Source of the DNA: Candidatus Iainarchaeum sp.
GTDB taxonomy: Archaea; Iainarchaeota; Iainarchaeia; Iainarchaeales; JAFGBZ01
Reading direction: 5' to 3'
Length of the DNA stretch: 37,216 nt
Assembly: GCA_043817715.1 (NCBI GenBank)
Contig: JBDRGO010000030.1
Location: 1 to 37,216, forward strand
In this document: in pieces, positions 1 to 37,216 of the stretch
Layout: each line of letters starts with the position of its first letter
How positions within the stretch are numbered: the stretch's first letter is position 1
Made by a program: the position numbers and the translations under genes
The notes under the pieces: generated by a model
The model's input: only the letters and a program-made list of their open reading frames with translations
Told to the model about the DNA's origin: nothing
The model's database searches: none

Positions 1-192
1 AAACAACATCAGCGAAAGAGAACTCAGAAAAATAGTCATCATCAGAAAAATAAGCAACGGCTCCAGAAGCCGAGAAGGCGCAAAAAACACAGCCACGCTC
101 TTATCAATAATCCAAACCCTCAGAAACAACAAACAAAACCTGTTCCAACAACTCCAAAAACTCGCAATCACTTCACAAAGCTAAGTAATTAC
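1..192 (+). mobile_element. Right end of an IS66-family insertion sequence: transposase C-terminal fragment (2..184) plus terminal inverted repeat ending at 192
   Basis: Frame 2 reads NNISERELRKIVIIRKISNGSRSREGAKNTATLLSIIQTLR...QS*, matching the IS66 transposase C-terminal NNxxERxLR..RKxSxGSRS..GA motif. The element ends ...GCTAAGTAATTAC (reverse complement starts GTAA, as in IS66 IRs). Missed by the ORF track because it has no start codon. Confidence 0.85.
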
Positions 193-462
193 CATACAAC
201 TGCAGGAATAACAATCAATGAAGGCGCTGATCCTGATGTGATTTCAGATATTCAAAAAAAATTGAGTGAACTGGTTCCAAAAAATTCAAATTACCTGCAT
301 TCGGAAGGAAACAGCGATGCGCATATTAAAAGCTCTTTAATCGGATGCAGTGAACTTATATTAATTGAAAACAATTCATTGGCTTTAGGAACATGGCAGA
401 AAATTTTTTTTTGCGAATTTGACGGGCCAAGAACAAGAAAAATTTTAATTAAATTAATTTAA
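193..462 (+). pseudogene. yjbQ: 3' part of yjbQ (UPF0047, secondary thiamine-phosphate synthase family), interrupted by IS66
   Basis: In frame from 193: HTTAGITINEGADPDV...HSEGNSDAHIKSSLIG...LGTWQKIFFCEFDGPRTR, all YjbQ motifs. The N-terminus is absent and the IS end abuts the first codon. Confidence 0.88.
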
Positions 463-590
463 AACAAAACAATTTAAATTAATTGAAGGAAAATAAAATT
501 AATGAAAATAATTGAAAGGAAATAAAAAAAATAATTAAAAAAATAAAAATTAATAAAAAAATTTTAATTAAATTAATTGAGGGGAAATAA

Positions 591-851
591 ATGCTGAGTG
601 AATTAATCAGATTGAATGAAATTGAATTGATTGGAATTATCGGAATGCTTTTGATTCTGATTGCATATGGATTGAATCAAACGCATAAATGGAGTCAAGA
701 TGACTTCAAATATGATTTCACGAATTTTTTAGGCGGAGCACTGCTGTTTGTTTATGCCTTCTCGCTTGGAAGCATTCCATTCCTGATTTTGCAGGCGGTT
801 TGGGCATTGGTTTCATTAAGGGACTGCTTTAAGGACATGAAATTAATTTAA
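591..851 (+). CDS. Small ~3-TM membrane protein (CBU_0592-like)
   Basis: Hydrophobic 86 aa with IGIIGMLLILIAY..., NFLGG, W..VSL pattern; GAGGGG RBS upstream. Confidence 0.7.
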   Translation: MLSELIRLNEIELIGIIGMLLILIAYGLNQTHKWSQDDFKYDFTNFLGGALLFVYAFSLGSIPFLILQAVWALVSLRDCFKDMKLI

Positions 852-997
852 AAAACGTTTAACGTTTTTTAAAGCTTTAAATTCCTTTAGGAATTTAAAA
901 TTTAAACTTAGAAAGTTTAAAGCTTTAAATTGCATAGCAACTTAAAATTTAAACACAGTAAGTTTAAAGCTTTAAATTTGCAGAAAGCAAATTTAAA
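850..997. repeat. Array of palindromic hairpins: three copies of TTTAAAGCTTTAAA (868, 916, 963; period 47-48) separated by variable-loop hairpins
   Basis: Read directly: TTTAAATTCC-TTTA-GGAATTTAAA, TTTAAACT-TAGAA-AGTTTAAA, TTTAAATTTGC-AGAAA-GCAAATTTAAA. Lies between convergent genes. Confidence 0.8.
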
Positions 998-1002
998 TTA
1001 AT

Positions 1003-1812
1003 TTAACCAATAATTGAACAAACACGTCCAGTGCATCTTGCCCCTCCGATGCATTTTTTTTCCCTGTATTCTGAATCAGATTTCATGCAGCAGATAAAAG
1101 GGCATTCAGGATTAAGGCATTCATTGTTAACGCAGTCCAAATCATTCAGGCACGGCTTTTTTTCAGTTCCTTCTTCATCACAGCATTCTTTTGTACAGGA
1201 AGGAAGCTTGCAGGAATTATTTGAACAGATTGACGGAGAAATGCATTTTTTTTCAATATAAATTTTTGCTGAACAGCATTCAAAAGGGCACGGCTTTTTT
1301 TCATCTGGAACAAATTCATTTCCTGAATCAGGAACTTCCTGCCTATTAAATGAATTATCTGACTTGGCAGTGATTTTAATTCCACTGCCCTGGTCAAACA
1401 TGCTTAAAACAAAAAAGAATGAAGCAAAAACCAATACAATCAATAATAAAAAAACAGCAATAATTGCCGCTCCGATTAATGCAGAGGAATAATCTTTTTT
1501 CTGCTTTGGAATTTCTTCTTTAATAAATTCTTTTTTTTCTGAAATCTCTTTTTCCACTGGTTTTTCATAACCCTGATTTTCAGGATTTTTTTCTTTTTCA
1601 CTGTTATTTTCTTTTTCCTTTTTCTGGACAATTGAAAAAATTTTTTCCTTTAAAGACCTGACTTTTTCCGGTTCCTCAAGAGGGTCCTTGTGCGCAGGCT
1701 CTTTTTTCTTTTTTTTCAGCTTCATTTCCTCTTCATTTAAAAGGGAAATTTTATCCAGTTCCTCATCAAATTCCACTTCAAGCAGGCCCTGTTCATCAAT
1801 TTCTTCAGGCAT
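1003..1812 (-). CDS. Single-pass membrane protein with charged N-terminus and three C-terminal 6-Cys repeats
   Basis: Start taken at MPEEIDEQ (1812). E/K-rich N-terminus, one long TM helix, then repeats CPFECC..C..C..C, CTKECC.., CPFICC.. Confidence 0.8.
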   Translation of the reverse strand: MPEEIDEQGLLEVEFDEELDKISLLNEEEMKLKKKKKEPAHKDPLEEPEKVRSLKEKIFSIVQKKEKENNSEKEKNPENQGYEKPVEKEISEKKEFIKEEIPKQKKDYSSALIGAAIIAVFLLLIVLVFASFFFVLSMFDQGSGIKITAKSDNSFNRQEVPDSGNEFVPDEKKPCPFECCSAKIYIEKKCISPSICSNNSCKLPSCTKECCDEEGTEKKPCLNDLDCVNNECLNPECPFICCMKSDSEYREKKCIGGARCTGRVCSIIG

Positions 1813-1850
1813 GAAAAAATAAAGGCATTGGAGAATAAAAAATAAACGCT

Positions 1851-1909
1851 TTAAGCCCTGTTGAGCAATAGCGAAACAGTGCACGCATGCCAACTGGGCG
1901 AGACAGTTG
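1851..1909. other. Structured repeated element, copy A (candidate ncRNA or ssDNA element)
   Basis: Shares TTAAGCC, TGCAC[G/A]CATGCCAAC and G[C/T]GAG..GTTG with 15446..15512, with compensatory changes. Confidence 0.55.
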
Positions 1910-1986
1910 TGGTGGGCCCGGAGAGATTTGAACTCTCGACCTCACGATTATCAGTCGTGCGCTCCACCAGACTAAGCTACGGGCCC
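1910..1986 (-). tRNA. tRNA-Ile (GAU), CCA encoded
   Basis: Minus strand GGGCCCGTAGCTTAGTCTGGTGGAGCG-CACGA-CT-GAT-AA-TCGTG-AGGTC-GAGAGTTCAAATCTCTC-CGGGCCCACCA forms a full cloverleaf. Confidence 0.96.
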
Positions 1987-2033
1987 TTTAACAATGTATT
2001 AATTGTTTCAGTGGAAAACTTAAAAAGATTGTG

Positions 2034-2849
2034 TTAACGGCTCTTTGCAGTATTCAACCCATATAATTCAAAAGCATAAGCAATGCCGTAAATTGCAAAC
2101 CAAATGCCTAAAACCATTGAAAGAATTCCTCCCAGAACCGGAAGGAACCCAAGAACAACTGAAATCCCGACAAATACCATTGTCAGGAAAAGAAACCATA
2201 AGGCAAATTTCATATTGAAAAAATATTTGTTTTTAACCATTGAAATTGTTTTAGTGATTGCATTAATTCCTGAAATGTCTTCCATTACCGCGGTAACAGG
2301 CAGGATTAAAAATAAGGGATAAGTCAGAAGGTAAATTAATAGAATTAAAAAAACCAATGCAAGTAATGCAAACAGGAACACTAAACCAGATAAATCCATT
2401 AAAGAAATTAAAACCACAAGTAATGCAAGCAATATTAAGGAAACCACGAACACCAGCATTCCGAATAATTCAACAATTAATGCAGGAAAAAACCTTTGCT
2501 TTATCCGTGAAATGATTTTATTCAATTCAATTTTTCCTTTTTTTGCCTGATTTATTCCTTCAATTAAAAAAACCGAAAAAACAGCGGAAAAGCCCATCAG
2601 AATAGCCAAGAAAATAATAATTCCGATTCCAATCAAAACAAGAAAGCCAATTGAATAATTTGCATAAGGATTTGTTGAAGCAGAAACCACTCCAAGCACA
2701 AGGCCTGTAACAATTAATATAATTAAAGCAATAAGCAAAACAGCAATAAAAGCAAAGGAAACTGCAATGTAAAGCACTGCCAGAATCAATGATTCTTTTT
2801 TAATGCTTAAATCAAGGCATTGCTTTGAAAAATCAATTAAACCAGGCAT
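2034..2849 (-). CDS. Multi-pass membrane protein of unknown function
   Basis: About 6 hydrophobic segments; start taken at MPGLIDF (2849). Confidence 0.75.
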   Translation of the reverse strand: MPGLIDFSKQCLDLSIKKESLILAVLYIAVSFAFIAVLLIALIILIVTGLVLGVVSASTNPYANYSIGFLVLIGIGIIIFLAILMGFSAVFSVFLIEGINQAKKGKIELNKIISRIKQRFFPALIVELFGMLVFVVSLILLALLVVLISLMDLSGLVFLFALLALVFLILLIYLLTYPLFLILPVTAVMEDISGINAITKTISMVKNKYFFNMKFALWFLFLTMVFVGISVVLGFLPVLGGILSMVLGIWFAIYGIAYAFELYGLNTAKSR

Positions 2850-2954
2850 ATTAATCAATTAAAATAACTGCATTTAAGTTAAAAAAGTTATTGAATTCGC
2901 ACCGGAAATCTACTGCCAAAAACATTCTTAAACTAAAATAACTTGCTTAAAGAC

Positions 2955-3875
2955 ATGGGTTTAGAACTAAATGTTTTTGATATTGAAAAAGACTGGCTTG
3001 ACAAAAACCTCTTTATTGGGGGAATTAAAGAAGAATTAAAAGAATTAATTGATTATCTAGGCAAAACAAAAAAAGCCTCAGAAATCACAAGGGTTTCTTA
3101 TGATTGTATAAAAGAAGCTCTTTTAGGAAGAGCCCCAATTAACCTCAAAAAATTAAGTATTATATTAAATTCCGTTCCAGAAGGGCTAAAAGAAAAAACA
3201 ATTCAAAAAATTAAAAATAAAAAAACCAGTTATTCGGTTCAAAAAAGCAACAAGAAAATATTTTTTCCTGCAGCATTAAACGAAAATTTGGCTTATATTA
3301 TAGGAGTCATTTTAGGGGATGGGCATTTACATTCTAATAAAAATAACAAAAAAGGAAATTGGACTATTTGCGTTTATTTTGACAACTATTGCCACATGAA
3401 AAAATATAATAAAATTATAAAAAATGAGATTGGAATTAAAGCAAAAATCAATAAAGAAAAGAACTGTTTCAATTGCTATTTTTGTTCAAAAGCAATTCAT
3501 TGGTTTTTTATGTCCTTTTTTAAATTAGTTAATGGAGCTAAATTTGATAAAATAATAATACCAAAAAGAATTATTGATTCAAAAAACCGAAAAATAATTA
3601 ATTCCTGCATACAGGGCTTGTTTGATTCAGATGGAACAGTAACAAAAAGATATGCGGGATTTTCAAGCACCAGCAAAAAAATAGTTAATCAAGTGCATTT
3701 GATTCTGGAAAAACAAGGAATAAGCCCAAAGAAACATAAGTGGCTCAAAAACAAGAAATATAAAATGCTTTATTCTACAAGAATCGGAAACAAAGAAGGA
3801 ATTAAAAAATTCCAGAAAAAAATCGGTTTCAGGCATCCGGTAAAAAAGGAAAGGTTAAATACCTTACTTAACTAA
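2955..3875 (+). CDS. Free-standing double-motif LAGLIDADG endonuclease-like protein with putative N-terminal HTH
   Basis: Motifs LAYIIGVILGDG and CIQGLFDSDG, intervening GAK..IIIP lysine block, C-terminal F..KIGF.HP.K. No HINT/intein splicing residues. ATG at 2955 (TTG alternative at 2943). Confidence 0.88.
   Translation: MGLELNVFDIEKDWLDKNLFIGGIKEELKELIDYLGKTKKASEITRVSYDCIKEALLGRAPINLKKLSIILNSVPEGLKEKTIQKIKNKKTSYSVQKSNKKIFFPAALNENLAYIIGVILGDGHLHSNKNNKKGNWTICVYFDNYCHMKKYNKIIKNEIGIKAKINKEKNCFNCYFCSKAIHWFFMSFFKLVNGAKFDKIIIPKRIIDSKNRKIINSCIQGLFDSDGTVTKRYAGFSSTSKKIVNQVHLILEKQGISPKKHKWLKNKKYKMLYSTRIGNKEGIKKFQKKIGFRHPVKKERLNTLLN
3849..3864 (+). promoter_or_regulatory. Putative BRE/TATA promoter of tRNA-Gln, embedded in the LAGLIDADG 3' end
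   Basis: GAAAGGTTAAATACC: purine-rich BRE plus TTAAATA about 27-33 nt before the tRNA 5' end. Confidence 0.5.
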
Positions 3876-3887
3876 AAAATTAACGAT

Positions 3888-4012
3888 AGCCCCATCGTCT
3901 AGCGGTCAAAGGAAGTAAGAGGCCCTCTTTATTTTAAGAGCAAATCTTCTTCCTGCCGAAAGGATACGAGCCTCTGGAGCTTGTGGCCGGAGTTCGAATC
4001 TCCGTGGGGCTA
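3888..4012 (+). tRNA. tRNA-Gln (CUG) with 52-nt non-canonical D-loop intron (3909..3960)
   Basis: Exons 3888-3908 and 3961-4012 join into a cloverleaf: acceptor AGCCCCA/TGGGGCT (A1-U72), anticodon arm CGAGC-CT-CTG-GA-GCTTG. Junctions form a bulge-helix-bulge: CGGT/GCCG helix, bulges CAA and AAA, intron stem AGGAAG/CTTCCT. Confidence 0.92.
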
Positions 4013-4121
4013 TCAATTCTTTTTAATTAAGCCCTGTAGCCGGTTTTTCAAAAATTTGATAATTTTTTGCATAAGGTTTTTATTTGTCTTGTTTCTTTGT
4101 TTTAGTTATACTGGTGGGCAA

Positions 4122-5396
4122 ATGGTTGAAATTTATCCGTTTAAAGGAATTTATTATAATAAGGAAAAAATCAGGAATTTTGATGAAGTTGTTTCTCCTC
4201 CATATGATGTTGTAACTAAAGAAGAACGCAATGCTTTTTGGGCAAAGCATCAGAATAATGCAATGCATTTGATTTTAGGGGAAGAAATTCAGGAAAATAA
4301 GGAAAAAAATTTGTATGCTGAAGCAGGAAAAAAATTCAATGAATGGATTGAAAAAGGAATTCTGTTAAGGGAAAAAAAGCCTGTTTTATATGTTTATTCA
4401 CAGGAATTCAAAACCAAAACAGGCGAAATAAAAAAAAGAAAAGGATTAATTGCATTGGTTAAGCTTGAGGAATTTGAAAAAGGAATTATTTTAGGGCATG
4501 AAAGGACTTTAACCGGCCCGAAAGAGGACAGATTGAATTTAATGCGTGAAATTAAGGGAAATCTTTCATCAATTTTTACTTTATATTCTGATCCAACTAA
4601 AACAACGCAGAAAATAATTGAGAAATACAGTTTAATGCAGCCTTTTTTTGAGGCAAAAGACCATGAAGGAATTTTAAATAAGGCATGGAGAATAACTGAT
4701 GAAAATGAAATTAAGAAAATTCAAAATGCTTTAAGCGAAAGAAAATTATTTATTGCCGACGGGCATCACCGATATGAAACTGCCTTGAATTATTTTAAGG
4801 AAAATCCTGAAGCAGACAAATTTCTCACAGTAATGATTGATACAAATGATTCAGGATTAGTTATTTTTCCGACTCATCGGGTAATTTATGGAATTAAAGA
4901 ATTTGAGTTAAATGAATTAATTGAAAAAATAAAGGAATTTTTTGAAGTTAATGAAATTAATTCAAAAGAAGAAAAAGAAATAGTTAATGCATTAAATGAA
5001 AATAAGGACAGGCATTGTTTTGCATTGTATTCTGAAGGAAAAACTTTTTTATTGAAATTAAAGGAAAAATTAAACTTAACGGATTTAATGCCGGAAATTA
5101 AATTAAAAAGCTTAAGGGAATTGGATGTCAGTTTATTGCATGAACTTATTCTGAATAAATGCATGGGAATTTCAAAGGAAATGATTGCAAAAAAAGAGCA
5201 TATTGATTACATTAAGGATGTAACCAAAACAATTGAAGCAGTTGATTTAAAAAAATTCCAAATTGGTTTTTTAATGAATGCAACCAAAATGTCACAGGTT
5301 GAAGAAGTTTGTTTAGCAGGGGAAAGAATGCCTCAAAAATCAACTTATTTTTATCCGAAAATCTTAACCGGAGTAATATTCAATAAAATTGAATGA
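4122..5396 (+). CDS. DUF1015 family protein (ParB/Srx-like)
   Basis: V.PPYDV, HERTL..PKEDRL.L, IADGHHRYETA, PTHR, MPQKSTYFYPK motifs. Start MVEIYPF at 4122; the track's longer start overlaps the tRNA. Confidence 0.9.
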   Translation: MVEIYPFKGIYYNKEKIRNFDEVVSPPYDVVTKEERNAFWAKHQNNAMHLILGEEIQENKEKNLYAEAGKKFNEWIEKGILLREKKPVLYVYSQEFKTKTGEIKKRKGLIALVKLEEFEKGIILGHERTLTGPKEDRLNLMREIKGNLSSIFTLYSDPTKTTQKIIEKYSLMQPFFEAKDHEGILNKAWRITDENEIKKIQNALSERKLFIADGHHRYETALNYFKENPEADKFLTVMIDTNDSGLVIFPTHRVIYGIKEFELNELIEKIKEFFEVNEINSKEEKEIVNALNENKDRHCFALYSEGKTFLLKLKEKLNLTDLMPEIKLKSLRELDVSLLHELILNKCMGISKEMIAKKEHIDYIKDVTKTIEAVDLKKFQIGFLMNATKMSQVEEVCLAGERMPQKSTYFYPKILTGVIFNKIE

Positions 5397-5406
5397 GGAA
5401 CCAAAA

Positions 5407-6480
5407 ATGAATGAAAGAATTAAATTATTTATTCCCGGGCCAATAGAAGTAATGGATGATGCATTAATGGCCCAGACAAAGCCAATGATCGGACACAGAA
5501 GCAAAGAATTTGAAGCATTATATGCTGATATTCAGCCGAAATTACGGCAATTGCTTTACACCAAAAACAGAATTTATGTTGCGCCATGCACTGGCTCAGG
5601 CTGGTGGGAAGGAGTTGCAAGAAATTGCTGTGAAAAAAAAGCATTAGCATGCGTTTTGGGCGCATTCAGCGATAAATGGAGCAAAGTAATCAAATCAAAC
5701 GGAAAAGAAATGGATAAATACGAGGTTCCGATGGGAAAACATAATCTTCCGGAAGAAATAAGAAAAAGGCTTTCAACAAGAGAATATGATTTGCTTGCAT
5801 TGGTTCATAATGAAACATCAACAGGAGTAATGAATCCAATAAATGAAATTTCTGAAGTAATGAAAGATTTTCCTGAAGTGATTTTTGCAGTTGATGCTGT
5901 TTCTTCAATGAGCGGAGTTAAAATTGAGGCAGACAAATTAGGAATTGATATTTTATTGGCTTCAAGCCAGAAAGCATTTGGATTGCCTCCCGGGCTTTCC
6001 GTCTGCATGGCAAGCGATAAGGCACTTGAAAAATCCAAAAAAATGAAAGCAAAAGGATATTATTTTGATTTTGAGGAATGGGAAAAAAGCCATTTAAAAA
6101 ACCAGACTCCAATGACTTCAGGAATTTCCTTAATGCATGGATTGCAGCATCAGTTGAATAAATTTTTCAAGGAAGGCTTGGAAAAAAGATTTCGAAGGCA
6201 TATTGAAATGGCTGAATTCACCCAAACATGGGGCAAAAAGAATTTTGATTTGTTTGCAGAGCCAGGATTTGAATCAATTACCTTAACAACAATCACAAAC
6301 ACAAAAGGAATAAATGTTGCCGGCTTAAACAAAGAGCTTGAAGAAAAATACAAAATGACTTTATCAAACGGATATGGAGATTTAAAGGAAAAAACTTTCA
6401 GGATAGCGCATATGGGAGATTACACTGTTAAAGACATAAAGGAATTAACTGATGCAATTGAAGAAATATTAAAGTTATGA
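5407..6480 (+). CDS. Class V PLP aminotransferase (serine-pyruvate/phosphoserine aminotransferase-like)
   Basis: LFIPGP, IGHRS, VHNETSTG, DAVSS, SSQKAFGLPPG (PLP lysine), FRIAHMG. Confidence 0.92.
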   Translation: MNERIKLFIPGPIEVMDDALMAQTKPMIGHRSKEFEALYADIQPKLRQLLYTKNRIYVAPCTGSGWWEGVARNCCEKKALACVLGAFSDKWSKVIKSNGKEMDKYEVPMGKHNLPEEIRKRLSTREYDLLALVHNETSTGVMNPINEISEVMKDFPEVIFAVDAVSSMSGVKIEADKLGIDILLASSQKAFGLPPGLSVCMASDKALEKSKKMKAKGYYFDFEEWEKSHLKNQTPMTSGISLMHGLQHQLNKFFKEGLEKRFRRHIEMAEFTQTWGKKNFDLFAEPGFESITLTTITNTKGINVAGLNKELEEKYKMTLSNGYGDLKEKTFRIAHMGDYTVKDIKELTDAIEEILKL

Positions 6481-6546
6481 AAAAAATAATTAGGAATATA
6501 AGTAAATGAAGATAAAACCATAAAAATTAATTATGAAGGTGAATGA

Positions 6547-7461
6547 ATGAAGATATTGATTTCAGATAAAATTGCAGCAAAAGGAGTCCAGTATCTGAAA
6601 GAACAGGGGTTTGAAGTCGAAGAAAGCTTTGATTTAAGTGAAGAAAAATTATGCGAAAAAATAAATGAATTTGACGCATTAATTGTAAGAAGCGCAACAA
6701 AAGCAACAAGAAAAGTAATTGAGGCAGGAGAAAAATTAAAAGTAATCGGCAGGGCAGGGGCAGGAACCGACAACATTGACAAAGAAGCGGCAAAAGAAAA
6801 AGGAATCAAGGTATTGAATACGCCTACTGGAAATTCTTTAAGCGTTGCAGAGCATGCATTGGGATTGACTCTTGCATTATTAAGGCATATTCCTGAAGGA
6901 ACCATGAGTTTACGCGAAGGAAGATGGGAAAAAAACAGGTTAAACGGCAGGGAATTAACAGGCAAAACAGTTGCAATAATCGGCGGAGGAAACATCGGGT
7001 CAAGGCTTGCAAAATTATTAATTCCATTCAAAACAAATACATTAATTGTTGATCCTTTTGAACTGCCAAAAGAAAAATTAAATGAATTGAATGCTTCACA
7101 GGTTTCATTAAATGAAGCGCTGGAAAAAGCGGAAATAATTTCAGTTCATGTGCCTTTAATGAATGAAACAAAAAACATGTTTTCAGAAAAAGAATTTTCC
7201 AAAATGAACGGAACTTACTTAATCAATGCCGCAAGAGGAGGCATTGTGAATGAAAAGGATTTATTGAATGCACTGAATTCAGGAAAAGTTGCAGGGGCCG
7301 CACTGGATGTGTTTGAATCAGAACCTAATCCAAATCCGGAATTATTGCAGAATAAAAAAATAATTTTCACTCCGCATATTGCTTCGGCAACAAAGGAAGC
7401 GCAGGACAGGTGCGGGGAAGAAATCGCGGAATTTGTTTCAAAAGCACTTAAAAAAGAATAA
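6547..7461 (+). CDS. serA: D-3-phosphoglycerate dehydrogenase-like (short form, no ACT domain)
   Basis: IVRSATK, GRAGAGTDNID, SVAEH, GGGNIG, INAARGGIV, ALDVF..EP, TPHIAS. Confidence 0.88.
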   Translation: MKILISDKIAAKGVQYLKEQGFEVEESFDLSEEKLCEKINEFDALIVRSATKATRKVIEAGEKLKVIGRAGAGTDNIDKEAAKEKGIKVLNTPTGNSLSVAEHALGLTLALLRHIPEGTMSLREGRWEKNRLNGRELTGKTVAIIGGGNIGSRLAKLLIPFKTNTLIVDPFELPKEKLNELNASQVSLNEALEKAEIISVHVPLMNETKNMFSEKEFSKMNGTYLINAARGGIVNEKDLLNALNSGKVAGAALDVFESEPNPNPELLQNKKIIFTPHIASATKEAQDRCGEEIAEFVSKALKKE

Positions 7462-7543
7462 AACCAGTGATTTAAAAAAAACCAGTTTTTCGATACTTTT
7501 TTATTTAATAATACTTTATTCATTTAAGCAATAAGTGATAAAA

Positions 7544-7756
7544 ATGGGAATAACTGATTTTGTCGGCGGATTTTTCGGAAAAAAAGAAAAGGATAAAACT
7601 GAAGAAACAAAAAAAGAACCAGAAACTGAATCCAAGTATTCAGAAAGAGAATGCGCTTTATGCGGAGGGCTTGAAGCAGACAAAAAATGGGCAGGGCAGT
7701 ACTGGCACAAGAAATGCATGAGGTCGAGCAAGAAGGCTGCACGAAAAATGGTCTGA
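7544..7756 (+). CDS. Small putative zinc-binding protein
   Basis: CALC...WHKKC ligand pattern; GTGAT RBS-like sequence before the ATG at 7544. Confidence 0.7.
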   Translation: MGITDFVGGFFGKKEKDKTEETKKEPETESKYSERECALCGGLEADKKWAGQYWHKKCMRSSKKAARKMV

Positions 7757-7889
7757 TTTTGCACTGGAAGCCTGCCCCTCCAAAACCAAATATAAAGGGA
7801 AAAAACTATTCTTTTTCCAAAGAAAAACAATTATCTTTAAATAACCTTCAATGCTAATTAAATAAGTTCAATTATTGGGCGGGAATTAC

Positions 7890-8573
7890 ATGTTTGGAGA
7901 ACTTTTTAATATTTTTTTGCAGAGAAAATCAATGAAGGAACTTGTTTCTGAAAATACTTCTTTTGGAAAGGCAATTTCAAGGTATTTGGCAATAACAATT
8001 CTTGGAACAATTGTTTATTTTCTGATTTCACTTGTTGGGGGAATCCTTCAAGCAGTAATTTACGGAAACCTTTCAATACTTTTATTCAGCTTTCTTGGAA
8101 TGCTGATTAATGCAATATTGTTTCCGATTTCCCTTATTGCAGGATTTGTAATTCTTTATGTTCTTGGAGCAGTTGTTTTTGCCTTGGCAAGGCTGTTGGG
8201 AGGAAAAGGCGGATTCATCCAGTTCATGAATAATCTTTTAATGATTATATCCGCGGCAGGGCTTGTTTCACTGGCTTTAACTGTTGTCTGGACAGTTCTC
8301 AGCGTAATTCCATATATCGGGTTTGTGTTCGGAATTATTGGGCTGGCGACATCGCTTGCAATTGCAATTTATGTTCTTTACATGTATATCAAAATTGTTT
8401 CAGTTTACTTTGATATTTCAATGATGAAAGCATTCATTGCATGGTTTGTTCCGTTAATACTGCTGTTAATAATTCTGGCAGTCCTGTTCATTATTTATCT
8501 TTTGGTTTTCAGCCTTGCGGCAGTAACGGCATTACTGGGTTCATTTGCACCAATGGCTATAACAGGAGCCTAA
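7890..8573 (+). CDS. Yip1-domain membrane protein
   Basis: 5-TM pattern with ARLLGGKGGF, IPYIG, ..IS..KA motifs typical of archaeal Yip1 proteins. Confidence 0.8.
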   Translation: MFGELFNIFLQRKSMKELVSENTSFGKAISRYLAITILGTIVYFLISLVGGILQAVIYGNLSILLFSFLGMLINAILFPISLIAGFVILYVLGAVVFALARLLGGKGGFIQFMNNLLMIISAAGLVSLALTVVWTVLSVIPYIGFVFGIIGLATSLAIAIYVLYMYIKIVSVYFDISMMKAFIAWFVPLILLLIILAVLFIIYLLVFSLAAVTALLGSFAPMAITGA

Positions 8574-8638
8574 TGCTCCTTTCTCTTTTTATTTTTGCTT
8601 TCTAATTCTAAAATTTCTTTTTGCTTTTTAACTTTAAA

Positions 8639-8734
8639 TTTTCTTTTTGCAAACTTCCCATTCAAAGCAAGCTTTGAAGGGCGCATTCAAGTTTACTTGA
8701 ATCGCGTTTCTTTTTGTAAAAGAAAAAGTTTATT
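8639..8734. repeat. Intergenic palindromic element carrying a 50-bp double-hairpin insert (8657..8706)
   Basis: Flanks match 25789..25834 (18/18 and 26/28). The insert is CCC-A-TTCAAAGC-AA-GCTTTGAA-GGG plus CGC-ATTCAAG-TTTA-CTTGAAT-C-GCG. Confidence 0.6.
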
Positions 8735-9215
8735 TTGAAAAGGAACCAAAAACAGCGTTCAATGACTGAAATGCTTTTTTTAAATCAATGGAATTGATTA
8801 CAATTGAAGCGGTTCTTTGACCTGCATTAAAGGAGTTCTTGTTAAATGAAAAAACTTCTTCATCAACAAATAAGGGAATTTCTTTTTCATGCATTAAAGG
8901 AGGAACGCTTCCGGTAATGCAGCCTGTTTCATTAATTGTTTCTTCAGGAGAAGCCAGAGTAAGCGAGCCTTTTCCAAACAATTTCGATAATTTTTTTGCA
9001 TCAACTTTTTTATGCGCAGGAACATTTACAACACAATAAAAAAACGGCTCTGTTCTTGTTTTGAAAAGCATTGATTTCACGCCTTCCTCTAACGGAGTGT
9101 TTCTTACTTTTGCTGCCTGTTCGCTGGTTAAAACAGGCTCATGCTTTAATATTTTGAAATCGCAATTCAAACCAGTGAATAAACTGATAATTTTTTGCGT
9201 TTCTTTTTCACCCAA
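8730..9215 (-). CDS. YbaK/ProX-family aminoacyl-tRNA deacylase
   Basis: HEPVLTSEQAA..R, GVKS, TGC..GSVPP, FNAG.R..SI motifs. Confidence 0.88.
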   Translation of the reverse strand: MGEKETQKIISLFTGLNCDFKILKHEPVLTSEQAAKVRNTPLEEGVKSMLFKTRTEPFFYCVVNVPAHKKVDAKKLSKLFGKGSLTLASPEETINETGCITGSVPPLMHEKEIPLFVDEEVFSFNKNSFNAGQRTASIVINSIDLKKAFQSLNAVFGSFSK

Positions 9216-9245
9216 AAAAAATCACTTTCTAAATTAACCAAATAT

Positions 9246-10115
9246 TTAAGCGCTTAATTTCTTAATCAAAGCAGGAATTTCATGAAGCAAATCAGATGCA
9301 ATAAATGAATGCCCTTTTTTCTTCAGTTGATTATCCCCTGCCAAGCCATTAATGAATGCTGCTGCACAGGCGCTTTTGAACAAGTCCCTGCTTAAAGCAG
9401 TCAAGCCAGCACATAATCCTGCAAGGACATCCCCTGTTCCCCCCACGGTCATTCCGGGATTGCCTGTTTTATTCAATGAAATATTTTCCCCGTCAGAAAT
9501 TATGTCAATTTTTCCTTTCAATAAAATAATGCATTTATGTTTTTTTGCCAGTTCCTTCACTGTCTGAATTCTTTTATTTAAATTAAATTTTTCTTCAAAC
9601 AGGGTTTTTCCTGAAAAAATCTCAAACTCGGTTTTATGAGGGGTGAGCAATACCTTTCCGTTGAATTTCATTCCCTTAACTGCCTTAATTGCATCAGCAT
9701 CCAGAATTAATGGAATTCTTTCACGCATTAATTTCTTTACAATTCTTTGAATCAAATGCTGAGTGTCTTTGTTCAAACCCATTCCAGGCCCAATTAAAAC
9801 TGCATCAAATGATTTTGCAACAAAAAAAAGCATTTTCAAGTGCTTGGAGGAAAGATTTTTTCCTGAAAATTTTTTCACAATAATGTCAGGAGAAAAAGAA
9901 TTAATTATGAATCCAGCTTTTTCCGGAGCAGCAACAGTAACAATATCAACCCCGCTTCTTAAAGCAGCCAATGCAGCCATTGCACTTAATGCAGGAGCAC
10001 CAATAAAATCATTGCTTCCTCCAATAACTAAAACTTTTCCATTCTGTCCCTTAAATGAATCAGGACTTCTTTTTGGGATGAAATTTTTGAATGAATTTAA
10101 TGAAATTTCATTCAT
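9246..10115 (-). CDS. nnrD: ADP-dependent NAD(P)H-hydrate dehydratase
   Basis: KG.NGKVLVIGGS..F.GAP, IGPGMG, LDADA, TPH..EF, GGTGDVLAG. Confidence 0.93.
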   Translation of the reverse strand: MNEISLNSFKNFIPKRSPDSFKGQNGKVLVIGGSNDFIGAPALSAMAALAALRSGVDIVTVAAPEKAGFIINSFSPDIIVKKFSGKNLSSKHLKMLFFVAKSFDAVLIGPGMGLNKDTQHLIQRIVKKLMRERIPLILDADAIKAVKGMKFNGKVLLTPHKTEFEIFSGKTLFEEKFNLNKRIQTVKELAKKHKCIILLKGKIDIISDGENISLNKTGNPGMTVGGTGDVLAGLCAGLTALSRDLFKSACAAAFINGLAGDNQLKKKGHSFIASDLLHEIPALIKKLSA

Positions 10116-12004
10116 TTAAATTCCTCTTTCAGTAAGTTATTCATTTCTTTTTTAATTAATTCAGATATTTCTTTTCCGTCCATTTTTCCTTTTAATTCCT
10201 TCATTGCCTCGCCCATTAATGCACTGAATGCATGGATTCCTTTTTCTTTAATTAAGGGTTTGTTTTTCTGAACTATTTCTTCAATGATTTTTTTTCCTTC
10301 TTCTTTTGAAGTCATTGAAACTCCTGCTGATTCATTTAATTCATTTAATGAATTAAAAGGATTTTTAGATAATTCTCCAAGCATTTTTGGAACTGATTCC
10401 CTAGTTAATTTTTTTTCATTTAATGCATTAAAAACCAATTCAATTGATTCATTTGAAAGCAATTCAATTGGATAACCATTTCGTTTAAGAGAAGGCAATT
10501 CATCCAATAAAATAGTTGCAACAAGAGTTGCATTAAATCCTTTTCCAATCAATTCTTCAAAAAAACGCGCATAATTACTTAACTTCATTTGATTAGCTAA
10601 TTTCTCACTTAAATTAAATTTCTTTGAATAAAGTTCAAATCTTTCCTTTTCAGTTAAAGGCAAATGCTTTTTTAAATTCAATAATTCATTTTCATTAACT
10701 TTAATCGGCAATAAATCAGTTTCAGGATACATTCTTGCAGCAGAAGCAATTGGACGCATGTATTCACTTGTTCCTTCAGGCAAAGCATTTCTTGTTTCAC
10801 TTGGAATTTTTTCCAAAGCAATAATGCATCTATCCAAAACAATTTTCAGTGCATTAACTGCTTTTTCTTTTTCTCCTGAAACCAAAACAAAAGCATCTTC
10901 TTTTGAACAAAAAAGCAATGAATTAACTTCATTAATTTCTTTTTCACTTATTCCATAAGCAGGCAATTCATCACTATGAAGCAATCCTTTCAAACCAGTT
11001 CTGATTTTTACATAATTAGATAATTCGGTTCCAAATCTTTTTTTTGGCTGCAATTCTTTTCCAATTAATGCATGCATTTTCTTTAATTTCAAACCAAAAA
11101 CATTTTTTTCTTTCAAAAACTTGCATTCAGAATTAATAAATACTCTACTTAAATCAATTATTTCTTCTTTTCTTAAATCTTCTTTTTTAATTCCTCTTAA
11201 ATTCATTTCATTCATTAATTCAATTAAATTCATTTGTCTTTGAATTTCTAATTCAACCAATTTATCCATTAATTCCAGTTCCTGCACGCCCTTTAATTCA
11301 ACCCTTGCACCGCCTTCAATTGAAATATTCAAATCCTGCCTGACGCTTCCCAAACCTCTTCTTGCATAACCAGTGCGCCTGAACATTGAACCAATTTCTT
11401 TTGCAACTTTTTTTGCTTCTTCAGGGGAGGTTATGTCAGGAGCAGTAGTAAATTCAATTAAAGGAATTCCTAATCTATCCAAGCCATAAATTATTTCATT
11501 TTCATTTTTCTCAATTATTCTAGAAGCATCCTCTTCCAATACAAGCAAATCAACATTGATTTTTTTTCCTTCAACTTCAAAAAAACCATTTCTTGCAACA
11601 AGCATAGTTCTCTGAAAACCACCAGTATTAGAACCATCAATAACTATTTTTCTCATTGGTACAAGTTCCTGAAAAATTTCTGCATTAACCATTAAAGCAA
11701 TTTCATAAATTGTTTGTAATGCCAAAGAATTAATTTCATGGGGAGGCTCTGAATCAGATTCAACTAAACAACAAGCATTATCAAACCAATAATAAACAAA
11801 TGTCTTTGATTTTTTTGCTTCCTCTAAAGCAGCAGCATCAACTGCATTCATTTCAGAAGCAGTAGCACGAAGTTTTCTTTTAAAAACAAAGTCCGGATTC
11901 GCTGTTTCATTTAAAATGCATGGGCAGGAACAGAAAAGTTTTCCAGTATTAAGCTGCTGATGTACTTCTAAACCAACTTTCAATCCAAGTTTTTCATAAT
12001 CCAT
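10112..12004 (-). CDS. gatE: Glu-tRNA(Gln) amidotransferase subunit E
   Basis: GLKVGLEVHQQL..GKLFC.CP, IDGSNT.GFQRT, LDRLGIPLIE, RRGLGSVRQDLN, RMYPETD. Confidence 0.97.
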   Translation of the reverse strand: MDYEKLGLKVGLEVHQQLNTGKLFCSCPCILNETANPDFVFKRKLRATASEMNAVDAAALEEAKKSKTFVYYWFDNACCLVESDSEPPHEINSLALQTIYEIALMVNAEIFQELVPMRKIVIDGSNTGGFQRTMLVARNGFFEVEGKKINVDLLVLEEDASRIIEKNENEIIYGLDRLGIPLIEFTTAPDITSPEEAKKVAKEIGSMFRRTGYARRGLGSVRQDLNISIEGGARVELKGVQELELMDKLVELEIQRQMNLIELMNEMNLRGIKKEDLRKEEIIDLSRVFINSECKFLKEKNVFGLKLKKMHALIGKELQPKKRFGTELSNYVKIRTGLKGLLHSDELPAYGISEKEINEVNSLLFCSKEDAFVLVSGEKEKAVNALKIVLDRCIIALEKIPSETRNALPEGTSEYMRPIASAARMYPETDLLPIKVNENELLNLKKHLPLTEKERFELYSKKFNLSEKLANQMKLSNYARFFEELIGKGFNATLVATILLDELPSLKRNGYPIELLSNESIELVFNALNEKKLTRESVPKMLGELSKNPFNSLNELNESAGVSMTSKEEGKKIIEEIVQKNKPLIKEKGIHAFSALMGEAMKELKGKMDGKEISELIKKEMNNLLKEEFK

Positions 12005-12057
12005 AAATAATACACTTCAAACTTCACATTAATTAAATAACAAATTCTTTTAATCTT

Positions 12058-13203
12058 TTAATTCCCTCTTTCAGCATATTTCTTTTTATAAATCAAAAAC
12101 AAACCTGCAGCCATAATTGAAGTTATTCCAGTTAAAATAAACGGCCAATTATAGCCATAAATGCCTCCAATAGTGGAAAAAACCACTGCCCCGATTAATT
12201 CGCCTAAAACTGTTACAGTCATTATTAATGAGGCATTTCCTGCAAGGCGCTTAAAATCAAATGACCTGAAAATCCAGAAAATCAACCCGATTTCAACCAT
12301 GCCGTCAGCAAATTCATGAATTACACGCATTAAAAAAGAAAACTCTATCGGATTAAAAGTCATCAGAATATGGGTTAAACCAGAAAGAAGCACGCCGACA
12401 GCAAAAAGACTTAAAAAATCAATTTTTTTTGCATCAACTTTTTTGCCGAAATAATACGCAGAAAAACCCAAAAAAGGCAAAGGCAAAGCCATATACAAAC
12501 CCATCTGAAAAAAATCAAGATTAAAAAATTCCTGTAAAAACAATCCATAAGAAGTGCTTTCCGCACCCCAATGCAAAGTAAACAAAAACAGGATAAGAGA
12601 AAAGAAAAGAATGTTCTTTTTTAGGAAGTCATCCTTGTACTGGAAAACTTTTACATCAGAAGATTTAATGTCCTTAAAAAAGAAAAGGAAAAAAATCAAT
12701 AAAATGAAAAGAAATGAAACACCCTGCAGAACCAAATTAAATTCAAAAACAGGGACAAGAACTGAAACAACTAAAACCCCGCAAAAAACTCCAAGCATTA
12801 CAACCAATTTGTATAAGCCCATTGTATTGCCTTCTTTCCCTTGAGGAGAAGACTTCAAAAAATAATTCCTCAAAGAATTGGTTCCAACCTTTAAACCAAT
12901 TCCCCCAAAAAGAAACAAAGCAAAAAAAGCAATAAACCCTGAAAAAAAAGTTATTCCAGAATAAAACGCACTCAACAAAATAAAACTTAAAAGCAAAGGT
13001 TTCTTGACTGATTTCTTGTCATTAACAAACCCGCTTGGAAAAAAAGCAATAAATGCGGCAACAGAACTCAAGCCAACAAGCAGGCCTATCTCAAAGCCAG
13101 TAAAATTCAGTTCAGCCAGATAAATTGGAATAAAGAAAAACGAAACTCTTGAAGCAAAAAAAAACAGAAAAACCAATAAAAAAAGCATTAAATCATTTTT
13201 CAA
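12058..13203 (-). CDS. MFS transporter
   Basis: About 12 TM segments, 381 aa, G...D+...K loop motif in both halves. Confidence 0.85.
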   Translation of the reverse strand: MKNDLMLFLLVFLFFFASRVSFFFIPIYLAELNFTGFEIGLLVGLSSVAAFIAFFPSGFVNDKKSVKKPLLLSFILLSAFYSGITFFSGFIAFFALFLFGGIGLKVGTNSLRNYFLKSSPQGKEGNTMGLYKLVVMLGVFCGVLVVSVLVPVFEFNLVLQGVSFLFILLIFFLFFFKDIKSSDVKVFQYKDDFLKKNILFFSLILFLFTLHWGAESTSYGLFLQEFFNLDFFQMGLYMALPLPFLGFSAYYFGKKVDAKKIDFLSLFAVGVLLSGLTHILMTFNPIEFSFLMRVIHEFADGMVEIGLIFWIFRSFDFKRLAGNASLIMTVTVLGELIGAVVFSTIGGIYGYNWPFILTGITSIMAAGLFLIYKKKYAERGN

Positions 13204-13239
13204 TCAAAACACCTTCTGTTTTTATTCTTTAAACCCCAT

Positions 13240-13788
13240 TCAAAAAACCATGTTCTTTTTCTTCAATTTTTTTCTTTTTGCTTTTTCAAAAAACAATTTA
13301 GGAAAACTTTTAACAATTGAATCCTTCATTTTAAAGCCAAGCTTTTCTGCAATTAAAGTAATTGATTTTTTTTCGCCTTCAATTTCAATCCAAAAACCAA
13401 TTACAGGGAGTTCAGCTAAATCAAGTACTGCATTTTTCAGTTTAAACACTTTTTTCTTTTTTTGATAAATGAATTTTTCCTTTAAACCCATTTCATTTAA
13501 TTCTTTTTTTAATTTAACAAAAGAATTTACTTTAAATTCAATTTCAGTTCTTTCTTTGAAAATCGAAGATTTCAAAGGGCCCTTAAAACACAAATAAATT
13601 TCTTTATTCATTTTTCTTAAACGAACAACACAATCGCTTTTAGAAACTGCTTTATTTTCAGAATCAAATAAATGATTTGATTCACTAAAAGAACCAATTT
13701 TTTTTGCCTTCAAATCTTTAAGTTTTTTTTCTAATTCATTTAATTCTTTTCTTGAATTTAATTTAAATTTTAATTCAATTTCATTCAT
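13240..13788 (-). CDS. CYTH domain protein (class IV adenylate cyclase-like/triphosphatase)
   Basis: N-terminal EIELKF (ExExK), VRLR, FKGP, R.EIE, IEIEG. Confidence 0.9.
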   Translation of the reverse strand: MNEIELKFKLNSRKELNELEKKLKDLKAKKIGSFSESNHLFDSENKAVSKSDCVVRLRKMNKEIYLCFKGPLKSSIFKERTEIEFKVNSFVKLKKELNEMGLKEKFIYQKKKKVFKLKNAVLDLAELPVIGFWIEIEGEKKSITLIAEKLGFKMKDSIVKSFPKLFFEKAKRKKLKKKNMVF

Positions 13789-13841
13789 TTAAAAACCTCC
13801 GAGGTTTTTAAAGCTTTAAATTGTTCACAATTTAAATTCAT

Positions 13842-14054
13842 TTAATCACTTAACTTTAATTTAACCATTTTAGCAGAACCAATAAAATAAAACTCAACCT
13901 TATCAGTCAAATAATGGCTTAAATACCTTGAAACCAATGATTTATCCAAATCAGTGCTTCGAGCAATTTCACGAACCCAAACACCTTGAGGATGGAATTT
14001 AAGGAATTTTAAGAGGGTTTTGAGTTTCTTTAAATCAGGTCCTTTTGAAGGCAT
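13842..14054 (-). CDS. Small winged-helix DNA-binding protein
   Basis: HPQGVWVREIARSTDLDKSLVSRYL helix-turn-helix followed by a beta wing. Confidence 0.8.
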   Translation of the reverse strand: MPSKGPDLKKLKTLLKFLKFHPQGVWVREIARSTDLDKSLVSRYLSHYLTDKVEFYFIGSAKMVKLKLSD

Positions 14055-14083
14055 ATAAAGTTTAAGACAGTTGTCTTTTTAAA

Positions 14084-15391
14084 TTATTCTGGTGCAAATT
14101 CCTTTGAAATCCTTGCATTAAATTCCCCTGCAATATTTTCAAGTAACATTTCTTTTGCTTTTTTTGAATAATTACCTAAAAGCCATGCAAGTTTAATATA
14201 AGCTGTTTCGGAAAGCATGTCATCAGAAAAAATTATTCCTATTTCTTTTAATCTTCTTAAATTAGTGTAAACCTGTGAACTTGTCCTGCCATAAATGCAT
14301 TGAGTAGCCATTACAACAATTGTCCCTGATTTAATTAATTTCTTTAATGCCTCATAATTTGGCAAATTTTCTTTTATATTAGTTGGAGCATGACCAAAAG
14401 CAGTTCCCTCTAAAACCAATCCATTAAATTTATTTTTTCTGTAAAAATCAAATTCTTCAGGATACATATTTGGCCTGATTTTAAGGATTGCAACTTTTTC
14501 TCCAAACTTATTTTTTAATTCCAATTTGTTTGAAGAAGATTTTTTTGAATAATCTTTTTTCAGATACCCGATTTTTTTTTCAGCATAATTCACCCTTGCA
14601 ATCGGCAGATCATTTATTGCTTTAAACGCATCTCTTCTTGAAGTATGCATTTTACGCGTTTTTGTTCCAGGCAAAATTAATGCATTGCCGTCATTGATAT
14701 TTTCATGCATGCATATTCCCACTCCGCAAAAATCGGTTTTTGAAATAAAATAAGCTGCATTCAATAAATTTTCAGCCGCATCAGTGCTTGGCCTGTCAGT
14801 TGAACGCTGTGAACCTACAATCAAAACAGGAATATTTAATCCCTGCAATGCAAAACTTAATGCAGCAGAAGTATAAGCCAATGTATCTGTTCCATGCCCG
14901 ATAATTATTCCTGAATAATTTTTGCTTTCATCAAACACCGCTTTTGAAATTTTTGTGTAATAGCTGAAAGTCATGTCTTCTGACATTATGTTTGAAACTT
15001 TTTTTGTTTCAACCTGCGCAATTTCAGTTATTTCAGGAATTAATTTAATCAAATCCTCCGGCTCATATGAGGCAATTACCCCGCCCAAAGAATAATCAAC
15101 TTTTGATGCAATTGTTCCGCCTGTATGCATTACCAATATTTTCGGCAGTCCCTTATTTGAAGAAAGATTTATTTTTGACTTTTCGGTGCTTTTTTTTCCG
15201 GAAGAAATTTTTTTAATTTTCAATTCATTTAATTCAGCAAATCCTGCATTGTAGCCATTATCAAACTTTAAATTAATTGAATTTGAAATTGAGGGAATTA
15301 TTGTCCCGACAGATTTTTTTTCTTTTGATTCAATTTCAACCCTGTCTCCCGCGGAAACCTTGTGCTTTTTTAAAAATTGCTCAGAATCCAT
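14084..15391 (-). CDS. gatD: Glu-tRNA(Gln) amidotransferase subunit D
   Basis: TGGTIAS.VDY..GGV, HGTDT, GSQRS.DRPS.DA, RKMHTSRRDAF; N-terminal K.DNGYN.G domain. Confidence 0.97.
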   Translation of the reverse strand: MDSEQFLKKHKVSAGDRVEIESKEKKSVGTIIPSISNSINLKFDNGYNAGFAELNELKIKKISSGKKSTEKSKINLSSNKGLPKILVMHTGGTIASKVDYSLGGVIASYEPEDLIKLIPEITEIAQVETKKVSNIMSEDMTFSYYTKISKAVFDESKNYSGIIIGHGTDTLAYTSAALSFALQGLNIPVLIVGSQRSTDRPSTDAAENLLNAAYFISKTDFCGVGICMHENINDGNALILPGTKTRKMHTSRRDAFKAINDLPIARVNYAEKKIGYLKKDYSKKSSSNKLELKNKFGEKVAILKIRPNMYPEEFDFYRKNKFNGLVLEGTAFGHAPTNIKENLPNYEALKKLIKSGTIVVMATQCIYGRTSSQVYTNLRRLKEIGIIFSDDMLSETAYIKLAWLLGNYSKKAKEMLLENIAGEFNARISKEFAPE

Positions 15392-15445
15392 TTAAATCAA
15401 TACAAATAGGAAAGAATGCTTTAAATTCTTTTTTCTTTAAAACAA

Positions 15446-15512
15446 TTAAGCCATATTTGCGAAGCAAGCACTGCTGAAAGCATTGCACACATGCCAACAA
15501 AGTGAGCCGTTG
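15446..15512. other. Structured repeated element, copy B
   Basis: Homologous to 1851..1909; lies in the divergent gatD/fbp intergenic region. Confidence 0.55.
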
Positions 15513-15558
15513 ATTTAAATTCTTTTTTGCTCTAATAAAATCGGTTGAGGGCAAAAAA

Positions 15559-16467
15559 ATGGAAAAAAGCATTACATTAGAACAGCACTTAAAAGACGCC
15601 GATTCAGGCATTAAAGAACTGATTTTACTGATTGCAAAAAATTCAAGAAAAATCAATAAGGCATTTGAAACACAATATGGCTATACCTGCACTAAAAACT
15701 CTTACGGAGAAACACAGATTGCATTGGACAAGTATGCAGACCAACTGCTGATTAAAGAGTTTGAAAAATCAAAATTAGTAAGAACAGTTGCTTCAGAAGA
15801 ACAGGATGAAATAATTGAAATAATCAAGACAAAAGGCGAATTCGGCATTACTCTGGATCCATTGGATGGTTCAGGCTGCATTAACACAAATCTTTCAGTC
15901 GGAACAATTGCAGGAATATTTAATGAAGGAAATGTAATGGAAAAAGGAAATAAAATGGATGCAGCCTGTTATGTTTTGTATGGCCCAATTACTTCATTTG
16001 TTTACTCTGCAAAAAATGGATTACATGAATTTTTAATGAATTCAAAAGGAAAATTTATTCTAAAAAAAGAAAACATACTTATTCCTGAAGGAAAAATTTA
16101 TTCACCTGGAGGATTAAGAAAAGATTATTTTCCTAAACACAAAAAATTAATTGAAGAATTAGAAAAAGAAGGATTCAAATTAAGATTTTCTGGTTCATTT
16201 GCTGCTGATTTTAATCAAATACTTTATTATGGCGGAATTTTTACTTATCCTGCAGTAAAAACTCAACCTCAAGGAAAACTTCGTTTATTATTTGAAGCAA
16301 ATCCAATGAGTTTTTTAATTAAAGAAGCAGGAGGAGATTCTTCAAATGGTTATGAAAAAATTCTGAATATAAAACCTGAAGCATTAAATCAAAGAACTCC
16401 TTTATATCTTGGAACAAAAAAATTAATTAAAAAAACTGAAAAAATTTTTAGGAGGAATAACAAATGA
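15559..16467 (+). CDS. fbp: Fructose-1,6-bisphosphatase class 1
   Basis: N..GE.Q..LD, ASEE, LDPLDGS, VGTI.GI, YGP, GKLRLLFEANPM. Confidence 0.95.
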   Translation: MEKSITLEQHLKDADSGIKELILLIAKNSRKINKAFETQYGYTCTKNSYGETQIALDKYADQLLIKEFEKSKLVRTVASEEQDEIIEIIKTKGEFGITLDPLDGSGCINTNLSVGTIAGIFNEGNVMEKGNKMDAACYVLYGPITSFVYSAKNGLHEFLMNSKGKFILKKENILIPEGKIYSPGGLRKDYFPKHKKLIEELEKEGFKLRFSGSFAADFNQILYYGGIFTYPAVKTQPQGKLRLLFEANPMSFLIKEAGGDSSNGYEKILNIKPEALNQRTPLYLGTKKLIKKTEKIFRRNNK

Positions 16468-17612
16468 AATTTGAACCAATTTCATCTCATTATATGTTTG
16501 AAGCATTAGCTGATGAGCCATGCATTATTATGGCCTGCAATACCAGAACAACTGTTGGAATAGTTAAAGGGATTTTCCGTGCGGCAAAAGAAATGAATGC
16601 AGCAGTAATAATGGAGCTTGCGAAAAGCGAATGCAACTTAGAATACGGATATACAGGAATGACTCCTTCAATGTATGCATTTCAAACAATGGAATTAGCC
16701 AAAGAAACTGAATGGGATATCTGGGCGCTTCATGCAGACCATATTGGAGTAAAAAAAGGCACGCCTGAAGAACTTAAAGAAATAAAGAGATTAATTCAAG
16801 CCCAAATTGATGCAGGATTCACTTCTTTTGCAATTGATGCAAGCCATTTATTCAATGAAAAAGGCAAAAACCCGAGAGAAGAACTGGCTGAAAACATCCG
16901 ATGCACAATTGAATTGGCAAAATTCATTGAATCAAAAAAAGGAAAAAATAATTTCGGCTTGGAAGTTGAAGTAGGGGAAATCGGAAAAAAGGACGAGCAT
17001 GGGCGCGTGCTTACAATGCCAGAAGAAGCAGTTGAATTCATTGCTGCTTTAAAAGAAGCAGGAATTGAACCTCATGCACTGGCAATAGCGAATGGTTCAG
17101 TCCATGGAAATACTTATGATGCAAACGGAAAACCAATGCCACAGTCATCAATTGATATTCCTCAAACAATTAAGGTAGCAGAAGCATTGGCAGGAATTGG
17201 TTCAAAAGTAAGAATTGCCCAGCATGGAATTACCGGAACCCCTTTGGAATTCATTGAAAAATATTTTCCAAAAAAATCAATAATTAAAGGAAATGTAGGA
17301 ACTGAATGGCAGAATGTTGTCTGGAAAGTGCTGAAAAAAAAAGAACCAATGCTTTGGAAAGAAATTAATTTCTGGATTCAGGACAATTACTCTGAAGAAG
17401 CAAAGAAAAAAGGAATTAATTCCAAAGAACAGTTAATGGGAACTTATTCAAAAAACGCATTCAAGCCATTCTATGAAAAAATCCATTCACTTCCGGAAAG
17501 AACAAAATATGCAATTGAAGAAGAAGCATACAAAACCGCGCTGGAATTCTTTAAGGCATTCAATGCAAAAAACTCAGCGGAAAAAACAAGAGAATACATG
17601 AAAAAGAAATAA
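16464..17612 (+). CDS. fba: Class II fructose-bisphosphate aldolase
   Basis: LHADH, GFTSFAIDASH, EVEVGEIG, AIANGSVHG, AQHGITG, KGNVGT; 4-nt ATGA-type overlap with fbp. Confidence 0.92.
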   Translation: MKFEPISSHYMFEALADEPCIIMACNTRTTVGIVKGIFRAAKEMNAAVIMELAKSECNLEYGYTGMTPSMYAFQTMELAKETEWDIWALHADHIGVKKGTPEELKEIKRLIQAQIDAGFTSFAIDASHLFNEKGKNPREELAENIRCTIELAKFIESKKGKNNFGLEVEVGEIGKKDEHGRVLTMPEEAVEFIAALKEAGIEPHALAIANGSVHGNTYDANGKPMPQSSIDIPQTIKVAEALAGIGSKVRIAQHGITGTPLEFIEKYFPKKSIIKGNVGTEWQNVVWKVLKKKEPMLWKEINFWIQDNYSEEAKKKGINSKEQLMGTYSKNAFKPFYEKIHSLPERTKYAIEEEAYKTALEFFKAFNAKNSAEKTREYMKKK

Positions 17613-17778
17613 AAAAACAAAAACCCAATTCATTTTTGTTTTTTCTTTAATTTTTGCCAAAAACCGCCAATCAGAGACTGGCAATATATCAATTAAATCA
17701 ATTTTTGACTAATGCAAATTCCATTAAATCAGCCAATTAAAAAATTGGCAGAATTTACCTGCGTTAAATTCCTTGCAT

Positions 17779-18258
17779 TTACTTTTTTATTTCTTTTATT
17801 TTTCTAGAATAAAATTCAAATAATTCCATTGTTTTTTGTTTTTCAATTCCTTCAATTATTTTTATTTTTACTTTTCCCAACAAATTCATTTTTTTATTTG
17901 AAATTTTCAATTCATTAAACCCTGCTTTTTTTGCATCAGTTATTCCTGCCCCAAAAACAATTTTTTTAATTCCTGCCCAATGAATTGCACTAAAACACAT
18001 AGGGCAGGGTTCACAAGTTGAAAACAAAACACATTTTTTCCAGTCTTTTTCTTTTAATTTTTTTGATGCGATTGAAATGCAGTTGATTTCCGCATGCATT
18101 ACAGGATTATTCGTTGAATTCACTAGGTTATGCGCTTTTGCAACCAGCTTTTCATTCAAGTAAATCGCGCTTCCGAACGGGCGCTCGCCTTTCTTTAAAC
18201 CTTTCCGGCAAATGCTTATTGCTTCATTCATTCCTTTTTCTAATTTTTTTGAATTCAT
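17779..18258 (-). CDS. Zn-dependent nucleoside/guanine deaminase (cytidine deaminase fold)
   Basis: PFG, HAE, STCEPCPMC.SAIHWA. Confidence 0.9.
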   Translation of the reverse strand: MNSKKLEKGMNEAISICRKGLKKGERPFGSAIYLNEKLVAKAHNLVNSTNNPVMHAEINCISIASKKLKEKDWKKCVLFSTCEPCPMCFSAIHWAGIKKIVFGAGITDAKKAGFNELKISNKKMNLLGKVKIKIIEGIEKQKTMELFEFYSRKIKEIKK

Positions 18259-18338
18259 TGCAATCCCTTATTTCAGTCAATTCCCTGAAAAAACTAATTC
18301 ATTAACCAATAAAACCTTTTCCTTTCAAGAATTTCTGC

Positions 18339-19023
18339 ATGAAGCTTTGCGCCTTGTTTTCCGGAGGAAAGGACTCCACTTACGCAGTTTATTTAATTGA
18401 AAACCGCGGTTATGAAGTTGACTGCCTGCTTTCAGTTAAAGGAATAAAGGATTCCTACATGTACCATTATCCTAATATTGAATTAACTGAACTGCTTGCG
18501 AAAGCAATGAAAAAAAAAACATTACTTTATTGAAACAAATAAAGGAAAAGAAGAGGAATTAGAGCCATTAAAAAAAATGCTTGAAAAAATCAAAAAAGAA
18601 AGAAAAATTGAAGGAATCATCACAGGGGCAATTGCATCAAATTACCAGAAAGAAAGAATTGAAAAAATATGCAATGAACTGAATTTGAAATGCTTTAATC
18701 CTTTATGGGAAATGAACCAGATAAAATTGCTTCATGAATTAGTGGAAAATGATTTCAAAATAATGATTGTCGGTTTTGCTTCGGCGGGATTTGATGAATC
18801 ATGGCTGGGAAAAATAATTAATGAAAAAACAATTAAAGAACTTGAAGCGCTTGAAAAAAAATTCCAAATAAATCCCGCAGGAGAAGGCGGTGAACTGGAA
18901 TCGCTTGTAATTGACTGCCCTTTATTTGAAAAAAAGCTTGAAATAACCAAGGCAGAAAAAGAAGTCCATGGACTGCAGGGAGAACTGAAAATAATCAAAG
19001 CAGAATTAAAGAAAAAGAAATGA
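18339..19023 (+). pseudogene. Diphthine-ammonia ligase (Dph6/MJ0570-like PP-loop ATPase) split by a frameshift in an A10 run
   Basis: LFSGGKDS in the first ORF; GAIASNYQ, PLW and GEGGE in the second. Removing one A from 18510-18519 gives continuous ...AMKKKHYFIETNKGKEEELEPLKKMLEK... Confidence 0.85.
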
Positions 19024-19102
19024 ATTATTAAAAATAATCAAGGCAGGATTAAAGAAAAAGAAATAACAAACAAAAATTAATTAACAAAAAACAAAAAAAA
19101 AA

Positions 19103-20026
19103 TTAAATTGGCTTTATTCCTTTTGATTCCTCGTTTGAAATTGATTCAAACACATAATCAGGATTGAATTCCTTGCATGCATCCATGCATTCAAATGCAA
19201 AATTGCAGTTTTTGCAGAAGCAAGCCACAATATTCTGGTCAGAGACAATTCTTTCCACGGAATTAATTACTTTGCAGTCTTTTGATAAAGCACTCAATTT
19301 TGTGCTGAAGGAAATTGTTTTCTTTTCATAGCCTGCTTCAGGGCAGAAAACCCCTAATTCAACGAAAAACTTTCCTTCATCCGCCAGCGCAAGTTCAATT
19401 GAATGGGTTTTTTTCTCCCCTTTCCCGACATTGCCGAGGTAAATTGTTTTTTTGGGAAAGTATTCTTCAGCTGTTTTAATCCCTTGTTTGGTTGCTTCAA
19501 TTGAAACAGCCAAATCTGCACTGCAGTCCAATGCATTCAAATCCCCTGAATCAGCGAAAGAAAAATTAATTTTCACATTTTCTTGATCCAAATCAAATAA
19601 TTCCTTTTCTGTTTCAAATGAAACCAGCCTTATCTGTGCAGGTAATTGGCCGAAAAAAACCATGCATTCGTTTAAAGAAAACCTTGTAATGCATCTGAAG
19701 CTTACTGAAAAATCCTGCGGCTTAATTGTCTGCAAAAAAGTGGAATCAACCTTGATTTTATCGACAGTGCAGTTATTTGGCTTATTGCACCGGAAAGTAA
19801 CTGTTCTTTTGTCTGAATTCAGAATTTTGCTTTCCAAAGAAATGCCGTCCTCCAGGAAAATCTTTTTTGATAAAACCATTCCAGGCTTTGCTTCAGCCGC
19901 ATTAAGCTGTAATTTTAATTCATCAACAAGCTTTTCTGACTTGAAAAAAAACAGCTGCATTATGATAAAAACAACCGCCAGAAAAACTACTGCATACACC
20001 AGCAATCGGAAAGGAGAATATTCCAT
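19103..20026 (-). CDS. Membrane-anchored surface protein with Ig/CARDB-like region and Cys-rich tail
   Basis: N-terminal hydrophobic helix, beta-rich middle, C-terminal CFCKNC...EC...C. Confidence 0.7.
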   Translation of the reverse strand: MEYSPFRLLVYAVVFLAVVFIIMQLFFFKSEKLVDELKLQLNAAEAKPGMVLSKKIFLEDGISLESKILNSDKRTVTFRCNKPNNCTVDKIKVDSTFLQTIKPQDFSVSFRCITRFSLNECMVFFGQLPAQIRLVSFETEKELFDLDQENVKINFSFADSGDLNALDCSADLAVSIEATKQGIKTAEEYFPKKTIYLGNVGKGEKKTHSIELALADEGKFFVELGVFCPEAGYEKKTISFSTKLSALSKDCKVINSVERIVSDQNIVACFCKNCNFAFECMDACKEFNPDYVFESISNEESKGIKPI

Positions 20027-20263
20027 TTAATTCCGCCCCCCAAAAAAAGCCTTTGCTTCCCATTTCAAAAGCCTCTTGATAATATATCCTGCAACAAAAA
20101 CCAGAATAAAAATCAAAGCAAAATTTTCCCATTCCCCAACCATGAAAAAATAATTCTTGAATGAATCAGACCACAAATAAATCTGAACAATAAAGTAAAC
20201 GACAAAAGCAACTGACAGAACAAGAATTATTAATTTAATCCATTCAATTGTGCCCTGCCTCAT
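20027..20263 (-). CDS. Small 2-TM membrane protein
   Basis: Two hydrophobic helices; GTGAT RBS; abuts the next gene. Confidence 0.7.
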   Translation of the reverse strand: MRQGTIEWIKLIILVLSVAFVVYFIVQIYLWSDSFKNYFFMVGEWENFALIFILVFVAGYIIKRLLKWEAKAFFGGRN

Positions 20264-20329
20264 TCAAATCACTTCAGTTAATTTTAATTGGTTTTACAAT
20301 TATTTAATTGTTTTTATTGTACAGTTTAT

Positions 20330-22156
20330 TTACTTGTTTTTATTGTACAGCGAAACCAGTTCATTTTCGGTTGTTGCATCCCTTGCATCCTTGTCCTGCC
20401 TGAATGCAATCATTCTTGGAAACCTCAATGCAAGGCCTCCTTTTTCTGTCCTTGCAGCCATATGCACAGGAGACAAAGTTATTTCATCACTTACAACTTC
20501 AATGACATATTTCGGCTCAACCCAGCAGTCAGGCTTTAATTCAGATTCAACATTCAAAGGCTTTTCTTTCAGGGAAATTTTTGAAAGCATTTCTTCCAGT
20601 TCAGTTAACTGCTGTTCGGAAATCCCTGTGCCGATTTTTGCAACTGACTTGAATGAATCGCTTACTTCATCATAAACCGCGCACAATAATGCCCCTACCC
20701 CGAACTGCGTGCGCTTGCCTTTTCCCTTAAAATAACCGATTACAGCCAAATCCATTGAATCAGTTAATTCGCCTTTATAGCTTTTCTTTAATTTAATCCA
20801 GGCAAACTTTCTTGCCCCTGCAATGTATTTTGCATTCAAATCCTTTGCAATAATTCCTTCCAAACTTTTCCTGACTGAATCATTGAAAAATTCCTCCAGT
20901 TCTTTTGCATCACTGGTTTGAATTAATTCAGTCAGCCTGATTCTTTTTCCTTTTCCTGCAACTGATTCAAGAATTTTTCTCCTTTCAATAAACGGCAGGG
21001 ACATTAAATTTTTTCCGTTTACGGACATTACATCAAACAAAAACAAGGTCAAAGGAAATTCCTCTGCCTTTTCCTTTATGCCGTATTTTCTTTTTCTCTG
21101 CATTGTTACCTGAAAAGGATAAAATTTGTTTTCTTTTTCATTAAAAGCCAGTGCTTCCCCTTCAAAAATTCCTTTTTCTGCAGTGATTTCTTTTTTAATC
21201 CCTTCAATTAATTCAGGAAACATTTCAGTCATTTCCTCCTGTTTTCTGGAAAAAATAATTACCCGGTCTTTGTCCTTATGCACCTGCAGCCTAAAGCCGT
21301 CATATTTCCTTTCCACCGCGCATTTCCCGATTTTTTCAATTATTTTTTCGCTTGAAGGAAGCCTTTCAGCAAGGGTGGGGCGGATCGGAATACCAGGAGT
21401 GATTTTAATTTCATTCAATCCCTTCAACTTTTTTTCCTTTAATTTTTCCGCAATAAAACCCAAATCAGAATAAATATTGTATTTTTCCTCAATCATTTCC
21501 CTTACTTTCTGCTTTACCCTTAAATCCTTTTCAATTTTTCTTTTATTGTCTTTTTTTTCCTTTAAATTTTCAGTTATTTTCTTCAGTTCTTTTTTTGAAT
21601 TTTTTTCAAAATCCTTTGAATAAATTAATGCCAATGCATCCATTATTGTCGGATCCCCTATTCCCAAACGATTTTTGCCTAAAACAATTCTTGCAATAAA
21701 TTTTGCTTCAGCCGGAGAAGCTGAATTAATTAATTCCGCCAATAATTTCAGTTTCACTTCCTGGCTTCCATATCCTTCTGCCAGGGAAATTTTTTCCAGA
21801 TTCAGAAAAACCTTTTCCAATGAAAGCTTCTGGGAAAACAAAGCCTGCTGAATCTTTTTTTTTGAAAGCTCTTCAATTGTTTCCCCTAAATCCCCTTTGT
21901 CCAAAAACATTTTTTTTATTTTTTCCTTTGAATATCCTGTTGCCTTAAAAATTGCATCAATAACCAGATTTTCCCCCAAACCTAATTCCAGTCCCTTGAA
22001 TTCAGGCCCTAATTTTGCCTGGCTTAAATAAATTACTTTAGCAATATCCTTTGATGAAACCTTTTCCAATAACTCGGCATAAATTAAAGTCATTTCCAGA
22101 CGCGAAGAAGCAGTCTCAATTTTCTGGAAATACTCCGACAAAACACTGAAATCCAT
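20330..22156 (-). CDS. lig: ATP-dependent DNA ligase
   Basis: ERKYDG (adenylated Lys), EGE, EGIIAK, WIKLK, LRFPR...R.DK. Confidence 0.97.
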   Translation of the reverse strand: MDFSVLSEYFQKIETASSRLEMTLIYAELLEKVSSKDIAKVIYLSQAKLGPEFKGLELGLGENLVIDAIFKATGYSKEKIKKMFLDKGDLGETIEELSKKKIQQALFSQKLSLEKVFLNLEKISLAEGYGSQEVKLKLLAELINSASPAEAKFIARIVLGKNRLGIGDPTIMDALALIYSKDFEKNSKKELKKITENLKEKKDNKRKIEKDLRVKQKVREMIEEKYNIYSDLGFIAEKLKEKKLKGLNEIKITPGIPIRPTLAERLPSSEKIIEKIGKCAVERKYDGFRLQVHKDKDRVIIFSRKQEEMTEMFPELIEGIKKEITAEKGIFEGEALAFNEKENKFYPFQVTMQRKRKYGIKEKAEEFPLTLFLFDVMSVNGKNLMSLPFIERRKILESVAGKGKRIRLTELIQTSDAKELEEFFNDSVRKSLEGIIAKDLNAKYIAGARKFAWIKLKKSYKGELTDSMDLAVIGYFKGKGKRTQFGVGALLCAVYDEVSDSFKSVAKIGTGISEQQLTELEEMLSKISLKEKPLNVESELKPDCWVEPKYVIEVVSDEITLSPVHMAARTEKGGLALRFPRMIAFRQDKDARDATTENELVSLYNKNK

Positions 22157-22226
22157 GAAATACTTAATGATGTTTTTAATTAAAAAGGTTCTTTTTTAAA
22201 AGTAACAGACAAAAAATACTAATAAT

Positions 22227-22300
22227 GGGGCTGTAGTCTAGCCTGGTTAGGATTCAAGCTTTGGGAGCTTGCGGCCCCGGTTCAAATCCGGGCAGCCCCA
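22227..22300 (+). tRNA. tRNA-Pro (UGG)
   Basis: GGGGCTG/CAGCCCC acceptor, CAAGC-TT-TGG-GA-GCTTG anticodon arm, CCCGG-TTCAAAT-CCGGG T arm. Confidence 0.96.
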
Positions 22301-22343
22301 TGCAATCATCAAGATTTAAATTCTCATTCAATGTTAATTAATC

Positions 22344-22661
22344 ATGGACGGATTTATTGTTTCAGGATTATTGTTTTCCGCAAGCATTTTATTCTATTTC
22401 TTTAAAAAGAAAAACCACTGGTTTTCAAAAATTGTTTTTCCAATAGCAATCCTGCTGATTATTCCATTGGACAGATTAAGCGGGCGGGAAATTGTGCTAA
22501 TCACTGCAGCAGCAGTAATCAGCTTGTTTGCGTCATTTTCAAAAACAGGAATGCAGAAACAGGTTTCCAGAGAACAGGAATATATCCCTCCAATTGAAGA
22601 AAATTATTCTGAAGAAGAAACAGAAGAAAATGATGAAAAAGAAACAGAAGAAACCCAATAA
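22344..22661 (+). CDS. Small 3-TM membrane protein with acidic tail
   Basis: Three hydrophobic segments then an E-rich C-terminus; sits between two tRNA-Pro genes. Confidence 0.7.
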   Translation: MDGFIVSGLLFSASILFYFFKKKNHWFSKIVFPIAILLIIPLDRLSGREIVLITAAAVISLFASFSKTGMQKQVSREQEYIPPIEENYSEEETEENDEKETEETQ

Positions 22662-22709
22662 AAAAAAAGCCTTGTTTTTTAAAACTAATTCAGATAAATT
22701 ATTTTTGAA

Positions 22710-22783
22710 GGGGGAGTAGTTTAGCCTGGTTATGACCCACGCTCGGGGAGCGTGGAACCCGAGTTCAAATCTCGGCTCTCCCA
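22710..22783 (+). tRNA. tRNA-Pro (GGG) with C at position 33
   Basis: GGGGGAG/CTCTCCC acceptor, CACGC-TC-GGG-GA-GCGTG anticodon arm, CCGAG-TTCAAAT-CTCGG T arm. Confidence 0.9.
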
Positions 22784-22830
22784 AACCCTAATTTTAAATA
22801 AGTTTGTAATGGATATTTTTATGTGAGTTA

Positions 22831-24267
22831 ATGGAAGAAAAAAAACAAACCCTTGGATTGACCGTGAAAAAAGAACAGGACTTCAGCGAATGGTATAATC
22901 AGGTTGCATTGAAATCTGAACTCGCTGATTACGGGCCGATAAAAGGATTCATGGTTATCAGGCCAAGAGCTTATGCAGTATGGGAAAAAATTCAGGAAGA
23001 ATTCAATAAAGTAATTAATGAAAAAAAAGTTTCAAATGCATATTTTCCTTTATTGATTCCAAAAAGCTTTTTTGAAAAAGAAAAAGAACATGCAGAAGGA
23101 TTTGAACCTGAACTTGCATGGATTGAAAAAAACGAATTAAATGCGGAAGAAGAAAGAGTAGCCATAAGGCCGACAAGCGAAACAATAATGTATGATTCTT
23201 ATTCAAAATGGATCCGCTCCTGGAGGGACCTTCCTTTAAGAATCAACCAATGGTGCAATGTATTAAGATGGGAAGTGAAGCAGACCAAATTATTCCTGCG
23301 CACAAGGGAATTTTTATGGCAGGAAGGGCACTGCGTTTATGAAACAGAAAAAGAATGCATTAAAGAAGCATTAATGTTTCTGGATGAATACAAAAAATTA
23401 ATTGAAAATCATTTAGCAATTCCAGTTATTACTGGAGAAAAAACTCCTGCTGAAAGATTTGCAGGAGCAAAGCAGACATTTACTTTGGAAGCATTAATGC
23501 CTGACGGAAAGGCGCTTCAAATGGGAACTTCGCATAATTTAGCGCAGAATTTTTCAAAATCATTTAACCTGAAATTCAATAACCAGAACAAGGAAGAAGA
23601 ATTTGCATGGCAGAATTCATGGGGCATTTCAACCCGCCTGATTGGCGCGGTTTTAATGGTTCATGGAGACAACAAAGGATTGGTATTGCCTCCGAAAATC
23701 GCAAAAGAAAAATGCGTTATTGTCCCGATTTTATTTGACAAATCAAAAGAAAAAATATTAAATAAAGCAAATGAACTAAACAAAGAATTAAAAGAATTCA
23801 ATTGCTTTGTTGATGACAGAGACAATTATTCAGCAGGATTCAAATTCAATGAATGGGAACTGAAGGGAATTCCTTTAAGGATTGAATTAGGGCCGAAGGA
23901 TTTGGAAAAAAACCAATGTGTTTTGATTAGAAGAGATAATGGAAACAAAAAAAATATTGCATTAAAAGACACAAAAAAAGAAATCGGAAAAGAACTTGAA
24001 TTAATGCAGAAAGACATGCTTGAAAAGGCAAAAAAATTCCTGAAAGAAAACACAGTGAAAGCAGAGAACTGGAAGGACTTTGAAAAAGCAATCAAGGAAA
24101 GAAAAATGACTGAATGCTTTTTTTGCTTAAATGAAGAATGCGAAAAAGAAATCCAGGAAAAAACAACCGCAACATCAAGATGCATTCCATTTGAATCAAA
24201 AGAAAAAGGAAAATGCATTAAATGCGGAAAAGAAGCAGTAAAAGTTATTTTTGCAAAAGCTTACTGA
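22831..24267 (+). CDS. proS: Proline--tRNA ligase (archaeal/eukaryote type)
   Basis: DFSEWY, RPTSET, FLRTREFLWQEGH, ALQMGTSH.L, SWGISTR, C-terminal Zn site and FAKAY. Confidence 0.97.
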   Translation: MEEKKQTLGLTVKKEQDFSEWYNQVALKSELADYGPIKGFMVIRPRAYAVWEKIQEEFNKVINEKKVSNAYFPLLIPKSFFEKEKEHAEGFEPELAWIEKNELNAEEERVAIRPTSETIMYDSYSKWIRSWRDLPLRINQWCNVLRWEVKQTKLFLRTREFLWQEGHCVYETEKECIKEALMFLDEYKKLIENHLAIPVITGEKTPAERFAGAKQTFTLEALMPDGKALQMGTSHNLAQNFSKSFNLKFNNQNKEEEFAWQNSWGISTRLIGAVLMVHGDNKGLVLPPKIAKEKCVIVPILFDKSKEKILNKANELNKELKEFNCFVDDRDNYSAGFKFNEWELKGIPLRIELGPKDLEKNQCVLIRRDNGNKKNIALKDTKKEIGKELELMQKDMLEKAKKFLKENTVKAENWKDFEKAIKERKMTECFFCLNEECEKEIQEKTTATSRCIPFESKEKGKCIKCGKEAVKVIFAKAY

Positions 24268-24303
24268 AAGAATTTATTTGGCTCAGATTAGTTAACTCAA
24301 ATT

Positions 24304-24469
24304 ACTCAATCCAAATTATTACTCAATCCAAATTATTACTCAATCCAAATTATTACTCAATCCAAATTATTACTCAATCCAAATTATTACTCAATCCAAA
24401 TTATTACTCAATCCAAATTATTACTCAATTCAAATTATTACTCAATTCAAATTATTACTCAATTCAAAT
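24304..24469. repeat. 17-bp tandem repeat (ACTCAATCCAAATTATT), about 9.8 copies
   Basis: Seven identical units (24304-24422), two C>T variants, and a partial unit overlapping the GNAT stop codon. No spacers. Confidence 0.95.
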
Positions 24470-24914
24470 ATTCTTCTTCCCCGAGTTCTTTTGCATAAAT
24501 TTCCACCGGTTCGCCGTCTATTTTTTTATGGTGAATTCCTTCAAAATAGAATCCATGCGATTCATAAAGCTTTTTTGCAGTCAGGTTGCTTTTTTTAACC
24601 AATAATTTCACCTGTTCAATTGAAAGCTCCTGCAAAAAAGTCAGGGCAAATTCAACCAATTTTTTCCCATAACCTTTTTTTCTATAGCTGTGCTTGACTG
24701 ACAGGCCGTTTATTCTTGCAGTGTCTTCATCCAAAAACTCTAATTCAATGAATCCGACAAAAGACTTTTCTTCAGTTAATTTAAATAATTTAATTAAAGG
24801 ATTCTGCATTCTTTCCTCTAATTTTGTTTTATTCCATTTAATGTAATTGAATTCCCTTGACAAAAGGCGCTTTATTTTATTTAAGTCACTTTTTTCAGCC
24901 AATTCAATTTTCAT
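24459..24914 (-). CDS. GNAT (RimI-like) N-acetyltransferase
   Basis: V...YRKKGYGKKL acetyl-CoA motif A; L.V..SN..AKKLYES.GF motif B. Confidence 0.9.
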   Translation of the reverse strand: MKIELAEKSDLNKIKRLLSREFNYIKWNKTKLEERMQNPLIKLFKLTEEKSFVGFIELEFLDEDTARINGLSVKHSYRKKGYGKKLVEFALTFLQELSIEQVKLLVKKSNLTAKKLYESHGFYFEGIHHKKIDGEPVEIYAKELGEEEYLN

Positions 24915-24949
24915 TTAAAGCACCTCTCCGTGCGTTAAATCTTTTAAAT

Positions 24950-25630
24950 TCATTTCAAATCCCTTTCAGTCAAAGAATCAATCTCTTCTGATGAAATTGC
25001 ACAACCAGCAAATTTTAAAGCATATAGTGTGGCCTTCAATGACTCAAATTCCTCGCTTAAATCACTGCAGAACAGCCCCTGCCTGAAAGCCATAACCATT
25101 AATTCAGCCGAACGGACAAAATTTGCTTTTCCTATAACATCATTTAATTTATCCAATGAATCCTTATCAACTGAAAAGCTCTGATTGTTTCTTTTTTCAA
25201 GAATCTGCTTCAATCGTTTAGGGGATTCAATAATCATTCTTGCGGTTCTTTCATCAACCGCAGCAAAACTTGTTTTGAACTGCTTCAATAAGGCAAGCAT
25301 TTCCGCTTCCCCTTCATGAAGAAGCCTGAAAGGATGGTTTCCTGCCCAAAAAACATTATTTGCAAGCTCAAGTATTTCGTTTTTTCTTTCCTCAGTTTCT
25401 CCGTCAGGGGGCGCCAGTTTAATTAAGCCTTCATCAACCAGTTTTTTGATCCTTAATGCATTCAATTCAAACCTTCTGATCTGCATCGGCTTCTTGACCG
25501 ATTCCCTGTAAACAGAAGAAGGAACAATCAATTCAATGTTGTTTTTCTGAACAAAATTGGAAAGAATAGGCGTCAGGCATTTTTCACTTAAGCAGATTAT
25601 TGTGCTTGAATCCATTACAATCCTTTTCAT
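24950..25630 (-). CDS. PIN-domain protein (DUF3368-like)
   Basis: IVMDSSTII, P.SVY.E, LHEGEAE, VDERTAR acidic PIN pattern. Confidence 0.75.
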   Translation of the reverse strand: MKRIVMDSSTIICLSEKCLTPILSNFVQKNNIELIVPSSVYRESVKKPMQIRRFELNALRIKKLVDEGLIKLAPPDGETEERKNEILELANNVFWAGNHPFRLLHEGEAEMLALLKQFKTSFAAVDERTARMIIESPKRLKQILEKRNNQSFSVDKDSLDKLNDVIGKANFVRSAELMVMAFRQGLFCSDLSEEFESLKATLYALKFAGCAISSEEIDSLTERDLK

Positions 25631-25728
25631 TTAAATTCCTCCAAGGGATTTAAAGATTTAAAATCTTTGATTTTAAATTCAATTCATTCACTCTCAAAAT
25701 TCTTTCAAAAATTCTTTTCTTTTTCTTC

Positions 25729-25834
25729 TTGCAAACTTTTTCTCCTTACAAAAGTTTTCTTTTTGCAAACTTTTTCTCCTTACAAAAGTTTTCTTTTTGC
25801 AAACTTTTTCTTTTTTAAAAAGAAAAAGTTTATT
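25729..25834. repeat. 34-bp tandem repeat (about 2.4 copies) ending in palindrome AAACTTTTTCTTTTT-T-AAAAAGAAAAAGTTT
   Basis: TTGCAAACTTTTTCTCCTTACAAAAGTTTTCTTT at 25729 and 25763, partial at 25797. Confidence 0.85.
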
Positions 25835-26391
25835 CATTCACTTTCAAGAAATTTCTTCAGCTGATTGACTCTTTCAATTATTTTTTTTTCTCCTGCCTGC
25901 TCGTCATGGATTTTTGTTCCGCCAATATAGCTCTGCAATTCTTCTTTGTCTGCATCAGTCAGTTCAGCGGCGCTTGTTAAGCTCAAACCCAAAGCATAAG
26001 CGGTTGAAGCCTGCTTTAATTTTGCCTTTTCAATCAGGTTAACAACATAATTCCCTATTCTTGAATCCAGTTCAATTGTCTGAGTCATTATCTTCTGAAT
26101 TATTAATTTGACTTTTTTCATATTGCCGAAACGGATTGCTTCAATCAATGCATCCAGATTAATCAGGATTCTTTCCTGTATTTTCGGCCATTTATCTGAA
26201 TCAGTTATGTGCCTTTTGCTTAAAAGCTTCTTTAAGGCATAAGAAATCAATGAAAGCTGTGCAGCCATTTTATCAGATGCAAAAACCGCTTCCTCAATTA
26301 ATTCATGCGTAATTTTGCCTAAACGGACTGCGTCCTTTTTTCTAAAGGCATCCCTAATCAAGGAAACTTTTCTTGCAAGATCAGACAACAT
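25834..26391 (-). CDS. Helical protein with C-terminal UPF0175-like HTH
   Basis: AY.LGLSL..AAELT motif near the C-terminus; ATG at 26391. Confidence 0.7.
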   Translation of the reverse strand: MLSDLARKVSLIRDAFRKKDAVRLGKITHELIEEAVFASDKMAAQLSLISYALKKLLSKRHITDSDKWPKIQERILINLDALIEAIRFGNMKKVKLIIQKIMTQTIELDSRIGNYVVNLIEKAKLKQASTAYALGLSLTSAAELTDADKEELQSYIGGTKIHDEQAGEKKIIERVNQLKKFLESE

Positions 26392-26424
26392 CAAAAAAAT
26401 AAAAGAAGATACTTCTTTAAATAC

Positions 26425-26574
26425 TTATTTCTTTTTATGCGAAAAAAAGTCTTCCCTGCATTTGTCGCTGCAGAATCTTGCAGTATACAAATCACGCGAA
26501 TTATAATCCACTAATACTTCCCCGCAATTCAGGCACTTTTTAGCAGGCCTTTCCCATTCCTTTAAATTAGACAA
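26425..26574 (-). CDS. Small zinc-ribbon protein (CxxC...FCSxxC)
   Basis: CLNCG...RFCSDKC; probable TTG start at 26574 after GGGTG. Confidence 0.7.
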   Translation of the reverse strand: MSNLKEWERPAKKCLNCGEVLVDYNSRDLYTARFCSDKCREDFFSHKKK

Positions 26575-26608
26575 ACAAATACACCCAATAAAGTAATGAA
26601 TGAAAGGA

Positions 26609-27313
26609 TTAATTAATTTTTCTCTTGACTGCATTGTTCGCGCTTTCTAAAACGCTTAAAATTGCTTTTGCCTCTGCCTCAGATGCAGGGCTCCTGCTTA
26701 TAAGCGCCTTGAATGCATTTAATGTCTTTTGCTTCTGCCTTATTTTTTTTCCTGCATAAATCAATTCATTGAATTCATGAATTAAAAGCTTTTTCAGGTT
26801 TTCATTAATTTGTTTCACTCTTTTTCTTTTGGTTTTTGCTGAATTCAATGCATACAAAACCACGGCAACTGAATGGCTTAAATTCATTGCCCTGTATTCC
26901 CTGCTTGTCGGAATTGTCACAAAAAAATCGCATTCATCCAGCTGCTCATTGGTTAAGCCGTTTTTTTCATTTCCAAAAACCAGTGAAATTTTTGAATCTG
27001 AATCTGCATACTGCTCTGCAAATTCCTGCAATGACTGTGTTGTGCGCTTTAATCCTTTTCTTTTGCTTAATCTTGCAGTAAATGCAACAGCAATATCTGT
27101 TCCTTTCACTGCCAAAGAAATTGATTTATGTTTTTCTGCGTTCAGAAGAATTTCTTTTGCATTCATTGCCCTACTTTTTGCTTCTCCATTCAAATGCTCT
27201 GCTTTAGGATTAACCAATGCAAGTTCATTTGCCCCAAAATTCTTCATTGCCCTTGCAGTAAAGCCGATGTTTCCACTGTATTCAGGCTCAGACAAAACAA
27301 TGCGTAAATTCAT
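26609..27313 (-). CDS. trmJ: TrmJ/LasT-family SPOUT RNA methyltransferase
   Basis: IVL.EP...GNIG..ARAMKNFG, LVFG.E..GLTNE.L..CD, IPT...Y..MNLSHSV. Confidence 0.9.
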   Translation of the reverse strand: MNLRIVLSEPEYSGNIGFTARAMKNFGANELALVNPKAEHLNGEAKSRAMNAKEILLNAEKHKSISLAVKGTDIAVAFTARLSKRKGLKRTTQSLQEFAEQYADSDSKISLVFGNEKNGLTNEQLDECDFFVTIPTSREYRAMNLSHSVAVVLYALNSAKTKRKRVKQINENLKKLLIHEFNELIYAGKKIRQKQKTLNAFKALISRSPASEAEAKAILSVLESANNAVKRKIN

Positions 27314-27434
27314 TTTCATCACCAAATGCATTCAAAGGGAACACAAACCCCCCCTTTCCCCTTAAATTGCGCTTAAAAGCACAGTTAAATTGCATTAAGT
27401 AAGATTTTTATTTAATAAGCTCTTAATTTATGCA

Positions 27435-28718
27435 ATGAATAAGGAAACAATTATTATATTGCTGATTTCAGCATTATTGGTTCTGCCTAATGTTACGGCA
27501 ATCACTGCATTGGATGCAGTAAAATATGTAAATGAAGAAAATGATTTTCTTTTAAGCGGAGAAACAGTTGAACAGCCTGTTTCGCCGATTACCGTGGAAA
27601 AAGAAGACTTTTGGGCAGTTCCGGTCATTTACAATGAAACAATTTCAACTTATTTTGTGCTGGAAACAGATGCAAAAAAAATTTCTGAAAGCGAAATAAA
27701 GAACAGGCAGGCAGTTTCAATAAGCCATTTTTTAAGGGAATTGATTGGCTTAAGGCAGAGGTTTTCTGAATCGCTTTCAAATGAATGGATTGTTTCAAGC
27801 AATGTTTCAAGATTTTTTTCCTCAGTTACGCAGGTAATTGACAACGAATTTTTTGAAATGAATTTAATTGACACGGAAATGGACAGTACGGAAATAACTG
27901 CAAAAATTTCTTTAGTAAAGCAAAAGCTTTCGCTTCTTTCATCCAAAAGCACCCTTATTTCCAATGCAATCACTGAAACAATCCAGATGGAAAACGATTT
28001 TATTATTCAGCCAAGCGACGAAAAAATGAATGCATTGCTTGAATCCCTGAAGGAAATTTTCGCTGAAATTGATGAACTGAATTCAATCATTCCCCAGTAC
28101 TCAGCAAAAGTAAATGAATTAAAGCAGGTAATTTCATTAAGCGGGCATGAAAACGCGGCTGCAATGATAAAGTATGCAAATTCCCCTGACGAATTCACTT
28201 CACTGAATAAATACATCAATGATGCGGATACAATGAAGCAAAACATTGATTCAATCCAATTAAGCATTTCAGGCAAAGTTGATACATTTCTGGAAATAAT
28301 GGATTCAAGAATCCAAAGAAATGAACTGCTGAAATTAATTAACAATGAAGACAGTGAAATAGAAAAAAAATTGGGGGAAAAATCCTCAATTACCAAATTA
28401 ATTAACACGATTCTGGATGAAAAAAACAAAGGCAAATGGAAAAAATTCACTGAAGCCGAACAGGCCGAAGCAAACTGGATAAAGGCAAACAGATATCTGG
28501 AAGAGGAAAAATTCACGCTGGCAAAAGAATATTACTTAAAGGCAAGGGACAAAGCAATTGAAGCATTTCAGGGAGGCCAGAATGCGCCCCCTAAAGAAAC
28601 CCAATTAACAGAGGAACTGGTAATTCAAATGGTTATTGTTTTAATTGTTTTACTTGCAGTAATTTATGTATTCAATAACAGGCAGAAATTTTTTCCAAAA
28701 GAAGAAGAGGAAGAATAA
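27435..28718 (+). CDS. Secreted coiled-coil protein with C-terminal membrane anchor
   Basis: Signal peptide, long helical body, C-terminal TM and acidic tail. Confidence 0.8.
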   Translation: MNKETIIILLISALLVLPNVTAITALDAVKYVNEENDFLLSGETVEQPVSPITVEKEDFWAVPVIYNETISTYFVLETDAKKISESEIKNRQAVSISHFLRELIGLRQRFSESLSNEWIVSSNVSRFFSSVTQVIDNEFFEMNLIDTEMDSTEITAKISLVKQKLSLLSSKSTLISNAITETIQMENDFIIQPSDEKMNALLESLKEIFAEIDELNSIIPQYSAKVNELKQVISLSGHENAAAMIKYANSPDEFTSLNKYINDADTMKQNIDSIQLSISGKVDTFLEIMDSRIQRNELLKLINNEDSEIEKKLGEKSSITKLINTILDEKNKGKWKKFTEAEQAEANWIKANRYLEEEKFTLAKEYYLKARDKAIEAFQGGQNAPPKETQLTEELVIQMVIVLIVLLAVIYVFNNRQKFFPKEEEEE

Positions 28719-29608
28719 TGAATTTTAAGGCAATTGCATTTATTTTAATTCTGCTTTATTCTTCTGTCTCATTTGCTTCGCCTTTGGTTGCTGTTTCAAT
28801 CAGCCCAGGCAATGGAACCCAAATAGATGAAATTTATGCATTTGAAAACTCTGAATATATCATAACCGTGCTGAACAATGAACCGCTGGAAATAAACAAT
28901 TTCAGGGTAAAAATCTCAACTGAAAAAGGGATTGAAATAATTGATGAAGAAGGAAAAACAAGAACTGAACAGGAATTTCCACCCTTAATAATGCCTCCTG
29001 GCGCAATTGATTCAAAAACAATCACTTTCACGGCAAAAGAAAACAAGGACGCAGAATACAGGATTTTTATTGATTACGGAATAAGCGAATTCACCCATCA
29101 AACAGTCACTTCAATCAAAACAAGAAAAAACATGATTGAATTTGACGCGCAGTTAGAGGAAATGAAAACAAAGGCAGAGGAAAAAAACAGGCTGCTGATT
29201 GAATTCAGGAACAATTCAAATAAAAAAATAAGAAACCTGAAAATTGAACTGGAAGAAAACGAATTCATTGAAATAAAAACCAAACCAATTGAATTTCAGG
29301 AATTCTCGCCCAATGAAAGCATCAGCAATAAGGCAATTGAATTCATTAATGTGAAAGAAATCAATAAACCTGTCGCATTAAAATTAAGGATTTCTTATTC
29401 CGATGAATTGGGAAAGCATGAATTAATCAAATCAGTTGAACTGAAGGCAAAAAATGAAAATATTTTCCTTCTTGCAAGCGCAGGAATTGTCATCCTGATT
29501 ATTCTTGGATACATGTTTTTAAACAAGCCAAAAGAACTTCCCCTGCAGGAACCGCCCCAGAGGCAAAGCAGTTTAGAGGAAGAAAAAAACAGGCTGCTGA
29601 ATGAATGA
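28718..29608 (+). CDS. Secreted Ig-like/S-layer-associated (COG1361-like) protein with C-terminal TM
   Basis: Signal peptide, two beta-rich repeats (..N....I.N...., ISY.D..G..H), TM anchor; translationally coupled to the upstream gene. Confidence 0.75.
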   Translation: MNFKAIAFILILLYSSVSFASPLVAVSISPGNGTQIDEIYAFENSEYIITVLNNEPLEINNFRVKISTEKGIEIIDEEGKTRTEQEFPPLIMPPGAIDSKTITFTAKENKDAEYRIFIDYGISEFTHQTVTSIKTRKNMIEFDAQLEEMKTKAEEKNRLLIEFRNNSNKKIRNLKIELEENEFIEIKTKPIEFQEFSPNESISNKAIEFINVKEINKPVALKLRISYSDELGKHELIKSVELKAKNENIFLLASAGIVILIILGYMFLNKPKELPLQEPPQRQSSLEEEKNRLLNE

Positions 29609-29609
29609 A

Positions 29610-30677
29610 TTAAACATAAATTTCAATCAGGTCCTTGTCCATTAATTTATAGTCCTTTGAAACCCTTTGCCCGGGAAATTTGGTTGAACCCCATACCCTG
29701 CAGTATTTCAGATTTTTGGCAAAATCCTTGTGCAGTGTTTTTGCGGCATCCTCTGCTGTTCCATTCTCCCTTAACACCAAAGGCTTTGAATAATCCACTT
29801 CCCCTCCAGGCTTTTTAGTGTAAACAGTTATCACTTTTAATAAATCAAATAATTTTTTTGCCAGCTCTTCTTTGTCATGCTCAATCAATCCGTTCAAAAA
29901 CAATGCCTTCTTGTATACAACTGACTTATCCATTAATTCAATTACTTTTTCTGCTGAATCAATTTCTTCTTCCAATAAAACACTTGCCTTATGCACTCCA
30001 AGAGTTTTAAGCAGTTCAATGAATTCAGTTAAAGGAATTTTAAGGAATTTTTTTCCTGAAACAGAAATTCCTTTCCCGCCCAGCTTCAGCTTGATTTTTG
30101 GCCTTGATTTATTCAAATAAATTTTTGCATTATTCAATTCATTCAGAATGATTTTTTTTTCCTCTTCAGTGGATGCCAGCACAGCCACTGCATCCGCAGT
30201 TCTTGCAACAGACAAAACCTGCAAACCGTTTGCTTTTCCTTTACTGCTTCCTTCAATTAATGCAGGCAATTCCACTAACTGGATTTTTGCCCCCTGAAAA
30301 TCAAGCATTCCTATTTCAGGATTTTTTGTAGTAAATTCATAAGAAGCTTCTTTTGCCTCAATACCGGTTAATTTATTCAGCAAATGGCTTTTGCCTGAAT
30401 TAGGCAATCCAATTAAAACAATCTGGCCGGCACCTTCTTTTTTTACATGAAGACTGTCCCCTGAACCCCTTTTCGCAGAAATTGTTTTCTGCTTTTCAAT
30501 CTGGCCCTTTATTTTCGCGATTTTACGGGACAATTCCCTGCGGACATTCTCGGTTCCCTTATGCTTTGGAACAGTGCGAGCCATTTCATACAAAGCAGAA
30601 AGCTTTTCCTCATTGGTTTTAGCCTCCTGGAACTTGCGTTCAGCAGCAAAATACTCAACACCGGCATTAACAGGCAT
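29610..30677 (-). CDS. DRG/OBG-family GTPase with TGS domain
   Basis: PKHKGTE, GLPNSGKS (G1), YEFTT (G2), TGS LHKDF...RVWGS.KFPGQRV. Start MPVNAG at 30677. Confidence 0.92.
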   Translation of the reverse strand: MPVNAGVEYFAAERKFQEAKTNEEKLSALYEMARTVPKHKGTENVRRELSRKIAKIKGQIEKQKTISAKRGSGDSLHVKKEGAGQIVLIGLPNSGKSHLLNKLTGIEAKEASYEFTTKNPEIGMLDFQGAKIQLVELPALIEGSSKGKANGLQVLSVARTADAVAVLASTEEEKKIILNELNNAKIYLNKSRPKIKLKLGGKGISVSGKKFLKIPLTEFIELLKTLGVHKASVLLEEEIDSAEKVIELMDKSVVYKKALFLNGLIEHDKEELAKKLFDLLKVITVYTKKPGGEVDYSKPLVLRENGTAEDAAKTLHKDFAKNLKYCRVWGSTKFPGQRVSKDYKLMDKDLIEIYV

Positions 30678-30863
30678 ACAATCACTTAAAAGCAAAAAGA
30701 ATAAGAAAAAAGCAGTTAAATTAATTTTCGGTTCCACTCCGGGCGGCTGGAAACCAATTAGTTCAGTTAACAAAAAGCAAATTATTGATGATGTTTATTC
30801 TCAAAGGCTTTTCTTTCTTTGAAATGCATAACTGCTTTAAAACTATTGTTCTTTTTTTAATTC

Positions 30864-31769
30864 ATGAAAATCGGTTTTATTGGTTTAGGAAAAATGGGAA
30901 AAAATCTCGTGCTTAATTTAGTTGATCACAAATATAGCATAGTTGCATACAATAGAACATACGAAAAAGCACTTGCAATGAAAAAATATGGAGTAACCCC
31001 TGCAAAAACATTGCAGGAATTATGTGAAAAAAGCAGCGAGAAAGGAAAAAGAATTATTTGGATAATGATTACTGCAGGAAACGCAACAACAAAAATTATT
31101 GAAGAACTGGAAGCATTTCTTACAAAAGGAGACATTGTAATTGATGGGGGAAACTCAAATTACAACGATTCAATAAAACATGCAAAACTGCTTGCAAAAA
31201 AAGAAATTGAATTCCTTGACATTGGAACATCCGGCGGAATCAGCGGCGCAAGAAACGGAGCATGTTTAATGATTGGCGGAAAACAAAAAACATTCAAAAA
31301 ACTTGAACAAGTATTTAAAGATATTAGTGTAAAAAACGGTTATGCTTATTGTGGAAAAAATGGTTCAGGCCATTTCGTAAAAATGATTCATAATGGAATA
31401 GAATATGGAATGATGCAATCCATTGCAGAAGGATTTGAATTAATTCACGCGTATGATAATAAAATGAATAAAAAAGAAATCTCACGTGTATGGAACAATG
31501 GTTCAGTAATAAGAGGCTGGTTAATGGAACTTGCTGAAAACGCATTCAGAAAAGACTCAGAACTCAAAAAATTTTCTTCTATTGTTGGACATTCCGGAGA
31601 AGGAAAATGGACAATAGAAACTGCTTTAGAGTTAGGAGTTCCAACACCAGTAATTGCAAATTCATTATTCAGTCGTTTCAGAAGCTTTGAAAAAAACCCT
31701 TTCAGTGGAAAAGTACTTTCTGCACTGCGTTATGGATTTGGAGAGCATGAAAGCCCAAAAATAAAGTAA
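30864..31769 (+). CDS. gnd: 6-phosphogluconate dehydrogenase, decarboxylating (short YqeC-type)
   Basis: GLGKMG, IDGGNS, D.GTSGG..GA, GSGHFVKMIHNGIEYGMMQ, SGEGKWT, LRYGFG.H. Confidence 0.95.
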   Translation: MKIGFIGLGKMGKNLVLNLVDHKYSIVAYNRTYEKALAMKKYGVTPAKTLQELCEKSSEKGKRIIWIMITAGNATTKIIEELEAFLTKGDIVIDGGNSNYNDSIKHAKLLAKKEIEFLDIGTSGGISGARNGACLMIGGKQKTFKKLEQVFKDISVKNGYAYCGKNGSGHFVKMIHNGIEYGMMQSIAEGFELIHAYDNKMNKKEISRVWNNGSVIRGWLMELAENAFRKDSELKKFSSIVGHSGEGKWTIETALELGVPTPVIANSLFSRFRSFEKNPFSGKVLSALRYGFGEHESPKIK

Positions 31770-31788
31770 AAAAAAAGGTGCTTTTTAA

Positions 31789-33861
31789 TTGGCGACTAAA
31801 ATAATTTATGATTCAAACCAAAATACATTAGCAAGAAATGCTGAAAAACTCTTTTTCAATCATATAAAGGAATTATTAAAAAAACAAGAAAAAATTACAA
31901 TAGGCATTCCAGGCGGGCGAAGTGTAAAAGAAATGTTTGGATTGATTGCTAAAAATAAATTCAATCACTGGAATAAAGTGCATTTTTTCATGATTGACGA
32001 ACGAATGGTACCAACTCACTTTATAGATAGTAACTTCAAGCAAGCAAAAGAAATACTTTTTAATGAATTAATAAAAAAAAAACTACCAAAAGAAAACATT
32101 CACCCTTTTGAAATCCAAGCCCACTTAAAGGATGAAGGCCTTGAAGAATACAACAAGGATTTCAACTCGCAGGGAAACAAATTTGATATTATTATTTTAG
32201 GAGCTGGAGAAGATGGACATGTGGCTGCATTATTTCCAAACCATCACTCAATCAAAAACAATTCAGACAAATATTTTTGTTTTGAAGACTCACCAAAGCA
32301 CCCTTCAAGAAGAATGAGTGCAAGCAAAAAAATGATTGAAACTGCAAACACAGCAATAATTTTTTTTCTAGGAGAACGCAAGCAAAAAGCATTTGAAAAC
32401 TTTTTAAGCAAAGAAAAAACAATTGAAGAATGCCCTTCAAAAATAATTGAAGTAATTCCAAATATTTATCTTCTAACCAATATTGATGAAAAAAAACAAG
32501 CAAAAAAAGTTTCGTTTATTTTGTTAGGAGGAACAGGAGATTTAACTAAAAAAAAACTTGTTCCTGCAATAAACAAGCTAATCAAAGACAAAAAAATCAG
32601 CCCCGAATCTCTAATAACCGGAGTTTCAAGACAAAAACTTTCCAATCAGGAGTACAAGCAAATGATTCTTGAACACACTAAAGAAACAACTGAAAAACAA
32701 ATCCAAAAAATGAACATCCGTTATTTTCAAGCAGATTTTTCAAAAAAAAACTTTTTAAAGGGACTGAAAAAAAAGCTTGAAGAAAACGAAGGAAAAACAG
32801 GCATAGAAAGAATTTTTTATTTTGCAACCGATTACATTTTTTTTGACAAAATTGCTAAAGAACTGAAAAAAACAGGTTTAAACAAAAGAAAAAAACATAT
32901 GGCAAAATTTGTTTTTGAAAAACCGTTCGGGCACAATCAAGAATCTTCAAGAAAAATTAATAAATATATAAGAAAAGTCTTTGAAGAAAAACAGATTTAT
33001 CGAATAGACCATTATCTTGGAAAAGAAACTGTTCAAAACATTTTAACGCTTCGCTCTGCAAACATATTAATAGAAAAAATTTGGAACCATGAATTCATTG
33101 AAAAAATAAAAATTAATGTGGAAGAAACAGAAGGCGTGCAAAACAGAATTTCTTACTATGACACTGCAGGAGCATTAAAAGACATGGTTCAAAACCATTT
33201 GCTCCAGCTTGCATCCCTGATATTAATGGATTTACCAAAAAAAATCACTTCAAAAAGCGTACATGCAAATAAAGTAAAATCACTTAAAAAAATTTTTGTT
33301 CCAATTGAAAAAGTGAAACTTGGACAATACCAAGGATACAAAGAAGAAACAGAAAAATATGGAATCAAAAACACGCAAACAGAAACATTTGCAAAACTTA
33401 CAATATTCTGCAACAACAATAAATGGAAAGGAGTTCCAATCATTCTTCGCACAGGAAAAAATCTGAAAAGAAGAAAAGCAGCAATAGAAATTCTTTTTAA
33501 AAGAAAAAACACAGGGTACCCTTATCCTGAAGAAATTCATTTCAACAGATTATGCATAAACATTCAGCCAACACAAGACATTAACTTAAGTGTCAATGTG
33601 AAACGCCCAAGAGAAGAATTCAAACTGGACAAAATAAAGCTAGGGTTTTCACATGAAGGTTTTTTTGGGGCAAACACGCCTGAAGCATATGAAACACTCC
33701 TGTTTGACTGCATAAATGGAAAAAAAACTCTTTTTACTGACTATAATGAGTTAAACGAAAGCTGGAAAATAATAGACAAAATTGAAAAACAAAGACACAA
33801 ATTGCCATTAATTATTTATGAAAAAGAAAGCAGAGGAGCTGCACTAGACATTGATTTTTAA
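31789..33861 (+). CDS. zwf: Bifunctional 6-phosphogluconolactonase (N-terminal) / glucose-6-phosphate 1-dehydrogenase (C-terminal)
   Basis: Pgl motifs DERMVP....SN, GAGEDGHVAALFP, DSPK.P..R; Zwf motifs GGTGDL, EKPFG, YRIDHYLGKE, DMVQNHLLQ, W.GVP..LRTGK, PEAYE.LL.D. TTG start after AAGGTG. Confidence 0.92.
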   Translation: MATKIIYDSNQNTLARNAEKLFFNHIKELLKKQEKITIGIPGGRSVKEMFGLIAKNKFNHWNKVHFFMIDERMVPTHFIDSNFKQAKEILFNELIKKKLPKENIHPFEIQAHLKDEGLEEYNKDFNSQGNKFDIIILGAGEDGHVAALFPNHHSIKNNSDKYFCFEDSPKHPSRRMSASKKMIETANTAIIFFLGERKQKAFENFLSKEKTIEECPSKIIEVIPNIYLLTNIDEKKQAKKVSFILLGGTGDLTKKKLVPAINKLIKDKKISPESLITGVSRQKLSNQEYKQMILEHTKETTEKQIQKMNIRYFQADFSKKNFLKGLKKKLEENEGKTGIERIFYFATDYIFFDKIAKELKKTGLNKRKKHMAKFVFEKPFGHNQESSRKINKYIRKVFEEKQIYRIDHYLGKETVQNILTLRSANILIEKIWNHEFIEKIKINVEETEGVQNRISYYDTAGALKDMVQNHLLQLASLILMDLPKKITSKSVHANKVKSLKKIFVPIEKVKLGQYQGYKEETEKYGIKNTQTETFAKLTIFCNNNKWKGVPIILRTGKNLKRRKAAIEILFKRKNTGYPYPEEIHFNRLCINIQPTQDINLSVNVKRPREEFKLDKIKLGFSHEGFFGANTPEAYETLLFDCINGKKTLFTDYNELNESWKIIDKIEKQRHKLPLIIYEKESRGAALDIDF

Positions 33862-33967
33862 AAAAACAATTAGTCGCACTTTGGAAGGCAAGAAGTAAAT
33901 TTCAAATAGTATCTAGGCCGATTAATAAGAAACAGTTAAATAATCAACAACATCCTATTATTAAAAC

Positions 33968-34288
33968 ATGAAAGAACAATTATTGAAAATTTTATTTATA
34001 GTTCTGGTTCTTTATCAGATAATCCGGAGAATGTTTTACCGAATTTTAACCGACTTTAATCTTGTAACCTGATTCAATTGGATAGTGTTATTCTTAATAT
34101 TTTTTAACATGGATTTATTCAAGTCATAATACGGGCAGGATATCTTTTAGGAATTACATTAATTGAACTAGGAATATATTCATTGTTTCTAGACCGGCCA
34201 GATAACTTGAATATATTTAGGAACAACAACATTAGGAATAATTGTAATTCCCGTACTATTTTTTTTAGACAAGCAACTAAAAAAATGA
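33968..34288 (+). pseudogene. Decayed ~4-TM membrane protein gene
   Basis: MKEQLLKILFIVLVLYQII..., an in-frame TGA, then hydrophobic segments AGYLLGITLIELGIYSLF and YLGTTTLGIIVIPVLFFLDKQLKK* in shifted frames. Confidence 0.4.
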
Positions 34289-34346
34289 TTTCATAAACTT
34301 AAATGAATCTTTACAAAATCATCAAAAATTTTTAGCAAAACAAACC

Positions 34347-34958
34347 TTAATTCCTTTCAGCTTTTAAAACAATTAATTCCTCAAAAAACAGCTTTTTCTT
34401 TGCAATAACTTTTGCATTAAAGCCTTTCTCCGCAAGCAATTTAATTGATTCATTTAAACCATTCAAATCAGTTTGAAGAAAACAAATCCTTCCTTTTTCA
34501 TTCAAATGCTCTGTAAAAGAATTCAAAAATTTATCTAATATTTCTCTTCCTTTAATTCCCCCATCCAGTTCCCTGTATTTGATTTCATCGGAAACCACAT
34601 AAGGCGGATTGAAAATTATTACATCAAATTTTTTATTCTTTAAATTAGAAAATAAATCTGATTCAATTAATTCAAGATTTTGTTTTTTTGGGAATTCAAT
34701 TAATTCAAGATTTTGTTTTGTGTTTTTTAATGCTTCAGGATTCACATCACTAAAAACAACAAATCCCGCACCATTCATTAAAGCATTAATTCCCTGAATT
34801 CCTGTTCCGCAGCCTAAATCCAATACAACATCACTTTTTTTGAATTCAATTGCTTCAGCTAACAAAAATGAGTCTTCTGCAGGTTCATAAACAGAAGAAA
34901 AAAGAAAAAAATCATTGCCTAAAAAAAAGCATTTCTTTTCTTCAGGCAATTCATTCAC
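34347..34958 (-). CDS. HemK2/PrmC-like SAM-dependent methyltransferase
   Basis: VYEPAEDSFLL, LDLGCGTG, SDLF, FNPPY, DGG..GR. Confidence 0.92.
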   Translation of the reverse strand: MNELPEEKKCFFLGNDFFLFSSVYEPAEDSFLLAEAIEFKKSDVVLDLGCGTGIQGINALMNGAGFVVFSDVNPEALKNTKQNLELIEFPKKQNLELIESDLFSNLKNKKFDVIIFNPPYVVSDEIKYRELDGGIKGREILDKFLNSFTEHLNEKGRICFLQTDLNGLNESIKLLAEKGFNAKVIAKKKLFFEELIVLKAERN

Positions 34959-34997
34959 TTTAAACTGTTTTTCCGGATTGACGACATTAATATTTGG

Positions 34998-36149
34998 TTA
35001 AATGCCTTCAGCATTTTCAGCTTCACTGCATACACTGAATTCAGGGTGCATTTCACATATTGCCTTTTTCATATCCACCAATGGAATCAAATACCTGCAT
35101 CCAACCAATGCAGCAAAACCTCTTGTAATACGCAAGTTATTAAAGTAACTTTTTGGAATAGGCATCAAATCATTAACTGAACCCATAACACATTGCTCTA
35201 ATTCACTTTGAACCAAACCAGATGCATTGCCTGCCCTGACCAATTCACCTTCCTTTAATGCCTGCCCTAAATGCTTGTTTGCAGGGCTTCCGCATCTGAA
35301 AAGCGAAGGATCATAAGGCGCAGAAGCCAAATCAAACCCGTTCAAATCATAACCGCAATAAATTGCTTTAACTGCATTGTCAAATTCACTGTATTTTCCC
35401 ATTGAATCAGCACAGTACATGTATTTTGAAGTCAAATCATTTCCTTCAGTTATTTTTTCAGTGGAAACATAAACAAATCCAAAATCAATTTCATCCTTAA
35501 AATCCCTTAAAACCGAATCAATTTCCTCATTATAAACAATGCTTGAATCGTCATAAGGGGAATCCAGTAAAAATACATTTAATTTATTTTCATCATTAAC
35601 GCATTCATTATTCAGATAATATCTTGTTCGATATTCATTAGGGTCAAGGTTTGCCTCAAAAACAACATAATATCCGTCCTTTAAAACAAAACCCTGCTCC
35701 TGCAATGCACGTGAAATAGCAGGATAAGCCTTAATGTCCTCGCTGTTAACCAAAGCAGTAGGCACTGAATCAATATCATATTTTTGAACAAAACCTTTGC
35801 CTTCTTCTGATTCAACTGAAACTCCCCTTACATCATAATAAACATTTTTTCCGGTAAATGAATCCAGAATAGTGTTGCCTTTAGTGCATAGTTTGCATTC
35901 ATCTGAATAAAGCAAAATAATCTTAACCGGCTTTATCTGCGTGTCACATTTCGGACATTCCGCACAGACAGGGGCTTTAACAGGCAGAATCAGCGGATAA
36001 ACAAAAAAACCAACTAATAAAGCCAAAACAACCAATAATCCAGCCAAATAAAACGGAACAGAATTAAATTCCTTTTTTTCCCCCTTATTTTCTTTTTCTT
36101 TTGATTTTATTTCCTGAACTTCCTTTTTTTCTTCCATTAAAAACACCAT
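34998..36149 (-). CDS. Membrane-anchored thioredoxin/DsbA-like protein
   Basis: TM helix, CAECPKC linker, Y...CKLC and I..VP thioredoxin-fold motifs, Cys-rich second domain. Confidence 0.65.
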   Translation of the reverse strand: MVFLMEEKKEVQEIKSKEKENKGEKKEFNSVPFYLAGLLVVLALLVGFFVYPLILPVKAPVCAECPKCDTQIKPVKIILLYSDECKLCTKGNTILDSFTGKNVYYDVRGVSVESEEGKGFVQKYDIDSVPTALVNSEDIKAYPAISRALQEQGFVLKDGYYVVFEANLDPNEYRTRYYLNNECVNDENKLNVFLLDSPYDDSSIVYNEEIDSVLRDFKDEIDFGFVYVSTEKITEGNDLTSKYMYCADSMGKYSEFDNAVKAIYCGYDLNGFDLASAPYDPSLFRCGSPANKHLGQALKEGELVRAGNASGLVQSELEQCVMGSVNDLMPIPKSYFNNLRITRGFAALVGCRYLIPLVDMKKAICEMHPEFSVCSEAENAEGI

Positions 36150-36387
36150 TTAACTAAAAGCAATTATAATCAATTAGTAATAAACATTTAAAAAGATTAC
36201 AACCAAGCAATCAAAAACAAATATTACAGCAATGCAATCAAAAACAAGCAATTCAAAAAAAAAAAGTGAATGAAAATGCATTTAATTGCTTCGTAATTAA
36301 AACTTTAAATCACTTAAAGATGATTTGAATGCATTTAACTTTTTACAGGAAAAAATTTAAAAATTCAAATCCTTTGGAGGAATTTGA

Positions 36388-37152
36388 ATGCATTTAATTG
36401 ATTCCCACTGCCACCTGAACGAATTAAGCAGAATGAGGGAAATTGAAGAAACAATAAAAAAAGCAGAAGAAAACAATGTAAAAACAATTATTTCAAATTC
36501 AGTTGACCTGAATTCAATGAAAAAAAATATTGAACTGCAGGAAAAATTCAGTTCAGTCAAATGCGCCCTGGGAATCCATCCAAGCAATATACTGAAAATG
36601 AATGAAAAAGAAATCAATGAGGGAATTAAATTCATTGAAAAAAATATTTCAAAAGCAATTGCTTTAGGGGAAATTGGATTGGATTTCAGGCATGCGGAAA
36701 CACAGGAACAAAAAGAAAAACAAAGAAGAATTTTTCAGGAATTAATTGAATTAGGAAACAAAAAAAGAAAAGCATTGATTGTCCATTCAAGGTATGCGGG
36801 AAAAAACTGTTTAGAAATGCTTGAAGAAAAAAAATCAGAAAAAGTATTAATGCACTGGTTTACTAATTCAATAAAAGAAATTCAAAAAGCAGTTGAATTG
36901 AATTATTTTATTTCAGTTGGCCCAAGTATATTGAATTCAATTGAAACACAGAAAATAGTGAAAGAAATTCCAATGGAATTCCTTCTGCTTGAAACTGACT
37001 GCCCGGTAAAGTTTAATGGAATTCCTTCAGAGCCTTTTTGGATAAAGGAAGTTGCGGAAAAACTAAGTGAATTAAAGGAAATTTCAGTTGAGGAATTAAC
37101 TGAACAGGCATTTAAAAACGCAGTAAACTTTTTCGAAACAGGCTTAAAATAA
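36388..37152 (+). CDS. tatD: TatD-family nuclease
   Basis: IDSHCHL, GIHP, GEIGLD, VHSR, HWF, LLETDCP. Confidence 0.95.
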   Translation: MHLIDSHCHLNELSRMREIEETIKKAEENNVKTIISNSVDLNSMKKNIELQEKFSSVKCALGIHPSNILKMNEKEINEGIKFIEKNISKAIALGEIGLDFRHAETQEQKEKQRRIFQELIELGNKKRKALIVHSRYAGKNCLEMLEEKKSEKVLMHWFTNSIKEIQKAVELNYFISVGPSILNSIETQKIVKEIPMEFLLLETDCPVKFNGIPSEPFWIKEVAEKLSELKEISVEELTEQAFKNAVNFFETGLK

Positions 37153-37216
37153 CAAAACAAATACTTAATAGCAACAAATAAATACTTTCCTTAAAAGAAT
37201 TATTTCAGTGAAAAAA

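Follow-up and report, generated by a model that had tools for sequence, protein, structure and literature searches.

Several kinds of small repeats occur in prokaryotic genomes, including MITEs, REP/BIME repeats, Correia elements and RPEs, as tens of short, gene-less, hairpin-forming and mostly intergenic copies whose presence or absence differs between relatives; some RPE copies lie inside RNA genes. MITEs combine terminal inverted repeats with a short target duplication of fixed length, and IS200/IS605 elements insert without target duplication. The SINE-like elements of eukaryotes, which move by target-primed retroposition, are structured, non-coding and linked to tRNA genes, and their insertions have one precise end, a variable tail and target duplications of variable length; to our knowledge, nothing of this kind is known from archaea. 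For archaeal tRNA introns, work by Fujishima et al. in 2010 reportedly considers a proposed origin by transposition or from mobile elements. A later study proposes that archaeal bulge-helix-bulge (BHB) tRNA introns transpose or arise from mobile elements, and describes a 1.8-kb parent element that bears a recombinase (Sugahara et al, 2012; PMC3293823). How archaeal tRNA introns arrive remains open according to an Asgard preprint of October 2026 (bioRxiv 10.64898/2026.10.13.758758).

We analyzed a 37,216-nt stretch of DNA (hereafter the window) from the 1.14-Mb genome of a DPANN archaeon of the Iainarchaeota (genome G000; 33% G+C, with an archaeal-type RNase P RNA), in which an initial annotation had described two copies, A and B, of a structured element with a possible pseudoknot. 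Our results indicate that both stretches are likely copies of a mobile element, 50-70 nt long and both non-coding and non-autonomous, that occurs in DPANN (Iainarchaeota) archaea. Both copies lie on the minus strand at the positions first given for them. Copy A (59 nt; 1851-1909) starts at 1909, the next base past the CCA of a tRNA-Ile(GAU) gene, as had also been noted: ARAGORN calls this gene, as tRNA-Ile(GAT), at 1910-1986 on the minus strand with a genomically encoded CCA at 1910-1912, and the Rfam tRNA model (71.7 bits) matches its body at 1913-1986, with the CCA outside. From 1909 down to 1851, copy A reads CAACTG-TCTCGCC-CAGTTG-GCAT-GCG-T-GCA-CTGTT-(12 nt)-AACAG-GGC-TTAA. Its first stem (P1) pairs 1904-1909 with 1891-1896 (CAACTG/CAGTTG), the predicted pseudoknot joins loop bases CGC (1898-1900) to GCG (1884-1886), the linker GCAT lies at 1887-1890, the second stem (P2) pairs 1875-1882 with 1855-1862, and the tail TTAA occupies 1851-1854. 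The frames flanking tRNA-Ile, at 1003-1812 and 2034-2858 on the minus strand, have no Pfam match, and the downstream one is highly acidic and lysine-rich at its start.

Copy B (67 nt; 15446-15512) reads, from 15512 down to 15446, CAACGG-CTCACT-TTGTTG-GCAT-GTG-T-GCAATGCT-TTC-AGCAGTGC-TTGC-TTC-GCAA-ATATGGCTTAA. P1 pairing is kept here as well (CAACGG/TTGTTG; 15507-15512 with 15495-15500), with two G.T pairs, and the predicted pseudoknot joins loop bases CAC (15502-15504) to GTG (15488-15490); the 3' triplet of the pseudoknot, GCG in copy A and GTG in copy B, begins four bases past P1. The second stem of copy B had been read as an AT/AT pairing around a variable insert. A second hairpin does exist, but we read it rather as a usual P2 (GCAATGCT-TTC-AGCAGTGC; 15479-15486 with 15468-15475) followed by an extra small hairpin, TTGC-TTC-GCAA (15457-15467), that is present in a sub-family; the tail ATATGGCTTAA follows at 15446-15456. 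Copy B is positioned in the promoter region common to two genes: downstream, a gatD-like gene (14084-15391, minus strand) with Asparaginase and GatD_N domains (Pfam PF00710, 1e-54; PF17763; PF18195), and, divergent from it, a fructose-1,6-bisphosphatase (FBPase) gene (15559-16467, plus strand; Pfam PF18913 and PF00316).

The element is far more numerous than the two copies first reported, at about 24-26 copies in the 1.14-Mb genome by covariance-model search. A 14-base core pattern with up to two mismatches has 19 matches in G000, against one for the reversed control. A covariance model (R1), built from eight genomic copies and searched against the whole of G000, gives 23 matches at E≤1e-4 and 25 at E≤1, and both window copies match it far beyond chance (copy A, 61.2 bits, E = 5e-13; copy B, 65.6 bits, E = 4e-14 over 15464-15512). 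Of 61 related genomes, 21 have a match to the same model at E≤0.01. A second, wider model, built from 52 matches, finds 26 matches in G000, 39 in its same-genus sister species (G001), 43 in G055 and 16 in G034 (E≤0.01).

Across the phylum, the distribution of the family is patchy. At E≤1e-4, 54 of 151 sampled genomes and 25 of 61 genera have a match; all sampled genomes of families f2 (7/7), f16 (3/3) and f24 (4/4) are positive, as are 19 of 25 in f10, while the model has no match at this cut-off in f3 (0/15), f27 (0/12), f30 (0/17) or f20 (0/13). These counts are lower bounds, as a divergent sub-type, fused to tRNAs, is present in three f30 genomes. At gathering scores, Rfam 15 recognizes three tRNAs in the window and no family on the element, and a search of four loci at E≤5 also places nothing on it, in agreement with the earlier remark that it fits no known riboswitch or ribozyme. 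Our full-text literature searches, to which subscription journals were outside coverage, returned no description of such an element.

We next examined the fold of the element. Its parts follow one order: a 6-bp P1, an H-type pseudoknot, a four-base linker, a variable P2 and a short GCTTAA-like tail. P1 and P2 are paired in 95.5% of cells across 51 distinct copies, and no shuffled control of 500 reaches this level; controls with the partner strand slid pair at 24-56%. Twelve of the 14 pairs are changed on both sides (128 cells in the same 51 copies). All of these figures, the paired fraction included, are inflated by an alignment that had been fitted to the model and by the kinship of the copies. 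With no Rfam match and a fold that covaries across these copies, the suggestion of an undescribed structured element is borne out.

The pseudoknot, first proposed from CGC/GCG in one copy and CAC/GTG in the other, covaries over the 51 distinct copies. It consists of three to six P1-loop bases paired with a stretch that starts four bases past P1. For each copy, we measured the longest Watson-Crick run that the P1 loop can form with the 11 bases following P1: the mean is 3.49 bp for cognate partners and 2.78 bp for swapped ones, with none of 5000 permutations reaching the observed total. The 3' strand starts at base +5 almost always, and the partners include CGC/GCG, CACGC/GCGTG, CAC/GTG, TCG/CGA, TTCG/CGAA, CTG/CAG, CCACTG/CAGTGG, ACACCT/AGGTGT and ACAGAT/ATCTGT. 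These comparisons argue that the H-type pseudoknot is real. Base pair 5 of P1 is the sole pair with which linker bases 3 and 4 covary (mutual information 0.75 and 0.90, respectively; 0/2000 permutations): the linker has AC in 9 of 11 copies with G-C at this pair, GG in 8 of 12 with C-G, and AT in 12 of 17 with T-A. Linker and base pair probably form a base triple, a pattern that linkage within sub-families could mimic.

Pairing in the element is nearly all Watson-Crick, with G.T in 12 and A.C in 5 of 684 cells. Since G.T pairs are so rare, the opposite strand or DNA could fold almost as well, and the comparison of G.T with A.C is a weak test of strand (12 vs 5 of 684 cells). Single-sequence minimum-free-energy (MFE) folding, which cannot model a pseudoknot, misses P1 and P2 (z-scores of -2.18 for copy A and +0.59 for copy B) and prefers other structures: for copy A, the nested model has -10.5 kcal/mol, against -18.6 kcal/mol for the MFE structure. 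Support for the fold is thus comparative. Within one genome, a single P1-pseudoknot module is joined to several P2 hairpins, implying faster turnover or recombination of the 3' hairpin than of the 5' module. The element is also found in arrays, whether tandem, nested or inverted, at C29:224-330 and C17:6338-6447 in G000 and at loci L080 and L082 in G001.

We then compared the two window loci with G001, whose flanking genes are about 75% identical to those of G000; it has empty sites at both. At the copy B locus, G001 carries ...ATAGAAAAAGAATTTAAA|CGGTTTC... once, where G000 has, in order, TTAGAGCAAAAAAGAATTTAAA, T, the element, TTGTT and TTAAAGAAAAAAGAATTTAAA. This comparison, together with local alignment of the flanks (score 32, where mismatched flank pairs have a 99th percentile of 28), indicates that copy B is an insertion with a target duplication of about 21 bp. 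The upstream copy of the duplication, TTAGAGCAAAAAAGAATTTAAA, lies at 15514-15535 and the downstream copy, TTAAAGAAAAAAGAATTTAAA, at 15420-15440 (both minus strand), and the downstream copy holds the TATA-like box of the gatD-like gene. At the copy A locus, the tRNA-Ile genes of G001 and of a further relative, G002, end in ...GCCCA and run into a T-rich trailer, with neither CCA nor element.

To survey flanking direct repeats, we set the threshold at a score of ≥28, the 99th percentile of 506 mismatched flank pairs. Eight of 23 copies in G000 reach it, and in seven the repeat adjoins the element, with lengths of 21, 22, 25, 25, 28, 29 and 62 bp; we discounted the eighth, at C18, as a distant low-complexity match. 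In the adjoining cases, the upstream copy of the repeat ends 0-3 nt before the first base of the element, and a 2-12-nt AT-rich linker lies behind the element tail in duplicated copies. G001 and G034 together have 8 of 42 copies at threshold, seven of them with repeats that end exactly at the element (20-45 bp), and one flanking repeat is identical at 41 of 41 positions. The 5' end of the element is always exact, while its 3' end has a short variable AT-rich tail.

The most informative of these insertions interrupts a coding frame. At C3:7181 in G000, the element follows codon 16 of a GHMP-kinase gene (Pfam), and the 62-bp duplication re-creates the ribosome-binding site and start codon. An insertion of this kind would be tolerable only if it and the duplication came together. 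The gene is mevalonate-kinase-like, and a decoy frame of about 40 codons that reads into the element is left at C3:7100-7300 (locus L025). As read from these sequences, the element spreads by copy-and-paste with target duplications of 20-62 bp, and we consider it very likely to be a mobile structured element.

All copies are non-coding and essentially intergenic, with mixed orientation to neighboring frames by crude ORF calls, and many of them lie at tRNA genes. Among the 26 matches in G000, two directly adjoin the 3' end of a tRNA and share its strand (copy A, and a copy at tRNA-Leu whose first CA is the last CA of the tRNA), three lie on the opposite strand 0-2 nt from a tRNA 5' end, three are inside tRNA introns, one each lies within 16 nt and 53 nt of a tRNA, and two are in RNase P RNA. 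A further tRNA-Ala fusion in G000 falls outside this 26-match position list. Searching 196 genomes of the order for a T-loop followed after 11-16 nt by the P1 pattern gave 25 hits, against one for the reversed control, in 18 genomes from 12 genera and at many different tRNAs. If the discriminator base is taken to lie 13 nt past the T-loop, 4 of these hits have the element starting at -2, 11 at +1 (always after T), 3 at +2 and 7 at +3. Copy A adjoins the single encoded CCA among 33 predicted tRNA genes of G000, and the remaining six 3-nt spacers are TTT, CTT, TCT, TAC, TTT and TCT; the CCA junction, one of 25, could thus be due to chance.

The element also forms the body of tRNA introns. The intron of tRNA-Ser(GCU), in both G000 and G001, consists of the element plus a tail and starts at position 37/38; by inspection, its tail, GTTGCAGNA, can form a 4-bp helix with the anticodon loop. 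A second tRNA, which we read as tRNA-Gly(UCC) and ARAGORN labels otherwise, carries two tandem copies in its intron. At both sites (C7:10584 and C17:6338) the intron tail could, by inspection, form the 4-bp central helix of a BHB motif at 37/38, which makes these candidate BHB introns. The tRNA-Ser(GCU) gene lacks an intron in 23 of the 196 genomes; family f3, with 22 genomes, contributes 19 of these, and in the 15 f3 genomes sampled the element model finds nothing. The window copies themselves are not such introns, since copy A falls outside the tRNA gene and copy B between genes.

RNase P RNA is a further site. This RNA measures 277 nt in G000 and 211 nt in G001, and in its P12 region a forward and an inverted element copy replace a 26-nt hairpin in G000. 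In G055, the RNase P match spans 529 nt and contains three element matches. The G000 gene (C23:6686-6962; locus L005:1367-1643) scores 73 bits, below the Rfam gathering score of 84.

The element thus resembles the small prokaryotic repeats in its tens of short, gene-less, hairpin-forming, mostly intergenic copies and their presence or absence between relatives, and resembles RPEs in lying partly within RNA genes. It differs from MITEs in that its ends, CAACNG... and ...GCTTAA, are not inverted repeats and its duplications are variable at 20-62 bp, and it differs from plain palindromic repeats by its predicted pseudoknot and probable triple. Unlike the small prokaryotic repeats, it joins by an exact 5' end to the ends of tRNA genes. 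With archaeal BHB introns it shares the intron bodies at 37/38, but most copies are not introns, lying also behind, in front of or far from tRNAs and with target duplications; and in contrast to the element of Sugahara et al (2012; PMC3293823), we see no recombinase-bearing parent. The likeness to SINE-like retroposition covers the precise end, the variable tail, the variable-length target duplications and the structured, non-coding nature of an element linked to tRNA genes, with one junction after a CCA that orthologues do not encode. The element has no A-rich tail, however, and no reverse transcriptase (PF00078) was found in any of five element-bearing genomes (75-96% complete, one of them 96%), in a search whose controls responded. 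If the element moves through RNA, this result would call for an unrecognised or borrowed polymerase, or for RNA-templated repair.

We weighed several other explanations against a mobile element. That copies A and B might be attL and attR of one 13.6-kb element integrated at tRNA-Ile is suggested by their arrangement as same-strand direct repeats with one at a tRNA 3' end. Two insertions elsewhere, C1:4315 in G000 and locus L085 in G001, have a further likeness to integrase attachment sites: at two different tRNAs, they share a T-arm geometry in which the last stretch of the tRNA is duplicated, from G53 to 6 nt past its 3' end. In those cases, however, the insert is 50-70 nt long and carries no integrase, and the duplicated sequence differs at all seven G000 sites and takes in promoters and coding starts, so that the element cannot carry it as an att site. 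For the window copies, about 24 further copies lie elsewhere, the tRNA sequence itself is not repeated and housekeeping genes are present at the interval's edge. Copy B is flanked by a target duplication of its own, and G001 shows a separate empty site for it; this site refutes the reading, to which we give practically no weight. Movement by a Y1 transposase, of IS200/IS605 or RAYT type, would make the copies ssDNA transposon ends or REP-like repeats, in line with their hairpin-rich, almost purely Watson-Crick pairing and with the two IS200/IS605-type Y1_Tnp genes (PF01797) of G000 at C20:9492-9842 and C29:7078-7329, both unlinked to the element. Y1_Tnp is also found in G002; it was not found in G001, G055 or G034, despite the 39, 43 and 16 element matches of these genomes, and the TnpB search gave nothing above cut-off. 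With Y1 missing from three element-rich genomes, and with adjoining duplications at 7 of 23 copies in G000 and 7 of 42 in G001 and G034, the element does not behave as a derivative of the PATE or REP/RAYT kind, and we regard this route as very unlikely. Of the initial suggestion of an ssDNA mobile-element end, mobility stands, through the empty sites and target duplications, and an IS200/IS605-type end does not. We saw no parent insertion sequence with a transposase beside any copy, and searches for three enzyme families gave no candidate for a mobilising enzyme.

An RNA that acts for itself or for its host would instead explain the conserved structure. A module that aids transcript processing, termination or stability, chiefly for tRNA 3' trailers, and spreads only secondarily would fit the strong conservation of secondary and apparent tertiary structure, the start of the element at -2 to +3 nt from the discriminator base in many different tRNAs, and its retention in the RNase P RNA of G000 and, in apparently three copies, of G055. 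The copies, however, are of mixed orientation to neighboring genes, three of 26 are inverted in front of tRNAs, and others, with target duplications, break into a coding frame and a promoter; the sister species lacks the element at the tRNA-Ile and gatD loci, and the model does not find it in whole families of the phylum sample. A host-serving module is accordingly improbable as the primary explanation. The more specific roles first put forward are not supported: copies in either orientation, in the GHMP-kinase frame and in RNase P RNA argue against both a dedicated tRNA-Ile trailer device and a cis-regulator of neighboring genes, and mixed orientation likewise argues against a simple promoter or terminator. 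Self-cleaving ribozymes often ride on repeats, and a new small ribozyme that cuts at its own 5' edge, freeing a tRNA 3' end or a 5' splice site, would account for an exact 5' boundary that coincides with tRNA 3' ends and with intron position 37/38, and for a compact pseudoknot fold. HDV-like/theta and pistol ribozymes have a family-specific nested pseudoknot topology and conserved core bases. By inspection, the topology of the element is unlike HDV-like or pistol folds, and its P1 loop of 6-7 nt cannot hold the P2 and P3 strands of an HDV fold; in addition, invariance is rare among the unpaired bases, a search at E≤5 matches no ribozyme family, and at many copies cleavage would serve nothing. 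We hold a ribozyme to be still less probable than a host module.

For the mobile element that we favor, a route can be proposed. On this reading, copy B landed in the promoter region common to the gatD-like and FBPase genes, duplicating about 21 bp, and copy A directly behind tRNA-Ile. At tRNA genes the element may be co-transcribed and cut at the base of P1 by tRNA-processing enzymes: copies that follow a tRNA would be cut by RNase Z, those at 37/38 by the splicing endonuclease, and those inverted in the 5' leader by RNase P. Cutting of this kind would leave a single-stranded copy fixed at one end; the variable 3' tail would stem from a variable terminator. A putative enzyme, with the pseudoknot-triplex as its recognition handle, might then copy this strand into DNA at staggered breaks. 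Landing at 37/38 with a tail able to form a bulge-helix-bulge would produce a tRNA intron.

As for the nature of the single strand, we lean, weakly and tentatively, toward an intermediate whose ends are defined at the RNA level. The encoded CCA is what copying from a mature tRNA would leave, and it hints at RNA because it is absent from the G001 and G002 orthologues and is the only one among 33 genes. A DNA-only route, in which a structure-specific nuclease or recombinase acts on folded single strands, is nearly as probable, and it fits because G.T pairs are nearly absent; some weight is left for other routes. The full RNA-mediated scheme is rather unlikely: here an element co-transcribed with tRNAs would be cut by RNase Z, splicing endonuclease or RNase P and recopied by a polymerase through its pseudoknot-triplex, creating both BHB introns and RNase P RNA insertions.

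The element occurs as one 50-70-nt unit in four states: a free insertion with an empty site in the sister species, an exact tRNA 3' fusion, an exact but inverted tRNA 5' fusion and the body of tRNA introns at the canonical position. These four states make the gain of tRNA introns testable in a concrete system, and the element may help to explain the origin of archaeal tRNA introns. The RNase P RNA case indicates that functional RNAs can absorb mobile structured modules, and long, variable duplications without a recognisable transposase or reverse transcriptase point to a non-textbook way of moving. Were the RNA-mediated scheme true, archaeal intron gain would have a natural agent in this element, which would also be the first retroposon of SINE-like type outside eukaryotes. 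For annotation, it accounts for odd duplicated gene starts and promoters, and for tRNA genes missed by finders in DPANN genomes.

Two further observations concern the surroundings of element copies. A second small hairpin repeat, CGAGGGGAAACCCAGGTTTTCCCCT-like, lies beside copies of the element and in front of a tRNA, at C87:~3610-3700, C71:~27640-27670 and C7:10530-10545 in G000 and at loci L073 and L074 in G001; it appears to be a separate family of hairpin modules. At C7:51356-51615 in G000, a region with no Rfam family at E≤0.1, a GC-rich segment that could pair over long range is enclosed by two element copies spaced 150 nt apart, and a 21-nt motif, GCGGTTTCAGCCTGCCCATCA, is repeated four times.

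Follow-up and report, generated by a model that had tools for sequence, protein, structure and literature searches.

A candidate homing endonuclease cassette at an intron-containing tRNA-Gln(CUG) gene in Iainarchaeota

The window, i.e. the whole stretch of 37,216 nucleotides analysed here, contains a free-standing LAGLIDADG gene (the ORF) placed directly upstream of an intron-containing tRNA-Gln(CUG) gene. The reading that we favour, with slightly better than even confidence, is that the ORF forms a probably active homing endonuclease cassette at this tRNA gene and that the linked tRNA copy is its resistant allele. As judged from sequence comparisons, the ORF is probably a selfish gene, and its lineage would live wedged against the 5' end of tRNA-Gln(CUG) in Iainarchaeota. 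At this fixed position the ORF and the linked tRNA allele would be gained or lost as a pair. The most likely target would be the ordinary, uninterrupted tRNA-Gln(CUG) of ORF-free genomes, both cleavage and target position being predicted. The tRNA copy behind the ORF would be the resistant allele, with a presumed protective role for the intron; the marks of resistance would be the 52-nt D-loop intron in the window and D-arm length variants or other changes elsewhere. The presence or absence of the ORF among congeners, its decay, its invariant Asp residues, and a third-codon identity above that of a flanking gene point to a homing cassette.

The LAGLIDADG gene and its active site

The ORF matches the Pfam family PF14528 (LAGLIDADG_3) in two stretches (E = 1e-20, 74.2 bits, cut-off 22.5) and, as expected of this family, carries two LAGLIDADG motifs in one chain. 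The best solved-structure matches of a profile built from 23 orthologues are PI-PfuI (1dq3, E = 1.2e-10) and I-DmoI (E = 2.7e-7), both of which are active enzymes with the same two-motif, single-chain nuclease core. However, these two are found inside an rRNA intron or an intein, while the ORF is free-standing, lies outside the tRNA and has an extra N-terminal domain resembling a helix-turn-helix (HTH).

Each motif ends, as in LAGLIDADG endonucleases, in the catalytic acidic residue. The catalytic Asp of both motifs (D122 and D226), together with K196 and K265, are invariant among the 23 orthologues (37-48% identity), and the two-motif ORF with intact catalytic Asp positions described in the first-pass annotation is thereby confirmed. 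Residues G117, L120, G121 and G123 of motif 1, and G221, L222, F223, D224 and G227 of motif 2, are also invariant in this set.

Table 1. Coordinates of the features discussed (positions in the window)
Feature	Position	Strand	Basis and details
tRNA-Ile(GAU), divergent, upstream, recurrent neighbour	1910..1986	-	tRNA call
Putative ORF promoter, A/T-rich TATA-like box starting 28 nt 5' of ATG	2927..2954	+	Predicted; read from sequence
LAGLIDADG endonuclease gene (ORF), free-standing, single-chain	2955..3875	+	ATG 2955, TAA 3873-3875; 306 aa + stop
N-terminal region, ~95 aa, probably a Cro/C1-type HTH DNA-binding domain	2955..3239	+	Conserved motif, ESM Atlas model
LAGLIDADG motif 1, residues 112-123, G121-D122-G123 at end	3288..3323	+	Orthologue alignment
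LAGLIDADG motif 2, residues 216-227, D224-S225-D226-G227 at end	3600..3635	+	Orthologue alignment
Purine-rich stretch and TATA-like box, putative tRNA promoter in last ORF codons	3841..3863	+	Predicted
tRNA-Gln(CUG) gene, 125 nt	3888..4012	+	Exon 1 3888-3908, exon 2 3961-4012, anticodon CTG 3974-3976
Non-canonical D-loop intron, 52 nt, bulge-helix-bulge	3909..3960	+	Sequence and fold parse

The N-terminal region of about 95 residues is probably a Cro/C1-type HTH. It contains the motif E54-W55..G58-R59.P61, which is conserved among orthologues, and in the ESM Atlas model residues ~20-94 align to HTH_3, HTH_26 and HTH_31 clusters with TM scores of 0.53-0.59, to be read as a lead only; searches of Pfam and NCBIfam with this region gave no match. 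An NCBIfam search with the ORF retrieved only intein-bearing host proteins. The possibility that the ORF is part of an intein or borne by an intron was ruled out by its own start, its own stop and its promoter-like box, and neither an extein nor an intron frame was found around it, so that its free-standing nature, claimed earlier, holds. The cassette is predicted to carry its own promoter. Since the TATA-like box begins 28 nt upstream of the start codon, the ORF mRNA is probably leaderless or nearly so. The loci of three genomes of one genus (G014-G016) are organised alike, a TATA-like box being located ~30 nt upstream of the start codon.

The presence of an HTH-like domain next to a LAGLIDADG core recalls WhiA, a bacterial transcription factor derived from LAGLIDADG proteins, and favours a different interpretation, in which the ORF product would be a domesticated, non-mobile, WhiA-like DNA-binding regulator of the adjacent tRNA. 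WhiA proteins have a C-terminal HTH and have lost the catalytic acidic residues. In contrast, the ORF product has its HTH at the N-terminus and keeps both Asp residues, and the WhiA LAGLIDADG model (PF14527) gives 18.6 bits, below its cut-off of 23.2, which places the ORF outside the WhiA family.

The D-loop intron and the ORF-tRNA junction

The tRNA-Gln(CUG) gene was parsed from its sequence and fold. Its exons match the intron-less tRNA-Gln(CUG) of a genome of the same genus, G002 (93% over exon 2), and the 52-nt intron that had been proposed for this tRNA was recovered as a bulge-helix-bulge (BHB) intron in the D-loop. Its central helix of 4 bp pairs 3903-3906 with 3955-3958 (4/4 pairs) and is flanked by the 3-nt bulges 3907-3909 and 3959-3961; the outer helix is the D stem (4/4 pairs) and the inner helix, of 6 bp, pairs 3910-3915 with 3949-3954. 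These are the elements of an archaeal BHB tRNA intron, namely a 4-bp helix, two opposed 3-nt bulges and flanking helices. The same motif, with 4/4 central and 4/4 D-stem pairs, is present in 19 parsed alleles from other genomes, and in two loci (L031 and L052) both sides of the first central pair have changed, from C-G to T-A. No ORF exists inside the 52-nt intron. Because of the intron, annotation programs misread the tRNA: ARAGORN missed it in default mode and, with introns allowed, called a tRNA-Arg, while Rfam matched only 3954-4012 with 21.3 bits (gathering score 29). The ARAGORN call and the Rfam match were both rejected as miscalls.

LAGLIDADG proteins also serve as maturases for group I introns, and the ORF product might be imagined as an RNA maturase or chaperone that helps the D-loop intron to be spliced from the neighbouring pre-tRNA. 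We consider this very improbable. The intron has a regular BHB, the genome of the window encodes a splicing endonuclease (at G000:C7, PF01974, 74.7 bits), and the catalytic residues of the ORF are conserved. The ORF also lies wholly upstream of the tRNA, which sets it apart from intron-encoded LAGLIDADG maturases. A look-up of sequencing runs listed none of RNA and only two of DNA, these containing 6-8% of the sampled words.

As previously claimed, the ORF ends 12 nt before the tRNA (gap 3876-3887). The intron does begin close to the ORF, 34 nt past the last base of the stop codon rather than the approximately 33 nt given before. Among the orthologue loci, the 3' end of the ORF adjoins or runs into the start of tRNA-Gln(CUG) in 25/25 cases, one of them being a locus whose contig ends 15 nt into the tRNA. 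The position of the stop varies between 34 nt upstream of the tRNA start and 46 nt within the tRNA, and in 10/24 loci the stop codon is a TAG formed by tRNA positions 13-15. Such a junction is far beyond chance. Another recurrent neighbour is tRNA-Ile(GAU), which is divergently oriented upstream of the ORF in loci L023 and L036 as well, and which lies upstream of tRNA-Gln(UUG) in genomes G001 and G002.

The promoter of the tRNA appears to be situated within the last ORF codons. A TATA-like TTAAATA was indeed found where the first-pass annotation had placed a TATA box (3855-3861, centred at ~-30 from the tRNA 5' end), its promoter role being predicted, and orthologue loci have similar A/T boxes between -45 and -25. 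This promoter-like stretch is the part kept in the C-terminal remnants of the G002, G064, G098, G107 and G112 loci. If the last ~15 codons of the ORF carry the tRNA promoter, the tRNA would depend on the tail of the cassette, and because of this dependence the tail would survive as a remnant after decay. The overlap of the predicted tRNA promoter with the 3' end of the ORF would also suit a regulator of the tRNA; however, ORF-free alleles use a different promoter region.

Distribution, decay and altered tRNA alleles

Orthologues of the ORF were found in 25/196 genomes of the order (Iainarchaeota, DPANN) and are absent from the remaining 171. In five genera or groups of genera, flank homology shows that alleles with and without the ORF occupy one and the same locus. 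For instance, in the genus of G014-G018 three genomes have both the ORF and the intron, while two have neither of them at the same locus. Two copies of the ORF are broken (L034 and L037), and eleven C-terminal remnants were identified, ten of them by HMM (E <= 0.003) and that of G002 by its ORF listing. In at least eleven genomes, only the final 30-90 codons of the ORF are left. Presence or absence at a homologous locus, together with degenerate copies, is the pattern of a homing endonuclease gene. In addition, among G014-G016 the third-codon identity of the ORF is 0.69-0.745 vs 0.59-0.605 for the adjacent UPP synthase gene, a contrast drawn from a single genus and a single flanking gene.

The ORF tree agrees with the taxonomic families, needing no more than the minimum of 8 changes for 9 groups. 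Since it follows the families exactly, transfer beyond families is not seen, and vertical descent plus loss could be behind much of the pattern. A tree that follows taxonomy, as well as the tight and ancient link to one tRNA gene, would suit a regulator. However, a gene that is absent from most genomes of the order, broken in two loci and a remnant in many others hardly fits such a role. On this ground, and because of the invariant Asp residues, the N-terminal HTH and the low PF14527 score, the WhiA-like alternative is disfavoured and we regard it as improbable.

The association between the ORF and the D-loop intron was evaluated in a census of related, non-random alleles (those outside four families were picked from BLAST lists), in which the ORF or its remains, defined as an intact ORF, a broken ORF or a remnant at HMM E <= 0.003, accompany 19/22 D-loop-intron alleles vs 16/60 alleles without this intron (Fisher p 1.7e-6). 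The first figure rises to 21/22 if two weaker ORF traces are counted. The co-occurrence of ORF and intron that had been anticipated is thus present but incomplete, since 12/22 intact ORFs adjoin a tRNA-Gln(CUG) without a D-loop intron and 10/22 one with it. Most of the tRNAs at those 12 loci have D-arm variants or a canonical intron, and in one locus (L030) the intact ORF abuts a fully standard, intron-less tRNA. In G002 the ORF remnant adjoins an intron-less tRNA, while in eight alleles the D-loop intron is kept with an ORF remnant only. On the ORF tree the D-loop intron requires 6 changes. The idea that the intron confers self-immunity draws partial support from the co-occurrence, but the 12 intact ORFs indicate that the ORF can persist without the intron, and the G002 remnant also speaks against the idea in its original form. 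The fact that the intron is nearly restricted to alleles bearing the ORF or its remains could also have spoken for a maturase, against which stand both the eight alleles that retain the intron with a remnant and the 12 intact ORFs that lack it.

The association becomes wider when other changes in the tRNA are considered. In a pattern search of four families, an intron or a D-arm variant was detected in 27/29 ORF-linked vs 4/29 ORF-free alleles. In family f32 the D-arm is altered in 7/8 ORF-linked and in 0/7 ORF-free alleles. The alterations linked to the ORF are of several kinds (D-loop intron, +1 and +2 nt D-loop variants, and D-arm substitutions), whereas ORF-free alleles keep one standard D-arm. 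Furthermore, only two tRNAs with a D-loop BHB intron exist in the genome of the window (G000), and a LAGLIDADG ORF directly adjoins the 5' end of each, compared with 1/32 of the other tRNAs in this genome. The second of these is tRNA-Val(GAC), which has its own LAGLIDADG ORF.

These observations also bear on another explanation, which accepts the homing cassette but considers the intron a passenger devoid of any protective role, the target being elsewhere, for example at the junction of the upstream flank with the tRNA 5' end, which the ORF would split, or in the T-arm. Since the ORF and the intron are 34 nt apart, they would be inherited, converted and lost together. The lack of a D-loop intron at 12/22 intact ORFs is in agreement with this proposal, and so is the position of the ORF, always exactly at the tRNA 5' end, as would be expected if the insertion itself disrupts the site. 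The congruence of the ORF tree with families points in the same direction, since shared descent can then create the association between ORF and intron. In 6/24 ORF loci a 3' stump of tRNA-Gln is found downstream of the intact gene, and that of L026 corresponds to the ORF-free type of allele, as though a resident gene had been overwritten, an observation in favour of the main reading. These stumps start at the T-loop and not at the D-arm; therefore they give no pointer to a D-arm target, and the T-loop is the region that T4 SegB recognises in tRNA genes (PMC2330249). The window contains no 3' stump. A 5' stump upstream of the ORF was found neither in 24 loci with a 22-nt query nor, with an 11-nt query allowing one mismatch, in 24 loci or the whole window. 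On the other side, a passenger would not account for the accumulation of several kinds of alteration in ORF-linked alleles only, as in family f32 and in the four-family comparison, nor for tRNA-Val(GAC), where the other D-loop intron of the genome is again accompanied by a LAGLIDADG ORF. We therefore hold the passenger explanation to be rather unlikely, and prefer a cassette linked to a resistant tRNA allele.

Enrichment of homologues beside tRNA genes, a point raised in the first-pass annotation, was also observed. A same-strand tRNA follows the 3' end of free-standing paralogues in 35/64 loci, and an antisense one in 8 more, vs 5/619 other long frames with a same-strand 3' tRNA in the genome of the window. 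The lineage of the ORF belongs to a larger radiation whose branches each adjoin a tRNA gene of their own, tRNA-Leu(UAG), tRNA-Leu(CAG), tRNA-Arg(GCG) and tRNA-Val(GAC) being among the partners of paralogue lineages. Among the long tRNAs abutted by paralogues, a D-loop BHB was recognised in 1/19 by a strict parse, several others being undecided, and this low figure counts against the main reading. Weaker relatives outside the order are for the most part inteins within long open frames and say nothing on tRNA linkage.

Related systems and biological meaning

Non-canonical BHB tRNA introns are known in Thermoproteales and in ARMAN/Micrarchaeota. To our knowledge, published accounts do not tie them to adjacent endonuclease genes; our literature search found no such link, and it found no paper describing tRNA-abutting LAGLIDADG genes in cells. 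Like those introns, the one described here has a non-canonical position and a BHB, and it is presumably a substrate of the tRNA splicing endonuclease, an enzyme whose types are the subject of an earlier study (PMC5829648).

The closest parallels come from phages. SegB of phage T4 is a free-standing GIY-YIG homing endonuclease of the T4 tRNA gene cluster that recognises a tRNA gene motif and drives the inheritance of its own gene and of neighbouring tRNA genes (PMC2330249). It shares with the ORF the condition of a free-standing endonuclease gene among tRNA genes. However, SegB belongs to the GIY-YIG family, resides in a phage genome and has demonstrated cleavage activity, while cleavage by the ORF product is predicted; SegB is neither fused to the 5' end of one tRNA nor linked to an intron. 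In cyanophage S-PM2, the free-standing endonuclease gene F-CphI is said to lie next to an ORF-less psbA intron. This pair and T4 mobE with I-TevIII are treated as 'collaborative' or trans homing (PMC6083498, PMC2790892). Both resemble the present locus in that a free-standing nuclease gene adjoins an intron-containing gene, with the intron proposed to interrupt the cut site. They differ from it in that their introns are self-splicing group I introns of phage protein genes, whereas here the intron is a protein-spliced BHB in a cellular tRNA. Moreover, the intron described here is present at only 10/22 intact-ORF loci, other tRNA alterations being found instead.

The locus may help to explain the origin and persistence of odd tRNA introns. 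It couples, in a form open to testing, a single conserved nuclease lineage to a single tRNA gene throughout an order, and it provides a natural series of alleles: plain, with a D-loop intron, with D-loop insertions, with a canonical intron, and with a decayed ORF. It would also represent a way for a selfish gene to occupy an essential gene without an intron or an intein. The selfish gene abuts the tRNA, often takes its stop codon from tRNA bases and would take over the tRNA promoter, and because of this takeover its tail could not be lost. This arrangement of ORF and tRNA also accounts for the wrong tRNA calls and the 'missing' tRNAs that recur in annotations of DPANN genomes. From a practical point of view, such enzymes would be compact, highly specific nucleases.

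More generally, and only as a tentative proposal that we find somewhat less probable than its opposite, the non-canonical tRNA introns and D-arm oddities of DPANN archaea could have arisen, and be maintained, as resistance marks against endonucleases that target tRNA genes. As part of the same proposal, a LAGLIDADG family may exist in which each member is stationed beside one tRNA gene, cleaves its plain allele and takes the marked copy with it. If this is true, selfish genes would be a driving force behind both the diversity of archaeal tRNA introns and the replacement of tRNA genes.

The ORF and its junction with tRNA-Gln(CUG)

The ORF matches the Pfam family LAGLIDADG_3 in two stretches (E 1e-20), and the profile of 23 orthologues matches the solved structures of PI-PfuI (1dq3, E 1.2e-10) and I-DmoI (E 2.7e-7), both active archaeal enzymes. 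The WhiA-type LAGLIDADG model gives 18.6 bits, under its cut-off of 23.2. The N-terminal ~95 residues have no match in Pfam or NCBIfam; in the ESM Atlas model of the protein they resemble Cro/C1-type HTH clusters with TM values of 0.53-0.59, which makes an HTH of this type only a lead. A location inside an intein or intron was ruled out, since the ORF has its own start and its own TATA-like box. This box begins 28 nt 5' of the ATG, a layout repeated in three orthologue loci.

The tRNA was identified by comparison with two intron-less references, the tRNA-Gln(UUG) of the window's own genome (G000) and the tRNA-Gln(CUG) of G002, a genome of the same genus. ARAGORN made no call of tRNA-Gln(CUG) at 3888-4012; with introns allowed it proposed tRNA-Arg, a miscall, as the two references give tRNA-Gln(CUG). 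The Rfam match to tRNA covers the 3' part only, below the gathering score. The first-pass annotation had described the ORF, a 12-base junction between its stop codon and the tRNA start, and an intron-bearing tRNA-Gln, and it was correct in every detail. The intron forms a bulge-helix-bulge (BHB) motif, bordered by the D stem outside and a 6-bp helix inside. It recurs at the identical position in 19 alleles of other genomes, with 4/4 central pairs and 4/4 D-stem pairs, the first central pair being changed on both sides in two of the 19. A tRNA splicing endonuclease gene is present in G000. The window also holds a tRNA-Pro pair, 408 nt apart.

Coordinates of the features (window positions unless a contig or locus is named)
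Feature	Position	Strand	Basis
LAGLIDADG ORF, 306 aa	ATG 2955 to TAA 3873-3875	+	sequence reading
A/T box TTAAATA in ORF tail	3855-3861	+	window sequence
tRNA-Gln(CUG) gene, anticodon 3974-3976	3888-4012	+	reading against two intron-less tRNA-Gln references
D-loop intron with BHB, 52 nt	3909-3960	+	sequence reading
BHB helix, 4 bp	3903-3906 with 3955-3958		
BHB bulges, 3 nt each	3907-3909 and 3959-3961		
tRNA-Pro pair (UGG and GGG)	22226-22301 and 22710-22783	+	
Second LAGLIDADG ORF of G000	contig C15:7280-8106		
Split LAGLIDADG gene of G000 (L006)	contig C3, about 9440-10667		
tRNA-Gln 3' fragments	L026 2488-2548; L037 about 2527-2650; L024 2521-2570		
Further tRNA-Gln 3' fragment loci (L063, L187, L200, L210, L215, L218)			

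Orthologues are present in 25 of the 196 genomes of the order, which belongs to the DPANN phylum Iainarchaeota, G000 included, most with identities of 37-48%. Two of these 25 copies are broken, and what survives of one of them is 56% identical. All 25 are directly followed by a same-strand tRNA-Gln(CUG), one contig ending 15 nt into the tRNA. Relative to the tRNA start, the position of the stop varies between 34 nt upstream and 46 nt into the gene. At 10/24 loci the ORF ends on the TAG formed by tRNA positions 13-15, and therefore the tRNA gene encodes the last residues of the protein. tRNA-Gln(UUG) has no orthologue beside it, and none of its 21 alleles in a first batch gave a hit. Weaker LAGLIDADG relatives lie upstream of this tRNA in three later alleles (L202, L204, L304); it directly follows distant paralogues in L202 (genome G102, E 5.5e-9 with the orthologue profile) and L304 (G125, E 2.5e-8).

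Association of the ORF with altered tRNA alleles

The 82 tRNA-Gln(CUG) alleles classed comprise those of 24 complete orthologue loci and others drawn from two BLAST lists spanning the order and from pattern searches; the latter covered three families, and the alleles of a fourth, f15, were taken from the BLAST lists. G002, identified from its ORF listing, is among the three clear remnants without intron.

State of the ORF at tRNA-Gln(CUG) alleles with and without the D-loop intron
Allele class	Alleles	Intact	Broken	Remnant (E <= 0.003)	Weaker trace	No trace
D-loop intron	22	10	1	8	2	1
No D-loop intron	60	12	1	3	1	43

The co-occurrence of ORF and intron expected in the first-pass annotation is borne out in one direction. 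The ORF or its clear remains accompany 19/22 alleles with the intron versus 16/60 others, a contrast whose Fisher p of 1.7e-6 overstates the case because the alleles are related and not randomly sampled; on the other side stand the 12 intact ORFs at alleles without it. The association is asymmetrical: alleles with the intron almost always have the ORF or its remains as well, but many ORFs adjoin a tRNA that lacks it.

ORF-linked tRNAs lacking the intron are usually altered in another way. For instance, in family f32 seven of eight ORF-linked alleles show D-loops longer by 1 or 2 nt or D-arm substitutions, while all seven ORF-free alleles have the same, standard D-arm (p 0.0014). In family f14 an intron is found in 13/13 ORF-linked versus 1/6 ORF-free alleles, and over four families the tRNA is altered in 27/29 versus 4/29. 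On balance, the ORF is probably a free-standing homing endonuclease cassette for tRNA-Gln(CUG) with a linked, marked tRNA allele, the D-loop intron being one mark. Three observations count against a simple rule: the intact ORF of locus L030 is paired with a fully standard tRNA, the intron requires six changes on the ORF tree, and only one of the 19 long tRNAs that paralogues abut passes the D-loop parse. The main rival, which is less likely, keeps the same cassette; in it the intron would be a passenger through linkage, and the target would lie elsewhere.

A D-loop intron that agrees with the tRNA-Gln(CUG) intron in position and build occurs in a tRNA-Glu(CUC) (L058, G067:C136).

Linkage to tRNA genes was also surveyed at 64 free-standing paralogue loci, namely the non-orthologues with frames of 220-460 aa among the matches listed, plus five from G000, G001 and G002; 125 further matches fell outside this sample. 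With a strict home-made tRNA scanner, and among the matches listed, a same-strand tRNA starts within -105 to +70 nt of the stop at 35/64 loci, an opposite-strand tRNA overlaps the ORF 3' end at eight, a tRNA lies just upstream only at six, and none was called at 15. Partner tRNAs include Leu(UAG), Leu(CAG), Arg(GCG), Glu(CUC), His and Gly. Eight of 622 long frames of G000 abut a same-strand tRNA likewise, three of them LAGLIDADG genes. The anticipated enrichment of homologues beside tRNAs is strong (35/64 among the matches listed versus 5/619 other long frames of G000; p about 1e-35).

Only two of 34 scanned tRNAs of G000 contain a D-loop BHB intron, the window's tRNA-Gln(CUG) and a tRNA-Val(GAC), and a LAGLIDADG ORF abuts the 5' end of both. 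The second ORF, on contig C15 outside the window (E 3.4e-23 with the orthologue profile), reads into the tRNA-Val(GAC) gene, whose intron is 38 nt long; a protein search within G000 had not picked this ORF up. G000 also has a split LAGLIDADG gene (283-aa and 127-aa frames) with repeated HTH-like N-terminal segments, flanked by HMG-CoA synthase and thiolase genes with no tRNA nearby.

Decay, possible replacement and descent

In five genera or genus groups, flank homology places alleles with and without the ORF at one and the same locus. In the genus of G014-G018 both allele types have the UPP synthase gene upstream and the tRNA in common, and the whole spacer differs (~120-170 nt in the native type versus ~1 kb holding the ORF). 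At eleven loci, G002 included, the ORF is reduced to its last 30-90 codons beside the tRNA, and weaker traces remain at three more (L205, L054, L109). The retained tail includes a purine-rich stretch together with an A/T box, located between -45 and -25 relative to the start of the tRNA. This stretch would be the tRNA promoter, embedded in the conserved C-terminal codons, and the tail may thus outlive the gene because it carries that promoter. Frequent decay, invariant catalytic residues and loci keeping the intron beside a mere ORF remnant all fit poorly with the protein acting as a WhiA-like regulator, which is very unlikely, or as a maturase, which is more improbable still.

No 5' tRNA fragment was found upstream of the ORF at any of 24 orthologue loci searched. 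A tRNA-Gln 3' fragment (T-loop to 3' end) lies downstream of the intact gene at six of 24 ORF loci, within 35-96 nt in three; similar fragments occur in five other genomes, and none in the window. The L026 fragment resembles the ORF-free allele type, not the adjacent gene. These fragments look as if an ORF-plus-tRNA unit had come in and overwritten a resident gene.

A short perfect hairpin often directly precedes the 3' fragments, and G021 has two tandem copies (L187). In four ORF-free f15 loci (L303 in G147, L304 in G125, L313 in G149, L317 in G135), a three-part element lies 65-130 nt upstream of an intact tRNA-Gln gene. Its parts are 10-15 nt that repeat the tRNA 5' end, a hairpin bearing the motif GCGAAAAA, and a segment with complementarity to the acceptor 5' strand. 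The canonical intron of L303 contains a similar hairpin plus motif. Six f14 loci (L190, L191, L194, L195, L196, L198) have a tRNA-Gln(UUG) 3' half with no 5' half within ~300 nt, with an opposite-strand tRNA in between at L190. This suggests either that the tRNA gene is split or that its intron is very long; other f14 members (L201, L216, L219, L220) have an 81-nt canonical intron.

In the tree of the 23 intact orthologues, built without any remnants or the two broken copies, the four multi-member families are clades with support of at least 98. Nine family labels require eight changes, the minimum, and therefore this tree gives no sign of transfer between families. Much of the pattern may reflect vertical descent with loss. 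Among G014-G016, third-codon identity is higher for the ORFs (0.69-0.745) than for the adjacent housekeeping gene (0.59-0.605), a single case that fits exchange among congeners.

Relation to known mobile endonucleases

F-CphI is said to represent collaborative homing and mobE trans homing. A full-text search, with subscription journals outside its scope, turned up nothing published on LAGLIDADG genes that lie directly against tRNA genes in cells, or on a connection of such genes with BHB introns. Among published cases checked, the closest is T4 SegB, whose free-standing gene belongs to a tRNA cluster. According to PMC2330249, SegB recognises the T-arm motif and promotes the inheritance of adjacent tRNA genes; it is a GIY-YIG enzyme, in contrast to the LAGLIDADG ORF. 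In the reading favoured here, the cassette would be specialised on tRNA-Gln(CUG) and would travel together with its linked, marked tRNA allele, on which the D-loop intron would be one such mark.
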